Virus record (IMG/VR): IMGVR_UViG_3300020440_001565
Span: 1-64,000 of that record
Direction: 5' to 3' (one strand)
Source of the DNA: a virus
Lineage: Duplodnaviria > Caudoviricetes
Length of the DNA: 64,000 nt
Position numbers and translations under genes: made by a program. Below are positions 1-64,000 of this stretch, one piece after another (the first letter of the stretch is position 1; each line of letters opens with the position of its first letter). A model generated the notes under the pieces. That model worked only from the letters and a program-made list of their open reading frames with translations. It did not search any database and was not told the origin of the DNA.

Positions 1-56
1 CTTTTTTCCTTCCTGTTTTGGTTTTTCTTTTTTCTTAAAAATGTTTTTTATAAACT

Positions 57-248
57 TCACAGAGATCCCTCTACTTTTGTTGTATCCATTAATTTTGGTT
101 CATCACACCCGCCGCCAATAGATCCATCACATTCTAAATTATGTTCTAACACACTCACCCATTTGGTTGTTACTGTGACATAAACTACACCCCAGGCAAT
201 TATAATTGCTACCAATAAAGGTCCCCATGAATTCCATAACCCTTTCAT
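57..248 (-). CDS. small membrane protein, hypothetical
   Basis: ORF track 57..281; internal ATG at 248 overlaps the upstream stop (TAATG); hydrophobic N-terminal stretch. Confidence 0.6.
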   Translation of the reverse strand: MKGLWNSWGPLLVAIIIAWGVVYVTVTTKWVSVLEHNLECDGSIGGGCDEPKLMDTTKVEGSL

Positions 249-649
249 TATTCGTCCTCTGGTTGATATTTGTAAGTCCATGGTGGCTTGAACCTAATTA
301 TTAAAACAGCCAAAGCAATAATGGCAATCGCACCTGCTTCATAAAGCAATGTAATTGGATCCATCTCTTTGCCTTGTAGTATTATCAATCTTGCTAGAGC
401 CGTCATTGCAATAAACAAAGGTAATGTAATTGGTATTCTATTACTTGCATAGAACACACCAACCATTCCTAGCACCTCTGTATAAATGAACAACAATAAC
501 AAGTCAGCTAATTTAACTGTACCAATTTCCCATATATGAACTAGTTCTTGTGCAGTTGCAATCAGTGTTAATATAGCAATCAAGGCCAACAGACCTTTTT
601 CAATTGTAATAATACTTTGAGTTGCGGTTGATTTAAGTTTCTTATTCAT
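248..649 (-). CDS. PsiE-like (phosphate-starvation-inducible) membrane protein
   Basis: Four hydrophobic segments with LLLFIYTEV and ITLPLFIAMTALAR motifs resembling PsiE; GAGGAG RBS before ATG at 649. Confidence 0.65.
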   Translation of the reverse strand: MNKKLKSTATQSIITIEKGLLALIAILTLIATAQELVHIWEIGTVKLADLLLLFIYTEVLGMVGVFYASNRIPITLPLFIAMTALARLIILQGKEMDPITLLYEAGAIAIIALAVLIIRFKPPWTYKYQPEDE

Positions 650-1022
650 GCTCTCCTCCTGGATCATTTGGATCAAGTTTTACTTTTTCTAACTTGCCTT
701 TATCAGACAGATACATTACTTGACTTCTTGCTCTTCCTGGAGAGTGATAACCTTTCTTAAAATAAAAGGCCTTTGGATTATGTTCAGCAACCTTAAATGT
801 TGCTACGGTTATAACAATACCTGCTACAAAAATAAGGTGAGCAATCGCACTTACACCAAATGCAAATACCGACTCAGCAATCATAATAGCAAAAATTGAA
901 GACCACATAAATGCTAATATCTGCATCACCATATGACGAACTTGTAAATCTGGAATATGTCTCAGAGGATTAATTCTATGATCCATGATTGCATTCCAAC
1001 TATCATACACAAATTGTTTCAT
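642..1022 (-). CDS. hypothetical membrane protein
   Basis: 126-aa ORF, two hydrophobic segments, purine-rich RBS. Confidence 0.7.
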   Translation of the reverse strand: MKQFVYDSWNAIMDHRINPLRHIPDLQVRHMVMQILAFMWSSIFAIMIAESVFAFGVSAIAHLIFVAGIVITVATFKVAEHNPKAFYFKKGYHSPGRARSQVMYLSDKGKLEKVKLDPNDPGGEHE

Positions 1023-1119
1023 AATAATTCTTTCCTTCTTCTCTCTTATTTAAATAGGTTCGGGGAGGTCTAGTGACTTATAGTCAGCAGAGAGAGGGCG
1101 ACCTCCCCTAACGGTCAGC

Positions 1120-2229
1120 TTATTGTATTTCAGACAATAAGTTTCCGTATCTCTTATAGAACCTGTCGAAGTTTTTCAACTCCTTTGGTGAGAATGGAAG
1201 TTGTGCCTTAAGAGCACTTCTGATTCCAAGTATCACCATTTCAGGTTCCATGTTATCCATTAAAAAGCCTAGGTAAGTGTCGGCGTGTTTGTGCCACTCT
1301 TTAACCTTCTTAGACTTTTCAGCTTGGATAAACAAATCCTTAAGCTCGTATGTAAGAGCCGTTGTCAGCGAGTACATAGCACTCACATCTTTGTCTTTAA
1401 GACTCTTAACTTTGCCTTTCAATATATCTGATGGATTAGGCATCTTAGAAGAAAGTTTTCTGTGAGCTTGAAACTTCACAGCCAAACCTTCGCCAACTGA
1501 ACCTGATATCATATCAGTTAATATTGACTCTGGCATTTCATCATCAATTAACTCTGATACGAAAGTCCAAGATCTTGGAGTAGCAAAACCCCTAGATGAA
1601 CTTCTTGGATCAAAGTCATATAAATCACTTTTAGCAAATGTTAAGTAACCTACAACATCTGCATGGATACCTTTACCAGTTGCCCATGCCTGCCAATCTT
1701 CAAAGTTTGGCGCCATTTCAATATGAACAAATCTGTTCGCAAGTGGTGATGGCATTCTATAAGTAACACCTCTGTCACTTTCTCTATTACCTGCGGCAAC
1801 AATCGCACAACCTTTTGGTAATGTATATGCACCAATCTTTCTGTTAAGAATAAGTTGGTAAGCGGCCGCTTGTACTGATTGTGGAGCGGCATTAATTTCA
1901 TCCAAGAACAATATATCTGTTGAATTTGGATCTGTTGGAAGGTCCGAACTAGGTGCCCATTCCATTTTACCAGTTTGTTGATTGTAGAATGGAATACCTC
2001 TTAAATCTGTAGGTTCCATTAAAAGCAATCTTAGATCAATAACGTTTCTAGTTGTTTCAATACCGATCTCGTCAACAATTTCAGACTTACCAATGCCTGG
2101 AGGTCCCCAGATCATTACTGGTCTTTGTTTGCTGATTAAGTGTTTAATTTCGACCTTTGCATCTGCTGGTCTAACAGTTCTATACTCTGCTACGTTGTTT
2201 CTCATTTTCTTGTCCTCTCTCTTTGGCAT
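1120..2229 (-). CDS. MoxR/dynein-related AAA+ ATPase
   Basis: Walker A GPPGIGKS, Walker B LFLDEIN, AAGN sensor, LANRF arginine finger. Confidence 0.85.
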   Translation of the reverse strand: MPKREDKKMRNNVAEYRTVRPADAKVEIKHLISKQRPVMIWGPPGIGKSEIVDEIGIETTRNVIDLRLLLMEPTDLRGIPFYNQQTGKMEWAPSSDLPTDPNSTDILFLDEINAAPQSVQAAAYQLILNRKIGAYTLPKGCAIVAAGNRESDRGVTYRMPSPLANRFVHIEMAPNFEDWQAWATGKGIHADVVGYLTFAKSDLYDFDPRSSSRGFATPRSWTFVSELIDDEMPESILTDMISGSVGEGLAVKFQAHRKLSSKMPNPSDILKGKVKSLKDKDVSAMYSLTTALTYELKDLFIQAEKSKKVKEWHKHADTYLGFLMDNMEPEMVILGIRSALKAQLPFSPKELKNFDRFYKRYGNLLSEIQ

Positions 2230-2242
2230 AATTTATATTTTA

Positions 2243-2270
2243 ATAATAGCATCATATAGCGATCTGTCAA
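2243..2270 (-). promoter_or_regulatory. sigma70-type promoter
   Basis: TTGACA-N16-TATTAT with TG extension upstream of the AAA gene. Confidence 0.65.
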
Positions 2271-2330
2271 CCACTTTTTTCCACTTTTTTTAAGAAAAAA
2301 AGTCTAATAATTTCAATGATTTAAGTAAAA

Positions 2331-2726
2331 TTACCACTCTTTAGGCATTTTTTCATGGTCTGAAACATACCTAGATTTTGCCCAAATATCCATATCTCCT
2401 GAAGACAATTTGAATTCAAACGCATCTCTTTTATCAAATAGTACTAATTTGGCATTTGAGGCATAATATGGATAAAGTAGTTCTTTATCCAAATAGAATA
2501 TGTGCATAGACTTCAATTTGAAATCATGTGCAAATGGTATTGGATATATTTTGAAGAATTGTTTGAGTATTTGTAAACCGGTATTGTTTAATCTCAAACT
2601 AGTTGAATTGGATCCTTTTACTTGATATAGATGATCCAGTTCTTTTTTATCTAATTCTCTGTTTAAAGTTTTCTTGTTTAGATAATTGAAAAGTTGTTGT
2701 CTTGTTATTTTACTTTTTTGACTCAT
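2331..2726 (-). CDS. hypothetical protein
   Basis: 131-aa ORF in operon-like arrangement. Confidence 0.7.
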   Translation of the reverse strand: MSQKSKITRQQLFNYLNKKTLNRELDKKELDHLYQVKGSNSTSLRLNNTGLQILKQFFKIYPIPFAHDFKLKSMHIFYLDKELLYPYYASNAKLVLFDKRDAFEFKLSSGDMDIWAKSRYVSDHEKMPKEW

Positions 2727-3006
2727 TAAGTACTTCTCCAGATTTTAAAACATGAACAGCAAAATCTTCACACTTGAATAACTTGTTAAGTCTCTCTGCT
2801 AGATTGATTGCGTGTCCTGAATTTGAAAAGGAAACTTTCTTGTACTTAGGTCCTGGGTATGATACCAATGTGTTTAACGATCTAAGATTAATAGGCTTAC
2901 CTTTATGAAATACTGCATATATGGCATCGGCCTTTAATACTTGTTCTGCTTTATATGTTTTTGGATTTGTAAAATCCAAAAGTACATCTGGTTTTGGTCT
3001 ACTCAT
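2710..3006 (-). CDS. hypothetical phage protein
   Basis: 98-aa ORF with AGGA RBS and own promoter. Confidence 0.75.
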   Translation of the reverse strand: MSRPKPDVLLDFTNPKTYKAEQVLKADAIYAVFHKGKPINLRSLNTLVSYPGPKYKKVSFSNSGHAINLAERLNKLFKCEDFAVHVLKSGEVLNESKK

Positions 3007-3029
3007 ATTTTTTATCCTATTAACTACGT

Positions 3030-3058
3030 ATATTATTTATCTTCTTTATTATTGTCAA
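3030..3058 (-). promoter_or_regulatory. sigma70-type promoter
   Basis: TTGACA-N17-TAATAT. Confidence 0.7.
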
Positions 3059-3064
3059 CCACCA

Positions 3065-5092
3065 TTATACGTAAGTAATAGTCACTGTTACAACACCGCT
3101 TGTTGCGTTATTGTGCGTTATTTTAGCTTTGATTTCAAGTTCTGTTGTTTCTGTGCTTGGATACACATATCCTGGTGTTGTTGTATATTGTCCTGTATCA
3201 GTTAAATCATTTTGATCTTCATCTTGGAACTGATCAATATCACTTGTTGTACCTACACTTAATTCAGGTGGGTTGCTTTGTCCTGCGTATGCTGTTTCTA
3301 CATCAACTAATACAGATACTATTCTTGATCCTGGTGACAGTCTTCCTACTGTTACTGTTCTACTTGTTCCAATACCTCCAATCTGTCCTGCTGTGAAAGT
3401 ATATGATATAGAACTTGCATCTGTTGATGCAGAATCTTCATCGCTGATCTGTATCCAGGCTGATCCATCATATAAGAATAATGCCCACTCACCTTCTCCT
3501 GTGTTTACAACATAGGCCATATCACCTTGTGTTACACCAACTGCGGCATTTCTATTTGCAATAGTGGCATAAGTTGTAATAGAACCTGACCCTGAACCTT
3601 GTTCAACATAAAGACCTAATGCATATCTACCATTATGTCCAGATATGATTCCTAAGTCTGTCATTGGTGTTCCTGTTCCATTTTCTATAATAATTTCACC
3701 ACCATCATCTCTTTCTAGTTTTATTAATGCTGAAGGTGTTGCTGGATTGGATAATGGAATACCCGAAATAGAGTTTGGTCCACCGAAGCCAACACCACCA
3801 AAACTTTCACCTGTTCCGTTTACTATTGTAATACTACCACCTGCTGTATTTGTAATGACAAGGTTTGAACCATTTACTGATGCTGTAATATCAGGAACGT
3901 TTGCGGCATTAATATCTGTAACAATATCGTTTACATCAAATGCTGTTGTTCCAAATGTTGCTGTACCCGACGTTGTAGTTGTCAAGTTAACTGTCACTCC
4001 ATTAAGAGTAAAGTCACAAGGTGGTCCACCACCTACAATACCATATGCTAAACCAATACTAGCTGAATCTGTTTCTACTGCAAAAGGTCCTGTTCCTTCA
4101 ATTGCTGTAACTTTGTGAGATGCTGTTGATCCATTAATATCTGATACTGTTGATGTTACATCTGTTCCTGTGAGTGTAACTGTTACATCATTAATGATTA
4201 ATGTATTGTTTGCTGTAACTACTGGATCTAATACTGTACCTGTTATTAAACTTGGAACTGCGTTTGCAATTTTTAAGAACACAGGTTTACCTGTATCACT
4301 TGTTGTTAAGTCACCTGATCCATCAATAGTTGTGTAAATAAAATCACCTACAAGACCTGGTAGTCCTGGAACAAAATCAATTACACCTGTTTGTGGTCTT
4401 AATAGAAATTTGTTTGGTCCTGGTCCTGGATGTGTTACTGTGCCAATAACTCTGTCTCTACTGGCCGCTGTTACTTTTTCAATTTGTCTTGTCGTGGCAT
4501 TCGCGGCCACAACATCACCTGTTTCAAATCCATGTCCTGATTGATCTAGTTCATAGTTTAGTTGTGGATTTAGGTATTGGAATCTTGAATTTAAGTTTGC
4601 ATAAAAGTCTGATGATACAACAGATAGTGGCAATGGATCAACCATAGGATGACCATTTTCATTAATCTGTATTACAAGTGCCGCACCCGGTACTGAAAAT
4701 ATACCTGAACCTGTAGATGATCTAAATGTATTATATCTTAAAATATCTTCAACAACACAGGTTACAGTAGTGTTTGTCTTTGCTGATATTTCTATAATTT
4801 TGACTCCTCTACCATCACTGGCTCCAACAACAAAATCACCAACAACAATATCAAATGCATTGAATTTAAATGGTGTTCTTGTTAAGTGTGATCCGTGATC
4901 AATACCTGCTGTTGATTGTAAAGTTAGTGTGAGGTTCCAACGATATGCTCTTGGTGATTGTCCACCACTCCACCACTTGTCATCAGATGTGTTTTGGTGA
5001 GGCCATCTTGCATTCTCTGAAAGACCACTACAGTTAACTGGTATAACTTTTGCTGGAACATTAAGGTCAATGGACGATGTTTTATATGCCAT
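3065..5092 (-). CDS. putative virion structural protein (tail/baseplate associated)
   Basis: 675 aa, Gly/Thr/Ser/Val-rich beta composition, adjacent to the tail-fibre gene. Confidence 0.6.
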   Translation of the reverse strand: MAYKTSSIDLNVPAKVIPVNCSGLSENARWPHQNTSDDKWWSGGQSPRAYRWNLTLTLQSTAGIDHGSHLTRTPFKFNAFDIVVGDFVVGASDGRGVKIIEISAKTNTTVTCVVEDILRYNTFRSSTGSGIFSVPGAALVIQINENGHPMVDPLPLSVVSSDFYANLNSRFQYLNPQLNYELDQSGHGFETGDVVAANATTRQIEKVTAASRDRVIGTVTHPGPGPNKFLLRPQTGVIDFVPGLPGLVGDFIYTTIDGSGDLTTSDTGKPVFLKIANAVPSLITGTVLDPVVTANNTLIINDVTVTLTGTDVTSTVSDINGSTASHKVTAIEGTGPFAVETDSASIGLAYGIVGGGPPCDFTLNGVTVNLTTTTSGTATFGTTAFDVNDIVTDINAANVPDITASVNGSNLVITNTAGGSITIVNGTGESFGGVGFGGPNSISGIPLSNPATPSALIKLERDDGGEIIIENGTGTPMTDLGIISGHNGRYALGLYVEQGSGSGSITTYATIANRNAAVGVTQGDMAYVVNTGEGEWALFLYDGSAWIQISDEDSASTDASSISYTFTAGQIGGIGTSRTVTVGRLSPGSRIVSVLVDVETAYAGQSNPPELSVGTTSDIDQFQDEDQNDLTDTGQYTTTPGYVYPSTETTELEIKAKITHNNATSGVVTVTITYV

Positions 5093-5102
5093 TTAGTTCT
5101 CC

Positions 5103-8100
5103 TTAACTGCTCATTTGTATCATTACCCAAGCATGAGTGGCCGCTGGTGGAAATCCGCCTTTGTTTGCACCACCTGTTCTATCTCTAGAACAAACTAGTG
5201 TTAATACTTTATCTCCTGCACCAAAGACTGTAGGTGAACCTGCTGAGCCTCCACCTGTCAATGTTCTTGTTGTCATGTTTGAGTCTACTTGGTTAATATT
5301 GTATACATTAGAATCATAAACATATCCGTATAACAATATTGATGTTGGAGGATAGTTGTAATTTGCTATTGTAATTTGTAATGTACCTGCTGATGCGTTT
5401 GTAACTGTTACAGATACATTTGTTGAAGTGTCTGTAATATTATTAATTGAACCATCATTGTTGTAATTAATTTTAAAGTACTCTCCTGTAGCTGATCCGC
5501 CACCGCCACCGCCTGTTGCATCTGCCGCCGGTGACCATTCAGAACCTGACCATTTTAATACTTGTCCTGTGCTTGGTGCTGATGATGATACATCTGTTAA
5601 GTCTCCAAGTACAGTTGCTCCACCTCCGCCGCCGGAGTTGTCATCATCGCCTGCTACAAATGATGATCCATCCCATTTTAGTACTTGCCCTGTTGTGATA
5701 CCTGAAGTATCAACATCTGATAACGCACCAATTGATGATGCACCAATACGTGTATCTGCTCTTGCATCTGCTCTAGCATCTGTGTAATATAAGTTTGTAC
5801 CTTCTGCTAAATTGGTTGTTGATTTTGTTGCAAGTCTATTGTCAAAGTCTGAATTGAAACTTGTATACTCTGCTGGTACATCAGTATTATTTGCTAGTCT
5901 AATCCAAGCACCGCCATGTGCAAAGTAAGCCGCTCCAGTGGCGTGTACATGAGCAAACATACCATGATAAGTTGATGCTGATGGTAAGTCGCCTTCTGCT
6001 GAATAAACATTAGAGAATAAAATTTTGCCTGTTGTAGTAATATTATTACTACCCATGTTCAAGTTAGTGCCTTGTATTGCTGAAATGGCATCTGAATCTG
6101 TGTAACTTGATCCACCACTAATAGTTGTGAAAGATAAGTTGCCGGCTCCATCAGTTACAATGGCTTGTCCATTTGTACCATCTGCTGTTGGCCAATTTAA
6201 TCCATCAAGTACAATGTTGCCTCCTGTTGGATTGATTGTGATGTTGCCTGAATCTGTTGTAACTGCTAATGATGATGTTGAATTAACTGTTGGTGTACCT
6301 GATCCTGATGTTGTAAAGTTACCTGCTGTTACTGTATCAGTTGATGCATTGTAAGTAAATCCTGAATCACCTGCTAGTGAACCATTGTTGTTATACTGTA
6401 CTTCTGTGTTATTACCACCTGCTGATCCTACTGGAGCATTTGCCGGAACAAATGATGATCCGTTCCATGATAATACTTGACCTGATGTAATACCTGCTGT
6501 TGATACATCTGATAATGCATTAACTGATGCGTTTGAAATTCTTGCATCTGCTCTTGCATCGGTATAATATAAATTTGTACCTTCTGAAATCTGTGTTGTT
6601 GTAGATGGTATAGTTGGTGTGTTTGTTAAACTGTTATAGTCTCCATCAAACGCATCAGTAATACCAAAGCCTGCTATTGTAGTTGGTTTGCCTGATAGTG
6701 ATGCCCAATCACTTGCTCCACCTGTGTCATCACTTGCTACAAATGATGATCCATTCCATTTTAAAATTTGTCCTGATGTAATACCCGAAGTATCAACATC
6801 AGATAAGTTTGTAATACTTGCCGCCGCAATTCTTAAATTTGTTCTTGCATCTGCTCTGGCATCTGTATAATATAAATTTGAACCTTCAGCAATATCATCA
6901 GTTGTTGATGGTATTGTTGGCTTGTTAGTTAGATTGTTGTAATCTGTTGTTCCTGCCGGGCCTTGTGGTCCTTGTGGTCCTTGTGGTCCTGTTGCACCAT
7001 CACTACCATCTGCTCCATCTGATCCGTCAGCACCTGCTGGTCCTTGTGGTCCTTGTGGTCCTTGTGGTCCTGTTGCTCCATCTGATCCATCTGCACCTGC
7101 TGGTCCTTGTGGGCCTGTTGCTCCATCTGATCCATCTGCACCTGCTGGTCCTTGTGGGCCTGTTGCTCCATCTGATCCGTCAGCACCATCAGACCCGTCT
7201 GCGCCAGCTGGTCCTTGTATACCTTGTGGGCCTTGTGGTCCTTGTGGTCCTGATTGTGGATCAACAAAACTGAAACTTCCATTACCATCTGTTTTTAATA
7301 CTTGATTAGCTGAACCATCTGCTATACCTAAATTTAAAATTGTTGAAGGTATAGTTGGCTTGTTAGACAAGTTAGTGTAATTTAAATAATATGATCCATC
7401 TTGTCCATCAAGTGTGTCAGCATCAGTACCGCCGCCGCCTGTAGTTGCATCATCACCTGGTGCCCATTGTGAACCGTCCCACTTTAATACTTGTCCTGTG
7501 CTTGGTGCACCTGAACTTACATTTGATAAATCTGCCAGTGCTGATGGTATTGTTGGTTTGTTTGTTAAATTAGTGTAGTCGCCACCAAATGCATCTGTTA
7601 TCCCATAACCAGCTATTGTAGTTGGTTTACCTGTTAGTGAACCAAATGCGCCATCAAACAAACTTGGTAGATTTGATAATGAATTGTAGTTGCCATCAAA
7701 TAAAGTTGGCTTGCCTGTTAGGTCTGCGTATGCACCAGAAAATAAACTTGGTTTGTTTGTTAGGTTATCATAGTCGCCATCAAATAAACTTGGTTTATTT
7801 GTTAAGTTAGTATAGTCTCCATCAAACGCATCTGTTATTCCATAACCAGCTATTGTTGTAGGCTTGTTAGTTATGTTTGCAAATTCGATTGACGAACCTG
7901 ATACATTTCCTGGAACAAAGTTTGTTCCATTCCAAACTAATGCTTGACCATTTGTTGGTGGTGTTGTTGTATCAACATCTGATAAGTCATCTATACTTGA
8001 AGGTATAGTTGGCTTACCTGTTAAGTCTGCGTATGCACCAGAAAAAATTGTTGGTTTGTTTGATAAGTTGTTATAATTTCCATCAAATGCATCTGTAATT

Positions 8101-9530
8101 CCGTAACCTGCTATTGTGGTTGGCTTACCTGTTAATGATGAGAAGTTGCCATCAAATAAAGTTGGCTTGCCTGTTAGGTCTGCGTATGCTCCTGAAAACA
8201 GAGTTGGTGTATTAGATAGATTGTTGTAATTTAGATAGTATGAACCATCTTGTCCATCTAATGTGTCTGCATCTAGACCTCCGCCGCCTTGTGTTATATC
8301 ATTTGCAGGTGCCCAGTTACTACCATCCCATTTTAAAACCTGTCCTGTGTTTGGTGCCGCAACACTCACATTTGATAAATCTGATATCAGTGATGGTATA
8401 CTTGGCTTGTTAGATAAATCTGTGTAAGATCCTGATGTTGCTACAGCCTCTAAATCTGCTGTGTTTGCCTTTGTGGCAATCTGATTTGTTATTGTAGTTG
8501 CAAAGTTTGGATCATCACCTAGTGCCGCCGCTAGTTCATTTAATGTGTCTAAGGCACCTGGCGCTGAATCAATTGCTTCAGCAATTTTTGTATCAACATA
8601 ATTTTTATCTGCTACTGTTGAAATTGTTAAATCTGAAAACTCTAAACCATCACCTAGTGCATTTACTTTTACAAATTTGTTTTCTTGTGATGTGAAATTA
8701 GTTGGTGTATCATCCAGTGATGTAAATGCAAATGCTTGTCCAACGATTGTGTTTGTACCTGTTCTAGTTAATATTTGTCCTGAACCAATATTATTATCAA
8801 CATCAGATAAGTCTGCTAAATTAAAATTACCAATTGATGTTACTGATCCTGATGATGTAGCATGACCATGAATATATGTTGCATAGATATCTGAAAATCT
8901 AAATGAGTTTGAACCTAATGAATAAACATTATCCGCCGCCGGTGTAGAGTTACTATCATATCTTAGATATCTGTTATCTGCTTCGCCTTTTGAAAATACA
9001 TCTAAATTTGTTCTTGATGTTGGCTTGTCTGATAATCCTGCTAAATTGTCTGTCTTTTGTAAAAATACTGTATTGCTTAATCCACCTAGTGTAGATGCAT
9101 CTACATTTGGTCCTAGTGCTATTTGAATTTGTGTTGCATTGCTTGTTAATTGAATTCCAGAACCTTGTTCTAATGATTTAAATTGTAGGTTACCGTTAGC
9201 ATCTTCACTATCGTAAATGCCATGTAAGTTACCACCTGAGCCTAAGTTTGCTCCACCTTGTGCTGATGCATTAATTTGTAATGATGTTGCATCTGCCGAT
9301 AATGTAATTCCGCCACCTGCAACAATAGATTTAAGCTGTAAGTTTGCACCAACTTTCTGTGCATACAAGCCTTCACCTGAACCTAAGTTTTCCGCGTCTG
9401 TGGCTGAATCTGTTGCTGATGATGGGTTTGCATTAACAAACTTCTGCTTTGCTTCGTCATACACCAACGTCTGATTAGAAGACGGGGATTGTACGTCAAA
9501 TAATGTACCTTGTTCTGAACTAATAGCCAT
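5103..9530 (-). CDS. long tail fibre/spike protein with collagen-like segment
   Basis: About 1475 aa; many FDGxYxxLxNKP repeats, repeated LSDV..GQ(V/I)LKW.GS modules, three [10 protein letters not shown] copies, GXY run; GGAG RBS before ATG at 9530. Confidence 0.8.
6945..7250 (-). repeat. collagen-like (Gly-X-Y)34 coding repeat with exact 45-nt tandem copies
   Basis: [15 protein letters not shown] triplets; 7071-7115 and 7116-7160 are identical, with a partial third copy. Confidence 0.9.
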
Positions 9531-9582
9531 TCCTACTCCAAATATATATTTGTATTGCAATTATTTATCTTGAACTACTTTT

Positions 9583-9921
9583 TTAGTAATTCATTAAAAT
9601 CTTGTCAATACTGCCAGAATTAAGTGTAACTACTGCTCTTAGGTATAAAAAATTTCCAGTGAATGTATAAGCATCAACGACCGTTTGTGCTGTATAATCA
9701 GCTTTATCACCGTCTTTAAGTTGTAATTTAAACCAATCGTTGTCTGTAGGCTCTGTGGCTAAGGTTGCTTGAATCTCGACGCTACCTGTAAAATTGTTAG
9801 GATAGATAGCAAAAGTGTGAACACCGTCTGTGAATCCATAGAAAGAATCTCCAGGAACCTTGTCACCAGTTACTGAAGTCGTTGCTGTAGATGATAATAA
9901 ATTTACACTAGTTCTTGACAT
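9583..9921 (-). CDS. hypothetical late (probably virion) protein
   Basis: 112 aa, beta-rich, exact TATAAATA 5 nt before ATG. Confidence 0.65.
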   Translation of the reverse strand: MSRTSVNLLSSTATTSVTGDKVPGDSFYGFTDGVHTFAIYPNNFTGSVEIQATLATEPTDNDWFKLQLKDGDKADYTAQTVVDAYTFTGNFLYLRAVVTLNSGSIDKILMNY

Positions 9922-9926
9922 ATATG

Positions 9927-9934
9927 TATTTATA
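9927..9934 (-). promoter_or_regulatory. T4-like late promoter TATAAATA
   Basis: Exact octamer; further exact copies at 12249, 51197, 55632, 56405 (-) and 52824 (+). Confidence 0.7.
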
Positions 9935-9941
9935 ATAATAG

Positions 9942-11720
9942 TTAATTAACATCTATCGATACTCCAGCGGATAGTGTAATACCATCGGACATTTTTAATA
10001 TGTTTCCTGATGCATCAATTGTAATTGCATAATCTTTAGTTTCAGTTTCATAATCATTTGTAGCTGACAAATTAAAAGTATATGTTCCTGGTACTGTTGT
10101 TGTACCATCTAATACTGCTGTTGATGTATCTAAACTTGTACCTGTTGGTATTGAACCAGATGCAACACTATAAGTTACTGTGTGTAGTTGTTCCGAAGCC
10201 GCATTTCTGAATTCAGCTGATAGAGTGTAATTAACTGTATCTCCTTGTGAAATATTTGATCCGGCATTTATATCATGTGTGCCAGATGTTCCATTGCCTA
10301 TATTCCATGTTGTTGTATAATCCTGCCATGGAGTATAAAGTTGTTTTTGATTATCAGCATCATTTGTAATTGGCATTGCTGTGGCAGACATATTTGTTAA
10401 CCAGTTCTTTGCGTCAACCTGATTTGTGTTACCTCTTGCTTTATCCCAAGCGGTTATGTCTTTACTCATGTAACAAGCCAATGCACCTGTTACTTGCGGA
10501 GATGCCATTGATGTTCCTGATAATTTATAAATGTAATAACTTGAATTTTGTGGATGTGCTAATGGTGTTATTGAATTTGCATTTGGATCTGTGTAAGCAC
10601 CTTGTATATATTGTCCTCCTGCATATATTGTTGTACCTGCACCATAGTTTGAAAAACTAGCTTTTGCATTTGAGTTATCACAGGCCGCTACTGCAATATC
10701 AAATTGTAAACCTGCAACATTGTTAGTTGCATTTGATGGTGACTGACCTCTATGTAAAGGCATGAAGTATACCATTTCACCATATGGTCCATTAGGTCCT
10801 ACTGCTGATGTTGTGTATGTCATTGTTTCACCATTATAATAATAATTGTAACCTACATCATATAAACTCATTGCATTGTTAGGACTGTCAACTGCAAAAC
10901 TATTATTACCTGCTGAACATACTACTACTGCACCTGCATTGGCTAAATCTACAATCATACCATCTACTGTAGTATTTCTTACAGGATGTTCTTCACCTGA
11001 GTTTGGATGGTTGTAAGGATAGTCAAGTGTTGTGCCCCATGAGTTGTTTACAATAGTTGGATTAGGTTCTGTTTTGTTTAATACCCAATCTTTAATTAAA
11101 AAATAATCACTGATAGCATAGGCATCAGTATAGCCTGCCCCAAGAGCTAATTTGAATGAATATATATTTCCTGCCAATGCCCAGCCATTGTATGAACCTG
11201 CGGCTATTGATGCAACGTGTGTTCCGTGTCCTGATTGGTCGCTGTAATGGTTAGGACCTTGTCCAGCTGTCCAATTAATCTGTTGTAGTCTTCCGCCAAA
11301 TTCAGGATGGTTTGGTGTAATGCCTGAGTCAGCAATAACTATATCAACATTTGTAGCATCGTATAGATATGTGTAATTGTATGCTAGTGATGTATTTCTT
11401 TGTGTATGTCTAGCTAATCCCCAGTTGGTGTGATTGGCGTTTGCTGAAGATGAAGTTGATGGTGTTAATGCTCTACTACCATCTTCTTTATATTTGATTG
11501 CTTTTAATAATCTATCTGAATTTATTGATTCTACTCTTGGATCATTTTTTATTGCTACTAATTCGTTGTCATCTTCAATCTCAACTTCAAATGCTCTTGA
11601 TGATCCTAATTCTTTAGTGACTTCAATTTTACGTGATACAGGACCTTGTCCTTGTGTGTTTAAATCATTCTTAATTTTTTCTAAATCTTTGTCAGACTTT
11701 ACGGTAATGGTAGCTTTCAT
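9942..11720 (-). CDS. subtilisin-like S8 serine protease with C-terminal Ig-like domain
   Basis: Catalytic motifs IVIADSG, GHGTHVAS, SAGN, SGTSMASP. Confidence 0.9.
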   Translation of the reverse strand: MKATITVKSDKDLEKIKNDLNTQGQGPVSRKIEVTKELGSSRAFEVEIEDDNELVAIKNDPRVESINSDRLLKAIKYKEDGSRALTPSTSSSANANHTNWGLARHTQRNTSLAYNYTYLYDATNVDIVIADSGITPNHPEFGGRLQQINWTAGQGPNHYSDQSGHGTHVASIAAGSYNGWALAGNIYSFKLALGAGYTDAYAISDYFLIKDWVLNKTEPNPTIVNNSWGTTLDYPYNHPNSGEEHPVRNTTVDGMIVDLANAGAVVVCSAGNNSFAVDSPNNAMSLYDVGYNYYYNGETMTYTTSAVGPNGPYGEMVYFMPLHRGQSPSNATNNVAGLQFDIAVAACDNSNAKASFSNYGAGTTIYAGGQYIQGAYTDPNANSITPLAHPQNSSYYIYKLSGTSMASPQVTGALACYMSKDITAWDKARGNTNQVDAKNWLTNMSATAMPITNDADNQKQLYTPWQDYTTTWNIGNGTSGTHDINAGSNISQGDTVNYTLSAEFRNAASEQLHTVTYSVASGSIPTGTSLDTSTAVLDGTTTVPGTYTFNLSATNDYETETKDYAITIDASGNILKMSDGITLSAGVSIDVN

Positions 11721-11765
11721 GGTATAACCCTTTTATTTAAACTATTTATTATTTTTCCAAAAGCC

Positions 11766-11796
11766 AAAAAAAAAGGCGACCCGAAAGCCGCCTTTT
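11766..11796 (-). terminator. Rho-independent terminator, possibly bidirectional
   Basis: On the minus strand GGCGGC-loop-GTCGCC hairpin followed by T9; T4 on the other side. Confidence 0.85.
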
Positions 11797-11820
11797 AATT
11801 TTATGTGTGAACTACACGGA

Positions 11821-12180
11821 TTAGTAAGTGAAGTCAGCCACTGTCGCACCTGTTAAGTCGATGCTGTTTGGACCTACATCGTCACCTAAAGCTCTAAAAG
11901 CCGCTTGTAATGATGCCGCTGTCCAACCTGCCGCACCTGTTTCAAATGCTACTCTGATTGACTGATTGTCTGCTTGTAATGTACCCATTATTACTGGAGT
12001 ACCTTTAGTTGCCATTTCTTCATACATTTTGTCGATTGCACCGTCAACACCAGTTTCTGCTGAAATGTTTACACCTGCATCGATATCAAAGTGTACCAAA
12101 CCTGAGTTCGGTTCACCTACTAGCATCTGTCTACCTAAAGTAGCAGAGCCATGTGTTCTACCTGGACCAAATCCTGCCAT
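11821..12180 (-). CDS. hypothetical late protein, possibly virion
   Basis: 119 aa, AAGGAG RBS, TATAAATA at 12249-12256, own terminator. Confidence 0.65.
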   Translation of the reverse strand: MAGFGPGRTHGSATLGRQMLVGEPNSGLVHFDIDAGVNISAETGVDGAIDKMYEEMATKGTPVIMGTLQADNQSIRVAFETGAAGWTAASLQAAFRALGDDVGPNSIDLTGATVADFTY

Positions 12181-12263
12181 GATATATTCTCCTTTAACTA
12201 TAGCGATGTTATATGATCACTGCGATCATTTGTGTTCGCCTGTGCTAATATTTATACTTTTAG

Positions 12264-13124
12264 TTATAAATTATATGGTAATATAACAGAAATAACAGGA
12301 ATCTTCATCATTCTTTCAGTATTTTCTATTAAATCGCGGTATGGCATAGTAGTTAAATTTATTTTTTTCTTTAAAAAAGATTCAAAACCGTAACCTTCAT
12401 GTGTGCTATATGGAGAATTCAATAACAATGTCACTTGCGATTCTGTTTTTGTTAGTTGATATAATCTATCAAAAAAAGAATTCCAATGTGTAGGCATCCA
12501 TACTTTTTCTTCTCCACCTTTGTTAAAGTATCTATGAAACTCACTTGAAATAAAAAATTTATTTGGTTTCATATGTGCATAAGGAAAATAAAATTTTTTA
12601 TATCTAATGTCATTTGTTCTAGAACGATAAACACTCACCCCTATTGCATCAGACAATGCTTTTGACTCTTGTTCACGCTCATCTTCTACATTGCTTGGTA
12701 ATCTGAATGTGGAACATTGTAAACCTAACTCTCTACATATTGCTTCAAGTATACCTGATGTTTCACCAAAATCTACTATGACATCTGTAGGAACAAGATC
12801 TGTTGATAAAAGATAGTATATTGATTGTCTAAAAGACTTTTCGATATGTTCTTTTATAGTATCACTACCTTTGTTATAAACGTCAGCCAGTTTGATCATT
12901 ACATTATCTTTTGCTCTAATAATTTTGATAAAAGAAGAATAGTTTCCATTCCAGATTTCTGGCATAATAGTTTTTGTAGATCGTCTATAGTCAGCGACAG
13001 CCTTTTCAAATTTGAAATGCATTTGAGAGTTGAAATCATTTTTCAAACCACCTATTTGACTAATTTCAATATCAAAATCTATTAATGAATCTAGTGTTTT
13101 TGTTATTTGTATATTGTCTGGCAT
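12264..13124 (-). CDS. hypothetical protein, possible methyltransferase-like fold
   Basis: 286-aa ORF; VIVDFG only weakly resembles SAM-binding motif I. Confidence 0.45.
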   Translation of the reverse strand: MPDNIQITKTLDSLIDFDIEISQIGGLKNDFNSQMHFKFEKAVADYRRSTKTIMPEIWNGNYSSFIKIIRAKDNVMIKLADVYNKGSDTIKEHIEKSFRQSIYYLLSTDLVPTDVIVDFGETSGILEAICRELGLQCSTFRLPSNVEDEREQESKALSDAIGVSVYRSRTNDIRYKKFYFPYAHMKPNKFFISSEFHRYFNKGGEEKVWMPTHWNSFFDRLYQLTKTESQVTLLLNSPYSTHEGYGFESFLKKKINLTTMPYRDLIENTERMMKIPVISVILPYNL

Positions 13125-13152
13125 AGTAATATTTAGTTATAATAAATATTAA

Positions 13153-13228
<76 letters not shown>

Positions 13229-13249
13229 ACATTCAGATGCTGAATGGTA

Positions 13250-13678
13250 CTAGTTTAGTCCTGCTGATTGTGATTCAGCAAATGTTTTTGAACCTGTTTG
13301 TTTCGGTGATCCTTTTTCATAGAATATATCACAACCATTTTCGCCATCTTCTGAAACTTCAATCCTAACTGATCTATTTGGATATCTTGAATTAATTTGT
13401 GCATAGATATCATCTGATATCATTTCACAAGACTTATAGTCTAGTTCTAATGTGCCTTTATCATAAAGACTTTCTAACCATCTTTTAAATTGTATAAATT
13501 CAATGTCTCTGTCATTGTGAAACACTTCAATTGCTACTTTGAAATGAAAAATATGTCTGTGAATATAACCTAAGAAACTTACATCATCTTCGCCACCAGT
13601 TGCTAGTTTTGGATCATCTAGTGCCGCAGGGTATTTGTGCAAACCTTCTTTTCTATACGTTACCCAAATCATTCTCAT
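13250..13678 (-). CDS. QueD-like T-fold protein, DpdL-type (putative CDG decarboxylase)
   Basis: LGYIHRHIF matches the LxxxHRHxF motif recalled for DpdL rather than the CxxxHGH of QueD; C-terminal SEDGENG. Confidence 0.7.
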   Translation of the reverse strand: MRMIWVTYRKEGLHKYPAALDDPKLATGGEDDVSFLGYIHRHIFHFKVAIEVFHNDRDIEFIQFKRWLESLYDKGTLELDYKSCEMISDDIYAQINSRYPNRSVRIEVSEDGENGCDIFYEKGSPKQTGSKTFAESQSAGLN

Positions 13679-13803
13679 TATACAAACTCCTTAAAGAAAG
13701 CAATATAAACTAAAAGACCAATGATTAACAATTTACCATAGTCTAAATCTGCGGCTGAACCTTCGCCATATTTTTCTTGGAATTTTTTTAATAAATTTTT
13801 CAT
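13678..13803 (-). CDS. 41-aa membrane peptide (below ORF-track cutoff)
   Basis: MKNLLKKFQEKYGEGSAADLDYGKLLIIGLLVYIAFFKEFV; TAATG-coupled at both ends. Confidence 0.6.
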   Translation of the reverse strand: MKNLLKKFQEKYGEGSAADLDYGKLLIIGLLVYIAFFKEFV

Positions 13804-13880
13804 TACATCAATGCTCCTATTATTATTAATACAATCAATGATATTCCTACCAAATCATATATCCATTCTTTGTGATTCAT
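13803..13880 (-). CDS. 25-aa membrane peptide
   Basis: MNHKEWIYDLVGISLIVLIIIGALM; follows a consensus promoter and is coupled to the next ORF. Confidence 0.5.
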   Translation of the reverse strand: MNHKEWIYDLVGISLIVLIIIGALM

Positions 13881-13886
13881 ATAGTT

Positions 13887-13915
13887 ATTATACAGTGATT
13901 TGTTTTCTTTGTCAA
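13887..13915 (-). promoter_or_regulatory. consensus sigma70 promoter
   Basis: TTGACA-N17-TATAAT with TG extension. Confidence 0.85.
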
Positions 13916-13929
13916 TATTACTTTTTTCC

Positions 13930-14385
13930 TTAAAATCCTATCCTAATTCCTATGTTATGATTATCCCTTACAACATCATAATTATAAACAATATTATACG
14001 TGTGCCAGACACTTCTGTATTTCTGTGGCATCATCTTTGTTGCTTCATAATGAGCAAAGCCTCTGATAATAAAATACGTAATAACTTGTAATTCATTTGG
14101 ATGTTTTCCTAGTATAGGATTCTTTTCATAATAATCATCATTATTTGCTATTTCTAAAGTTTGCAACATATCTATTGTTTGTAACATATTAAAAGCAATT
14201 ATACCTTTTTTATCTGTTTCTGTTAATGGTTCTTTGTAATACTTTGATAGTTCTATTGCGTTTGCATCTTTGTATGTTATAATTACTATCAAAAGAAACA
14301 GTACATATATTGCTAATAATGTTCTTAACGGTTTCATATTTTCCTTAACTGCCCCACCATCCAAAATCATCAAATGGTTCTTCAT
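13930..14385 (-). CDS. hypothetical exported/membrane protein
   Basis: N-terminal hydrophobic segment; start uncertain. Confidence 0.6.
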   Translation of the reverse strand: MKNHLMILDGGAVKENMKPLRTLLAIYVLFLLIVIITYKDANAIELSKYYKEPLTETDKKGIIAFNMLQTIDMLQTLEIANNDDYYEKNPILGKHPNELQVITYFIIRGFAHYEATKMMPQKYRSVWHTYNIVYNYDVVRDNHNIGIRIGF

Positions 14386-14551
14386 ATTTTATTTTTTTAT
14401 TAGTTTTAGTATTCCAGATATAAAAATGTGGCCAAGCCTTTGGCCTTTCTTCTTTTAATTTCTTCATTGAAATTTGTGCATCTGATATTGTTTTGAATTT
14501 CCACATGAGTACCTCATTATGTATTCTCGGTATATACCAAATTTCATACAT
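14345..14551 (-). CDS. hypothetical protein
   Basis: 68-aa ORF in a tight operon. Confidence 0.55.
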   Translation of the reverse strand: MYEIWYIPRIHNEVLMWKFKTISDAQISMKKLKEERPKAWPHFYIWNTKTNKKIKYEEPFDDFGWWGS

Positions 14552-14915
14552 TTACAACCTTGCTCACACGATCATAAACAAAAGAACGCCAATCATGTGC
14601 ATTAAGATCCCATACCGTTATATTTTCTGGTTTGGTTTCTATATCTGTCTTAGGTTGATTCTCTTTAGGAATAACATCAAAACTTTTTGTACACGTCATT
14701 GCTCTTTCATCACCATTTAGTTTTTTGAAAGTTACAACATACACACCTTCACGTAACATTTCTAACAATGCTTCTTTTGTAGGTATGCCTTTCATACGTG
14801 CAATTTGTTCTTTAGGACTACCAAAGTAACCCCATTGGTTGTGCCTTGGATCCTGTTGTTGCTTTTTTAATTCAGCATCATATTCTTCTTGTGTCATCTT
14901 TGTCATATTAATCAA
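14544..14915 (-). CDS. T4-like SH3/WYL_2 (DUF2693-type) protein
   Basis: VVTFKKLNGDERAMTCT and VWDLNAHDWRSF pattern. Confidence 0.6.
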   Translation of the reverse strand: MINMTKMTQEEYDAELKKQQQDPRHNQWGYFGSPKEQIARMKGIPTKEALLEMLREGVYVVTFKKLNGDERAMTCTKSFDVIPKENQPKTDIETKPENITVWDLNAHDWRSFVYDRVSKVVNV

Positions 14916-15102
14916 AGTCCGATCGTACTATGTGTTTCCTTAATGCTCTTACAAGTTCTTCTATTTTATCAATTACTGAAATCAAACTCTTGTCTGTAAT
15001 GTAAGATTGTCTTTCTCTTAACTTATCGTATTCTTTCAAAGTTATTGTTACCTTGCCGCCTTCGTTTTCATAACTTAGGTCTTCTGATCTATCGTCTGTC
15101 AT
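14908..15102 (-). CDS. hypothetical coiled-coil protein
   Basis: 64-aa ORF overlapping neighbours. Confidence 0.55.
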   Translation of the reverse strand: MTDDRSEDLSYENEGGKVTITLKEYDKLRERQSYITDKSLISVIDKIEELVRALRKHIVRSDFD

Positions 15103-15416
15103 ATTTCTCCTATAAAGTAGTAGTTGATTAAACCCATTACAATTAGTGTTACTAGTACGCCATTGAGCATAATAAGAGCTCTGTCATGCCAAAGCATACC
15201 AACCCAAAACCAACCCAGAGTGCCAAACAACCCAAACCATAAATCAACTAGTGGTAGAACACCTGTTGATCTGGCTATTGTTGCACCAAGAATTAATATA
15301 CTTGCTGTCCATTTGATGTACCAAGATAAATCACCTTTAGGTGTTACCTTTTTAAAAACTCTAGTTGAGTTTAATTCTTTAATCTTTTCGTCTAGCTTTT
15401 TTGTATAATTCGACAT
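15099..15416 (-). CDS. small multi-pass membrane protein
   Basis: Three hydrophobic segments; probable start MSNYTKK at 15416. Confidence 0.6.
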   Translation of the reverse strand: MSNYTKKLDEKIKELNSTRVFKKVTPKGDLSWYIKWTASILILGATIARSTGVLPLVDLWFGLFGTLGWFWVGMLWHDRALIMLNGVLVTLIVMGLINYYFIGEI

Positions 15417-15561
15417 TTTCTTTTGTATCAAGTATGTTACCATAGTCCGGCCATCCATAGACATCTGGACTTTCCCCTATATATCTCCAACGAATTACGC
15501 CTGTGTCTGGATTGCGTTCGTAAATTTTTGGTTTGTTATCTTTTTGATCTGATTTAATCAT
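15379..15561 (-). CDS. hypothetical protein
   Basis: 60-aa ORF, KIYERNPDTGVIRWR. Confidence 0.5.
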   Translation of the reverse strand: MIKSDQKDNKPKIYERNPDTGVIRWRYIGESPDVYGWPDYGNILDTKENVELYKKARRKD

Positions 15562-15746
15562 GACTGCCTTTTCTTGAGCTTTTCAACTTCGTCATTAAGC
15601 TCTTTAACTCTTTTGTAAAGAGAGTATTTCTCTTTTACTTCATCGGCTATTGTTTTTTTAAGAAGTTCTATTTCTTGCTTGAGGCTGTCAACTGTAGGTG
15701 TACTAGTTGTTGGCTGGCTCTGGCTGTTTGTCTGATACTGTTTCAT
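15558..15746 (-). CDS. hypothetical coiled-coil protein
   Basis: 62-aa ORF; start uncertain. Confidence 0.5.
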   Translation of the reverse strand: MKQYQTNSQSQPTTSTPTVDSLKQEIELLKKTIADEVKEKYSLYKRVKELNDEVEKLKKRQS

Positions 15747-15948
15747 CTTGTTCCTTATCTGCGTCTAGCTTTACAAGTCTAAATGTTAATGCTTTCTTTT
15801 CGCCTTTTGATGTATGTATTACAGGCTGTCCGTGGTTGTCAAGAGTTATTTTGGTAATGTTAGTTCTGACGTTTCTAAACTTGCCCACATCAATCTTATC
15901 ACCAACTTTTAGTTCTATTTTAAATGTTTTCTTCTCTGTCATTATCAA
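15703..15948 (-). CDS. hypothetical protein
   Basis: 81-aa ORF. Confidence 0.55.
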   Translation of the reverse strand: MIMTEKKTFKIELKVGDKIDVGKFRNVRTNITKITLDNHGQPVIHTSKGEKKALTFRLVKLDADKEQDETVSDKQPEPANN

Positions 15949-16459
15949 TAGCCGTATCTTTTGTATACTCTTTCCAACCTGTGTAATTAGTATCTGTCAT
16001 TATTTGACTTAATGGCAAACACCAAACACCTGTATTTGTTTTATTAAAATCTTCATCATCTATTTTTATTATAGCACAATCTTTTAGTTTGTCAACATAA
16101 GGAATTGCTACTGCAAAATTTATTTGGAATCTTGGATTTGAGAACAATGGTTCTAAACATTGTATTGGTGCATTGTGAGGAACATCAATAGTCACATTAA
16201 GATTTGCTTCTATTAGAGAATCAATAGTTGGCTTGACTAACATATAATCATGTGCTTCATATGTTTTCCAACTTTGATTAGCACCTAAATAGATGTGACC
16301 AATCTTATAGTCTTTAGCATATTGTACTATAGATTTAACTTCTGGAGTATCTACTACAAACAAAGTCAACAGGCCGTGAAATTTTGTTTTCTCAACTTCA
16401 ATACCTGTAAAAAATTTGACTGCATCTGTTGATGCCTTGTTTGTGTAGTCTCTTATCAT
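15920..16459 (-). CDS. hypothetical phage protein
   Basis: 179-aa globular-looking ORF (TGIEVE, HIYLGANQS, KIDD, GVWC); no function assigned. Confidence 0.65.
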   Translation of the reverse strand: MIRDYTNKASTDAVKFFTGIEVEKTKFHGLLTLFVVDTPEVKSIVQYAKDYKIGHIYLGANQSWKTYEAHDYMLVKPTIDSLIEANLNVTIDVPHNAPIQCLEPLFSNPRFQINFAVAIPYVDKLKDCAIIKIDDEDFNKTNTGVWCLPLSQIMTDTNYTGWKEYTKDTAIDNDREENI

Positions 16460-16659
16460 TATTCTGCTATTTTCTTACAAGTAGTTTCATTTGCTTTCAG
16501 ACCTGCTTCTTTATCAAACAACCATACATAACTGTAGGCTATTTGTCCATCGTCTGTTTCAGCACACTTCTTACCAAATGACAGTTTCGGATTACTTGGT
16601 ACTGCTGAACAACCGACAAGAAAAGCAAAAACAAATAAAAACGATATTATTTTAGTCAT
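16459..16659 (-). CDS. small lipoprotein
   Basis: Signal peptide with lipobox LVGC. Confidence 0.65.
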   Translation of the reverse strand: MTKIISFLFVFAFLVGCSAVPSNPKLSFGKKCAETDDGQIAYSYVWLFDKEAGLKANETTCKKIAE

Positions 16660-16861
16660 TTTGTTCTCCTATATGTTTTTCGATTTTTGTAACTTGTTCT
16701 TTAATATCTGGAACCCAAAGAATTCTGTCTGTAGGCATGAGAGAAATAAGTTTCCTGACGTCCTTTTTAAGTTCTCCATATTTGTACTTCCAACCACTGG
16801 CTTCATTTCTGTATTCATTTGCCATATACTCGGCAGTATATCTTGCGGCATTATCACTCAT
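16652..16861 (-). CDS. hypothetical protein
   Basis: 69-aa ORF coupled to the upstream gene. Confidence 0.55.
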   Translation of the reverse strand: MSDNAARYTAEYMANEYRNEASGWKYKYGELKKDVRKLISLMPTDRILWVPDIKEQVTKIEKHIGEQND

Positions 16862-17604
16862 TATTGAGATGTTCTTGCTGGCAATATATAATCATATTTG
16901 CCAAGTCCTGAATCAATTGATATCTGCATAGCACCTTGATCACTAAATGACATAAATGTTTGCGATGTATCACTTAATTTTAAAATACTTAATACTTGAT
17001 TTAGTGGCCAAGCCCAACCTTTTGTTAGTTGACCTGAAACATTTTGAGCAAAAGGAATTTCAACTCTATCATTGGATCCATCACCAATGTAAAACTTTAA
17101 TGTTGTTCCATCTGTTTTTGCTACAAATGTTGATTCATGACCTACCATAATGCCTGCAAAGTAAGACAAGTCTTTTAGATTCTGTTGTGTAGGCTGTACT
17201 GTGACATCCCAATTAACACCTTTAAACTTTACTGATTTAAGTTTTTCATCTAGTAATGAGCTTACCATAAATCTATAATTTGCTGAATAACCTAACGGAG
17301 ATGCAAATTCAATTTCTTCTGGTGTGGAGTCTCCATTCCTTTGTGATCTTTTAACTTTGATTGTTGACTCACCATTTTTGTAAGGCTCAAAGTTTAAGTA
17401 TCCGCTTAATACTCCAAGTCTGCTTAATCCAGCAACACCTTCTAACTCTGATACTGGCGTGTGTAGTTTTCCTTTAAGTACTACTGTCTTATCTTCATCC
17501 ATTGCTTCTACACCAGTTTCTGTTGTACTACCTTCAACTTTTACTGTTTGAATAAAGCCAAGACTATGTGTATGTTTCACAATGTCTAATAGTATATCTC
17601 TCAT
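16861..17604 (-). CDS. putative DNA sliding clamp (gp45/PCNA-like)
   Basis: 247 aa, two-domain alpha/beta pattern ending in YDYILPA; PolB and clamp loader in the window. Confidence 0.6.
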   Translation of the reverse strand: MRDILLDIVKHTHSLGFIQTVKVEGSTTETGVEAMDEDKTVVLKGKLHTPVSELEGVAGLSRLGVLSGYLNFEPYKNGESTIKVKRSQRNGDSTPEEIEFASPLGYSANYRFMVSSLLDEKLKSVKFKGVNWDVTVQPTQQNLKDLSYFAGIMVGHESTFVAKTDGTTLKFYIGDGSNDRVEIPFAQNVSGQLTKGWAWPLNQVLSILKLSDTSQTFMSFSDQGAMQISIDSGLGKYDYILPARTSQ

Positions 17605-17627
17605 GTTGTTCTCCTTAATTATAGTTA

Positions 17628-17656
17628 ATAGTACAATAATTTATAGAAATTGTCAA
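17628..17656 (-). promoter_or_regulatory. sigma70-type promoter
   Basis: TTGACA-N17-TACTAT with TG extension. Confidence 0.8.
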
Positions 17657-17829
17657 TATTTTATTGTTTGATTTATTGAACCAGTTTTCCAAATTCTATT
17701 GCCTTCTTTTTCTTCACTTTCAATTTGGATATAAAATCCCTCCTGTTGGAGATCATAATAAATTTGGTTCATCTGTTCCAAATGTTCTTTAAGTTTTTCA
17801 ACCTTTTTTAATAAAATTGGATCTTTCAT
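17653..17829 (-). CDS. 58-aa hypothetical protein
   Basis: MKDPILLKKVEKLKEHLEQMNQ... fills the gap after the endolysin. Confidence 0.5.
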   Translation of the reverse strand: MKDPILLKKVEKLKEHLEQMNQIYYDLQQEGFYIQIESEEKEGNRIWKTGSINQTIKY

Positions 17830-17831
17830 TA

Positions 17832-18353
17832 TTATCCTTCCCCTCTAGCCATTTCAATTGCTGATGTTGTGGTCTCCTCATTTCTTCTTGTCCAACCTCG
17901 ACCAAAAGTTGCAAATGTAGATAAAGATTCATAGTATTCTTGACGTGCTTGTTGATAACTGTGAATAACTGCTTCAATATCATTTACATCAAGATAATCG
18001 TTTAGTTTGGCTAATGTGTTTGGTCCAATACCACCATCAACTACTGTGCCAATCATTGCTTGTAATTTCTTGGCCGCTCTGCCTGTTCCTGCATTTACTC
18101 CAAAGTCAAACAAACACAAATCTAAGCCAACTGGTAATTGATCACCTTTTACTCTATCCCAATAATTCTTTTTGTAAATTGGTGTTACATCTTCGACTGT
18201 TAATTCTTTCATACTTTTGGTTCCACCAAAATCTTCATATACTCTTTTGGTTACTCCCAAGTTAGTTTCTCCACCTGGATCTTGTGGGTGGTTTACATAT
18301 CCACCTTCATGATGTAAAATTAATTCTAAACACTTATCAAAATTTCCTTGCAT
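17832..18353 (-). CDS. endolysin, glycoside hydrolase family 108 with peptidoglycan-binding domain
   Basis: EGGYVNHPQDPGGETNLGVT motif, DFGVNAG, VDGGIGPNT, FGRGWTRR. Confidence 0.9.
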   Translation of the reverse strand: MQGNFDKCLELILHHEGGYVNHPQDPGGETNLGVTKRVYEDFGGTKSMKELTVEDVTPIYKKNYWDRVKGDQLPVGLDLCLFDFGVNAGTGRAAKKLQAMIGTVVDGGIGPNTLAKLNDYLDVNDIEAVIHSYQQARQEYYESLSTFATFGRGWTRRNEETTTSAIEMARGEG

Positions 18354-18673
18354 TATGCTCTCTCCCTTTCAAAATCTTTGTATAATGTATATTTGGCTGT
18401 AAGCTCTTCTCCGGCTTGTATTGGTTTTATTGTCTGCAAGTATTTAACCGGAAGTTGGTGCCAAAAGCCCGAAACATTTTTACAATTAGGATCGTCAGAG
18501 TGATTATAAAATGCTCCCAAGGCAGTTCTAATGCTACCGTGTGGAAAGTTTTTGTCTAATACATGAACGATACCTAATATTGTCCATGGATCAAAATCTT
18601 TTGTAGCAAATAAGCCTAAGCCTTGTACATTTGATTCTTTAATTGTTAATCCGTCTGGTAATGGTCTATACAT
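18353..18673 (-). CDS. SET-domain protein
   Basis: GLGLFAT, FYNHSDDPN, IQAGEELTAKY. Confidence 0.85.
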   Translation of the reverse strand: MYRPLPDGLTIKESNVQGLGLFATKDFDPWTILGIVHVLDKNFPHGSIRTALGAFYNHSDDPNCKNVSGFWHQLPVKYLQTIKPIQAGEELTAKYTLYKDFERERA

Positions 18674-18772
18674 AATAATAACTTAACATATTTGAAATAA
18701 TAAAGCAACCTTTTTGTTAGGGCACCGTCCAGTCTCCCTTTGGTGCCCTTCCTGTATCCTAGCTAGGATTCG

Positions 18773-21514
18773 TTATGCCATTTCAAATAAGTTTCCAAAT
18801 ACTGTTGTTTCTGTTTTGGTTTTGGATAAATCCCAACCCATTACACCAATCATATTTGATACTTTTTGATCAATAATTGTTTGTTCCATTGCTTCATGAT
18901 CAAACGGCAATTCTTTAAACCAACTTGGAATATTCAATTCATCAATTGGATAAGCTACTGATGTATATCCCATTGGATTATCTCTCAGTTTACATACAAT
19001 CACTTTCTGTCCATCATTAATAGGCAACGAATAGTGATCCTTATGTGCTGATCTTAATGTGTTCCAATTCATAGATGCTCTTACGTGTCCTGGCAAATTC
19101 ACCTTATTTGATTGTGCTTTACCATCTGACATTTCTAGAGTAAATTCTTTTTCAAACTGTCTTTTCACTTTTTTATTCATGTCATCAATCTTATTGTAAT
19201 ACATTGTCAAGTTGTTTACTCTTTTTGGAGTACCCTTTTCCCAACCTGGCTTTTCAGTAAACTCTTCTTTGAAAGATGTAATTGCTTGTAGAATATCTTC
19301 TTTTGTTCCGCCGATCAATACCATTCTTAATAGTGTTGACAAAAACTTCTGCATAAATTCTGGAGTATCAGATCTTTTAATGTCAATACCCATAATTTTA
19401 ACTTTGCCTTCATTTTCAACATCTTTGCGAACACCTTCTTCATCATACACAAGAATAGCATATCTTTTCTTTGTAATGAATAGTCCACTTGACCCAACTA
19501 CTTCTCTACCACCAACAATTATTTCACCTTTTTGCTGTGATGTTTGAAATGCTTTTTTCATGAAAGATGGAAAAGACTTGTTTACTTCTTCTGCTATAGT
19601 GTCATACAAATCAACTACAGACTCTTTGTTCCATTCTATTTCACTATTTTCAACTTGTTCTTTCACCATTGGCCATGCTGAGAAATAAACAGAGTCAGTA
19701 TCACCATATATAATACCCTTGCCTCTATAGTCATATTCACCTGCGACAACTTCGTTTGTTTTAGACGCCATATGTTTTGTAATTGCTCGACCTGTTAGTG
19801 TTACTGACTGCCCAATTCTCATATCAAAGAATCTACAACCAGGATTTAATATCGCACCATACAAACTGTTCAAGTTAATCTTTTTCACAAGCTGTCTTTT
19901 ATCCCAGAAAGCTCTTTCTTCTGGATCTGTTTGTTCACGCATTGTAGCCTGCATAACTTTTCTTTGTGCATACCAACTTTCAAGTAATCCTGGAACAATA
20001 CCTTCGATGTCTGTTCTGAACAAAGTACCGTTGGCACTTAAACACCAGTTCTTTCCTGAATTAAAGATCACTTCATATAGTTCTGCACCGGACATAACTT
20101 CTGTTTGTCCATTTTCAAAATCAACTGTAATTTCTGTTCCTTTGTCTTTTGCCATTACTGCCGTATATTCTAAACTACCAAAAATACCTTCCCAAGCATC
20201 TGCGGGCGATTTCTTTTCATTGTTTATTTTGTTGCTAATATATCTTGTAGTGTGATCTTGTCTTAACTGTCCAATAATAGTTTCTGGTCCCATATTCAAA
20301 GATCTAATAACTGATGGATATAGAGAATTAATATCTATAGATCCTATCCATTCATGTTTACCTTTTTTAGGATATGCCACATAGGCTCCTACTGCCGCTG
20401 GGTGATTATGGCCATTACCGTTCTTGCCGTTGCGTTTTCTGTCTGGAACCACTACGCCACGTTTATGTGCTTCATTAATAATTGCCTGCTCAGTAACAGC
20501 CACCGCTCCCATTGTAGTTTGGAGAAGCACCGTGTTGGCATGAGCCAATTCGTTAGCAAGATCTACAAACCTCAATTTCTTATCTAGTCTTTTTAGAATC
20601 TCTACGTCCTGTCTATTGTATGCAATAAACTTTTCAAAGTCATCATTATAAAGTTGCTCAATTGTTCCTTCATATGGAATCTTCTTTTCACCTACTTCAT
20701 ACTCACCAATAGCATCAAGTCTATATGAATGCATTTCATGATACGTATATTTTCTATAAAGCTCTAAGTAGTCTAAATGTACTCGACCAAATAGGTCATA
20801 TGTTTCTTGTGTGTTACCATATTTGATATATTCTCTTTTACGTGGATATAAGTTCCACAAACAATATCTATTTGTTGACTCTTTACCTAATACCATAGCT
20901 GTTCTGTTTACCATGTACGGAATATCAAAACCTTCTGAGTTCCAACCACTCAATACATCTGCATCTTTAATAAGATCTAAAAATGTACTAATAAGTTGTG
21001 CTTCAGAATCACATAACATTGTATCTTCAAATCTTTCTACAATACTTTGTGCTTCTTCTTTAGACATAGCTTTAGGTTTAATTACTAATGTTACTAGACT
21101 ATCAAGCCAATCTAAATATACTGTAATACCTGTAACAGGTTGGTGTGGATCATCTGGTTTTGCGAAACCTAGCTTTGGATCAAAGTCAACCTCAATATCA
21201 AATAATGCTAAATGCAATTTAGGAGCATTTACATCTAGATAGTTTTTTTCTAAACTTCTAAAGATAGGGTTGATATCTGATTCATGCAATTTCTGATTAC
21301 TGTGAATCTTTAGTTCTCGTTGGAACTCTTTTCTTCTTTTAGTTGCAAATCTGCTCAACCTGTGCCCAAGCATAGACTTATATTGACCATGTGGATCGTT
21401 GTAGTAAAAGAGATACTCAACAGGATAGTTTACGTAATTCCTTTTACCATTTACTCGTTCAACAATATTAACCTGATCTTTTTCTCTATCTAAATATGCG
21501 TCAACATAACTCAT
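18773..21514 (-). CDS. family B DNA polymerase with 3'-5' exonuclease
   Basis: DIEVD, WNSEGFD, YNRQD exonuclease motifs; DINSLYPS, KINLNSLYG, YGDTDS polymerase motifs. Confidence 0.95.
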   Translation of the reverse strand: MSYVDAYLDREKDQVNIVERVNGKRNYVNYPVEYLFYYNDPHGQYKSMLGHRLSRFATKRRKEFQRELKIHSNQKLHESDINPIFRSLEKNYLDVNAPKLHLALFDIEVDFDPKLGFAKPDDPHQPVTGITVYLDWLDSLVTLVIKPKAMSKEEAQSIVERFEDTMLCDSEAQLISTFLDLIKDADVLSGWNSEGFDIPYMVNRTAMVLGKESTNRYCLWNLYPRKREYIKYGNTQETYDLFGRVHLDYLELYRKYTYHEMHSYRLDAIGEYEVGEKKIPYEGTIEQLYNDDFEKFIAYNRQDVEILKRLDKKLRFVDLANELAHANTVLLQTTMGAVAVTEQAIINEAHKRGVVVPDRKRNGKNGNGHNHPAAVGAYVAYPKKGKHEWIGSIDINSLYPSVIRSLNMGPETIIGQLRQDHTTRYISNKINNEKKSPADAWEGIFGSLEYTAVMAKDKGTEITVDFENGQTEVMSGAELYEVIFNSGKNWCLSANGTLFRTDIEGIVPGLLESWYAQRKVMQATMREQTDPEERAFWDKRQLVKKINLNSLYGAILNPGCRFFDMRIGQSVTLTGRAITKHMASKTNEVVAGEYDYRGKGIIYGDTDSVYFSAWPMVKEQVENSEIEWNKESVVDLYDTIAEEVNKSFPSFMKKAFQTSQQKGEIIVGGREVVGSSGLFITKKRYAILVYDEEGVRKDVENEGKVKIMGIDIKRSDTPEFMQKFLSTLLRMVLIGGTKEDILQAITSFKEEFTEKPGWEKGTPKRVNNLTMYYNKIDDMNKKVKRQFEKEFTLEMSDGKAQSNKVNLPGHVRASMNWNTLRSAHKDHYSLPINDGQKVIVCKLRDNPMGYTSVAYPIDELNIPSWFKELPFDHEAMEQTIIDQKVSNMIGVMGWDLSKTKTETTVFGNLFEMA

Positions 21515-22320
21515 TTTTTAAACACCTGCCCAAATTTATTTGCTTGTAATAAATCAAAATTAACATCGCTTGGTTTTATTATTCCATTACCCGATAATTC
21601 ATTTACGCAATACATTAACACTATAGCACAAATAGATGATGCTGTCGATCTTTCTTGTGCATTAAAATTGTTATCGCCTTTAATTTTTTTAAAATAATAT
21701 TGATTAACCAACTTATTATTTTTCATACCATTCACATTTACTAATATTATAAAACTGTCTTGTCCAAAATTAATTGTTTCATTTTGTTGTCCAGGATATC
21801 TAATATGCTTGTAATCAAATATATCTTTGGAATTTAATATATCATCGCTAGTTGTATAAGATTCATACATAACTCCATTAATGAAAACTAAATTATTTTG
21901 ATAGTCAGATTCTGAAATTAAATAATCTGGCAAATGTCCAGTTCTAATTTTAACACTATCAACTGAATCAAATCCTTTTATCATATCTTCTGCAATAATA
22001 TCTGTTATTCCAGGTGATACTCCGCAACAAGGCATAATGAAAGAATTTTTAGCATGGCTTTTGTCAATCACACTTTTATCATTACCTAAATCAAAATATG
22101 TTCTTCCTACATCGTCACATAACTCAGCTAATACGTGATTTGTTTTTCTTTCAGCAGAAATTAATAGGTCTTTGTCTGCAACAAAATAATTCAAAGAACG
22201 TTTACTATCATGCTCGACACTTGAACTATCAGCATAATGAACATCAAAGTTAGAAGATCTTAGATAACTTCCTACAGCTCTACTAATATTGTTCTTACCA
22301 ACTATGCCAACTGTTTTCAT
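21511..22320 (-). CDS. saccharopine dehydrogenase-like oxidoreductase (shortened)
   Basis: N-terminal Rossmann-like start, CGVSPG and VKIRTGHLP motifs. Confidence 0.6.
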   Translation of the reverse strand: MKTVGIVGKNNISRAVGSYLRSSNFDVHYADSSSVEHDSKRSLNYFVADKDLLISAERKTNHVLAELCDDVGRTYFDLGNDKSVIDKSHAKNSFIMPCCGVSPGITDIIAEDMIKGFDSVDSVKIRTGHLPDYLISESDYQNNLVFINGVMYESYTTSDDILNSKDIFDYKHIRYPGQQNETINFGQDSFIILVNVNGMKNNKLVNQYYFKKIKGDNNFNAQERSTASSICAIVLMYCVNELSGNGIIKPSDVNFDLLQANKFGQVFKK

Positions 22321-24098
22321 TAATATACTCTTGCTTTCGGTGGCACCGGTTCCATTTCATTTGTTAAAGGTTCAAGAACTACTGCTCTATATCCAATCCT
22401 ACTGTTGTGTCCACCTGCCCATGCCAAAGTATGTTTCATCCAGTTCTTATCATCTCGTTCTGGATAATCATCTCTTGTGTGAGCACCCCTAGATTCTGTC
22501 CTAACAAATGCTGATTTTAGAGTTACCTGTGCTTGTAATAAAAGGTTTTCAAGTTCCATTGCTTCGGTTAAGTCTAAATTAAATATCATTCCAGTATCTT
22601 TAACAACACCTTGTTTAAAATCTTGTAGTGGCTTTTCTATTTCATTCATGCCAACACTGATATTTTCACCAGTTCTAAATACTGCCGCTCTTCTTTGCAT
22701 GATCTCTTGCATTTCATTTCTAACTTCAGCTAGAACTACATCTGATCTTTTTGTATGAATATCATCTATTCGTTGCAATGCTTTATCAACTGCTTCTTTA
22801 GTTGACTCTTGTACATTTCCATTTCTTTCTAATATATCTCCACATCTTTCAGATGCCGCTTTACCAAATACTACTAAATCAATTAGAGAATTAGATCCTA
22901 ATCTATTTGCTCCGTGTACAGACACACAGGCCGCTTCACCTATTGCCATTAGTCCACCAACTGTTTGTACTTTGTCGTTGTCATCTAACGTTACTACTTC
23001 TCCATTTATATTTGTAGGTATACCACCCATATTATAATGTACAGTAGGTACAATGTTAATAGGATCTTTTCTAACATCAACACCACCAAAGTGTTTTGCT
23101 TCTTCAACAATACCCGGTAATCTTTCCATTATTGTCTTTTCATCTAAGTGCATTAAATTTAAATGAACATAATCTTTTTTAGGTCCGCAACCTCTTCCTT
23201 CATTTATCTCTACAGTGATAGCTCTGGATACAACATCTCTTGATGCAAGATCTTTGGCATTGGGAGCATATCTTTCCATAAATCGTTCTCCCTCTGAATT
23301 AGTTAGGTAACCACCTTCACCACGAGCACCTTCTGTAATTAAACAACCGACACCATATATTCCTGATGGGTGAAACTGTACAAACTCCATATCTTGCATA
23401 GGTAGTCCTGCTCTTAGAACCATGCCTCCGCCATCGCCTGTGCAGGTATGAGCTGATGTGGCACTTTGATAAACTTTACCGTAACCACCTGTAGCCAATA
23501 CTGTCATGTTAGCATCAAACTGATGTATCTCACCTGTCTCTAAACAAATAGAAAGTGAACCTGTACACTTACCATTATCCATTAGTAGATCAGTTGTAAA
23601 GTATTCATCAAAAAATGTAACATTCTTTGATAAACATTGTCCATATAATGTATGTAATATTGCGTGTCCTGTTCTATCGGCCGCGGCACAGGTTCGTTGT
23701 ACTATGCCTTCTCCATAATTTGATGTCATACCACCAAATGGTCTTTGGTATATTTTACCTTCATCAGTTCTACTAAATGGAACTCCATAATGCTCTAATT
23801 CTAATACTGCATCTTTGGCATTCTGGCAAAGGAACTGAACTGCATCTTGATCAGATAACCAATCACCACCTTTAATAGTATCATAGGCGTGCCATCTCCA
23901 GTCATCTTCACCCATATTACCAAGTGCGGCTGATATACCACCTTGTGCGGCCACTGTGTGACTTCTAGTAGGATAAATTTTAGATACTACTGCTGTCTTT
24001 AAACCTTTCTCTACCATACCTAGAGCGGCACGAAGGCCTGAACCTCCGCCACCAATAATTACCACATCAAATTTATGTTTGTGCGTTACTTTTTTCAT
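22320..24098 (-). CDS. sdhA: succinate dehydrogenase flavoprotein subunit
   Basis: GGGGSG FAD loop, [10 protein letters not shown] covalent-FAD His, [35 protein letters not shown]. Confidence 0.95.
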
Positions 24099-24413
24099 TT
24101 ACTTCTTTTTTCTTTTTTTCTTTGGCTTCTGCCCATTTTCATCTAAGTTGTATGCTTTTGCAAGTTTAGTTGGCTCCATGCCATCAACTTTAACAACATC
24201 TTTTAAAACCATCCACTCTTGTTGTCCATCGTTAGTGCTTCGACAATTAAAAACGTACTTACCATTAATCTTCTCAATTTTATCAATTCCGAATGTACCA
24301 ACCTTCTGAAAATTTGCACCACCAAATTCCTGTGTCCAGTATAGACCATCAATTTCTGTGTCTACACCTATGATATTTTTTTCAATTAGTGATACTGCTA
24401 GTTTTTCATTCAT
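24099..24413 (-). CDS. hypothetical protein
   Basis: 104-aa ORF, basic C-terminus. Confidence 0.65.
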   Translation of the reverse strand: MNEKLAVSLIEKNIIGVDTEIDGLYWTQEFGGANFQKVGTFGIDKIEKINGKYVFNCRSTNDGQQEWMVLKDVVKVDGMEPTKLAKAYNLDENGQKPKKKRKKK

Positions 24414-25048
24414 TATTCTTCTCCTAAAAAGTTTAGTTCTGTTTTTTGTTTAAGGTGATGTTTTGTTGGCCAACATTTCTTTACAGTTGCTTGTGGCAAG
24501 GCCAACTTTGCCATAAACACATCTCTTTCATCATTCAAATAGATATTGCCCATTAAGTATGGACTCTGTCTTTTGTTTGTTGAATGAAATATTGCTCTTC
24601 TTATGCTATGATCCAAATGATACTCAGCTCTTGATCTTTCTTTAAAGTGTGACGATACCCAACCAACTGCTGATTCATCTGTAATATAAGGTACATCTAT
24701 CTTTGTTGTATACTTTTTAAAATATAATACAGATGTAATATCAACACTACTGTCATTAATCATTTTTTTATGTTCTTCATTGTATACTGTTTCAATCAGT
24801 AATATACAATTACGAAACTCTTTGACAAAGTTCTCATAATCTGAATCATATTTAAAAAAGATATTCCATTTAAGTCTTTTGTAATCTCTTTTAATAAACC
24901 AATTTGTATTGTTCAGTTTGTGCTTGTAGGCAAACTCTGATATCATATCACGACCTTCAATATGAGGTTGCTCTATTACCACTTTGTGATAATACCAGTT
25001 GTAATATTTTTTTCTTGCCGGTTTAAGTATCTCTTCCAACATAGTCAA
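24413..25048 (-). CDS. hypothetical protein
   Basis: 211-aa ORF. Confidence 0.65.
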   Translation of the reverse strand: MTMLEEILKPARKKYYNWYYHKVVIEQPHIEGRDMISEFAYKHKLNNTNWFIKRDYKRLKWNIFFKYDSDYENFVKEFRNCILLIETVYNEEHKKMINDSSVDITSVLYFKKYTTKIDVPYITDESAVGWVSSHFKERSRAEYHLDHSIRRAIFHSTNKRQSPYLMGNIYLNDERDVFMAKLALPQATVKKCWPTKHHLKQKTELNFLGEE

Positions 25049-27251
25049 TTTTTAATTTTCCTTCTTTAGTTGACACTTTTACCATACCACCATTTATTAG
25101 TTTTCCAAATAATATTTCTTTTGATATTGGTAATTTTAATTGTTGTTCATAAACTCTTTTTAATGGTCTTGCACCCATGCTAGGATCAAACCCTTCTTTC
25201 ATCAGCCATTGTTTTGCGGAATCATCAAGTTCTACTTTAACATTTTTTTCTGTCAACATTACATTTGTTTCATTATTGACTTTGTCGATAATTTTCAAGA
25301 TGTTGTCTTCAGATAGTTTGTTAAAACCTACCACCGCATCTAATCTATTTCTAAATTCTGGAGCAAAGAACTTTTTAACTTCTTCAGTACTTGCATCCAT
25401 ATTTGCCTCAGCACCAAATCCGATACTTTGTTTATCTGCCAAGGCCGCTCCTAAGTTTGAAGTCATAATTAAAATAACTTTGCCAAAGTTTACAGTTTTG
25501 CCTGTTGAAGATGATAATCTTCCGTCATCCATAACTTGTAATAATACTTGTAATACTTCAGGCGCCGCTTTTTCAACTTCATCTAATAGTAATACACAGT
25601 TTGGATTATCTTCAACATCATTAATAAGTTGTCCTGATCCAACTGATCCTTCTGCATAGCCTACATATCCTGGAGGAGCACCAATTAATTTTGATACTGA
25701 ATGTCTTTCTTGATATTCAGACATATCATATTTTAATAGTTTTATTCCTAGATTGTCTGCTAGTTGTTTACAGGCTTCAGTTTTACCAACACCAGTTGGC
25801 CCTACAAACAAGTATGATCCAATAGGTTTGTTTGCTTCTCTTAATCCTGCTTTAGCAACCATTATAGAGTTTGTAAGTTTTTCAATAGCATCGTCTTGCC
25901 CAAATACCTTCTTCTTCATTTTACCTTCAAGGTCAGCATAGTTTTCTGTTTGTTTGTTTACAATCATCTCTAGAGGCACTTTACTAATTTTAGATACTTG
26001 TAAATGTATGCCATCCATATCTACGTTTGGCTTGTCTGCCAAGTTTGATGTGGCGCCAGCGGCATCCATTACGTCAATTGCTTTGTCTGGTAAATGTTTA
26101 CCATGTAAATGCTTGTCAGCCATTTTTACAATTTCTTCTACTGTACCAATATCATATTTGACTTGGTGAAATTTTTCATATAAAGGTTGTATACCTTTTA
26201 AAATTTTAATTGTATCATCTATACCTGGTGGATCTAAATCATACTTCTGAAATCTTCTCATTAATGCTCTATCTTTTTCGATATTCTCTCTATATTCTGT
26301 AGGTGTTGTTGCACCAATACATAATAGTTTGCCTTTTGCTAGTAAAGGTTTTAATAAGTTTGCCATATCAATGTTTGATTGTCCGGCGGAACCTGCACCA
26401 ACAATCATATGTATTTCATCAATAAACAAGATAGCATTTTCTTTTTCAGCAAGTTCATCTAGTACTACTTTGGCTCTTTCTTCAAAATCACCTCTAAACT
26501 TTGTACCTGCTACCATACCTGCAAGATCCAAACTCCATACTGTTTTGTCTTTAAGTGTTTTTTGTACATTACCGTCAACAATCTTTTTTGCAAGTCCTTC
26601 TGCCATTTGTGTTTTACCAACTCCTGACTCACCGCAAATAATTACATTGTTCTTTTTTCTTCTTGCAAGTACGTGTGTAATCTCATCTAGTTCTACTTCT
26701 CTACCAATTAACTCATCAATGTTACCTGCTTTTGCTTCTTCATTTAAATCTGTACAAAAATCTGTAAAAGAAACTTCGCCGCCGGCTCCTTGCTGACTTT
26801 GTTGCATACCTTTTTTCTGATATGAATCTTTAGTTACTCTTTCAATTACTCTTTGTCTTGTAACTTTGTGTTTCTTTAAGAAATATTGTGCATAAGAATT
26901 CTTCTCACTTAATAAGCTAATAAAGATATCTACTATCTCTAGTTGTTTCCTACCTGAGAATATTACCTGTGTTACTGCTCTGTTAAACACTCTTTCTGTT
27001 GATTGTGTTTTTCTTGGATTAGAGCCTTTTTCAATAATAATATCTGCAAGTTCTGTATCGACGTATGTTACTAAATCGTTAGTTAGGTCTTGTGGATTGA
27101 CTGATAAGTTTCTTAACAGTTCTTCAATTTCTTTTTCTTGTACTACTGATAGTAGTAAATGCTCTAGTGTAACGTATTCGTGACTTCGTTCCGATGCATA
27201 AGACATCGCACGATCAAGCATCATTTCTATTCTATCTTGCTCTTCTGGCAT
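25023..27251 (-). CDS. clpA: ATP-dependent Clp protease ATPase subunit ClpA
   Basis: Clp N domain (HEYVTLEHLLL), two AAA modules (GESGVGKT, GPTGVGKT), no ClpB middle domain. Confidence 0.9.
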   Translation of the reverse strand: MPEEQDRIEMMLDRAMSYASERSHEYVTLEHLLLSVVQEKEIEELLRNLSVNPQDLTNDLVTYVDTELADIIIEKGSNPRKTQSTERVFNRAVTQVIFSGRKQLEIVDIFISLLSEKNSYAQYFLKKHKVTRQRVIERVTKDSYQKKGMQQSQQGAGGEVSFTDFCTDLNEEAKAGNIDELIGREVELDEITHVLARRKKNNVIICGESGVGKTQMAEGLAKKIVDGNVQKTLKDKTVWSLDLAGMVAGTKFRGDFEERAKVVLDELAEKENAILFIDEIHMIVGAGSAGQSNIDMANLLKPLLAKGKLLCIGATTPTEYRENIEKDRALMRRFQKYDLDPPGIDDTIKILKGIQPLYEKFHQVKYDIGTVEEIVKMADKHLHGKHLPDKAIDVMDAAGATSNLADKPNVDMDGIHLQVSKISKVPLEMIVNKQTENYADLEGKMKKKVFGQDDAIEKLTNSIMVAKAGLREANKPIGSYLFVGPTGVGKTEACKQLADNLGIKLLKYDMSEYQERHSVSKLIGAPPGYVGYAEGSVGSGQLINDVEDNPNCVLLLDEVEKAAPEVLQVLLQVMDDGRLSSSTGKTVNFGKVILIMTSNLGAALADKQSIGFGAEANMDASTEEVKKFFAPEFRNRLDAVVGFNKLSEDNILKIIDKVNNETNVMLTEKNVKVELDDSAKQWLMKEGFDPSMGARPLKRVYEQQLKLPISKEILFGKLINGGMVKVSTKEGKLKIDYVGRDT

Positions 27252-27723
27252 CTTTTTGCATCCTTTTCTTTGCCATATCTAGTACTAGCCTAGATACTCG
27301 TTTATCAAATGTTACACCCTCCAAATGGTCATATTCATGTTGGAATATTCTTGATATCCAACCTTGTAATTTATCTTCATGTAACTTTTCTTGTTCATCG
27401 TAGTATTTAACAAAAACAGTTTCAGGTCTTTTAACTTTCATAAACAAATTAGGAAAACTTAAACAACCTTCTAATAACAGTATATTATCACCAGTTGAAT
27501 CAACTATTTCTGGATTTACTACTGTAAATTTTTTATCATTATACTGCATTACAAACATTCGAATCTTTTTATTAACTTGTGGTGCCGCTAAACCAATACC
27601 TTTATTGTATGACATAGACTCATGCATTGCAACACTTAATTTTTCTATATCAACGTTTTTAAAGTCTACCATATCACACTTTGTATGAAGAATATCTGCA
27701 GGATCTTTTACTACATCTAGCAT
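27232..27723 (-). CDS. def: peptide deformylase
   Basis: GIGLAAPQ, EGCLS, QHEYDH. Confidence 0.95.
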   Translation of the reverse strand: MLDVVKDPADILHTKCDMVDFKNVDIEKLSVAMHESMSYNKGIGLAAPQVNKKIRMFVMQYNDKKFTVVNPEIVDSTGDNILLLEGCLSFPNLFMKVKRPETVFVKYYDEQEKLHEDKLQGWISRIFQHEYDHLEGVTFDKRVSRLVLDMAKKRMQKDARRAR

Positions 27724-28565
27724 AAATTTTTGACATCCTCCAACATTTTCTTTTGTACATCTGTTAATTTTTTTGGCATATCATAATCTATTGTAACAAT
27801 CATATCACCAAATGTTCCGTTCTTTTTAGGCATACCTTTGCCACGTAATCTTAGTTTAGTACCTGGTGCTGTCATTGATGGTATCTTCAACGTTGATTTT
27901 ACATCGTCTAGATGCTGAATTGTATAACTTGTTCCTATCATAACATCAAATACATTTACATCTACTGTTTTAAACAAATTAGATCCTTCTTTTTGAAACT
28001 CTGGGTGAGGTACAATGTTTAATGCAATTAGTAAGTCTCCAGGATTCATATTACTATATCTATTATCACCTAGTCCTCTATATCTAATTATTGTATCATA
28101 ATCAGCATTAACAGGTATCGAAACATTTAAACTTTTTGTTGATCCACTAGGCATTCTTACAACAATATCTTTGGACTTATTAAAATAGATATCTTCTAAC
28201 GTAACATTCATTGTGATCTTTATATCTTTATTTCGAATTCTATTACTAAAAGGGCTTGTTTCTCCTCCAAAGTGTTGCTGGAATATTTCATTTATTCCAT
28301 CCATGTTTAGTACTACTTCTTCAAACGAGCCGAAGTTTTGCCCAAACCCACCACGTTGATTACCAAACTGTCTTTCTAAATCATACTGCTGTCTTTTCTT
28401 TTTATCTTTGAGTACATCATAAGCTTCACTAATTTCTTTAAACTTTTCTTCGTTTCCATGTTGTTTATCTGGGTGATACTTTATCGCAAGTTTTTTATAC
28501 GCCTTTTTTAAATCGGCGTCTTCAACGTTCTCAGGTACTCCTAATATTTGATAAAAGTTCTTCAT
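27717..28565 (-). CDS. DnaJ/CbpA-type co-chaperone without zinc finger
   Basis: J domain with HPD, G/F-rich linker, C-terminal DnaJ domain. Confidence 0.9.
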   Translation of the reverse strand: MKNFYQILGVPENVEDADLKKAYKKLAIKYHPDKQHGNEEKFKEISEAYDVLKDKKKRQQYDLERQFGNQRGGFGQNFGSFEEVVLNMDGINEIFQQHFGGETSPFSNRIRNKDIKITMNVTLEDIYFNKSKDIVVRMPSGSTKSLNVSIPVNADYDTIIRYRGLGDNRYSNMNPGDLLIALNIVPHPEFQKEGSNLFKTVDVNVFDVMIGTSYTIQHLDDVKSTLKIPSMTAPGTKLRLRGKGMPKKNGTFGDMIVTIDYDMPKKLTDVQKKMLEDVKNLC

Positions 28566-28577
28566 GGTTCCTGTATT

Positions 28578-28605
28578 AGTATACAGGATTATTGACTTTT
28601 GTCAA
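28578..28605 (-). promoter_or_regulatory. sigma70-type promoter for the DnaJ-def-clpA run
   Basis: TTGACA-N16-TATACT with TG extension. Confidence 0.65.
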
Positions 28606-28984
28606 CAGTTTTTTTGGATTCTTCTGGTTCATAATATTCTTTGTACTTTTCCAGAAGAGTATTTGATTCTTTTAAATGTGCTCTAATTCTTGCAAAGTTT
28701 TTGGATAGTAATTGATAGTCTTTATCGGTTAACCCAAATAATACAGCATCATATCCTTGTTTTTCCAATTCTGCAAATACCTCAGCTGAGTTTTCTGAAT
28801 TAATTATTATCCATCTAATATCTTCCAATGTTAATGGAGCCGGTTTATCTAAATTCAGTTTGGCTCTTTCTTGTTCAATTGAAAAGATATCCAATTTTTT
28901 TACTGACGAGCAACCTGTTATTAATGTGAAAGATAATAATATAACTACACACCAAATCAATCTGTTAAATTTTACTGCTTTCAT
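28589..28984 (-). CDS. putative o-spanin lipoprotein
   Basis: Lipobox ITGC, follows the i-spanin-like gene. Confidence 0.65.
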   Translation of the reverse strand: MKAVKFNRLIWCVVILLSFTLITGCSSVKKLDIFSIEQERAKLNLDKPAPLTLEDIRWIIINSENSAEVFAELEKQGYDAVLFGLTDKDYQLLSKNFARIRAHLKESNTLLEKYKEYYEPEESKKTVDKSQ

Positions 28985-28985
28985 T

Positions 28986-29474
28986 TTAGTTTATTCCATA
29001 AGGGACATAATTCGGATTTGCTATTGATGGACATTCCGGATTAATTTGTGATTTCCTTGTTGCATTTTTTTCTTCATCTGTTAATGGAGATCCTGATGCT
29101 ATTTCCATACATCTATTAGCATTCTTGCCTGCGTTATTAAGAATTTTTTCAAATGCTTCTGGTTTCTTTTCTGCTATCTTGCCAATATCCCTATTTTTTT
29201 TAGTAAATCGTTTATCTAAATCTTCAAAGTCCTTTTGTAAGTTTTTTATAAGAAGATTCATTTCATTGTTTGCTTTTACAATTTCGACTATATCTTTTTT
29301 GTATTGTTCAATTACAACTTTTTGTGTTTCGATACTTTCTTCTAATACTACTTGATTAGCTTTAAGTTTTGCATTATCATTAACAATAGCATATACTTTA
29401 TAGGCCCCGCCCATAATACCTGCGACAAGGCCCATGACCATAATTCCTTTAAGTGCCGAAAAAATCCCAAACAT
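28986..29474 (-). CDS. putative i-spanin
   Basis: N-terminal transmembrane helix plus long coiled coil and two C-terminal Cys. Confidence 0.65.
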   Translation of the reverse strand: MFGIFSALKGIMVMGLVAGIMGGAYKVYAIVNDNAKLKANQVVLEESIETQKVVIEQYKKDIVEIVKANNEMNLLIKNLQKDFEDLDKRFTKKNRDIGKIAEKKPEAFEKILNNAGKNANRCMEIASGSPLTDEEKNATRKSQINPECPSIANPNYVPYGIN

Positions 29475-29647
29475 TATTTTTTGCTCTCAGGTTTCCAAAT
29501 AGTCCATGCTCCATAGGCAATGGCACCGTAAGCTACAATACTTGCAATCGGTTTGAAAATTAAAAAGGCAATACCTGCACCGATTAATATTGCTCCATCA
29601 AGTGTTGTTCTTTCTTTTATTCTTTTGTTTATCCAACTTTGAATCAT
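29474..29647 (-). CDS. 57-aa two-TM membrane protein, holin candidate
   Basis: MIQSWINKRIKERTTLDGAILIGAGIAFLIFKPIASIVAYGAIAYGAWTIWKPESKK; TAATG-coupled to the i-spanin-like gene. Confidence 0.5.
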   Translation of the reverse strand: MIQSWINKRIKERTTLDGAILIGAGIAFLIFKPIASIVAYGAIAYGAWTIWKPESKK

Positions 29648-29648
29648 A

Positions 29649-29936
29649 TTATTTCTCCAGTTTCTTTAATCTAGTTTCCATTTCTTCAAGTCTCTTTTTA
29701 AGAGTTGGAAACTTGGCCATACGTTTTTCTTCTTCGGTTAATATTTTTATATTATAACGTTCGGCCGCCCAGTTGTACCATCCATCTACCTTATTGTAGA
29801 ACCAGACACCAACTTTGGTTTTTTTAAACCAAGTAGCTGTAGCATTTCCAATAATACTTCCTGTAATTGCTTTAACTAGAAAAAACCACATACTACCACT
29901 TCCTTGCCATTGAATTCTTAATAGCAAATCTTCCAA
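29649..29936 (-). CDS. hypothetical protein
   Basis: ORF; true start probably the internal MWFFL. Confidence 0.55.
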   Translation of the reverse strand: MEDLLLRIQWQGSGSMWFFLVKAITGSIIGNATATWFKKTKVGVWFYNKVDGWYNWAAERYNIKILTEEEKRMAKFPTLKKRLEEMETRLKKLEK

Positions 29937-30369
29937 ATGCTCTCACAGCCCAATAGGCACTATATTTTTTCCATGATGCTACTAGTGGTTCTGTTTCCGC
30001 CATACCTTGCTTAAAGACATCGTCAGCAAGTTTTCTTAACTCTGCAAATTCTTTTTTACTGATATCATTTCTTTTAGCATTAATTCTTTCATATAGAATA
30101 TCATGTACTACAGCTGGTCTGGCCACATCAAATGGTGCAATGAAGGCCCAACAAGCTCTTGGTACTGATGCTAAATCTGTGATGTATCCGGTTGGTACAG
30201 TAATCTTACCACCTGATGAAATCTTTACATCTACTTTTGCTGTTTTGAATTTTTTAATTTCTTCTGCTGTTAAATCACTTTGGAAAACAAGATCCTTTTG
30301 TAGTTTCCATTTTTTCGGTCTTTTGAACTTACCGTATAAAAGGTCGTTCCATTTCTTTTTCTCTGCCAT
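29893..30369 (-). CDS. DUF1353-family protein
   Basis: VPTGYITDLASVP and PAVVHDILY motifs. Confidence 0.75.
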   Translation of the reverse strand: MAEKKKWNDLLYGKFKRPKKWKLQKDLVFQSDLTAEEIKKFKTAKVDVKISSGGKITVPTGYITDLASVPRACWAFIAPFDVARPAVVHDILYERINAKRNDISKKEFAELRKLADDVFKQGMAETEPLVASWKKYSAYWAVRAFGRFAIKNSMARKW

Positions 30370-30377
30370 TATAATTC

Positions 30378-30785
30378 CTATCTCATTAATTTTTTTACTT
30401 GATCTTCATTTATAGAAAGTACATCGTCTCTACCATGAAACTTGACATTCCATTCTGATAACCCAGTTATATTTTTTACATCATATAGTATTTGTCCAAG
30501 TGTTTTCATTATATCTGAATCCTTATTGACTTCTACAAATACTTTAAACTTGCCATCTTTACCTGGACCAGGTGATGCTTCTGCATCAATTACGTCATAG
30601 TAACTTCTGTCTATGTATCTTGCTAAATCATCTGCTGGTTCTTTGTCTTTTACAGAAAAAGCTATGACACAAACTCTGTCTTCTGAGTCTGTTTTAGGTT
30701 CAAATTCGTTAATAGAAACTATGTTTTCAATAAGCCCATCTAAGTCGTTTGTTTTTAATCCTTCATATAATTCTTGTTTATTCAT
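30378..30785 (-). CDS. hypothetical phage protein
   Basis: 135-aa ORF. Confidence 0.7.
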   Translation of the reverse strand: MNKQELYEGLKTNDLDGLIENIVSINEFEPKTDSEDRVCVIAFSVKDKEPADDLARYIDRSYYDVIDAEASPGPGKDGKFKVFVEVNKDSDIMKTLGQILYDVKNITGLSEWNVKFHGRDDVLSINEDQVKKLMR

Positions 30786-30786
30786 T

Positions 30787-31275
30787 TTACTCCTCCGGAT
30801 TATTAATCATTGTGTCTGCGACTGTTTGTGTTGGCTTGTTATCTTCAGTGTCATCATCAGTTAGCTCAGAATCTATTGTAACATATTTCTTTGGCATTTT
30901 GATATTAACAATCCATACAGGAACCTCGTCTACTTTTGGTTTTTTACTTCCGTTTTCTTGGTAATCTGCTGGTTCTTCAACTCTACGTGGATCTAAATAA
31001 TAATCTTTCTGATATGATACTTTGCAATCTTTTTTGATTAATCTCATGCCACCTGTTGGATCAGGCATCTTTTCTCTTGGATACATTAGTGAAAGTTCAA
31101 TCCAATATCTTGAAAGATGTGGACCTTCAACTATTTCACCCTCTATCCAATTCTGATAGGTATATAGACCTAGCTCATCTAGTACACGTTCAAACTCGAT
31201 AAGAATATCAGTCAGACCCGTACTTTTGCTAATCTTATAGTGGTTTTTTACTGTATCTGTACTTTGTATTGGCAT
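30787..31275 (-). CDS. hypothetical late protein
   Basis: 162-aa ORF, AATAAATA box upstream. Confidence 0.7.
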   Translation of the reverse strand: MPIQSTDTVKNHYKISKSTGLTDILIEFERVLDELGLYTYQNWIEGEIVEGPHLSRYWIELSLMYPREKMPDPTGGMRLIKKDCKVSYQKDYYLDPRRVEEPADYQENGSKKPKVDEVPVWIVNIKMPKKYVTIDSELTDDDTEDNKPTQTVADTMINNPEE

Positions 31276-31294
31276 AACAATAGTATTTATTATC

Positions 31295-31519
31295 TTATTT
31301 CAGATATGCTACTAGTTCTTGATAGCCACCAATATATTTGTCATCAACAAAGATCTGAGGTACAGTTCTTACAGTATTACCTACTTTCTCTTCCAGCTTA
31401 TCTTTGTCAATATCTTTACCAACTTGATACTCTGTAAAATCGATACCTTTGCTTTCTAACAAATTCTTAGCCAGCTTACAAAAATTGCATATCGGCGTTG
31501 AATAAATTTCCGCTTTCAT
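31295..31519 (-). CDS. glutaredoxin
   Basis: CNFC active site, TVPQIF, IGGY. Confidence 0.9.
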   Translation of the reverse strand: MKAEIYSTPICNFCKLAKNLLESKGIDFTEYQVGKDIDKDKLEEKVGNTVRTVPQIFVDDKYIGGYQELVAYLK

Positions 31520-31527
31520 GATTTCTC

Positions 31528-32562
31528 CTATTTTGGTTGTAAATTTTTAGACTTCAGATGTATAAAGAACTGCTTTATTTCTCCATCTCTCCAAACTTTA
31601 ACTTCTATTGTGTCACCTGGGTTCTTTCCCCATAGTGCTTTGATAATATCTATAGTGGTTTCAACCTTCATGTTATTTACTTCGGTTATCATATCTCCAA
31701 CTAATATACCAGAAGTTTCTGCTCCATATCCTGGTTGTAATGCACCAACTTTTACAATAGTATCAAGGCCGTATTCATCTCTAATAACAAAGTATTCATC
31801 TTTATCTGTTATCTGTTCCATTTTAATTCCAATAACAGGATACTCCACTTTACTGTCTTTTATAAGTTCATCAACGACCCATTTAGCAAGGTTACTTGGT
31901 AATGCAAATCCATAACCTATATATGTTCCTGTTGGTGAGACAATCAATGTGTTGACACCAATTACTTCGCCTTGCATATTAAACAAAGGACCGCCTGAGT
32001 TACCTCTGTTTATGACAGTATCAGTTTGAATGTATAGTGAGTTACCTGAATCTTTAGCTCTATCAAGTGCTGATACAATACCTTTTGTTACTGACCATAT
32101 TTGTCCGCCGCCATGCCCAATAGCATAAACTTCATTGCCAACTTTCATATCTCCTGAATCACCCCAGTCAACAATTTCTTCTGGTTGTTCGGGTAAGTCG
32201 ATTTTTAATACTGCTATATCATATCTTTCATCAATACCAATTATCTCAACATCTTCAAACAAGAAAGGATAGTCAAGTAATGCTACATTTACCTTGACTG
32301 CATTTTTGATTACATGAGCATTAGTAACAATGTAACCTTCTTTACTGATTATAAATCCTGTACCTTGACCTATTTGTGTTTTTTGGTCTTCTTTTAAGAA
32401 TTTGTTATATGGAGTATTTGGATCTACTGTTGATGCTGTCGAAATTATATATGCTACTGCTCTTGATGTATCATCAACTACTTTTGAAAAACTGTCAGTA
32501 GATGCTTGTAGAGAAGATGTTAATCCTACTACAAATACCAACATTATAAAAAATCTTTTCAT
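31528..32562 (-). CDS. HtrA/DegP-family periplasmic serine protease with one PDZ domain
   Basis: Signal peptide, TNAHV, DIAVL, GNSGGPL, C-terminal PDZ. Confidence 0.92.
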   Translation of the reverse strand: MKRFFIMLVFVVGLTSSLQASTDSFSKVVDDTSRAVAYIISTASTVDPNTPYNKFLKEDQKTQIGQGTGFIISKEGYIVTNAHVIKNAVKVNVALLDYPFLFEDVEIIGIDERYDIAVLKIDLPEQPEEIVDWGDSGDMKVGNEVYAIGHGGGQIWSVTKGIVSALDRAKDSGNSLYIQTDTVINRGNSGGPLFNMQGEVIGVNTLIVSPTGTYIGYGFALPSNLAKWVVDELIKDSKVEYPVIGIKMEQITDKDEYFVIRDEYGLDTIVKVGALQPGYGAETSGILVGDMITEVNNMKVETTIDIIKALWGKNPGDTIEVKVWRDGEIKQFFIHLKSKNLQPK

Positions 32563-32771
32563 TAAAAATTACCTCCGTCAGCCTCCACCATTTCATCTTG
32601 TTTCTTTAATGGGGCCTCTTGCTTTACCTTATCTTTACTATCAAGTAACAGTCTATTAACATCTGATACAATCGCTATAGCATCAGCCATTGTCAGTCTT
32701 AATTCTTTCGATTTTGACTGCATTGCTCCTGTTACCATTTTGTTAAACTTATAAAGGTTCGGGTACTGCAT
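32562..32771 (-). CDS. hypothetical protein
   Basis: 69-aa ORF with RBS. Confidence 0.6.
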   Translation of the reverse strand: MQYPNLYKFNKMVTGAMQSKSKELRLTMADAIAIVSDVNRLLLDSKDKVKQEAPLKKQDEMVEADGGNF

Positions 32772-33255
32772 CTTTTAATTTTGTTTTTGTCTCTTTTTTA
32801 AATGTACTTAAATTAATATTTAGTTCCATTTCTGATCTAAAAGGACCAACAAACTCTAAACATTTTTCTGTGAGTGTTATTAGTTTAGGATTATTACTTG
32901 GAAATATACCGCCTTCAAACCTTACACCATAATATCCTGCACAATATCTGTCATGAGATTTCTCAGTTTTAGTAAATGTAGGAATTTTATCAAACCACTG
33001 TACATTGAAAGGTTTTACTTTTGTAGGAAAACCTTCTACATCATGTTGTGTTGGTGCATCTATTTTTGTAGATATTTTTTGAAATATATCTGTATCAAAA
33101 TTTTTAATTACATCTTGTTTTGATTCAAATACTTGTATGTCTTGTTCTTGCTTTACATGATACTGATTTTTCTTAAATTCGATTGTACCGATGTTAATTT
33201 CACCATCTTTTAGTAACCAAAATTTTTCTTTCAGTATTTGTTTTGCGTGTATCAT
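32749..33255 (-). CDS. hypothetical phage protein
   Basis: 168-aa ORF. Confidence 0.65.
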   Translation of the reverse strand: MIHAKQILKEKFWLLKDGEINIGTIEFKKNQYHVKQEQDIQVFESKQDVIKNFDTDIFQKISTKIDAPTQHDVEGFPTKVKPFNVQWFDKIPTFTKTEKSHDRYCAGYYGVRFEGGIFPSNNPKLITLTEKCLEFVGPFRSEMELNINLSTFKKETKTKLKDAVPEPL

Positions 33256-33258
33256 TTT

Positions 33259-34227
33259 TTAATTATATCCAGCATTTAAGTACTTTGCATGATCAGTTGG
33301 ATTTTCACTGAGTCTTGTTAAACTGTATTTACTACAAAACTTCATAAACCTTATTCCTACTTGATCAATTGACTTAGAATTCTGTGCATTAGCTATCTGT
33401 TCAAATACTTCAGCTCTAATTTCATCTGGTTGTAATGTTAAATCAATTAGATGCTTGTTTCTTTCGTACACATCACCGACTCTGTGTTCATTGCCATTAT
33501 GATCAGTCCATCTCTGCATCATAATATTGTTCCATGTAAATCCTTTATTTTTCCTATCGTCATATGCTTCTCTAATTTTTGTTTTTCTTACTTTAGGATA
33601 GGCTGTAAAAATATTATCAGATGAGTCACCACGTATGCATTTTTCAAACAATAACCACTCAGGCTCAGGTGCCGACATAGGCTTTTTAGTTTTCTTATCT
33701 ATTACGGGTTGATTCTTTTCATCATAAACACCATCATACATGACAATTTGATTTGTCATGCCATTATACATTGAAACGTTTTGATTAATCAATTGATAAA
33801 AGTCAGAGTCTGTACTCACTATAATATTTTTAGAATCTTTGTGTGCTTCAATCCATAATGCAATTACATCATCTGCTTCTGCATTTGGAGATCTAATTGC
33901 TGAACAATTCGTTTGCTCATTTACAAATTTTAAGAAGTCATCATATGCTTCCCACCAAAACTGATCTTCTTCTTGTTCATTTGGTGATCGTTTATCTAGT
34001 ACGACTTTTCTATTTTTCTTGTAAGGTTCATAAACATCTTTACGCCACGAACGTCCTTCAAGACAGAATATAACATGAGATCCAGAAAATAAATTTGTTG
34101 CTTTTTTAACTGAATTAAACATGATATGAAAAGCAAGACCAATTTTCTCATCAAGAGAAGCCGCACGTCCGGCCACGTGTCTTGCTCTAAAAAACATATT
34201 TTGTGAATCAACTAGTATATATGTCAT
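33259..34227 (-). CDS. T4 RNase H-like 5'-3' exonuclease (FEN family)
   Basis: ILVDSQN, EADDVIA, STDSDFYQL, GDSSDNI. Confidence 0.88.
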   Translation of the reverse strand: MTYILVDSQNMFFRARHVAGRAASLDEKIGLAFHIMFNSVKKATNLFSGSHVIFCLEGRSWRKDVYEPYKKNRKVVLDKRSPNEQEEDQFWWEAYDDFLKFVNEQTNCSAIRSPNAEADDVIALWIEAHKDSKNIIVSTDSDFYQLINQNVSMYNGMTNQIVMYDGVYDEKNQPVIDKKTKKPMSAPEPEWLLFEKCIRGDSSDNIFTAYPKVRKTKIREAYDDRKNKGFTWNNIMMQRWTDHNGNEHRVGDVYERNKHLIDLTLQPDEIRAEVFEQIANAQNSKSIDQVGIRFMKFCSKYSLTRLSENPTDHAKYLNAGYN

Positions 34228-34751
34228 TACGAATACTCAACTTTACCATCTCCAACTTCCTTTTTATCTACTGGTCCTGTATCTTCGCCTGCTTTCATTT
34301 GTTCTTGCAATTCTGCTAAGACATCTGGATCAGTTGTTTCTAGTGCAATGTTTCGACAAAGTTCATCAAACCATTGACTTACTACTTGGTCATCTTCTGG
34401 TGCTGTGTATCCATTTGATTTTAAGTTTTCAATAAAGTGTTCATTCCAATCTAGTTCAAAGAAACCTTTCTTTGGATTCTTTGGATCAAAATTTGTTTTA
34501 ACTACTACAACATAAGGCTCGCCTTTAATTGTTGCTAGTTCTTTATTGAATTCATCTTTTGTTAGTTTGCCATATTTTAGATCAACGTCTAACAATTTGA
34601 GTTTCAACTCAGCTTCATTATCAGCATACTTGATCTCAAGTATTTTTCTCTCTAGTGCCTCTCCAGATAATTCATGTTGAGCTTTAGCAATTTCTTTTGC
34701 TTCGCTTTTCATAAACCATCCTTTAGGATTTAGTATAAACGGTATTTTCAT
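34227..34751 (-). CDS. hypothetical phage protein
   Basis: 174-aa ORF with own promoter. Confidence 0.7.
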   Translation of the reverse strand: MKIPFILNPKGWFMKSEAKEIAKAQHELSGEALERKILEIKYADNEAELKLKLLDVDLKYGKLTKDEFNKELATIKGEPYVVVVKTNFDPKNPKKGFFELDWNEHFIENLKSNGYTAPEDDQVVSQWFDELCRNIALETTDPDVLAELQEQMKAGEDTGPVDKKEVGDGKVEYS

Positions 34752-34757
34752 AATTAT

Positions 34758-34786
34758 AATATACTATCCTTTCCTGTTTCTGTCAA
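34758..34786 (-). promoter_or_regulatory. sigma70-type promoter
   Basis: TTGACA-N17-TATATT, 6 nt before ATG. Confidence 0.7.
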
Positions 34787-34789
34787 GTA

Positions 34790-34924
34790 TTATCCAAATA
34801 TATTTCGAATATTTTCTGGAAGTTTTGATTTAATTGGGTTCCAGATTGCTTCTTCTATTGGACCCAAATATTTAGGTCTTGGTGTTAACCAACCTATTAA
34901 TATTCCAATTAATATGTATTCCAT
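34790..34924 (-). CDS. 44-aa membrane peptide
   Basis: MEYILIGILIGWLTPRPKYLG...; AAGGAG RBS. Confidence 0.6.
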   Translation of the reverse strand: MEYILIGILIGWLTPRPKYLGPIEEAIWNPIKSKLPENIRNIFG

Positions 34925-34932
34925 ACTACTCC

Positions 34933-35838
34933 TTACGTTCCTATTGCATTACCAAAAAGATAAACATGAACTCTTGCCGCAACATTGTATCCACGTTTAA
35001 ATGCCTTTTCAGCCACTTTACCTGCTCCTGCTGTTTGTTCTTCTTCTCTTGCACCTGTTGGCATAACCCATATGGGCCAGTCAACACCTGCTTCTTTAAA
35101 CTGTTTGATTACGGATTCCATTTCATCCCATTCTCTATCTTTTGGACCTACCACAAACTTCAACTGTCCTTTGCTAGATAATTTTCTATATTCTGCAACC
35201 ACTTCAGGCTTAATTGCCTTTTCTGGCTTTTCTCCTGATACTGTAAATAGTTTAGGGCTTACACTAAAAAATATTTCTGTATCAATTCTGTTTACCCAAT
35301 CAATAAATGGTTGTCTAATTTTTTGTGTACCGTTAGTTTCAAATGTCATCGACTCTGGCAAATTACCTTGTCTTTCAAGTTCTTCATATATTCCTACAGT
35401 TGCAAATTGTCCTGTTGCCATCAATGGTTCACCACCTGTTATACATAAGTGTTGTCTTTGTTTTGTAATAGGATGTAGAAATAATCCTTCAGGATTACTT
35501 TCATTCTTCATTATGTCTACAATTTTGTTTGCTAATGTTGATGGAGTCTCATGCCCCATTAAACCTTTAAACTTCTTTGCCCAAGTATAAGAACTATCAC
35601 AACCTTTTTCCCACACAGGCAAGTCTTCTACTCTTTTTACTGTTGATATATCAAAGTCTTCAAATGGCAATTCATATGTATCAGGATTAGTTGGATCTAT
35701 TTGTCCAAATCCGTTGCATTGTAGATTGCATAGAAAAAATCTTATCCATGCTGTTGGAACACCCGTGTAATGTCCTTCACCTTGAATAGAGTGAAATATC
35801 TCCGAATAATAATATTTTTTTTCTTGCATCTTATCCAT
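34933..35838 (-). CDS. queE: 7-carboxy-7-deazaguanine synthase (QueE-like radical SAM)
   Basis: YYSEIFHSIQGEG, WIRFFLCNLQC, GCDS, ITGGEP, ETNG, SVSPK, RVHVYLFG. Confidence 0.8.
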   Translation of the reverse strand: MDKMQEKKYYYSEIFHSIQGEGHYTGVPTAWIRFFLCNLQCNGFGQIDPTNPDTYELPFEDFDISTVKRVEDLPVWEKGCDSSYTWAKKFKGLMGHETPSTLANKIVDIMKNESNPEGLFLHPITKQRQHLCITGGEPLMATGQFATVGIYEELERQGNLPESMTFETNGTQKIRQPFIDWVNRIDTEIFFSVSPKLFTVSGEKPEKAIKPEVVAEYRKLSSKGQLKFVVGPKDREWDEMESVIKQFKEAGVDWPIWVMPTGAREEEQTAGAGKVAEKAFKRGYNVAARVHVYLFGNAIGT

Positions 35839-35852
35839 GATTATAGTATATA

Positions 35853-36305
35853 CTATTTAGGTTTTTTGTCAATTAGATTTTCAGGATTGTAAGGATCAAT
35901 TTCTCCTACTGCATTCCTGATACCAGCATTCCTGCCTTTTACATCACCTGTATGTCTTGGTAAGAAATGAATATGTGGCCAAAATATACTTTGTCCGGCC
36001 GCGGCATTTTGATTCATTGCAATATTGAACCCATCTATTTTGCCTTCTTTAACCATTTCCATTCCATCTCTGTATGCTTCTTGGAAACATAATCCAATCA
36101 TACCGGGTGCATCATTTGTTTTTGGAACATACAATTTATGTCCTTCAACTGCTGGATACTTGTCCATAAACACAGAATACTGTGGTTCATCTCTTAACGG
36201 CTCCGAATTCTGCCACCAAACTGCATCTTTATATTCTTTTGGATGTTTGTTATAATCTTTAGTTTCATCCTGGTAAACTTCCCAAGGCCATTTTTTATCA
36301 CTCAT
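35853..36305 (-). CDS. HIT-family nucleotide hydrolase
   Basis: AAGQSIFWPHIHFLPR. Confidence 0.85.
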   Translation of the reverse strand: MSDKKWPWEVYQDETKDYNKHPKEYKDAVWWQNSEPLRDEPQYSVFMDKYPAVEGHKLYVPKTNDAPGMIGLCFQEAYRDGMEMVKEGKIDGFNIAMNQNAAAGQSIFWPHIHFLPRHTGDVKGRNAGIRNAVGEIDPYNPENLIDKKPK

Positions 36306-36814
36306 CTTTTACTCCACCAATTTTCCCATGGGTATACATACCAGACAGGATCTTCTGTTTTGTTTACTGCATGAGAATAATAATCCACATCACCAAACTC
36401 TGATGCTTCATTTTCTGTTAATACTGCAAATCTAATGTTTGCTAACCAATTAATTTGAGTCTTACCATCTGTGATGATCTTACCTCTGTTATCCCAATCA
36501 TCAACAAGATATTTCAATGTTGATCCTGAATCATTGATATCGTCGACAATTAAAATATTTTTTCCATCAAGTGCATCTTGAGGCATCCATTCATTTACAA
36601 CAATCTGTTGATGATCTCGTAGTTGTATCTTTAAAGGGTGAAATGGAATATCAAAATAATGACTCAACATAACTCCCGGTATTAATCCGCCTCTACATAG
36701 TCCTACTATATAATCTGGTTTAAAATTATCTCTGTCTGTTGCAACCTGTCTTAAAATATCGTGTGTCATGTTGTCAACATCTTGCCAAGTATAAAAATGT
36801 TTTTTAATTGACAT
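36302..36814 (-). CDS. purine phosphoribosyltransferase (Gpt/Hpt-like)
   Basis: IVGLCRGGLIPG, LIVDDINDSGST, WYVYPWE; start taken at internal ATG 36814. Confidence 0.85.
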   Translation of the reverse strand: MSIKKHFYTWQDVDNMTHDILRQVATDRDNFKPDYIVGLCRGGLIPGVMLSHYFDIPFHPLKIQLRDHQQIVVNEWMPQDALDGKNILIVDDINDSGSTLKYLVDDWDNRGKIITDGKTQINWLANIRFAVLTENEASEFGDVDYYSHAVNKTEDPVWYVYPWENWWSKR

Positions 36815-37226
36815 TGCAAACTCTCTTTCTGAGATCTGTTGTACTAAATCTATGATCTCTTGTATTGAAGTACAATTCAATACCACGTTGATTACAAACA
36901 TTTTTGCCTGTAAAATCTTTATCCCTATATTCTTCTCCTAATATTCTAACATCAATAGGAAGTGTCTGTAGTATATCAATAACATCTTGCTCAGTTTGAT
37001 ATGGTAGTACTTCGTCAACATAATTAATTGCTTTAAGTTGTAGATATCTTTCAAACATTGTTTGTATAGGCTTATTCTTTGTGTCTGGTCTATCAATTGT
37101 TGGATCACTTTGTAATCCTACAATCAAATAATCGCATTGAGATTTTGCTTCACGAAGCATTGCTACGTGACCTGCGTGTAATAAATCGAATGTACTAAAT
37201 GTAATTCCTGTTTTGAATATGCTCAT
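36804..37226 (-). CDS. cytidylyltransferase (TagD/HIGH family)
   Basis: FDLLHAGH, LIVGLQSD, FSTT. Confidence 0.85.
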   Translation of the reverse strand: MSIFKTGITFSTFDLLHAGHVAMLREAKSQCDYLIVGLQSDPTIDRPDTKNKPIQTMFERYLQLKAINYVDEVLPYQTEQDVIDILQTLPIDVRILGEEYRDKDFTGKNVCNQRGIELYFNTRDHRFSTTDLRKRVCNVN

Positions 37227-37627
37227 AGATCTCCATCTTTTCTATTTTCAGAATTTGAAATATTAAACATTCCTCCTGGATATCTTGATTCTAATTTTTT
37301 AACATTTTCTTTTATTACTTCATCAGGATCCAAACCCAAAGCACGGCAAGAACTAATCCAATACCATATAATGTCCCCAAGTTCTCGTTTAAAATGAAAT
37401 ACAGTTTCATCATTAAGAGGTTTACCTTGGAATATACATTTTTTAACAATTTCATTAAATTCTCCTGTTTCTGATGATAACCCTATACCACCTGTTAAAA
37501 GCAATGCCATGTTTACACCACTACTGTTCTCTAGCCCTTCTAATTGTGTGTTGAGAGCTTTTGTTTCGTTGCTTTGTTCTGATGTGACTGCTTCTACAAA
37601 TTTTTTATATTCATTTAAATTAATCAT
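37223..37627 (-). CDS. MazG-like NTP pyrophosphohydrolase
   Basis: GLSSETGEFNEIVKK, RELGDIIWY, NVKKLESRYP. Confidence 0.85.
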   Translation of the reverse strand: MINLNEYKKFVEAVTSEQSNETKALNTQLEGLENSSGVNMALLLTGGIGLSSETGEFNEIVKKCIFQGKPLNDETVFHFKRELGDIIWYWISSCRALGLDPDEVIKENVKKLESRYPGGMFNISNSENRKDGDL

Positions 37628-37917
37628 TCATTCTTCTCCTTGTTATCATGTGCTGGTCTTGAATCGTATAACTTAGAATCAAAATGTGGATATAGATGAG
37701 TAGATTCCTCACCAGGTTCTTTGCCCCATTTTATCCAATTCCACCCACGTTCGTGAGCATAGTATAAAATCATTTTAGTTGCCACTTCAATACCTGCGAT
37801 TGCTCCTGCCCAATTGAGTTTACCTGTAATTAACCATGCAATTAAAAACGTATCTGTTGTTGCTAGTATCCTCCAGGTTAATGTCTTGGCAAGACTTCTC
37901 TTTGCCTGTGACTTCAT
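37624..37917 (-). CDS. DUF2061-type small membrane protein
   Basis: RSLAKTLTWRILAT and YYAHERGW. Confidence 0.7.
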   Translation of the reverse strand: MKSQAKRSLAKTLTWRILATTDTFLIAWLITGKLNWAGAIAGIEVATKMILYYAHERGWNWIKWGKEPGEESTHLYPHFDSKLYDSRPAHDNKEKNE

Positions 37918-37921
37918 TCAC

Positions 37922-38629
37922 CTACCCATGTCCTTTCATCGCAAAACAAATCTTGTAGAACTCTTCTCTTAACGCAGGATCTTTTTTAAATGCTCCATGC
38001 AATATTGAAGTAGTCATATCAGATTCATGTTCTCTAACACCTCTATGTGTCATACAATGATGTTCTGCTTTTAGTATTACTGCAATATGTTCTGTCTTTG
38101 CATATTTCTTTAACTCTTCTGCTACTTGAGTTGTCATTTCTTCTTGTATTTGTGGACGTTCAGCAATATGATGAACTATTCTATTAAACTTAGATAATCC
38201 TATTACTTCACCGTTAGGAATAATACCTACCCAACAATTACCTACAATGTTCTGAAAATGGTGAGCACAGGTTGATCTAACTGATATAGGACCAGAAGTA
38301 TATAAACTCTTGTATCCCATGTTAGGAAATGCTGTTACTCTAGGAGGTTGCTGATACCTACCACCAAATACTTCTTTAAGCCACATCTTTGCCACTCTCT
38401 TGGCTGTGTCTTGTGTATTATGATCATGCTCTGTGTCAATCACTAAAGAACTTAGAACACCTTGCATAGCTTCTTGTACTTCTGCTTGTAGTTCTTCTAG
38501 TTCACCTGGTAAAATGTAGTCTGCAATATTATCGTTGCAATGAAATCTTATGTTTTCTTTCTTAAGTCTTTCTTTGATCTTGTCTGATATTTTCACTTTG
38601 TTTCTCCGAGTTATTGACGAGGATGTCAC
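37922..38629 (-). CDS. folE: GTP cyclohydrolase I
   Basis: TAKRVAKM, STCAHHF, GLSKFNR, QIQE, HHCMTHRG. Confidence 0.92.
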   Translation of the reverse strand: MTSSSITRRNKVKISDKIKERLKKENIRFHCNDNIADYILPGELEELQAEVQEAMQGVLSSLVIDTEHDHNTQDTAKRVAKMWLKEVFGGRYQQPPRVTAFPNMGYKSLYTSGPISVRSTCAHHFQNIVGNCWVGIIPNGEVIGLSKFNRIVHHIAERPQIQEEMTTQVAEELKKYAKTEHIAVILKAEHHCMTHRGVREHESDMTTSILHGAFKKDPALREEFYKICFAMKGHG

Positions 38630-38632
38630 TTA

Positions 38633-39739
38633 TCATGCTGGTAACTTTTCCAAGTTTATTTCTTTATAATTATTACTTTCTAACCATTTTACAGTATCTT
38701 GACATATGACGTCAATCTCTGAGTACTGAGGTTTCCAAGATAATAATTCTTCTGCTTTGGTTACATCTGCCGCAACATGAGATGGGTCACCTTCTCTTCT
38801 TGGTTCTTCCTTAATTGGTATTGATCTTCCTAAAGACTTTTCCATGGCTTGTACTACTTCTCTAACACTAAATCCTTTACCAGCACCAATATTAAATTCT
38901 TCTGCTACTGGTGATTGTGCATTATCTAAATATTCATATGCTAATTTGAAAGCTCTAGCAACATCCCATACATGAGTGTAATCTCTAATGGCTGTGCCAT
39001 CAGGCGTATCATAATCTGTTCCAAAAATAGAAAAATGTGATTTACGACCTGCGGCCACTTCAACTATGTTTGGTATTAAGTGTGTTGGCTTGATTCTAAC
39101 TTCGCCTATTTGTGCATCTGGCGATGAACCACAAACATTAAACAATCTCATTGATGTTGATTTTAATCCATAAGCTCTTGCATAGTCTTTTAATACACCT
39201 TCTATCATTAATTTAGATCTGCCATAACTTGATAAAGGTTGTGTTCTATCACTTTCTACTATCGGCGGATTATGTCCTTCGCCGTATACTGAAGATGTAG
39301 AAGTAAAGATAAATTTATCTGTACCATTCTTTATTGCTAGGTTCAAAAGTTTAATTGTACCTATTACATTATTTTTATAATATTTTGCTGGCTCTGTAAC
39401 TGAAGGACCTACTAAACTATTTGCCGCTAAATGAATTACTGCATCAAAGTTATACTTTTTCCACATCTCATCAAGTTCAGCTCTATCCTCTTTGACAGTA
39501 TAATCTAACTTAAAATAATTGCCGTACTTGTTTGCAAAAGGTCTTGAATCTAGATTTCTATCAATTGAATATACAGTGAAACCTTGCTCCATTAAATATT
39601 TTGCTACGTGTGATCCAACGTAACCTGTTCCGCCTGTTAACAATACACTTTTATTTTTCATACTACTATTCATTATTAGTTTATATTTTTGCTGGAGCGA
39701 CATGGTCTCTGTATCTTGAATCGTTCCTTGCATAATCAC
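38633..39739 (-). CDS. galE: UDP-glucose 4-epimerase
   Basis: TGGTGYVGS, YGRSK, RLFNVCG, DGTAIRDYTHV; true start probably near 39664-39676. Confidence 0.88.
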   Translation of the reverse strand: MIMQGTIQDTETMSLQQKYKLIMNSSMKNKSVLLTGGTGYVGSHVAKYLMEQGFTVYSIDRNLDSRPFANKYGNYFKLDYTVKEDRAELDEMWKKYNFDAVIHLAANSLVGPSVTEPAKYYKNNVIGTIKLLNLAIKNGTDKFIFTSTSSVYGEGHNPPIVESDRTQPLSSYGRSKLMIEGVLKDYARAYGLKSTSMRLFNVCGSSPDAQIGEVRIKPTHLIPNIVEVAAGRKSHFSIFGTDYDTPDGTAIRDYTHVWDVARAFKLAYEYLDNAQSPVAEEFNIGAGKGFSVREVVQAMEKSLGRSIPIKEEPRREGDPSHVAADVTKAEELLSWKPQYSEIDVICQDTVKWLESNNYKEINLEKLPA

Positions 39740-40856
39740 TACCCTTTCCTAAGAACACATCTACAGTTCTATCTATTGTTCCATCTTGATAGTCTGATAT
39801 GATACCCTGTTTAGGGTGAGGCTGTTCCATCCATAATTTAATTTTTGAAATTGCATCTTCCATTGACCACGGAACATACATTCTTGTACCATCATTACCA
39901 AATACTTCTGGAAACGATCTGTATGCAGGATAAACAACATTACAACCTAATGTATCACCTTCTGATACTGTGTTGGATACCCAGTCTTGTAAAGCACAAT
40001 TAAACAATACTCTTGAATCATTTAGTATATTGTAATAATCATTCTTTTTAAGATTTTCATAAATTTTAAATAATCCTTTTGATTCTAATTCTTTTGCTCT
40101 TGTTACATAAGCAGGATTATTACTTCTTAATGCACCACCAGAACAAATTGCAAATTCTACATCAGGATCAACATCTGCTTTATACTTTTCAATTAGATCC
40201 ATAAAAAATCCTGGTTGTTTTTCTTGATCCCATCTTGCCGCAAATACTACTCGCTTTGCTCTTTCATTAAATGGTTTGATGTTTGGAATTCGTTCTTGTA
40301 CTTCTGACTTACCAAACGGCAATCCTGTTACATATAATGGAGAATCAAACAAACTAATTCTTAAATGTGATGCCATTTCTTCTGACGCAATTAATATACC
40401 GTCTACAAAATTATCACAAATCATTTCATAGTGTCTCATCCACTTTGTCATTCCCCATACATTAACAAAGTCATCTGGATCAATTGTTTGTGCTAGACAT
40501 CTCACATAGACTCTTGGTTTATATTCTGCTGGAGATTGATCCATAATATATGGCAATGATTCCATACCTGGTTGAAACATATCTTCAAAGAATATTACGT
40601 CTTCATGTGTTACTTCACCATTACGCATCATTTTAACTAAATTTTGTATTTGGCTCATACCAAAATATGATCTACCATGTGCATCAAGAACTTGTCCTGT
40701 TACAATAGCTTTTGAATCATCTAAGTTATCGCCTGGAACAATAACATAATCTATTCCTCTTTTTTCAAAGACTCTTTTGTTCCACTCTGTTAGCTGTAGT
40801 GTATATCTGGCTTCGTAGGCTTCTAAGCCCATGTAAAATAATTTTCTCATACTCAT
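39681..40856 (-). CDS. GT-B glycosyltransferase (GT4-like)
   Basis: FAARWDQEKQP and VSEGDTLGC donor-binding region. Confidence 0.75.
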   Translation of the reverse strand: MSMRKLFYMGLEAYEARYTLQLTEWNKRVFEKRGIDYVIVPGDNLDDSKAIVTGQVLDAHGRSYFGMSQIQNLVKMMRNGEVTHEDVIFFEDMFQPGMESLPYIMDQSPAEYKPRVYVRCLAQTIDPDDFVNVWGMTKWMRHYEMICDNFVDGILIASEEMASHLRISLFDSPLYVTGLPFGKSEVQERIPNIKPFNERAKRVVFAARWDQEKQPGFFMDLIEKYKADVDPDVEFAICSGGALRSNNPAYVTRAKELESKGLFKIYENLKKNDYYNILNDSRVLFNCALQDWVSNTVSEGDTLGCNVVYPAYRSFPEVFGNDGTRMYVPWSMEDAISKIKLWMEQPHPKQGIISDYQDGTIDRTVDVFLGKGSDYARNDSRYRDHVAPAKI

Positions 40857-40871
40857 AATATAACAAACTCC

Positions 40872-41258
40872 TTAGGTATTGTCAACAATTTTATTTTTCT
40901 TATAATCCTGATTTATATGACTTTTGTAAGAATGACAGACTTTGCAAAGTGTCTGTATATTGTCTTGGAAATTATTTTTTTGATTTCCATCTTTATGATC
41001 CAATTCCAATGCTCCAGAATATGGAATATAGGTTGTACATTCATATCCCAATCTAGAATCTATATTCTCACAATAGGTTTTTTTGAAAAAGGTTACGCCT
41101 TCTTCGAGTTGTCTTGCTCCATATGATGCTTGATGACATTTCCAACATACTGGTCGTAGTTTGTATTTTCCACTTTTTGTTACTGGTCTTTCACAACCAT
41201 AATTTATACAGATAGGTAATACATCTTGCACGTTACTATAAACTTCCAATATAGGCAC
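40872..41258 (-). CDS. HNH endonuclease with zinc-binding Cys
   Basis: LELDHKDGN...N..N...LCKVCH plus upstream Cys pairs. Confidence 0.8.
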   Translation of the reverse strand: MPILEVYSNVQDVLPICINYGCERPVTKSGKYKLRPVCWKCHQASYGARQLEEGVTFFKKTYCENIDSRLGYECTTYIPYSGALELDHKDGNQKNNFQDNIQTLCKVCHSYKSHINQDYKKNKIVDNT

Positions 41259-41321
41259 AAAGCAGATAAAAAGAAATCAGTCCAACTATTCCGCCAAAAA
41301 TATATGCTTTAATTAATTTCA

Positions 41322-42791
41322 TCATTCAAATAAATTTCCAAAATTTGTAGTAACTTCTTCTTTAACTTTTTTCTCTTTCATTACCATAGCTGGTACTTCT
41401 TCAACAAGTTGATCAAATGTTGTTGTTCTTGGTGCTCCTGAAAACTTTGCTTTTGATAAAGCATTTAACAATGAACTATTTTTATTAATTAGATCCATTG
41501 GCTTTTCACTAGCAAATACTTCTTTGGTCAAATCAATAAACTCTAAAACATTTTCTGGAATAGATCTAATATCTTTTGCATCTGTTCTTCTATTTGCTTC
41601 TTGAACAGCATCAATATGTTGATAGATATTATGAGCCATGAGTAACACATAACTCAAACTATCCCAAGACGTTTTGGATTCGTAGTCTGTGCCCCGGCAA
41701 CAGATATCGCCTTCCATGTAACAATCCATAACAGGTGTATTGGTAACAAATGTTTCGTACTCGCCCGGGATCTTATCTGCGTACTTTCTCGAAAAGTTTC
41801 CTGCGTACTTCTTGTTATCTTTGGCTTTGTCCATTGTGAATCCAAAACGTGGGTTCTTTCTCATCATGTCAAATTCATTTTCAGTATATACTAGCCCTCT
41901 TGCTACCGATACAAATGCTGAAGCTGAATCAAATGAAACTTCTATATTAGGATTGATTTTTACAAGTTCTCTCTTGATTGCTGTCAACATGACAGCTGGT
42001 TCTAGTGCTGATGTGCCTAAGAAGTGTATCCAATCTTTCCCATCAAAATGATTACCATCTCTCATTTTAATCATTCTATATAAAATTAGTTTCCACCATC
42101 TCATATGTTCACCACCCATAGCCCAACCTTCGAATGCTTTATCACCATATATTTTTGGATCACTAAATGGAGCCATAGTATCAAACCATTCATCAGCTGA
42201 TGCTATATCATTACCTTGAATAACATTTAAGAATTTTGTTGCTCCTGGTACTCTGTGTTTCATAAACCATTCATTATTATAGGCTGTGTAAGCCATACAA
42301 TCTCTCACAGTATTAACACCAATACCTAGACTGACTGAAAAACTAGGAATATCTAAACACATACTCCAATCGGCAGTATGTTCTAACCATCTAAGAATTT
42401 GCATTCTTATATCATCATTCTTATGTCCAGGAGTAAGAAAGTTCTCCCAATCAAATTTAAGAATACCTTTTGCTACTTGAAAGCCACCTGAGTCACCTAG
42501 TATGATAGTTTTGTCTCTCGGTCTTTTTTGTACAAATGCTTCTTGTTCATTTGACTTTGCAATATCTAATTTTGCATGACCCGCCGAATATAGAGACCAT
42601 TTATAATTGAACATTCCTTTATCTTCATAGAGATACTTAAGACTATCCAATCCTTTTGGTAATCCTTTTGGAACTCTGTCTCCATATTTTTCTTGTGCGT
42701 TCTTTGAAAGTAAGTCTGCGTATATAAAACTTATTGCTGGTAAAAACACAGCATAGTCTTTATTTTTTATTGTTAGGTTTTCCGATTCCAT
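41322..42791 (-). CDS. TGT-fold transglycosylase, DpdA-like (DNA) or tRNA-guanine transglycosylase-like
   Basis: GDSGGFQ signature, MCLDIP, VIQG, IHFLG, SFDSAS, AHN; clustered with folE and queE. Confidence 0.75.
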   Translation of the reverse strand: MESENLTIKNKDYAVFLPAISFIYADLLSKNAQEKYGDRVPKGLPKGLDSLKYLYEDKGMFNYKWSLYSAGHAKLDIAKSNEQEAFVQKRPRDKTIILGDSGGFQVAKGILKFDWENFLTPGHKNDDIRMQILRWLEHTADWSMCLDIPSFSVSLGIGVNTVRDCMAYTAYNNEWFMKHRVPGATKFLNVIQGNDIASADEWFDTMAPFSDPKIYGDKAFEGWAMGGEHMRWWKLILYRMIKMRDGNHFDGKDWIHFLGTSALEPAVMLTAIKRELVKINPNIEVSFDSASAFVSVARGLVYTENEFDMMRKNPRFGFTMDKAKDNKKYAGNFSRKYADKIPGEYETFVTNTPVMDCYMEGDICCRGTDYESKTSWDSLSYVLLMAHNIYQHIDAVQEANRRTDAKDIRSIPENVLEFIDLTKEVFASEKPMDLINKNSSLLNALSKAKFSGAPRTTTFDQLVEEVPAMVMKEKKVKEEVTTNFGNLFE

Positions 42792-43116
42792 GTTTATCTT
42801 GCTCTACTAGTTTCATAAATTCAGTCATTTGTTGTGGATAATGTTTTTTACAATGCTCAATCATTTTTTCTGGTGTGAATTCATCTACTCTGTTTTTTAC
42901 CCATTCCATTGTAACACATTCTAATATTGATGTTGCTGAGTCCATATGCCTTCTTTTTACTCTGTCTACAAAATGTACTTCTTCAAACATTTCGTACTTT
43001 CCTTCTTGCCCAAAGTTCTTCATCGATGGATTCGAACCTTTCTTGGGAGAGTAACTGTGCATTATCACAATAAACTTACCTTTGTTCTTTGTATACACTC
43101 TGCTTCTTTCTAACAC
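42760..43116 (-). CDS. hypothetical protein
   Basis: ORF; true start probably the internal MHSYS. Confidence 0.55.
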   Translation of the reverse strand: MLERSRVYTKNKGKFIVIMHSYSPKKGSNPSMKNFGQEGKYEMFEEVHFVDRVKRRHMDSATSILECVTMEWVKNRVDEFTPEKMIEHCKKHYPQQMTEFMKLVEQDKHGIGKPNNKK

Positions 43117-43189
43117 CTAACAGATAACCCATTGTGAATGCTAACCCAATGAATACTACTATTATCAATGTGTGCCATGCTAAAAACAT
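43076..43189 (-). CDS. 37-aa membrane peptide
   Basis: MFLAWHTLIIVVFIGLAFTMGYLLGVRKKQSVYKEQR; TAATG-coupled to the clamp loader gene. Confidence 0.5.
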   Translation of the reverse strand: MFLAWHTLIIVVFIGLAFTMGYLLGVRKKQSVYKEQR

Positions 43190-44118
43190 TATTTAGATTT
43201 CCTTATATATTCCAGTTCGACCATAGTAGCCGCAAGATTAATTTCTGGGTCAACCACTACAGAGTGATTGACTAGCCCTTCACGAAGTGTGAGTAAGGCT
43301 TTGTTTTGTTTCTCTTCAGTTTCCCCAAACCATTCTAAATTTTCATACATTTTTCTATAGACCTTTTCATATTGTTCAGGGTCGGCGTGTTCAATAATAT
43401 ATTGTCTTGCCTGTTTAATTTGTCCATTTTGAAAGAATGCTATATATTTAACTTCTACGTCTGTTTCAGATACATCACCTTCTGAAGGTGGTTTTAAATT
43501 GCCTGTCTGCGAATTCATCTGACATATATTAATACATTTTCTTAAGTCAGGGTATGATGCTTTTACATAAGTCTGTAAATCTTCCATATCAAATTTGATG
43601 CCTTCAGTTTGTAATACTTCACCTATTCTAACTGTGAACATTGTTTGATCAAGTTTCAATATTTTAAAACCTTGACATCTTGAATGGATAGCTGGAATTA
43701 TTCTTCTCTCATAATTACAAGTCAACAAAAATCTACAAGTCGATGCAAACATTTCCATAACACCACGAAGTGCCGCTTGACCATTTGGACTTATATAATC
43801 TGCTTCATCAAGTAACACATACTTGAATTCACCAAATGGCATTGTTTGTGAAAAGTTTGTAATCTTATCTCTAATTGTATCAACAGAGTTTTCTGACGAT
43901 GCATTAATTTGTAATACATCACCCCAATCAACTTTTAGTTCATGTAATAGTAATTTTGCTAGTGTGGTTTTACCTGTGCCTGGTGCACCTGAAAATAACA
44001 AATGTGGAATTGCATTGGATTTTATCCAACTTTGTACTTGATTCTTTTGTACATCATCTCTGAATACATATTCCGATATCTTTTTCGGTCTGTATTTTTC
44101 AACCCATAAATCTTTCAT
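43189..44118 (-). CDS. clamp loader ATPase subunit (RFC small/gp44-like)
   Basis: WVEKYRP, GAPGTGKT, LLDEAD, SRC motif. Confidence 0.92.
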   Translation of the reverse strand: MKDLWVEKYRPKKISEYVFRDDVQKNQVQSWIKSNAIPHLLFSGAPGTGKTTLAKLLLHELKVDWGDVLQINASSENSVDTIRDKITNFSQTMPFGEFKYVLLDEADYISPNGQAALRGVMEMFASTCRFLLTCNYERRIIPAIHSRCQGFKILKLDQTMFTVRIGEVLQTEGIKFDMEDLQTYVKASYPDLRKCINICQMNSQTGNLKPPSEGDVSETDVEVKYIAFFQNGQIKQARQYIIEHADPEQYEKVYRKMYENLEWFGETEEKQNKALLTLREGLVNHSVVVDPEINLAATMVELEYIRKSK

Positions 44119-44119
44119 G

Positions 44120-44413
44120 TTACCACCTTAGCTTTTCGATTGTCTTCAGTTTAGCATCTTTAAATCGAATTGTCAACTCATCGCAACCACAATTTTCCCA
44201 AACAAAGTCTTTACCATATTCCAACCCAGCTTTTCCAAGTGTGTTGCATACAATGGCTACTGCTTCAACGTCTTTGTAATTGGCGTTCAAGGCACCTCCT
44301 TCAACGGAAGTACCTGAATGCTCACCTATATAGGTTTCTCTATTTGTAATTTTATCTGTATCGAGTGTTAGCTCGTGTTCAAATTTAGAGATAATCTGTT
44401 GTAGGCTTTTCAT
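44120..44413 (-). CDS. hypothetical protein
   Basis: 97-aa ORF. Confidence 0.6.
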   Translation of the reverse strand: MKSLQQIISKFEHELTLDTDKITNRETYIGEHSGTSVEGGALNANYKDVEAVAIVCNTLGKAGLEYGKDFVWENCGCDELTIRFKDAKLKTIEKLRW

Positions 44414-44726
44414 CCGATATTCCCAAAATGTCTTTGTTGTCCACTAATCTTAAATCAAAAGTTTCACCGTCTTCGTCTTGCATTTGAATTCCTTGTGTCC
44501 ATCTTCCATGGTCAATTAAAATCCAATCACCGGTCTTAAAATCTGTTACTTCAGGTCCAACAGCATACACTTGAGCCCATCTGGAACGAATACCTCTTTC
44601 GCCATCACTCGCATTGTCGCTGGAAGGTATAATAATACCACCTTTGGTCTTACCCATACCCTTTTCAATATTTCTAACTAGTATACGATCCTTTATGGGA
44701 CGGATCTTCCCGTAGACTGTATTCAT
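44385..44726 (-). CDS. groES: GroES-like co-chaperonin
   Basis: IRPIKDRILV, TKGGIIIP, VYAVGP, DILGI. Confidence 0.8.
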   Translation of the reverse strand: MNTVYGKIRPIKDRILVRNIEKGMGKTKGGIIIPSSDNASDGERGIRSRWAQVYAVGPEVTDFKTGDWILIDHGRWTQGIQMQDEDGETFDLRLVDNKDILGISDEKPTTDYL

Positions 44727-44732
44727 AATATA

Positions 44733-45080
44733 TTACTCTTCAGTTTCTCTAATTTCAATATCACCGTTTGGTAATTCCACTTCAACTGTTTTTTTCACTT
44801 TTGCTTTCGCAGGTGATTTTTTAAGAACAGTTTTTTGTCCTGGGTGCTCTTGTACTGAAGCTGTAACAGGGTCTTTTATCGACATTGTTCTTGACACAGC
44901 TTTTGGATTATTTTGGTAATATGCTGTGGCTTCTTGTTTCTTAGATGATACTACTTGACCACCTTTGATTTTGTCACCTCTGGCATTCACGCCCATGTTA
45001 CCAAGTGCTATTGCTTCTTCGTTTTGAAGAGCAAGAACATCCATATCAACAACTTTGCCTCTGTTTGATCTTCTTTGCAT
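44733..45080 (-). CDS. hypothetical late protein
   Basis: 115 aa, AAGGAG RBS, AATAAATA box at 45111-45118. Confidence 0.7.
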   Translation of the reverse strand: MQRRSNRGKVVDMDVLALQNEEAIALGNMGVNARGDKIKGGQVVSSKKQEATAYYQNNPKAVSRTMSIKDPVTASVQEHPGQKTVLKKSPAKAKVKKTVEVELPNGDIEIRETEE

Positions 45081-45113
45081 AATGCTTCTCCTTAATATAC
45101 GTATATTATGTAT

Positions 45114-45626
45114 TTATTTCAAAAAATCCTTAATATCAAGATTATACTTCATACTATCAACTTTATGAACACCCATTAAAAATAACACATATGATGATAC
45201 TGATGAACCTCTTCCAACACCCCAAATTATGTTATTTTTACGCATTAAATCTATAATGTACTTTAACACCTTTAAAACATTTTGTAAACCGAATTCTTTA
45301 TATAATTGCATTTCATATTCCACTCTTATTTGTTCTTCTGGTGTTTTAATCAACTCTTTGATGTATTGCTCAATATCCATATCTAGATATTCTTGTGGAA
45401 TATGCCAATTTTTCTGCTGTTCTTTATCAAACTCTTCTATGCTTATATCCTGCTTATTCGTGCTTAAAAGGGCCCTATAATCCAATTTAAACGCCTTTAC
45501 AGCGTCATTGTGTTCTTCTGCTATACTTTGAGCTACCAAAACATTATCTAGGGGCAAATCTTGGTATAGTGCTTCAACTATATCAGATCTGTCTAGTACA
45601 CATTGTCCATATTTGTTTGTTACCAT
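45114..45626 (-). CDS. DNA polymerase III alpha (DnaE) N-terminal catalytic-domain fragment
   Basis: RVEYEMQLY, WGVGRGSSVSSYVLFLMGVHKVD; ends before the catalytic PDIDxD motif. Confidence 0.75.
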   Translation of the reverse strand: MVTNKYGQCVLDRSDIVEALYQDLPLDNVLVAQSIAEEHNDAVKAFKLDYRALLSTNKQDISIEEFDKEQQKNWHIPQEYLDMDIEQYIKELIKTPEEQIRVEYEMQLYKEFGLQNVLKVLKYIIDLMRKNNIIWGVGRGSSVSSYVLFLMGVHKVDSMKYNLDIKDFLK

Positions 45627-45632
45627 AGCTTT

Positions 45633-45661
45633 ATTATATACTATGTTATTAAAAATGTAAA
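45633..45661 (-). promoter_or_regulatory. sigma70-type promoter
   Basis: TTTACA-N17-TATAAT, 6 nt before ATG. Confidence 0.7.
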
Positions 45662-45676
45662 GAGTTAATTTAAATC

Positions 45677-46801
45677 TTATTGATTATTTTTCGATGTCTT
45701 ATTATATTTCGTATGATCGCTAGTAAGTCTTGAGCTGTGATTACTATATTTTTTATTGTGAACGCAAAACTCATTACATATTTTTGAATGCTCTTTTTCA
45801 ATAATACTATATAAACTTCTACCATACCAAGAATTTGATAATATTTCTAGTAATTTATGTCCATGCAAGTTATTGGAATTTACATCAAATCCTGGCAACA
45901 AATCACCTGTAATTGCTTTTGCCTGTGGTGCCCCTTTGGCTGTCCAACAACAAGGCCATACTGTACCCCATGGATCTATTTGTACTCGTTTATCCTGATA
46001 CCATTTACATGGTGTAACCATCGCGGCTTTACCTTTAAGTGCAATATGTCTATAAGGATCTTGTTTAAAGTATACAAACTTCGCACCAAAGTTTTTAGTT
46101 TTTGTATGTTTAATTTGATAACTTCCATCATGTACATCTATCGACTCCTCGTTTCTATCAAAACTTGGTCTCATAAAATGTCTAGTAGCACCTAGCTTTT
46201 CTGCTAAAGCTGAAATTTCATCTAGTTGATCTATGTTGTGATCAAATACTGTTGTGACTATATCTGCATTACCACCTGCATTGGTAAATGCTTTTATATT
46301 CTCACATATCTTTTTAAAACTTGTATTACGTCTATATAAATGGTGTGTATCTTCTAGGCCGTCCATAGCAAATTCAACTTTATGTGAATATGCATTTGCT
46401 AGTACTTTAGCAAACTCTGTCCACCATGCTGGATTCCTTATACTTCCGTTTGTGTCTATTTTAATATTTGTTTCAGGATGACTATCCGTAATACTTTGAC
46501 AAATTTCTGTTATCTGAGGATGCATAATAGCATCACCCCAAACACCATTAAAATTAATTTTTACAAGTTTTATTGTTTTTGTATCTTCCGTCATAACTCT
46601 TTTCCACAAGTCAAGATCTAAATGAGTAAATTTTAAGTGAGGTATTGGATCACCACCCTTGTAGTTTCTAACACAGCTAACACATTTGGCATTACAATAG
46701 CTTGTGGCATCTACTTGAAGATAGGCTGTACGTTGAGCCCATCGAAAAGCCCGGGTAGTTGGCCGGGCTTCTCCATATTGTATTTTATTTCGTTTCGTCA
46801 T
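45677..46801 (-). CDS. radical SAM protein with C-terminal SPASM/twitch domain
   Basis: CNAKCVSC; C-terminal C...IDPWGTVWPCC...CNEFC. Confidence 0.85.
   Translation of the reverse strand: MTKRNKIQYGEARPTTRAFRWAQRTAYLQVDATSYCNAKCVSCVRNYKGGDPIPHLKFTHLDLDLWKRVMTEDTKTIKLVKINFNGVWGDAIMHPQITEICQSITDSHPETNIKIDTNGSIRNPAWWTEFAKVLANAYSHKVEFAMDGLEDTHHLYRRNTSFKKICENIKAFTNAGGNADIVTTVFDHNIDQLDEISALAEKLGATRHFMRPSFDRNEESIDVHDGSYQIKHTKTKNFGAKFVYFKQDPYRHIALKGKAAMVTPCKWYQDKRVQIDPWGTVWPCCWTAKGAPQAKAITGDLLPGFDVNSNNLHGHKLLEILSNSWYGRSLYSIIEKEHSKICNEFCVHNKKYSNHSSRLTSDHTKYNKTSKNNQ
46745..46770 (-). terminator. terminator-like hairpin inside the 5' end of a radical SAM ORF
   Basis: AAGCCCGG/CCGGGCTT stem followed by extra Ts on the minus strand, just after the stop of the acidic-protein gene. 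Confidence 0.55.
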
Positions 46802-47063
46802 TATATTCTGCGTCTTCTATCTCATCAGTAACGTCATATTCAAAATCATCATCGTCGTCACACTCGCATTCGCCTTCGCAACCACATGATAATTCTTCAT
46901 CATCTTCGTCATCCATATTAGTTTCATCTTCGTGAATTTCTCTAACTTTTTCTATTAACTCTTCAACATCCCATTTGATATCATCCATCATATCAAGTTT
47001 CTCTTGGATCTTCTCTAGAGCTTCGTCTACTGTATAAATTTCATCAATATTGTAGTCAGCCAT
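46785..47063 (-). CDS. highly acidic small protein with Cys cluster
   Basis: GGAGG RBS, ATG at 47063; 42 of 92 residues Asp/Glu; SCGCEGECEC. Confidence 0.75.
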   Translation of the reverse strand: MADYNIDEIYTVDEALEKIQEKLDMMDDIKWDVEELIEKVREIHEDETNMDDEDDEELSCGCEGECECDDDDDFEYDVTDEIEDAEYNDETK

Positions 47064-47149
47064 ATTTATTCCCTCCTGCATAAGAATTTAACTATTCAAT
47101 AATATTTAAGATGTACCAAACAAAAATTAGTACTCATAGAACAATAATG

Positions 47150-48346
47150 TTATGCTTTATTATATTGAATTCCTAAGTCATTAAATATAAATTGTCCGTT
47201 TTGATTTCTTAAAGTATCTTTTATCTGTGTGTCTGTAACTAGCTGATTCATCATTTCATTTTGCCATGCTTCAGGATCTCGTTCTTTAAATGTGTAGTTT
47301 TGACCAGATTGTGTTCTTGGTTCATACTTAATTTGTTTTAATAGTTGTTTACTACAATGTCCTTTTCCTGTTGCAAGATACTCTTTTATATCTTCTAAAA
47401 TTTTCTTAGGAAGATTTAATGGATTGTAATACCAAGGCCAATAAGCTATTTCAATGTTATGCCACCAACCATCTTCCATCGCCCAATTTTCCCATTCAAC
47501 AAGATTCTTAGCATTTAAAATTGAAATAGTATTTTTTAGTTGAATATCAATTTTATCTCTATATGGTTTTAGTTTTTCTATATTAGTTAGAAACTTATCC
47601 CAGGTATGAGGATAACGAATATAATTGTAAACATCTTCTGTTCCGTCAACACTTATATTTAAAATTGCTTGTTTAAAATTCAACATATCATCATATAATT
47701 TTAATCTTTTGTTTGTGTTGTTTGTTGTTATTATAATCACAGTATGTTTAGCATGACCTGTTTTTGCAAACCATTCTACTAGATCATGTACTGGTTCTAT
47801 TAATGTTGGCTCTCCACCTGTAAATTTTAACGTCCTTACTTGATCTGCGTGTGCTTTTATATCTTCATAAAAAGCAGGATCTTTATACCAACTATTATCT
47901 TTATATTTTAACGAACTGAGTGGTCCTTTTAAATTCTTTGATGACGGCCAATTAAGATGTTTGTTATTGATCAGTTCTTTTTCTATTAGTGATGATGAAC
48001 CTGGACCACACATTCTACACATTAAGTTACACTTGTTACCTAACTTTAAATCTAAAAAAGAATAAGGATCTGTTGTAATTTGGCCTTTTTTATATTTGTT
48101 CCAGCCATTTAATCTATAACTGGTTAGTCCGGCTTTTTCTTTAGTCCAACACGTTTCGCACCTTTTATCTTCTATACCTTTATCAAGATTATCTTTTAAC
48201 AATTTTGTCCATACATGATTTTCATAATCTTCGCCAACATGAACCATTGCCATTCCTGATGGAATTTGACAACAGGGTTTTATATTGCCATTCGCTGAAA
48301 CTGTTCTACCACCATCAACATAGATGCATTTTTTTGAATCTTTCAT
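47150..48346 (-). CDS. radical SAM protein with N-terminal twitch/SPASM-like domain
   Basis: C...NGNIKPCC...CETC, then CNLMCRMC and FTGGEP. Confidence 0.85.
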   Translation of the reverse strand: MKDSKKCIYVDGGRTVSANGNIKPCCQIPSGMAMVHVGEDYENHVWTKLLKDNLDKGIEDKRCETCWTKEKAGLTSYRLNGWNKYKKGQITTDPYSFLDLKLGNKCNLMCRMCGPGSSSLIEKELINNKHLNWPSSKNLKGPLSSLKYKDNSWYKDPAFYEDIKAHADQVRTLKFTGGEPTLIEPVHDLVEWFAKTGHAKHTVIIITTNNTNKRLKLYDDMLNFKQAILNISVDGTEDVYNYIRYPHTWDKFLTNIEKLKPYRDKIDIQLKNTISILNAKNLVEWENWAMEDGWWHNIEIAYWPWYYNPLNLPKKILEDIKEYLATGKGHCSKQLLKQIKYEPRTQSGQNYTFKERDPEAWQNEMMNQLVTDTQIKDTLRNQNGQFIFNDLGIQYNKA

Positions 48347-48367
48347 ACTAGTATTTAAGACTAATAT

Positions 48368-48697
48368 TTAGGATTTATCTTTCGCTTTTTCTTGTCTTTT
48401 TTGGAGCATATCAACATACCGCTTGAGCTGTACATCTAGTCTATCTTTGCTATCTGTGTCATAGTATTCTTGAATAAACTCAAACATTATTGCGGCAGTT
48501 TCTTTTGGGGAATAATTAAGTACTAATTTTTGAAGATGATAGTGGCATCTTTTTTTGATTTCATCACTTGTCAGTACAACCTTGTCTGACACTTCTTTTC
48601 CTTCAATACCCATCTTTATGGGTTCGGGAGGTGCTTTCTGTGACTCTTGCTCGTCTGAGTACTTACTCATTGTATCCTTCTTGCCTATCTTCTTCAC
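48368..48697 (-). CDS. hypothetical protein
   Basis: ORF; start probably the internal MSKYS. Confidence 0.6.
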   Translation of the reverse strand: MKKIGKKDTMSKYSDEQESQKAPPEPIKMGIEGKEVSDKVVLTSDEIKKRCHYHLQKLVLNYSPKETAAIMFEFIQEYYDTDSKDRLDVQLKRYVDMLQKRQEKAKDKS

Positions 48698-48968
48698 CGA
48701 TAGTCAAATTTTCTCTAAATGTTTTAGGTAGCATTTCATATTGTTTCTTCATCAATCTATCATGCCATTCCATTTGTATCGTAAACTGTTGTTTTGCTAA
48801 CTGTTCACGAACTCCTTGATAGCCACCAAACCTCATAATATAATTTAGTTTCTTGTTGATACTTTGCTGTTTCTTAACAAGATCCTGATTATTCATTTGT
48901 TTAAAATCTTCTTTATACTCACTCATTCCACAACGTCCTTGATATGGCACTAATTCTATCAAAATCAT
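48663..48968 (-). CDS. hypothetical protein
   Basis: ORF; start probably the internal MSEYK. Confidence 0.55.
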   Translation of the reverse strand: MILIELVPYQGRCGMSEYKEDFKQMNNQDLVKKQQSINKKLNYIMRFGGYQGVREQLAKQQFTIQMEWHDRLMKKQYEMLPKTFRENLTIGEEDRQEGYNE

Positions 48969-49557
48969 ATTTCTGTTCTGGAACTTCGTGCCAAGTTTGT
49001 TCTGAGTTTGGGTAACAAAAATATGTACCTGGATTACATTTTATTTGTGTTACTCTTTTTTTCTTACTTTCAGACAACCATATTCCTGATTCTTTGCAAT
49101 CACATTCATTGTCAGCATAGCATTTTGTTTCAGGAAAATAAATCTGTTGAGTAAACATTCTATTGAAATTTTCACCACTCTTTTTATTAATATTGTCTAT
49201 AACGTGCATATCATTGTGTGGTATTTGTTTTGCACCTTTTCTGTGCCAAGAAAACGACCACGTTGAATCAAATTCTTTTGGTAGTGTCATATTAAATCTT
49301 TTTATTAGATTAGCAAGAAATTCATATCTTGTCAATGGCTCAAATATCATTTTTATTTCTTTGTCCACATCATTGTCCAGCCATATATTAGAAGATACTC
49401 TAGAATCTAATTCCCAGTTTACTCCTGTTTTTAATCTATTATGTATTATTAAAGATGTATCATTATTAATCATCTTTTCAACAACCAAATACGGCCATGG
49501 AGCAAATTGGATCTGCTCGTTCGTGATTAGTGCTGTGATTTTATCAATTGAAAACAT
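48919..49557 (-). CDS. 2OG-Fe(II) oxygenase-like protein
   Basis: FAPWPYLVV start, HND (HxD), distal WHEV, RISA. Confidence 0.7.
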   Translation of the reverse strand: MFSIDKITALITNEQIQFAPWPYLVVEKMINNDTSLIIHNRLKTGVNWELDSRVSSNIWLDNDVDKEIKMIFEPLTRYEFLANLIKRFNMTLPKEFDSTWSFSWHRKGAKQIPHNDMHVIDNINKKSGENFNRMFTQQIYFPETKCYADNECDCKESGIWLSESKKKRVTQIKCNPGTYFCYPNSEQTWHEVPEQKYDFDRISAISRTLWNE

Positions 49558-49563
49558 AAAATT

Positions 49564-49887
49564 TTATACCGCGAAAGATTCACCGCAACCACATGATGAA
49601 GTTGCATTAGGATTTCTAATTTGAAAACTTGAGCCTACTATTTCGTTTACATAATCAATCGTGGTACCTGCTACAAATAGTACACTTTGGGAATCTACTG
49701 CAAACTGTCCTTGTGGAAATTCAATAACTTCATCTTTGTCTGTAAGTTCATTTTCAAGTTCCCACTTGTACTGATAACCAGCACAACCGCCACCTTTCAC
49801 ACGAAGGCGAACAGCCGATACGTTATTTTCTTGGCATAGTTTTGCTATCTGCTCTTTGGCAGACTCAGTTAATGTAAACAAGCTCAT
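49564..49887 (-). CDS. A-type Fe-S carrier (IscA/ErpA/HesB family)
   Basis: GGGCAG and CGCGESF. Confidence 0.92.
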   Translation of the reverse strand: MSLFTLTESAKEQIAKLCQENNVSAVRLRVKGGGCAGYQYKWELENELTDKDEVIEFPQGQFAVDSQSVLFVAGTTIDYVNEIVGSSFQIRNPNATSSCGCGESFAV

Positions 49888-49904
49888 ACAATTATTTACC
49901 TAAA

Positions 49905-50525
49905 TTATTGCTTTATTTTAACATCTATTATTTGTTTTCGCAAGTCTAAAATACGTTTGTTTTTCCTTTTATTTCTTCTATTTCTTGCTTTTGATGTTTG
50001 GCTGAGTAGCCTGTCATGTTTGGTTAATTGTCTATTTTGGTCGTTAAACCATCTTACATATTGGATAGCTTTTGTTTTGGCTGTTCCATTTTTCTTATAA
50101 TCAACGTCAACTGGTGTAAAACTTGGATCTATATGACTAACTTTCTTTAGTTTAATATAGTAATTTCCTTTGTGAGCTATTATATCTTTTCCAATTTTTA
50201 CATTGTAATCTAAGCAATCGTCATCTACTTGTACTACAGGAACAGTACCTTCTGGAAACTCGTCAGGCCAGAAGTATCTAGGAAAATAGCTTTTATACCC
50301 ATCCCAAGATATTGTTTCGGTTTTGTCTGCTTCAACTTCCCAAGCCATGAAATAACCCGTGGTACCTCTATTAGTACCACGAGCTACTACTAATTCATCG
50401 CCATGAACATTTAGACGACCCGAACGCCAAACTGTGTGACTTATATCACAATCAGCCTTATATCTCGTTGTTGCCTTCTTTTCTTCGATCTTAACAAATC
50501 TTCTTTTGTCTGTTATCCCGACCAT
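49905..50525 (-). CDS. hypothetical protein with basic C-terminus
   Basis: 206-aa ORF. Confidence 0.65.
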   Translation of the reverse strand: MVGITDKRRFVKIEEKKATTRYKADCDISHTVWRSGRLNVHGDELVVARGTNRGTTGYFMAWEVEADKTETISWDGYKSYFPRYFWPDEFPEGTVPVVQVDDDCLDYNVKIGKDIIAHKGNYYIKLKKVSHIDPSFTPVDVDYKKNGTAKTKAIQYVRWFNDQNRQLTKHDRLLSQTSKARNRRNKRKNKRILDLRKQIIDVKIKQ

Positions 50526-50530
50526 TGATA

Positions 50531-50731
50531 TTACTTCGATTCGTTTTTAATGTCTTGTATCTTTTTTCTAAGACCCTTACCAATTTTTGTCATTTCTGAC
50601 AATGCTTTTCTGGCTCTTGTACCGGCCGCTTTATTGCCTGAGTCAAAGAACTTTGATACATTTTCTTTATATTCATCAATCTGTAATTCAATTTGCTTTC
50701 TTAATCCTTCATCTCTATTGTCTTCTGACAT
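50531..50731 (-). CDS. histone H1-like (Hc1-type) nucleoid protein
   Basis: GNKAAGTRARKAL motif; AAGGAG RBS. Confidence 0.75.
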   Translation of the reverse strand: MSEDNRDEGLRKQIELQIDEYKENVSKFFDSGNKAAGTRARKALSEMTKIGKGLRKKIQDIKNESK

Positions 50732-50756
50732 ATCATATCTCCTTTAAATCGAGTTA

Positions 50757-50947
50757 TCCTTGGAACTTCAACCATGATAGATGATCAATAAATCATACCT
50801 CCATCCCAAGGACCACTCTTATACATATCTAATACCAGGTATGTAAGCCGGAGTGAGTATCCGCTCATGGTATCAGTCCATGTGCGTGGGTCTACACCAA
50901 TATACCACTTCGCCCGCCTGTGGGTGAGCTGACCGATAAACGGCTAC
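50757..50947. ncRNA. candidate structured non-coding RNA between hfq and the Hc1-like gene
   Basis: GC-richer than flanks, no ORF; closing helix GTAAGCCG/CGGCTAC with four internal hairpins, plus TCCTTGG/CCAAGGA helix. Confidence 0.45.
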
Positions 50948-50949
50948 TA

Positions 50950-51159
50950 TTATTTATTATGATTAGCCTCGTTTGAAACGGGCATAATAGTGGATACGGC
51001 GTGTTTATTCACTAATTGTGTTACATTATCACGTTCTAATAAGAAGCTCTTATCATCGTGTTCTGTAATTTTACCAATCAGCTTTATGCCGTTTACTAGG
51101 AAGGCTGTAACTTCTTTTTTCTCTGCTATTATTTTTTCGAAAAATGCTTGTTGTGTCAT
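50950..51159 (-). CDS. hfq: RNA chaperone Hfq
   Basis: Sm1 AFLVNGIKLIGKI, Sm2 QLVNKHAVSTIMP; TATAAATA at 51197-51204. Confidence 0.88.
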   Translation of the reverse strand: MTQQAFFEKIIAEKKEVTAFLVNGIKLIGKITEHDDKSFLLERDNVTQLVNKHAVSTIMPVSNEANHNK

Positions 51160-51236
51160 TATGTAAAAATCCTGTTATTATATTTATTTATCCAGGTATT
51201 TATACTTTAGTTCTTGTGGATATTCCACTAGGTTCA

Positions 51237-51521
51237 TTAGTCCGAACACAATCTCTTTGCAAACTGTAGTTTCTGGTATGCTTCTTCAACAATAGGATAC
51301 CTTCTACGAAGATATTGCTCGTTCTTCTTTTGCCTCTCCCATTTGCGAAGTTTTCTTATCTGTGTCATATATGCTCCCGGAACAGGTGCTGAAGGTAAGT
51401 GATATTCTCCTCTATCAAATAAATCTTTTTGTGCAGGATCTTTGAAAGAACCTTGATTGCTTTGTAGTTGAGATTTTAATTTTTTGATTTCTTCTTTTAG
51501 ATCGTTTATCTCATCTTGCAT
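51237..51521 (-). CDS. hypothetical protein
   Basis: 94-aa ORF, N-terminal coiled coil. Confidence 0.6.
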   Translation of the reverse strand: MQDEINDLKEEIKKLKSQLQSNQGSFKDPAQKDLFDRGEYHLPSAPVPGAYMTQIRKLRKWERQKKNEQYLRRRYPIVEEAYQKLQFAKRLCSD

Positions 51522-51970
51522 TAGTTTCTCCTCATCTGCGAAATTTCAGTTGCCGCTTTTGAACCGTCTTTGTCATTTTCATCTGCAAATACTGGTACTA
51601 GATTGCTTTTATGCATCATAGCAATACCAACTAGTTTACGTTCACCTGTGTATTGCATTGCAGGTCTTTTAGTAGCCGTACCAATACCGCTTGTTGAATT
51701 ACTACTAGGGATATGCGGTATTTCTTTGCGATGGTTTGAATCTACATGATGCCACGGAGTACTAATGGCACGTGGCTCTGTTTTAGGTTTCCAGTTGCCA
51801 TGTACATATTCAATATACTCTGAAAGTTTCATTGTAGGAAGATTATGCTTCTTCCAAAACTTGTTTTGTTCACGCCAACCATCAACATAAAAAACATCAG
51901 GCTTTCTTTTGGCTTTCTTTTTCTTTTTAGTGTTTAAAGTGGTAAGACCACGTTCTAAATGCATAGTCAT
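51521..51970 (-). CDS. hypothetical phage protein
   Basis: 149 aa, YTGERKLVGIAMMHKSNLVPVF; consensus promoter upstream. Confidence 0.7.
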   Translation of the reverse strand: MTMHLERGLTTLNTKKKKKAKRKPDVFYVDGWREQNKFWKKHNLPTMKLSEYIEYVHGNWKPKTEPRAISTPWHHVDSNHRKEIPHIPSSNSTSGIGTATKRPAMQYTGERKLVGIAMMHKSNLVPVFADENDKDGSKAATEISQMRRN

Positions 51971-51976
51971 AATATT

Positions 51977-52005
51977 ATTATATTACCTTCCTTAGAATAT
52001 GTCAA
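51977..52005 (-). promoter_or_regulatory. consensus sigma70 promoter
   Basis: TTGACA-N17-TATAAT, 6 nt before ATG. Confidence 0.85.
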
Positions 52006-52142
52006 CGACCTTGTGAATTGTAGGCTTTAAAACTTCTTTTTCTGTGTTTGTTCATAGAAGAAAACTTTACTCTTTTTCTTTTACCTTGCGAAGTTCTTTT
52101 TTTTACTGTTTCATGTGCTACGAAATTCTTGTGTAATTTCAT
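52002..52142 (-). CDS. 46-aa very basic peptide
   Basis: MKLHKNFVAHETVKKRTSQGKRKRVKFSSMNKHRKRSFKAYNSQGR; GGAGG RBS. Confidence 0.7.
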   Translation of the reverse strand: MKLHKNFVAHETVKKRTSQGKRKRVKFSSMNKHRKRSFKAYNSQGR

Positions 52143-52154
52143 AACCCTCCTTGG

Positions 52155-52466
52155 TTACATTTTTATTGTTTCATCTTCATCTTTGTAATCATAAACTGGA
52201 AATTCTGCTTTGCCTTTTGATGGCTCATAGAATCCAACTGCTTTATCATTTTCTAAGATTACCCAATAGTTAACAGGATTTTCTGCTCCAGGCCAACCTT
52301 TATGCCCAACCATTCTTTGTCTAATTTTAACCTTGCTATATTGTTTTGCAGGAATATCTTTTTTCTTATACTTTCCCATATTCCACCACCACTGGAAATC
52401 TTCTCCAAGTGTTTCTTCCATTATTATTGGACGTGGTGTTGATTTTTCATTAAATGGATCTTTCAT
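52155..52466 (-). CDS. hypothetical protein
   Basis: 103-aa ORF; TTGACA-N16-TATAGT promoter at 52496-52523. Confidence 0.65.
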   Translation of the reverse strand: MKDPFNEKSTPRPIIMEETLGEDFQWWWNMGKYKKKDIPAKQYSKVKIRQRMVGHKGWPGAENPVNYWVILENDKAVGFYEPSKGKAEFPVYDYKDEDETIKM

Positions 52467-52524
52467 TGAGTACCTCTTTATTTTTATTATTACTGACTAT
52501 AACATATTTTAGAAATATGTCAAC

Positions 52525-52770
52525 TGCTAATTATTAGCAGATCATGGGTCATATAAGCCAACCAATCTTATTCCTTCGGTGGGGAGCAAGTCAATTCCAT
52601 CAACCTTAACGACTTGGCTCCCCCGGCTGTTAAGGTTGGGTAGTATCTATATTTCGGTCTATGATTCCCTGAGTCCTACCAGACTTGTAAATCCCTGTAC
52701 TGTAGTTCTTATGGCATCCAGTACACCAAACCGTTACTTTTGCTATGTCATGATCAACTCTCCTACTCTC
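52525..52770 (-). ncRNA. candidate structured RNA of about 230 nt with pseudoknot or alternative helices
   Basis: Ends pair (GATCATG/CATGATC); two long interleaved helices; TTGACA-N16-TAATAT promoter at 52780-52807; terminal palindrome at 52525-52541. Confidence 0.5.
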
Positions 52771-52925
52771 TATATTTTAATATTAACACAGAAAGCATAT
52801 CTGTCAACCAAAAACTTATAGACTATAAATATTTGTAGAAATATGAAAGCCCAGAACAAGCTGGGCTCTCAGTAAAGGTTGTATGTCGCCGTTGGGACAC
52901 TATTACTTATAGGATATTAAAAATT

Positions 52926-53627
52926 ATGAGCATTGATGGTAAAAATATTAATGAATTAGATAGTGAGACACGTAAGCTTCTCTTTTCAGTAACAAATAGT
53001 TTTGATATTCAAAACTTTAGAATCATAAGAGCTGATATCAAATGGAGAGGTCATCTTGTTGTTGAAGATGGTGATTTTGTATACAAAATAAAAGATGGTA
53101 ACAGTAATAGAAGATGTTGGAAACTTGTTAAAGAGTTTTTCGAAAATTGGCATGAACAATATTATGTGTCAACACAATTTCACGAAAACTGGATTTGTGA
53201 AAAGTTTAAAAAGTTGCCAGGACTGGGAGCTGACAGCTATAAAGATTTATCAAATCCTGAGACTGAATTATTTCGAAAAATGATTAACTGGCTTGAGGAT
53301 GAAATAATAAGGATTGCTATCAATGGATCTAAAATGAAAAGCAAAAGATATCCTACACAAGACTACATCTTAACTTGGTTTGATCCTAATATATGGAATA
53401 TTATATACGATGAAAAACAAGATAAGTTTACTCTTATTGACTTTGATCAAATTGATTGGATTGGCTATGATGCTTGGAAGATTGCTGTAACAGATATTAT
53501 TGCTTATAACTTTGGACTCGACAAAGTATCAAAAAAACTATTTTCCGATTCTATTCAAAAAAAATTAATATTGGCTATCAACAATGACTTTTCATTGTCT
53601 AGCGGAGAAAATAATAATGTCAGATAA
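52926..53627 (+). CDS. protein-kinase-like fold enzyme (APH/choline kinase-like)
   Basis: VYKIK lysine strand, DPNIWN (DxxxxN), LIDFD. Confidence 0.55.
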   Translation: MSIDGKNINELDSETRKLLFSVTNSFDIQNFRIIRADIKWRGHLVVEDGDFVYKIKDGNSNRRCWKLVKEFFENWHEQYYVSTQFHENWICEKFKKLPGLGADSYKDLSNPETELFRKMINWLEDEIIRIAINGSKMKSKRYPTQDYILTWFDPNIWNIIYDEKQDKFTLIDFDQIDWIGYDAWKIAVTDIIAYNFGLDKVSKKLFSDSIQKKLILAINNDFSLSSGENNNVR

Positions 53628-54507
53628 AATAAAAGTAGCCTGGTTCGGTAGTAGTCATGTACAAGGCGGATATGACACTTATGCAGATGAGTACGATGAT
53701 ATCAATCCTTTTCATACTTCTCCACCTGGATATTTTCAAAAATTGTTCAACGAATCTGACGTAGTCAATTATGGACATGGAGGAACTGGCATTGATTATA
53801 TGCAGTTGATTTTACCAGATGTCTTAAAAAATAATAGGCCTGATATTGTGTATGCTGAAATGAGTACATTGTTTCGTGGATCTTTATATTATGCCATGGA
53901 CAGATATGCTAGTGAAGTACTTGACGGTACATGGTATAACTATTCAACAAGAAGAGGACTACATAATCCGGTAGTGCAATCACAATATCATAGCACATAT
54001 GGTGACGGATTTGACTCATTAACATCAGCTATGGTCAAAAAAGGTACAGAAGAATCATATAAAAAATACGTTAAACAAATGACAAAAGTAAATCGAGTTG
54101 ATAGTATTGTACCAAGAAAAGTTTTCTTTGCAAATAGCGTAGGACGAGACTCAGTCGACTATATATCTGATTTAGTAATTTACTTCAAAAGAATAATTCA
54201 AATGACAGAGTATCTTGAACAACATAATATACCAGTATACTGGTTTCCTTGGTCAAACAAAGACTTTTTGTTCTTAAAAAAAAACAAACAGGCTTGGAAT
54301 ATTAAGAAAAAATGTGATGATCAAATAAAAATAGTAGATGGACTACAAAATCAAAGCTATTTTCAATATCTAAAAACAAAATATCAAAAAGACGTACATG
54401 ATTCTTTTACTGTTGACAGAGCTCATGTACAACACAAATTTAACAAAGAAGCTGTTGATACATTTTTTGCACCACATTTCAAAAAATTATTAAAAATTAC
54501 TTATTAA
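53617..54507 (+). CDS. SGNH/GDSL hydrolase-like protein
   Basis: WFGSSH block I, NYGHGGTG block II, C-terminal DRAH (DxxH); start at MSDKIK. Confidence 0.6.
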   Translation: MSDKIKVAWFGSSHVQGGYDTYADEYDDINPFHTSPPGYFQKLFNESDVVNYGHGGTGIDYMQLILPDVLKNNRPDIVYAEMSTLFRGSLYYAMDRYASEVLDGTWYNYSTRRGLHNPVVQSQYHSTYGDGFDSLTSAMVKKGTEESYKKYVKQMTKVNRVDSIVPRKVFFANSVGRDSVDYISDLVIYFKRIIQMTEYLEQHNIPVYWFPWSNKDFLFLKKNKQAWNIKKKCDDQIKIVDGLQNQSYFQYLKTKYQKDVHDSFTVDRAHVQHKFNKEAVDTFFAPHFKKLLKITY

Positions 54508-54521
54508 CTTTCTTGTGCCAT

Positions 54522-55625
54522 TTATACAAAATTCTTCCCCCATACACACGTCTTTGCACAAGTGTCTAATCTAGGAGTGTCTGGATCATTTCTGGTGCTG
54601 TTAAAAGTCTTGTCTAAATAGCTGACAAAGAACTCATGATTGAGTATGTCATCAAATGAATGATAGTGTAGATTGTTAAAATGTTTGCCAAAACGTTTTG
54701 TAATGTGTTTCCATTCTTGTGATATTTTGTCCATGCCAAACAGTTGATTTTTACGTTTATGCATATCACCTGTCCAACAGCACATCCACACAGTACCATC
54801 ATACTCAACATACATACCTTTGGAATTGTAATACTGACAAGATATGTTTGCTGTGTCTAAAAAGTCTTTTGGTGCTTCACCTACAATTTTTTTTGCTTCT
54901 TGATATCCTTTGCGACCATCAATGTGAACAACTACTTCATTGTTCTTTTTTGTTTTTGCACCCATTCCGCCATCTTTGTGTTTGTTAACCGCTTTGGTAA
55001 AATTTCTTGCGGCGCCGGATCCGGTTGTCAAACCTCTAAAAAATATACTGTTGAATCCTATTTCTTTGGCAATTTGTTTTGCTTCTTCTACTTGATGTTT
55101 GTTATGATCAAATACAATGTATTGCCAATCTGCATGACCACCTGCATCAATAAAAGCCTTAACATTATTGATCACATTTTCATACTTTGTATTTCTTCTA
55201 TAAATATGATGGGTATCTGCAAGTCCATCTATACCAAATATAACACCGTGTGTTATATTTTTCAACACATCACCAACCTTTGTCCAGTATTCTGAGTCAA
55301 ACATTGCTCCATTGGTTGAAATATTTAATCTTAAATCTTTATGTGCATGATCAACAATGTATTGACAAATATCTAAAAACTGCGGATGAATACAAGGGTC
55401 TCCGAAGTTGCCATTAAACAAAATTTTCTGTAAATTATTAGACAGCATTTCAGGAGTAACTGCTTTTTTAATGACATCAAGAGGCATATCCCAACTGTGA
55501 GGTTTACCAATAAAAGGGTTTACGTCTTTGCCGTCTATGTTACGAGCACATTCAAGACACATAGCTTGACACCTTGCTGTGATATCTAGTTGGATCCAAT
55601 TTAGTTTATTCTTGTTAATTTGCAT
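54522..55625 (-). CDS. radical SAM protein with C-terminal SPASM/twitch domain
   Basis: CQAMCLEC, FNGNFGDP, C...YDGTVWMCC...CAKTC. Confidence 0.85.
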   Translation of the reverse strand: MQINKNKLNWIQLDITARCQAMCLECARNIDGKDVNPFIGKPHSWDMPLDVIKKAVTPEMLSNNLQKILFNGNFGDPCIHPQFLDICQYIVDHAHKDLRLNISTNGAMFDSEYWTKVGDVLKNITHGVIFGIDGLADTHHIYRRNTKYENVINNVKAFIDAGGHADWQYIVFDHNKHQVEEAKQIAKEIGFNSIFFRGLTTGSGAARNFTKAVNKHKDGGMGAKTKKNNEVVVHIDGRKGYQEAKKIVGEAPKDFLDTANISCQYYNSKGMYVEYDGTVWMCCWTGDMHKRKNQLFGMDKISQEWKHITKRFGKHFNNLHYHSFDDILNHEFFVSYLDKTFNSTRNDPDTPRLDTCAKTCVWGKNFV

Positions 55626-55709
55626 CTCTAGTATTTATAAGTCATAAAAAGGGCCATGTATTTCTATTAAAGAAAAATTAATGTCTGCTACCGAAACTGA
55701 CTTTGAAGA

Positions 55710-56399
55710 TTAAAGATTTTTCTTAGAAAAATTAGCTTTGCCGGTTTTTGTTGTTGAAGTTGGCTTAGGTGGATTTGCATTTGGATCAGCAGGATCAACT
55801 GTGATACCTCCACCATCAACGTCTGGATCTACATCAACATCTTTTCTGGTACCACCAAGTGTTTGTTTGTTCCAATTATCTACTGTTTGTCTCATATCGT
55901 TTTCTAAATCTTTTCTTGGATATGGCTGACCACTTTGGAACTTAGGCATAATCTTTGCAGGAACATAATCCCAAAATCCTAAATTCTTTAGAGTAAGAAC
56001 TACGTCTGCCGCTGGTAATTGTTTGTTGTAATCCATTGGAACTGCTTTTGGATTACCTTGTGCGTCTTGTCCTTTAACTAAAGGTGGCTTACCTTGATTT
56101 GAAGCCATAACTGTGGAACTTACTTTCTTAACTAGTGCATCTGTATATTTTTGTAAAGCTGTATTAATTTTATCTGCTTGACCTTGTGCCTGTGCTTGTC
56201 TGTAGTTTGCACCAAAGTTTTTTACCGCAGATTTGGCTAATGTGCCTAATCTTTGATTAGCAAAACGATCAGTATCTGGTCCACCTGTACCTACTTGTTT
56301 GTACTGTTGTCTTGCTTGACTTATAGTTCTAGCTGTTCCGCCTACTATATTTCTAGCAAAGTTAATTGGACCTTCATTTGTAACCTCTTTTATTTTCAT
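55710..56399 (-). CDS. hypothetical late protein
   Basis: 229 aa; exact TATAAATA 5 nt before ATG. Confidence 0.7.
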   Translation of the reverse strand: MKIKEVTNEGPINFARNIVGGTARTISQARQQYKQVGTGGPDTDRFANQRLGTLAKSAVKNFGANYRQAQAQGQADKINTALQKYTDALVKKVSSTVMASNQGKPPLVKGQDAQGNPKAVPMDYNKQLPAADVVLTLKNLGFWDYVPAKIMPKFQSGQPYPRKDLENDMRQTVDNWNKQTLGGTRKDVDVDPDVDGGGITVDPADPNANPPKPTSTTKTGKANFSKKNL

Positions 56400-56414
56400 A
56401 CTAGTATTTATATC

Positions 56415-57173
56415 CTATATAAGAATTAGATTATCTCTAGAACCTTCTTTGATCTTTTTCCATGTATTTTCTGTAGCTGTACCTGTAATTTGTAGTGCTG
56501 GCCTCTTCTTCCACGACCCATTCCACGTTGCGTGTGGTAGTGTTGACCATTCCCAAGTAACAATATCTCCTGCTCTCCATTGAGTATGCATATAGTTACC
56601 AAACTGAAATAACTGTCCTGGTTCCCAATCATTTAGGAATACAAGAAATCTTACTTTGTCTTTAGCATATTTAAATTCAGGATTATCAATAACTCTGTCT
56701 TTTCTTGGCTCACCTGGCAAGTTATCAATATGTACCATCAGTTGCTGATTAGGTTTCTGATCATGGAACTTCCAAGTATACTTTTTGTCTTTGTCTAGTT
56801 CAAACCATTCTGCTACTGCTCTAAATTTTACTAATCTTTCATCTTCTTCGTATTTGTATAAGTGAAACATTTCTGCTTTTGGATCACCATCTGGGTTATC
56901 AGCGTCTTCAACTGCATGATAAACACCATCTACTGTAGATGCAGGATTGGCCGCGTGTCCATAGTTTTGTTTATTGTAAGCACCTGCTTTTAATTTTGAA
57001 GCTCTAGCTATTTCAATCTCATCTGTGAAGTCGGCACTAAATTGTCCTACTACTTTAAAGAAGTCGCCTTCTTTATCTTTTCTCCATTTGTCAAAGTGAT
57101 AAGTTTTAAACATCATTTCTTCTCCATACCCATACCAAGCATTTAATATCTTGGCCATTTTTACCCATTGCAA
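56415..57173 (-). CDS. 2OG-Fe(II) oxygenase/cupin-like protein
   Basis: HID, RFLVFLNDWEPG, distal PHATWN, RPALQITG; start probably MAKIL. Confidence 0.7.
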   Translation of the reverse strand: MQWVKMAKILNAWYGYGEEMMFKTYHFDKWRKDKEGDFFKVVGQFSADFTDEIEIARASKLKAGAYNKQNYGHAANPASTVDGVYHAVEDADNPDGDPKAEMFHLYKYEEDERLVKFRAVAEWFELDKDKKYTWKFHDQKPNQQLMVHIDNLPGEPRKDRVIDNPEFKYAKDKVRFLVFLNDWEPGQLFQFGNYMHTQWRAGDIVTWEWSTLPHATWNGSWKKRPALQITGTATENTWKKIKEGSRDNLILI

Positions 57174-57738
57174 TCTCTTCTTCTACCTCACTAACCACAG
57201 TAAGATCTCTAAGTTTCTTTGTAAAGTATTTAACATCTTTCTTCTGCCAGTCATAGTGTAGTGTTTTATCTGTTTTGTTTCCATTGTCAACCTCTTCTTC
57301 TACTACTCTAACTCTCATAACAAACAGTCCTCCAGGCTTTAACCATTTTTTACAAAAATTAAGTTGTTGGTATATTTGTGTATCACCACCTATGTTAATT
57401 GAACCCAATGCCATTACTGCATCAGCACACCCAGGCTTAAAAATTTTATCTGCATCTCTTATACCTACGTTTATATCAGCGGTAGGGTAAGGAGCAATAT
57501 CTATACCTACTAAATTTTTAATTCTGTGTTTTAAATGATTACCGCCGCAACCAACATCAATTACTAATGTAGGATTAAGTTCATTAATTTTGTCAACAAG
57601 ATTTAATGAACTTTTAGTATGAGAAATAAATCTTTCATAAGGATATGGATTGTCTTTAAAGAAATTTGATATTTTTTCTTCAAGTGTATCACCTTCTGAA
57701 TTTAATATTCCTAATGATGCAAATGTATGTTTTTTCAT
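57106..57738 (-). CDS. class I SAM-dependent methyltransferase
   Basis: VIDVGCG, VGID, LKPGG. Confidence 0.8.
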   Translation of the reverse strand: MKKHTFASLGILNSEGDTLEEKISNFFKDNPYPYERFISHTKSSLNLVDKINELNPTLVIDVGCGGNHLKHRIKNLVGIDIAPYPTADINVGIRDADKIFKPGCADAVMALGSINIGGDTQIYQQLNFCKKWLKPGGLFVMRVRVVEEEVDNGNKTDKTLHYDWQKKDVKYFTKKLRDLTVVSEVEEEIAMGKNGQDIKCLVWVWRRNDV

Positions 57739-57750
57739 TTTCTACCTTTC

Positions 57751-57825
57751 TGGAGCGGGTAATGGGGTTCGAACCCATGACCTTCTCGTTGGCAACGAGA
57801 CGCTCTACCACTGAGCTACACCCGC
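57751..57825 (-). tRNA. tRNA-Gly(GCC) with encoded CCA
   Basis: Cloverleaf: GCGGGTG/TACCCGC acceptor stem, TCTCG-TTGCCAA-CGAGA anticodon arm, ATGGG-TTCGAAC-CCCAT T arm, U discriminator plus CCA. Confidence 0.95.
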
Positions 57826-59228
57826 CTACTAACTTTATTATATTTAATCTCACTTCGTTTGTCAATAAAATCCTGTTTCCATTGATCAAATTCTGGGTAT
57901 AACTCTAATACGTCTGTGTTGAATAGCTTGTCCATTCTTACCAAATAGTCAACTGCTACTTCAGGAAAACGGTCTCCTCTGTCTTCTCCACCGTCCATAT
58001 AATCTAAAGATTGATATCCGTGTTTGTGTACTCTTCTCAACATCTGTTTCCACATTTTATCGTTCTTCCAAATCTCATGTTTAGAAATTGCATACTCTTG
58101 ATCAAATCCAGATAAGTAAGTATCAAAGTTTATTCTTGCTAACTTTTTTAAACTGTTTGGTAAAAATCTTGGATTTACACCTTGGTTAAACTGCACCACA
58201 CTTGTATGAAATAATAATCCTAATTCAAGCCACCAATCTATTACATCTGGAAATCTAATTACGTTAAGATTTGTTGTGGTACAAGTTCCTGTCATTAAAA
58301 CATTGCTAGTTAACTCGTGTAACTTTTTAACATTTTTTTCTAGCAACGGTGTTTTACTTCCTTCTCGAAAGTACTCATAAGTTTTTTTATCAGCATCAAT
58401 ACTAACTCTCATTAATATTTTTCTAAATGGTTTCCATAGTTCAGCAAATTTTTCTATAATAGATTCTTTTACATTTAAATTTGAATTGTAATCAAGTTGT
58501 ATATCTTTTGCATTGTGATGTAATTCTTTTACAAACTCTGCGTGTGCTGGTTCTATTAAAGGTTCGCCTCCGGAAAATTGAATAATTCTACAGTATTTGG
58601 AAACATCAAGTACATCACGTAGGTACTCGTCCATAACTTGGTTTTTAAAATATAACAACCATTTATAATCTTCTTCTGTTTTTGGAACTCCGAGACTCCA
58701 GTCACCTATTGTAGGATCTTGTTTGTAAACCGATAACCATTTGCTTGAACTTTCTGCACCACAATGTCGACATTGTAAATTACACAGAATACTTTTTCTA
58801 ACCTCAAGCCTGTCAATATCAGATACTTCTGCTGTTATATTTTTGGATTTTATTTTTTCTAAGACTGCTAGAGCTTTAGGATCATTTTCTTTACAGTCTC
58901 TAACAAAGTCTTCTAGGAATTCATGTCTTGTTGAAAAATTACCATAATCTTCTTTGTCCCAACAAGTTTGGCATGATCTAGGTTTTTCATTGTTATGGAA
59001 CATACCTCTAAGTTTTTGATAGTTCTTACTATTAAACTCTTCTGAAAATAATTGATCTTTCCAGTTGCCTAGAGGTAGTTTCTTATCATCATATCGATGA
59101 CAAGCGAATATTGTTCCTAGTTGATCTAGATCTCCATTAATCCAAGGTGCTATACAAAAGTTTGCAGGTAATCCATTTTCAGATAAAAAAGATTGAATCT
59201 CCTGTGACCTCGAATCCTGTGCTTTCAT
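57816..59228 (-). CDS. radical SAM protein with N-terminal twitch/SPASM-like domain
   Basis: FCIAPW...IFAC...CQTC, then CNLQCRHC and FSGGEP. Confidence 0.85.
   Translation of the reverse strand: MKAQDSRSQEIQSFLSENGLPANFCIAPWINGDLDQLGTIFACHRYDDKKLPLGNWKDQLFSEEFNSKNYQKLRGMFHNNEKPRSCQTCWDKEDYGNFSTRHEFLEDFVRDCKENDPKALAVLEKIKSKNITAEVSDIDRLEVRKSILCNLQCRHCGAESSSKWLSVYKQDPTIGDWSLGVPKTEEDYKWLLYFKNQVMDEYLRDVLDVSKYCRIIQFSGGEPLIEPAHAEFVKELHHNAKDIQLDYNSNLNVKESIIEKFAELWKPFRKILMRVSIDADKKTYEYFREGSKTPLLEKNVKKLHELTSNVLMTGTCTTTNLNVIRFPDVIDWWLELGLLFHTSVVQFNQGVNPRFLPNSLKKLARINFDTYLSGFDQEYAISKHEIWKNDKMWKQMLRRVHKHGYQSLDYMDGGEDRGDRFPEVAVDYLVRMDKLFNTDVLELYPEFDQWKQDFIDKRSEIKYNKVSRRV
57837..57865 (-). promoter_or_regulatory. 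consensus sigma70 promoter for tRNA-Gly, inside the upstream CDS
   Basis: TTGACA-N17-TATAAT. Confidence 0.8.
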
Positions 59229-59236
59229 AACTATAT

Positions 59237-59665
59237 TTACTTGATTTCAATTTCAGCACCTGTTTCAGCTTCGAATTTTTTCTTAAAAGCTTCAGCATCT
59301 TCTTTGGAAAGATCACCTTTAATTTCTTTTGGTGCTCCTTCAACAAATTCTTTAGCTTCTTTAAGACCTAAACCTACTTCCGCCCTAACTGCCTTGATAG
59401 ACGCAATCTTTCTATCATCTGGATAAGACTTCAACCATACTGCGTAATCTGTTTTTTCTTCTGCTGGTGCTCCGCCTACTGCTCCTGCGGCCGCTGGTGC
59501 CATCATTGCTGATGCTGATACACCCCATTTATCTTCCAGCATTTTAGAAAGCTCAGATGCTTCTAAGACTGTTAGTTTTGATAGCTCTTCTACGAGACCA
59601 TCAAGTTTTGGATTTGCTGTCTTTGGTGCTTCTTGTACTGCTTCTTCTGACATATTGTTCTCCAT
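59237..59665 (-). CDS. rplL: ribosomal protein bL12 (L7/L12), full length
   Basis: N-terminal [21 protein letters not shown], Ala hinge, C-terminal [24 protein letters not shown]. Confidence 0.92.
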
Positions 59666-59731
59666 TGTTTTAGTCTATTTATCACTGTAGAATTAAAACC
59701 CGTTTATAATTAAAATGTATTGTTAGTACAA

Positions 59732-59908
59732 TTAGAAAATTTTCTTTTTGTCAAAAAATCTAGAAGCGGCTTTTATAGGATTTCTCAATCCTGAATAAAC
59801 TTCATCAATAAACTCTATATGTTTATCTAACTTACCATTGAGCTCGTCAAACTTCTTTTCTATTCTATCCATTTGATCTTTGAGCTCTTTGGCTTGTTTT
59901 TTATCCAT
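59732..59908 (-). CDS. 58-aa coiled-coil protein
   Basis: MDKKQAKELKDQMDRIEKKF...; TAATG-coupled to the TctA-like gene. Confidence 0.55.
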   Translation of the reverse strand: MDKKQAKELKDQMDRIEKKFDELNGKLDKHIEFIDEVYSGLRNPIKAASRFFDKKKIF

Positions 59909-61476
59909 TATGCATAATCCATATTTTTATTTTTACTGAATATTCCATAAATTAATAATAATATAGAACATACTAAACAGAATGACATAATTGGATGTTG
60001 CACCCAGATTCCATTGTTTAAGAAATAGTTCTGAGATATTTTATCAAAACTAAATGTTGATGTAAAGTGGTCAAATGCTTTCAAGTCTTTCCAGAAAAAT
60101 ATACCTGTCAATTGATATACACTGGTTTCTATTCTTTCAAATAGAATATAAGCCATTAGCAAACCAGGTCTTGAAAACTTCCAATGCCTACAAATAAAAC
60201 CTATAATACCAAATACACATAGCATTAATAAGTCTTCCCATACATTTACATAATAACGAGATGCCAATACTGCCCATATTGTTAGTGCTAACATTGGTGG
60301 CATCCAATACCTTGCAGGGAAATAAACAATTTTTGTACATTGTCTTGCGAAAGCAATCATTAGTATACCTGCGAATAGAGTACCTAACATATAGCCACCT
60401 AGCAAGTGACTAATAAAAGCCTGGTCATTCATAATAGAAGAGTTACCTACTTCAAACCCTACATACAACCATAGTGCCATTAATATAGCATACATCTTAC
60501 CGCCTGGTATACCAAACATGATAGTAGGGAGTAATCCGCCCATTTTACCAGAGTTATTTGCTCCTTCAGAGCCGATTACTCCTTTGATGTTTCCTTTTCC
60601 AAATGGAACTTCTTCTTTTTTGTTTGTTGCAACAGTGGCCGAATATGCTGACCAGTCGCCAACACCACCACCTGTACCTGGTAGGATACCAACTACCCAA
60701 CCAATTGCACCACCCATAAGTGCTAACCACCTATGTTTCCAAACTGAATATATACCTTCCCATGTTTGTCTATTATGAGTTTTATTATCAATTTTTGCTA
60801 TTTTAAAGTTTGTTACCATGGCTTCATATAATTCTGGTAATGCAAATAATCCGGCGGCTACAATTACAACCGGTATGCCATCTTCTAAATATTCCCAACC
60901 AAATGTGTTTCTTACTTCTCCCATCATTCCATAACCTATGGAACCAATGAATAGTCCAAGACCAATTGCACATAAACTTCTTATTGTGTTTTTTGTTGTT
61001 ACTGTAGATATAAGTGCAAAGGCTAAACATACCATACCAAATATTTCTGGTACTCCTACATATTGACTTATCTTTCCGTAGAAAGGAATGATTGCCATAC
61101 CTAGCAATCCAAATAATAAACCATTTACTGTTGAACAAAATAATGCTGATGATAAGGCGTAAGAAGCCCTACCTTGTTTTGCTAATGGAAAACCGTCGAC
61201 CATTGTTGCGGCGGCTCCACTGGCACCTGGTATACCTAAGAGTACACCTGCAAACGAATCACCTATACTACAAGATACAACCGTGGCTATACTGAATAGT
61301 ACAAATAGGTAATTGGCGCCTGGAAAATCAAAATACGATACAATAACAAAGAGTAGAATAACTGCTTTGCCTGGACCTGCTGATGGAATCAGCCCAATGA
61401 TGCCACCATAGATGATACCTGCTATCAACATGATGGCCCATTGAGCTACTACCGGTAATGCTACCAGCCATTCCAT
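59908..61476 (-). CDS. tctA: tripartite tricarboxylate transporter large membrane subunit (TctA family)
   Basis: About 12 hydrophobic segments, LLGIPG.SGAAATMVDGFPLAKQGRA, EGANNS, FGIPG. Confidence 0.88.
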   Translation of the reverse strand: MEWLVALPVVAQWAIMLIAGIIYGGIIGLIPSAGPGKAVILLFVIVSYFDFPGANYLFVLFSIATVVSCSIGDSFAGVLLGIPGASGAAATMVDGFPLAKQGRASYALSSALFCSTVNGLLFGLLGMAIIPFYGKISQYVGVPEIFGMVCLAFALISTVTTKNTIRSLCAIGLGLFIGSIGYGMMGEVRNTFGWEYLEDGIPVVIVAAGLFALPELYEAMVTNFKIAKIDNKTHNRQTWEGIYSVWKHRWLALMGGAIGWVVGILPGTGGGVGDWSAYSATVATNKKEEVPFGKGNIKGVIGSEGANNSGKMGGLLPTIMFGIPGGKMYAILMALWLYVGFEVGNSSIMNDQAFISHLLGGYMLGTLFAGILMIAFARQCTKIVYFPARYWMPPMLALTIWAVLASRYYVNVWEDLLMLCVFGIIGFICRHWKFSRPGLLMAYILFERIETSVYQLTGIFFWKDLKAFDHFTSTFSFDKISQNYFLNNGIWVQHPIMSFCLVCSILLLIYGIFSKNKNMDYA

Positions 61477-62558
61477 TATTCAGCCAGCTCTGGTCTAATT
61501 TTTGCTTTTTCACCAAATGCTTGTCTTATTTTTATTACATTTAAGTAAGTATCTGGATTCAAAGTTGCCCAAACTTTCTGAGTAATAGTTTGTGCTTCAT
61601 CACCTAATTTCCAATCATACTTTCCTAACTTCTTTGTAAGAATTTTCATTGCTTCTTTGTCTGCAAGTACATCATTCCATGCTTTAATAAGAATTTCTTT
61701 GTTAGGATTGTTTTTCATTGTGTAGACTGATTTACCCATACTTGATCTAGCTTTAATAATCAAGTTGTAAGCATCGTAAAATTCACCTGATGGTTGTTCG
61801 CCCCATCTGGCCACGAAAGCATCATTGAACCATGATTCTGGCTCATTAGGATCTGCTATCATGTCACCATTGTTGTTTACTGTACCATGTGAATACCATA
61901 CGACTGTTTTACCAGCTTTAAGTTCATCTTTGTATGTTTTTCTTTTGTGTGCAAAACCATCTCTTGAAATCTGTAATTGATTTACAAGATATGCTTGACG
62001 TCTTTCACCAGAACCTTTGAAGCCTTTTACTAGTCTCATTGTTGATTTCATACAAGCGATTGTTTCATCAACAGATTGATTACCACATACCATTAGTGCA
62101 TGACCCATTATGTCAACCAACACTTCTGAACCACCATCAATGTGTACTGCTGGATTATCTGTTTCTGGATTTACTCCAGACTTTAAGAACACAAATGTTC
62201 CTTGAAGTTGAAGACCAATTGTATCAACATTTTTTATTGGATCGAAACCTGCCCAACCATCTGGCTTTGTTAACCATCCAATAAATCCACCTGAGCTTTG
62301 TACTACCACTGTTGGATCACTGGACATATTCTTTTGCCATTCTGAGTTTGCTTTTCTACCTTGTTGACCTGGTAGATATCTTATTACCATGTTGTGGCCA
62401 TATGCTTGTAGTTTTTTGTCCCATTGTTTCACAAAATTTTGTGCCCACTTACCATTGCCGCCATCTGGGCCAGCTGGAACTACGTAAGTGAATGTCTCTG
62501 CTACTGCTTGAAAAGAAAACATTAGAGAGAATAACATTGCTATTGCTATTTTTTTCAT
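61476..62558 (-). CDS. TctC/Bug-like periplasmic substrate-binding protein
   Basis: Signal peptide, VVPAGPDGGNG start, adjacent to tctA. Confidence 0.7.
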   Translation of the reverse strand: MKKIAIAMLFSLMFSFQAVAETFTYVVPAGPDGGNGKWAQNFVKQWDKKLQAYGHNMVIRYLPGQQGRKANSEWQKNMSSDPTVVVQSSGGFIGWLTKPDGWAGFDPIKNVDTIGLQLQGTFVFLKSGVNPETDNPAVHIDGGSEVLVDIMGHALMVCGNQSVDETIACMKSTMRLVKGFKGSGERRQAYLVNQLQISRDGFAHKRKTYKDELKAGKTVVWYSHGTVNNNGDMIADPNEPESWFNDAFVARWGEQPSGEFYDAYNLIIKARSSMGKSVYTMKNNPNKEILIKAWNDVLADKEAMKILTKKLGKYDWKLGDEAQTITQKVWATLNPDTYLNVIKIRQAFGEKAKIRPELAE

Positions 62559-62618
62559 ATTGATGTTCCTCCTTAGAACTTATATTATATTACTTTGTTA
62601 AATTGTATTTGTCTACCT

Positions 62619-62647
62619 AAAAAAAAAGGCGCCGTAGCGCCTTTTTT
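62619..62647 (-). terminator. Rho-independent terminator, bidirectional
   Basis: GGCGC-CGTA-GCGCC flanked by A9 and T6. Confidence 0.88.
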
Positions 62648-62655
62648 AGTGTAGC

Positions 62656-63768
62656 TTACTTTAGAAGTTCGGTTTTAACATACGCATCTGAATAACCAAA
62701 CAGCCTCTGAGCCAACTCAACAAGTGTGTTAAGTTTATCCTCGGTCACCAATGATAACAAGTAATCGCTGTGAGCATTCACATCGTCACCTGCTAACCAT
62801 TCGAATTTACCAAGCTTCTTATCCAATCGTGCCATTGCTTCTTTGTCAGCAAATAGATCAGCGATTGCCGAATTAAGATCTGCTAGATAAGGTGAATTTG
62901 GTGCTGTCCAAATTGTTTTTTGGAAACCATCTCTATAACCTTGGAAGGCTACATAGGCATCATAAACAATTCCTGACGGCGCCACGCCCCATACACTTTC
63001 GTATACTTCCGGAAAACTTTGTACACCAGCTGGTGCATTAATATCAGGACCTACTCCACCATTTTTACTATCAACGATACCGTGAGCAAACCATACTCTT
63101 AATTTGCCTGAGTCATAACCGTCTTGATAAAAACGCATTGAAGTTTGAGGTGTGTCCCTTGTAGAATCAAGTTGACCATTGTTGAATGCAATACGTCTGT
63201 CACCGTGACCGCCTGATCCACCAAATCCTTTGATAAATCTTAGACGTTCATCTGTACAAGCGATAAAGTCATCAACAGTTGTAGTTTGGTCTGGTCCACA
63301 CATAATTAGACCTACTGCGACCATGTCTGCCGCAAACCCTGTTCCACCTGTCTTTGGAAATGTCATCATTTGATTTTTGAAATCAGCTGATGAATTAATT
63401 GATACCCAAATGTCAGTATTCATTACTAACACTGGTGCATACTTACGATAGTCAAATCCACCAATGTCTTCTAGTAGATATGCTTCTCCGTTACCACCAT
63501 GTGCAATAACTAAGACTCTAGGATCATTTACACCATTCTTGGCGTATTCTTTAAGACTCTTTTTACCTCTCTGTCCTGCTAGGTATTTTGGTACAATAGT
63601 GTGACCGTATTTTTCCAGCTTCGCATTAAGCTCAGCCATTACTGTGTCACCCCAAAAAGCTGTACCGCCCTTACCTGGATTGCCCGGATATTGAAGTACA
63701 AGAGTTTCTGCTGTAGCTGAAACGGTAAACATTACTGCCGCAACAAATGATAAAATAAATTTATACAT
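62656..63768 (-). CDS. second TctC/Bug-like periplasmic substrate-binding protein
   Basis: Signal peptide, YPGNPGKGGT start, same architecture as 61476-62558. Confidence 0.7.
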   Translation of the reverse strand: MYKFILSFVAAVMFTVSATAETLVLQYPGNPGKGGTAFWGDTVMAELNAKLEKYGHTIVPKYLAGQRGKKSLKEYAKNGVNDPRVLVIAHGGNGEAYLLEDIGGFDYRKYAPVLVMNTDIWVSINSSADFKNQMMTFPKTGGTGFAADMVAVGLIMCGPDQTTTVDDFIACTDERLRFIKGFGGSGGHGDRRIAFNNGQLDSTRDTPQTSMRFYQDGYDSGKLRVWFAHGIVDSKNGGVGPDINAPAGVQSFPEVYESVWGVAPSGIVYDAYVAFQGYRDGFQKTIWTAPNSPYLADLNSAIADLFADKEAMARLDKKLGKFEWLAGDDVNAHSDYLLSLVTEDKLNTLVELAQRLFGYSDAYVKTELLK

Positions 63769-63803
63769 ATTTGAGATCTCCTTTTTTGTATTTCATCTTC
63801 ATT

Positions 63804-63832
63804 ATAGTACTAAATTACAACTGGTTTGTCAA
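63804..63832 (-). promoter_or_regulatory. sigma70-type promoter
   Basis: TTGACA-N17-TACTAT. Confidence 0.75.
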
Positions 63833-63833
63833 C

Positions 63834-64000
63834 TTAAAATTTAAATTTTATTCCTGTTGAAATTCCAGTTGTATCAGTGCCACTGTTTACGTCCACAGAT
63901 TGAAACTCTGTATAAAGAGTTACTTTCTTATTGATACTATACTGAGTACCTGCAGTCATGTATGTATTACCATCTTTAATTTTTCCATAACCACCAAGTA
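63834..64000 (-). CDS. C-terminal end of a probable outer-membrane porin (truncated by window edge)
   Basis: Reads LGGYGKIKDGNTYMTAGTQYSINKKVTLYTEFQSVDVNSGTDTTGISTGIKFKF*; alternating amphipathic strands ending in Phe. Confidence 0.55.
   Translation of the reverse strand, partial: LGGYGKIKDGNTYMTAGTQYSINKKVTLYTEFQSVDVNSGTDTTGISTGIKFKF

Follow-up and report, generated by a model that had tools for sequence, protein, structure and literature searches.

The locus considered here raises the question of whether a gene-free stretch in the genome of an uncultured marine phage encodes an RNA and, if so, what that RNA does. To our knowledge, only a few structured RNAs of phages have a known role, and minigenes have mostly been regarded as curiosities of phage lambda and of a few leaders. 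The window that we analyzed, 64,000 nt in length, comprises positions 1 to 64,000 of a 73.6-kb virus record in IMG/VR (IMGVR_UViG_3300020440_001565; Duplodnaviria, Caudoviricetes). Because a record of this length has an estimated completeness of only 20%, the phage genome must be very large. The stretch lies in a 459-nt gap between a minus-strand gene encoding a protein of 103 aa (52466-52155) and a plus-strand gene encoding a protein of 233 aa (from 52926), and its G+C content is 0.46–0.47 versus about 0.30 in the flanks. We find that the stretch does encode an RNA of about 190 bases, which is transcribed, folded, and conserved, is absent from the catalogs, and has a role that we infer below.

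Complementary Segments in a Gene-Free Stretch

A first-pass annotation made from the letters of the window alone had proposed a structured RNA with two interleaved helices in this stretch. The complementary segments on which it relied are present: CAACCTTAAC (52601-52610) is complementary to GTTAAGGTTG (52629-52638), and GGGGAGCAAGTC (52581-52592) pairs with GACTTGGCTCCCC (52611-52623) with one bulged C. The linkers of the two helices, henceforth H1 and H2, are 8 and 5 nt as described, with 0 nt separating the two middle arms. The arms TGTACTG/CAGTACA and GGTAG/CTACC are both found, and the letters of GATCATG (52540-52546) and CATGATC (52749-52755), proposed to pair the ends, are likewise complementary. 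All of these segments lie at the positions given, and a repeat search recovered the same arms. Perfect 10-bp stems with short loops were observed 11 times in the window where about 5 are expected by chance, so a single such stem is unremarkable, and the z-scores of the fold are modest (-2.3 for the minus strand and -2.1 for the plus strand). By themselves the complementarities are not compelling, and the case for a structure above chance rests on covariation among homologs and on transcription. The features of the locus, all on the minus strand, are listed in table 1.

The description of the stretch as free of long ORFs is roughly true, but an 80-aa ORF with a GTG start (52579-52821, plus strand) runs antisense to the RNA. 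The leader of the 233-aa gene contains a T4-type late box, TATAAATA (52824-52831, plus strand), followed by an 11-bp hairpin (52844-52871); a terminator scan gives this hairpin as a minus-strand terminator, but no minus-strand gene lies upstream of it.

Table 1. Features of the RNA and its promoters, in 5' to 3' order of the transcript.
Feature	Position	Strand	Details
Sigma-70-type early promoter	52780-52807	-	-35 TTGACA 52807-52802; -10 TAATAT 52785-52780
Transcription start (A)	52773	-	RNA 5' sequence AUAGAGAG; adaptor junction in X19 contig
Shine-Dalgarno-like AGGAG	52760-52764	-	8 nt upstream of AUG
Minigene AUG ACA UAG (Met-Thr-stop)	52743-52751	-	Invariant in the four type-A lineages found without it
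9-nt spacer CAAAAGUAA, stop codon to P1	52734-52742	-	9 nt in eight homologs with a 5' end
Three-way junction P1-P2-P3	52655-52733	-	Covariation and RNAalifold
P1 CGGUU/GACCG	52733-52729/52659-52655	-	Compensatory changes at 4 of 5 pairs; fully replaced in L033
P2 UGUACUG/CAGUACA, 16-nt loop	52725-52719/52703-52697	-	Compensatory changes at 6 of 7 pairs
P3a GAUUU/GAAUC	52694-52690/52667-52663	-	Invariant
P3b AGUC/GACU	52685-52682/52675-52672	-	Compensatory changes at 2 of 4 pairs
PK1, P3b loop GGUAG/CUACC	52680-52676/52643-52639	-	Two covarying positions
H1 (S1 of PK2) CAACCUUAAC/GUUAAGGUUG	52638-52629/52610-52601	-	Compensatory changes at 7 of 10 pairs; every cell pairs
H2 core (S2 of PK2) GGGGAGC/GCUCCCC	52623-52617/52587-52581	-	Two covarying pairs
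H2 inner extension AAGUC/GACUU	52615-52611/52592-52588	-	C52616 bulged; one covarying pair
Lineage-specific 3' extension	52495-52580	-	Cannot be aligned with other sequence types; traversed by RNA contigs
Second promoter TTGACA-N16-TATAGT and start 52488	52488-52523	-	Promoter at 52523-52496; serves the 103-aa gene

Transcription from a Sigma-70-Type Promoter

Many marine DNA runs contain the stretch, as do six metatranscriptomes, and the RNA evidence described here consists of contigs from four metatranscriptome runs that were placed on 50500-54500. The promoter that the first-pass annotation had predicted to point into the RNA on the minus strand matches the consensus at 10 of 12 positions in a promoter scan and has a 16-nt spacer that ends in TGT (extended -10); the same layout is found upstream of every full-length homolog. 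One contig, from run X19 (a PolyA/SMART-type library), spans 52495-52773 and then continues directly into CCCGTACTCTGCGTTGATACC, which we take to be the template-switch oligo of the SMART method, with its terminal GGG, in reverse complement. Because this sequence tags the end of a cDNA, 52773 is the 5' end of a minus-strand RNA, and as this end lies 7 nt downstream of the -10 box TAATAT, the predicted promoter is active. The same adaptor tag occurs at 52488 and 51970, so that all three junctions lie 7–8 nt past a -10 box; contaminating DNA would not be expected to give junctions of this kind. The start at 52488 is 8 nt past the -10 of the second promoter, which scores 11 of 12 matches, and bears out the suggestion that the next gene has a promoter of its own.

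In three other studies, contigs begin at 52346, 52438, or 52566 and extend to 52758, demonstrating that the RNA and the next gene are joined on some molecules. The X15, X16, and X17 contigs all stop at 52758, which hints only weakly at a second 5' end. No 3' end is readable in the RNA contigs; their poly-T or loose ends before 52037 and 52495 are at A-rich stretches and are most simply explained by internal oligo-dT priming. No contig from the four RNA runs covers 52778-52867, and gaps between contigs carry no evidential weight. Across the whole element the sole variant in the RNA runs examined is at 52550.

Other transcripts were seen on the minus strand nearby. The adaptor-marked 5' end at 51970 is on the A of the ATG of a 149-aa ORF (51970-51521) and 7 nt past the TATAAT of a TTGACA...TATAAT promoter (52005-51977); the mRNA for this ORF appears to be leaderless and to arise from a sigma-70-type promoter. 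A further adaptor-marked 5' end, at 50945, is 5 nt after the stop codon of an Hfq-like gene (51159-50950), and an RNA contig spanning 50628-50945 covers a noncoding stretch that is richer in G+C. Just after the 103-aa gene, a 46-aa ORF (52002-52142, minus strand) encodes an extremely basic, Lys/Arg-rich product, and the poly-T contig end at 52037 falls within it.

Comparison with Known Families and Identification of Homologs

The first-pass annotation could not assign the RNA to a known family, and an Rfam 15 search of the whole window at the gathering thresholds agrees, as it returned two tRNAs only. The RNA stays below the gathering thresholds of the Rfam 15 families, including riboswitches, ribozymes, tmRNA, 6S, Y RNA, GOLLD/ROOL, IMES, and others, and in a permissive search of 52400-52960 the best match inside it was to GOLLD with an E value of 6.3 and 9 bits versus a threshold of 150. 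ARAGORN finds no tRNA or tmRNA at 52500-52800, and a literature search with sequence words of the RNA gave no match. BLAST of the region and of the type B, C, and D sequences against cultured phage genomes gave no match either.

The starting clue to the homologs was a diverged contig end in the X17 metatranscriptome, which pointed to a conserved core. This contig matches only 52660-52693 (the 34-nt P3 core), differs in its flanks, has CUCACAAUAC as its H1 5' arm, and is a further expressed subtype of the RNA. Six loci (L011–L016) were recovered by pattern scans combined with the antisense-ORF protein as bait, and L029, L030, L033, and four type D loci by scanning for the promoter and minigene in combination. 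The minigene thus served as bait for types B, C, and D, whereas the four type-A lineages were found without it. Two of the exact-pattern scans gave no match and three further ones only L013; only three clusters were returned for the antisense-ORF "protein," and the 233-aa gene used as bait retrieved no relatives. Eight further homologs representing six further sequence types were identified in uncultured marine phage contigs, and the alignment set comprises nine loci of seven sequence types. The conserved unit is 193 nt (52773-52581). L011 is a close strain that is about 94% identical to the window.

The covariance-model E values of the nine loci of seven sequence types are 1e-20 to 1e-58, and a model built from type A only scores the distant homologs at 1e-20 to 1e-26. 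With the covariance model we found no second copy in any record and no copy in the relatives G001–G004, of which G001 is a complete genome of 328 kb. A match in G004 to 52772-52807 reflects only a shared promoter type and lies upstream of a protein gene. Four loci (L002–L005) share the flanking 103-aa gene with the window; their genes are tightly packed at this position and no such RNA is present. The L014 contig comes from a metagenome-assembled genome (MAG) labeled Flavobacteriales, but its genes are phage-like (MazG, peptidase M15, radical SAM), and its TTGACA/TATAAT-type promoters and Shine-Dalgarno motifs are atypical for Bacteroidota; the bin label is probably an artifact and no guide to the host.

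Compensatory Changes in a Three-Way Junction and Two Pseudoknots

Covariation was counted within the nine sequences for P1–P3, PK1, and H1, and separately for H2, which is out of register in the MAFFT alignment and whose pairs were counted by script. Over 36 pairs and nine sequences, all 322 cells (100%) are paired, and double-sided changes occur in 21 pairs. This result was not matched in any of 500 shuffles, and partners that were slid out of register give 0–4 double-sided pairs. A count restricted to type A agrees with that from all nine sequences, and RNAalifold independently recovers the nested helices. Compensatory changes are thus found in the interleaved helices as well as in TGTACTG/CAGTACA and GGTAG/CTACC, for which the first-pass annotation had recommended such a check.

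PK1 is absent from the alignment model, yet 100% of its cells pair. Its double-sided changes are A-U to G-C in L016 and G-C to C-G in L029, L030, and L033, in addition to one U-G pair. Covariation in both helices of PK2, at seven of the 10 pairs of H1, two pairs of the H2 core, and one of the inner extension, supports its reading as an H-type pseudoknot. The outermost pair of the H2 core is GC, AU, UA, or CG among the homologs and the fifth is AU or GC; in the inner extension one pair is GC or CG, and all of the variants are standard pairs. Two other candidate interactions were rejected: pairing of the P2 loop with the L3 linker is not conserved, and the best match in the window to the P2 loop as a target seed is a chance hit with 3 mismatches.

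These data also bear on the simplest alternative, namely that there is no RNA element and that the stretch is a plus-strand gene for the 80-aa protein or a set of chance complementarities. The antisense frame is open in all type-A homologs and is called by gene callers. It has 2–5 stops in L033 and L029, however, the substitutions compensate the RNA helices while altering the amino acids, and the frame crosses the promoter of the RNA, whose adaptor-marked transcript is on the other strand. The transcript, the covariation, and the broken frame effectively refute this reading.

Pseudoknot or Switch

With an S2 core of 7 bp (5 bp in L029 and L030), the loops of PK2 are 1–5 nt (L1), 1–7 nt (L2), and 9–13 nt (L3). 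By textbook geometry these lengths are workable and fit a model in which PK2 is an ordinary H-type pseudoknot on the 7-bp core. The first-pass annotation had suggested that short linkers may make the two helices mutually exclusive and thereby a switch. The interleaving holds, but exclusivity would apply to the inner extension and not to the 7-bp core, which would be compatible with H1 in every homolog. When the inner extension is formed, L2 is 0 nt and L1 is 2 nt in most homologs, and with about 12 stacked layers to span, geometry indicates that the extension and H1 would be sterically incompatible. In most homologs the inner extension is CUC/GAG; in the window it has been lengthened to AAGUC/GACUU by coordinated changes. 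The predicted stabilities of H1 (-11 to -14 kcal/mol) and H2 (-13 to -19.5 kcal/mol) are similar, and the helix favored in the global fold varies among the homologs. The inner extension of H2 may therefore compete with the pseudoknot, and a two-state element is compatible with the data but not required by them.

Such an element could act as a ligand- or factor-sensing switch, in which the junction and PK1 would form an aptamer-like pocket and the choice between H1 and the full H2 would set downstream read-through or translation. Types A to C show no variation in the unpaired bases that surround P3, PK1, and the linker from P1 to PK1, which would fit a pocket. The 3' strand of PK1 is 1 nt from H1, and the similar stability of the two helices and the coordinated change of the inner extension in the window also favor a switch. 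A U-rich tract follows H2 in L033, L029, and L012, but there is none after H2 in the window, L013, L014, or L016. In L029 and L030, moreover, PK2 reads as a plain and sterically easy H-type pseudoknot with an S2 of 5 bp and an L1 of 1 nt, and in every homolog the H2 core could coexist with H1. The homologs do not share a consistent class or pathway of downstream gene, as would be expected of a riboswitch, and no Rfam riboswitch matches the RNA even at an E value of 10. We consider a sensing switch unlikely.

A Two-Codon Minigene at the 5' End

A complete two-codon minigene, with a Shine-Dalgarno motif at a working distance, AUG, one sense codon, and a stop, is located at 52764-52743. All homologs with a 5' end have a purine-rich Shine-Dalgarno-like motif 6–10 nt before the AUG. 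The sequence between this motif and the AUG varies. In all eight of these homologs AUG-ACA-UAG is invariant and the gap between UAG and P1 is always 9 nt; in types B, C, and D the presence of the minigene follows by construction from its use as bait. Sequence conservation begins exactly at the AUG. The Shine-Dalgarno motif together with AUG-ACA-UAG is the most strictly conserved part of the RNA, and it had been overlooked in the first-pass annotation.

With ACA in the P site, the ribosome footprint would place P1 from about +16, at the edge of the mRNA channel. No recoded product is expected because most homologs have an in-frame UAA two codons past the minigene stop, and hopping from ACA to a later ACA in the manner of gene 60 finds no ACA near the start codon in the window. 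Predictions of minigene accessibility were uninformative. Pairing of the Shine-Dalgarno-like stretch with the 3' arm of H2 was rejected, as L014 and L016 have GGAG opposite CCCCC and the pairing is not conserved.

The four type D loci (L023, 12629-12900; L024, 639-900; L025, 8262-8530; L027, 6502-6770) have the same promoter type and Shine-Dalgarno motif and AUGACAUAGCAAGAG, followed by a different fold of three hairpins of about 170 nt and then by a gene start. Their variation is too low for covariation analysis, and the minigene module seems to be common to more than one fold.

The stimulators of frameshifting and read-through in IBV and MuLV are H-type pseudoknots that, like PK2, have two interleaved helices and short loops, and in those systems as in the RNA a fold follows the A-site codon at a short, constant interval, here 9 nt. 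Unlike in IBV and MuLV, the element next to the ribosome here would be P1 of a three-way junction, and there is no slippery site. A second comparable system is the LEE1 leader of EHEC, which is about 170 nt in length and in which the next gene is expressed optimally only if the two-codon minigene AUG-AAA-UAG is translated (PMC3262186). Both RNAs have a Shine-Dalgarno motif, AUG, one sense codon, and UAG within a long leader, and in LEE1 both the translation and the exact placement of the minigene affect the next gene. However, the LEE1 minigene is near the downstream start, whereas that in the window lies at the 5' end, with about 170 nt and two pseudoknots on its downstream side. The sense codons also differ (AAA in LEE1 and ACA in the window), LEE1 has no described conserved fold, and the hosts are unrelated.

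The 3' Side of the RNA and Its Downstream Genes

The first-pass annotation had described an independent ncRNA of about 230 nt closed by the pairing of its ends and by a palindrome. The RNA does have its own promoter, but the conserved unit is 193 nt, termination is not clean, and contigs extend into the next gene. In the window, the 3' extension contains a hairpin (AUAAG/CUUAU), CAUGAUC (52546-52540), which could pair with GAUCAUG (52755-52749), and the palindrome (52525-52541). Beyond H2 the sequence types differ throughout, and the RNA is thus not closed by a stem of 52540-52546 with 52749-52755. Nor is the palindrome a conserved closing element, as two changes break it in L011, which in addition has a 46-nt A+T-rich insertion in the 3' extension (about 7330-7375 in L011). 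The palindrome was also rejected as an intrinsic terminator: its stem is A+T-rich, a terminator scan did not report it, and contigs continue past it.

The RNA is arranged as a leader in five of the nine loci, representing four of the seven sequence types, with the Shine-Dalgarno motif of a gene 11–20 nt and its start codon about 21–33 nt after H2 (L012, L014/L015, L029/L030, and L033). In the window and in L013 a second near-consensus promoter separates the RNA from the next gene, as does a tRNA gene in L016, so that in these three lineages the module is not simply the leader of the next gene. The tRNA in L016 is tRNA-Trp(CCA) (289-362, minus strand), about 140 nt after the RNA with two small hairpins between. 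Across the family the downstream genes are mutually unrelated and encode proteins of 94–127 aa or a tRNA, or lie behind the second promoter.

This variety raises the possibility that the RNA acts in trans as a stand-alone molecule that disturbs host translation, with the fold serving to keep it stable and abundant. It would do so by trapping ribosomes or by releasing fMet-Thr-tRNA and tying up tRNA-Thr(UGU), as lambda bar does. The precedent consists of barI and barII (AUG-AUA-UAA), which are likewise phage two-codon frames with a Shine-Dalgarno motif and a strong early promoter and which act through the ribosome and peptidyl-tRNA. As cited in PMC2490762, the lambda bar minigenes inhibit protein synthesis through the build-up of peptidyl-tRNA and tRNA starvation (Hernandez-Sanchez 1998). 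In keeping with an action in trans, the RNA always has its own strong early promoter while what follows it varies, and AUG-ACA-UAG is identical across diverged folds, including the different fold of type D. On the other hand, the bar minigenes have no attached conserved structured domain, use different codons, and share no known homology with the RNA, and their toxicity is seen only in Pth-defective hosts. No Pth, Pth2, or matching tRNA gene is encoded in the fragment, which covers about 20% of the genome. No homolog has a terminator or a defined 3' end, the contigs that enter the next gene argue against a free-standing molecule, and the depth of contigs over the RNA is about that of the neighboring genes, contig depth being a poor measure. 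We regard an action in trans as a serious alternative that is nonetheless on the unlikely side.

The lack of a terminator and the read-through contigs could also be explained by processive antitermination in cis, as with HK022 put. Here the fold would bind to the very RNA polymerase that transcribes it and take this enzyme past terminators of the early region. The position of the RNA directly after a strong early promoter, the variable downstream genes, and conserved unpaired bases that could contact a protein are in accord with this. The minigene and its fixed 9-nt spacing would be left unexplained, however, and no terminators were identified downstream. We know of no resemblance of the RNA to put in size or sequence, which we count against a put-like function, and such a function is very unlikely.

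A Ribosome-Dependent Model and Its Implications

The reading that we prefer, with a probability of about 0.4, is that the RNA is a conserved module at the head of early transcripts in T4-like or giant marine phages that are uncultured, and that it acts in cis at the 5' end together with a ribosome on the minigene. What we observe directly is the transcript start, the fold, its conservation, and the spacing of the minigene; that a ribosome engages the module and that this affects the transcript is what we infer. In this model, a host ribosome would start on the minigene, advance one codon, and meet the stop codon, which would place P1 at the mRNA entry of the ribosome. Together, the ribosome and the knotted fold would then make up a bulky cap at the 5' end with an effect in cis: it would protect the transcript from decay initiated at the 5' end, set the loading of ribosomes on the next gene, or both. 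In the window, transcription does not stop at H2 but proceeds into the next gene, for which there is also a separate promoter. A purely passive cap would not need the many unpaired bases that are invariant in P3 and in the linker from P1 to PK1, which suggest a specific binding pocket. The lack of relationship among the downstream genes, and the second promoter or tRNA gene in three lineages, also weigh against this reading.

A more ambitious reading, which we put forward tentatively and consider rather improbable, is a ribosome-dependent RNA device in which the terminating ribosome docks on the double-pseudoknot fold and the RNA-ribosome particle is the working unit. If this were true, the device might seize early host translation capacity by sequestering ribosomes or tRNA-Thr, or it might instead gate the whole early transcript by the availability of ribosomes.

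The finding places a two-codon frame at a fixed distance from a conserved double-pseudoknot fold and behind a near-consensus early promoter. The RNA occurs in several lineages of ocean phages that are abundant and uncultured, is transcribed in the sea, and adds a well-supported family to RNA catalogs that had missed it. Being about 190 nt long and clonable, it also offers a way to ask whether "parked" ribosomes are a component of an RNA device in phages.
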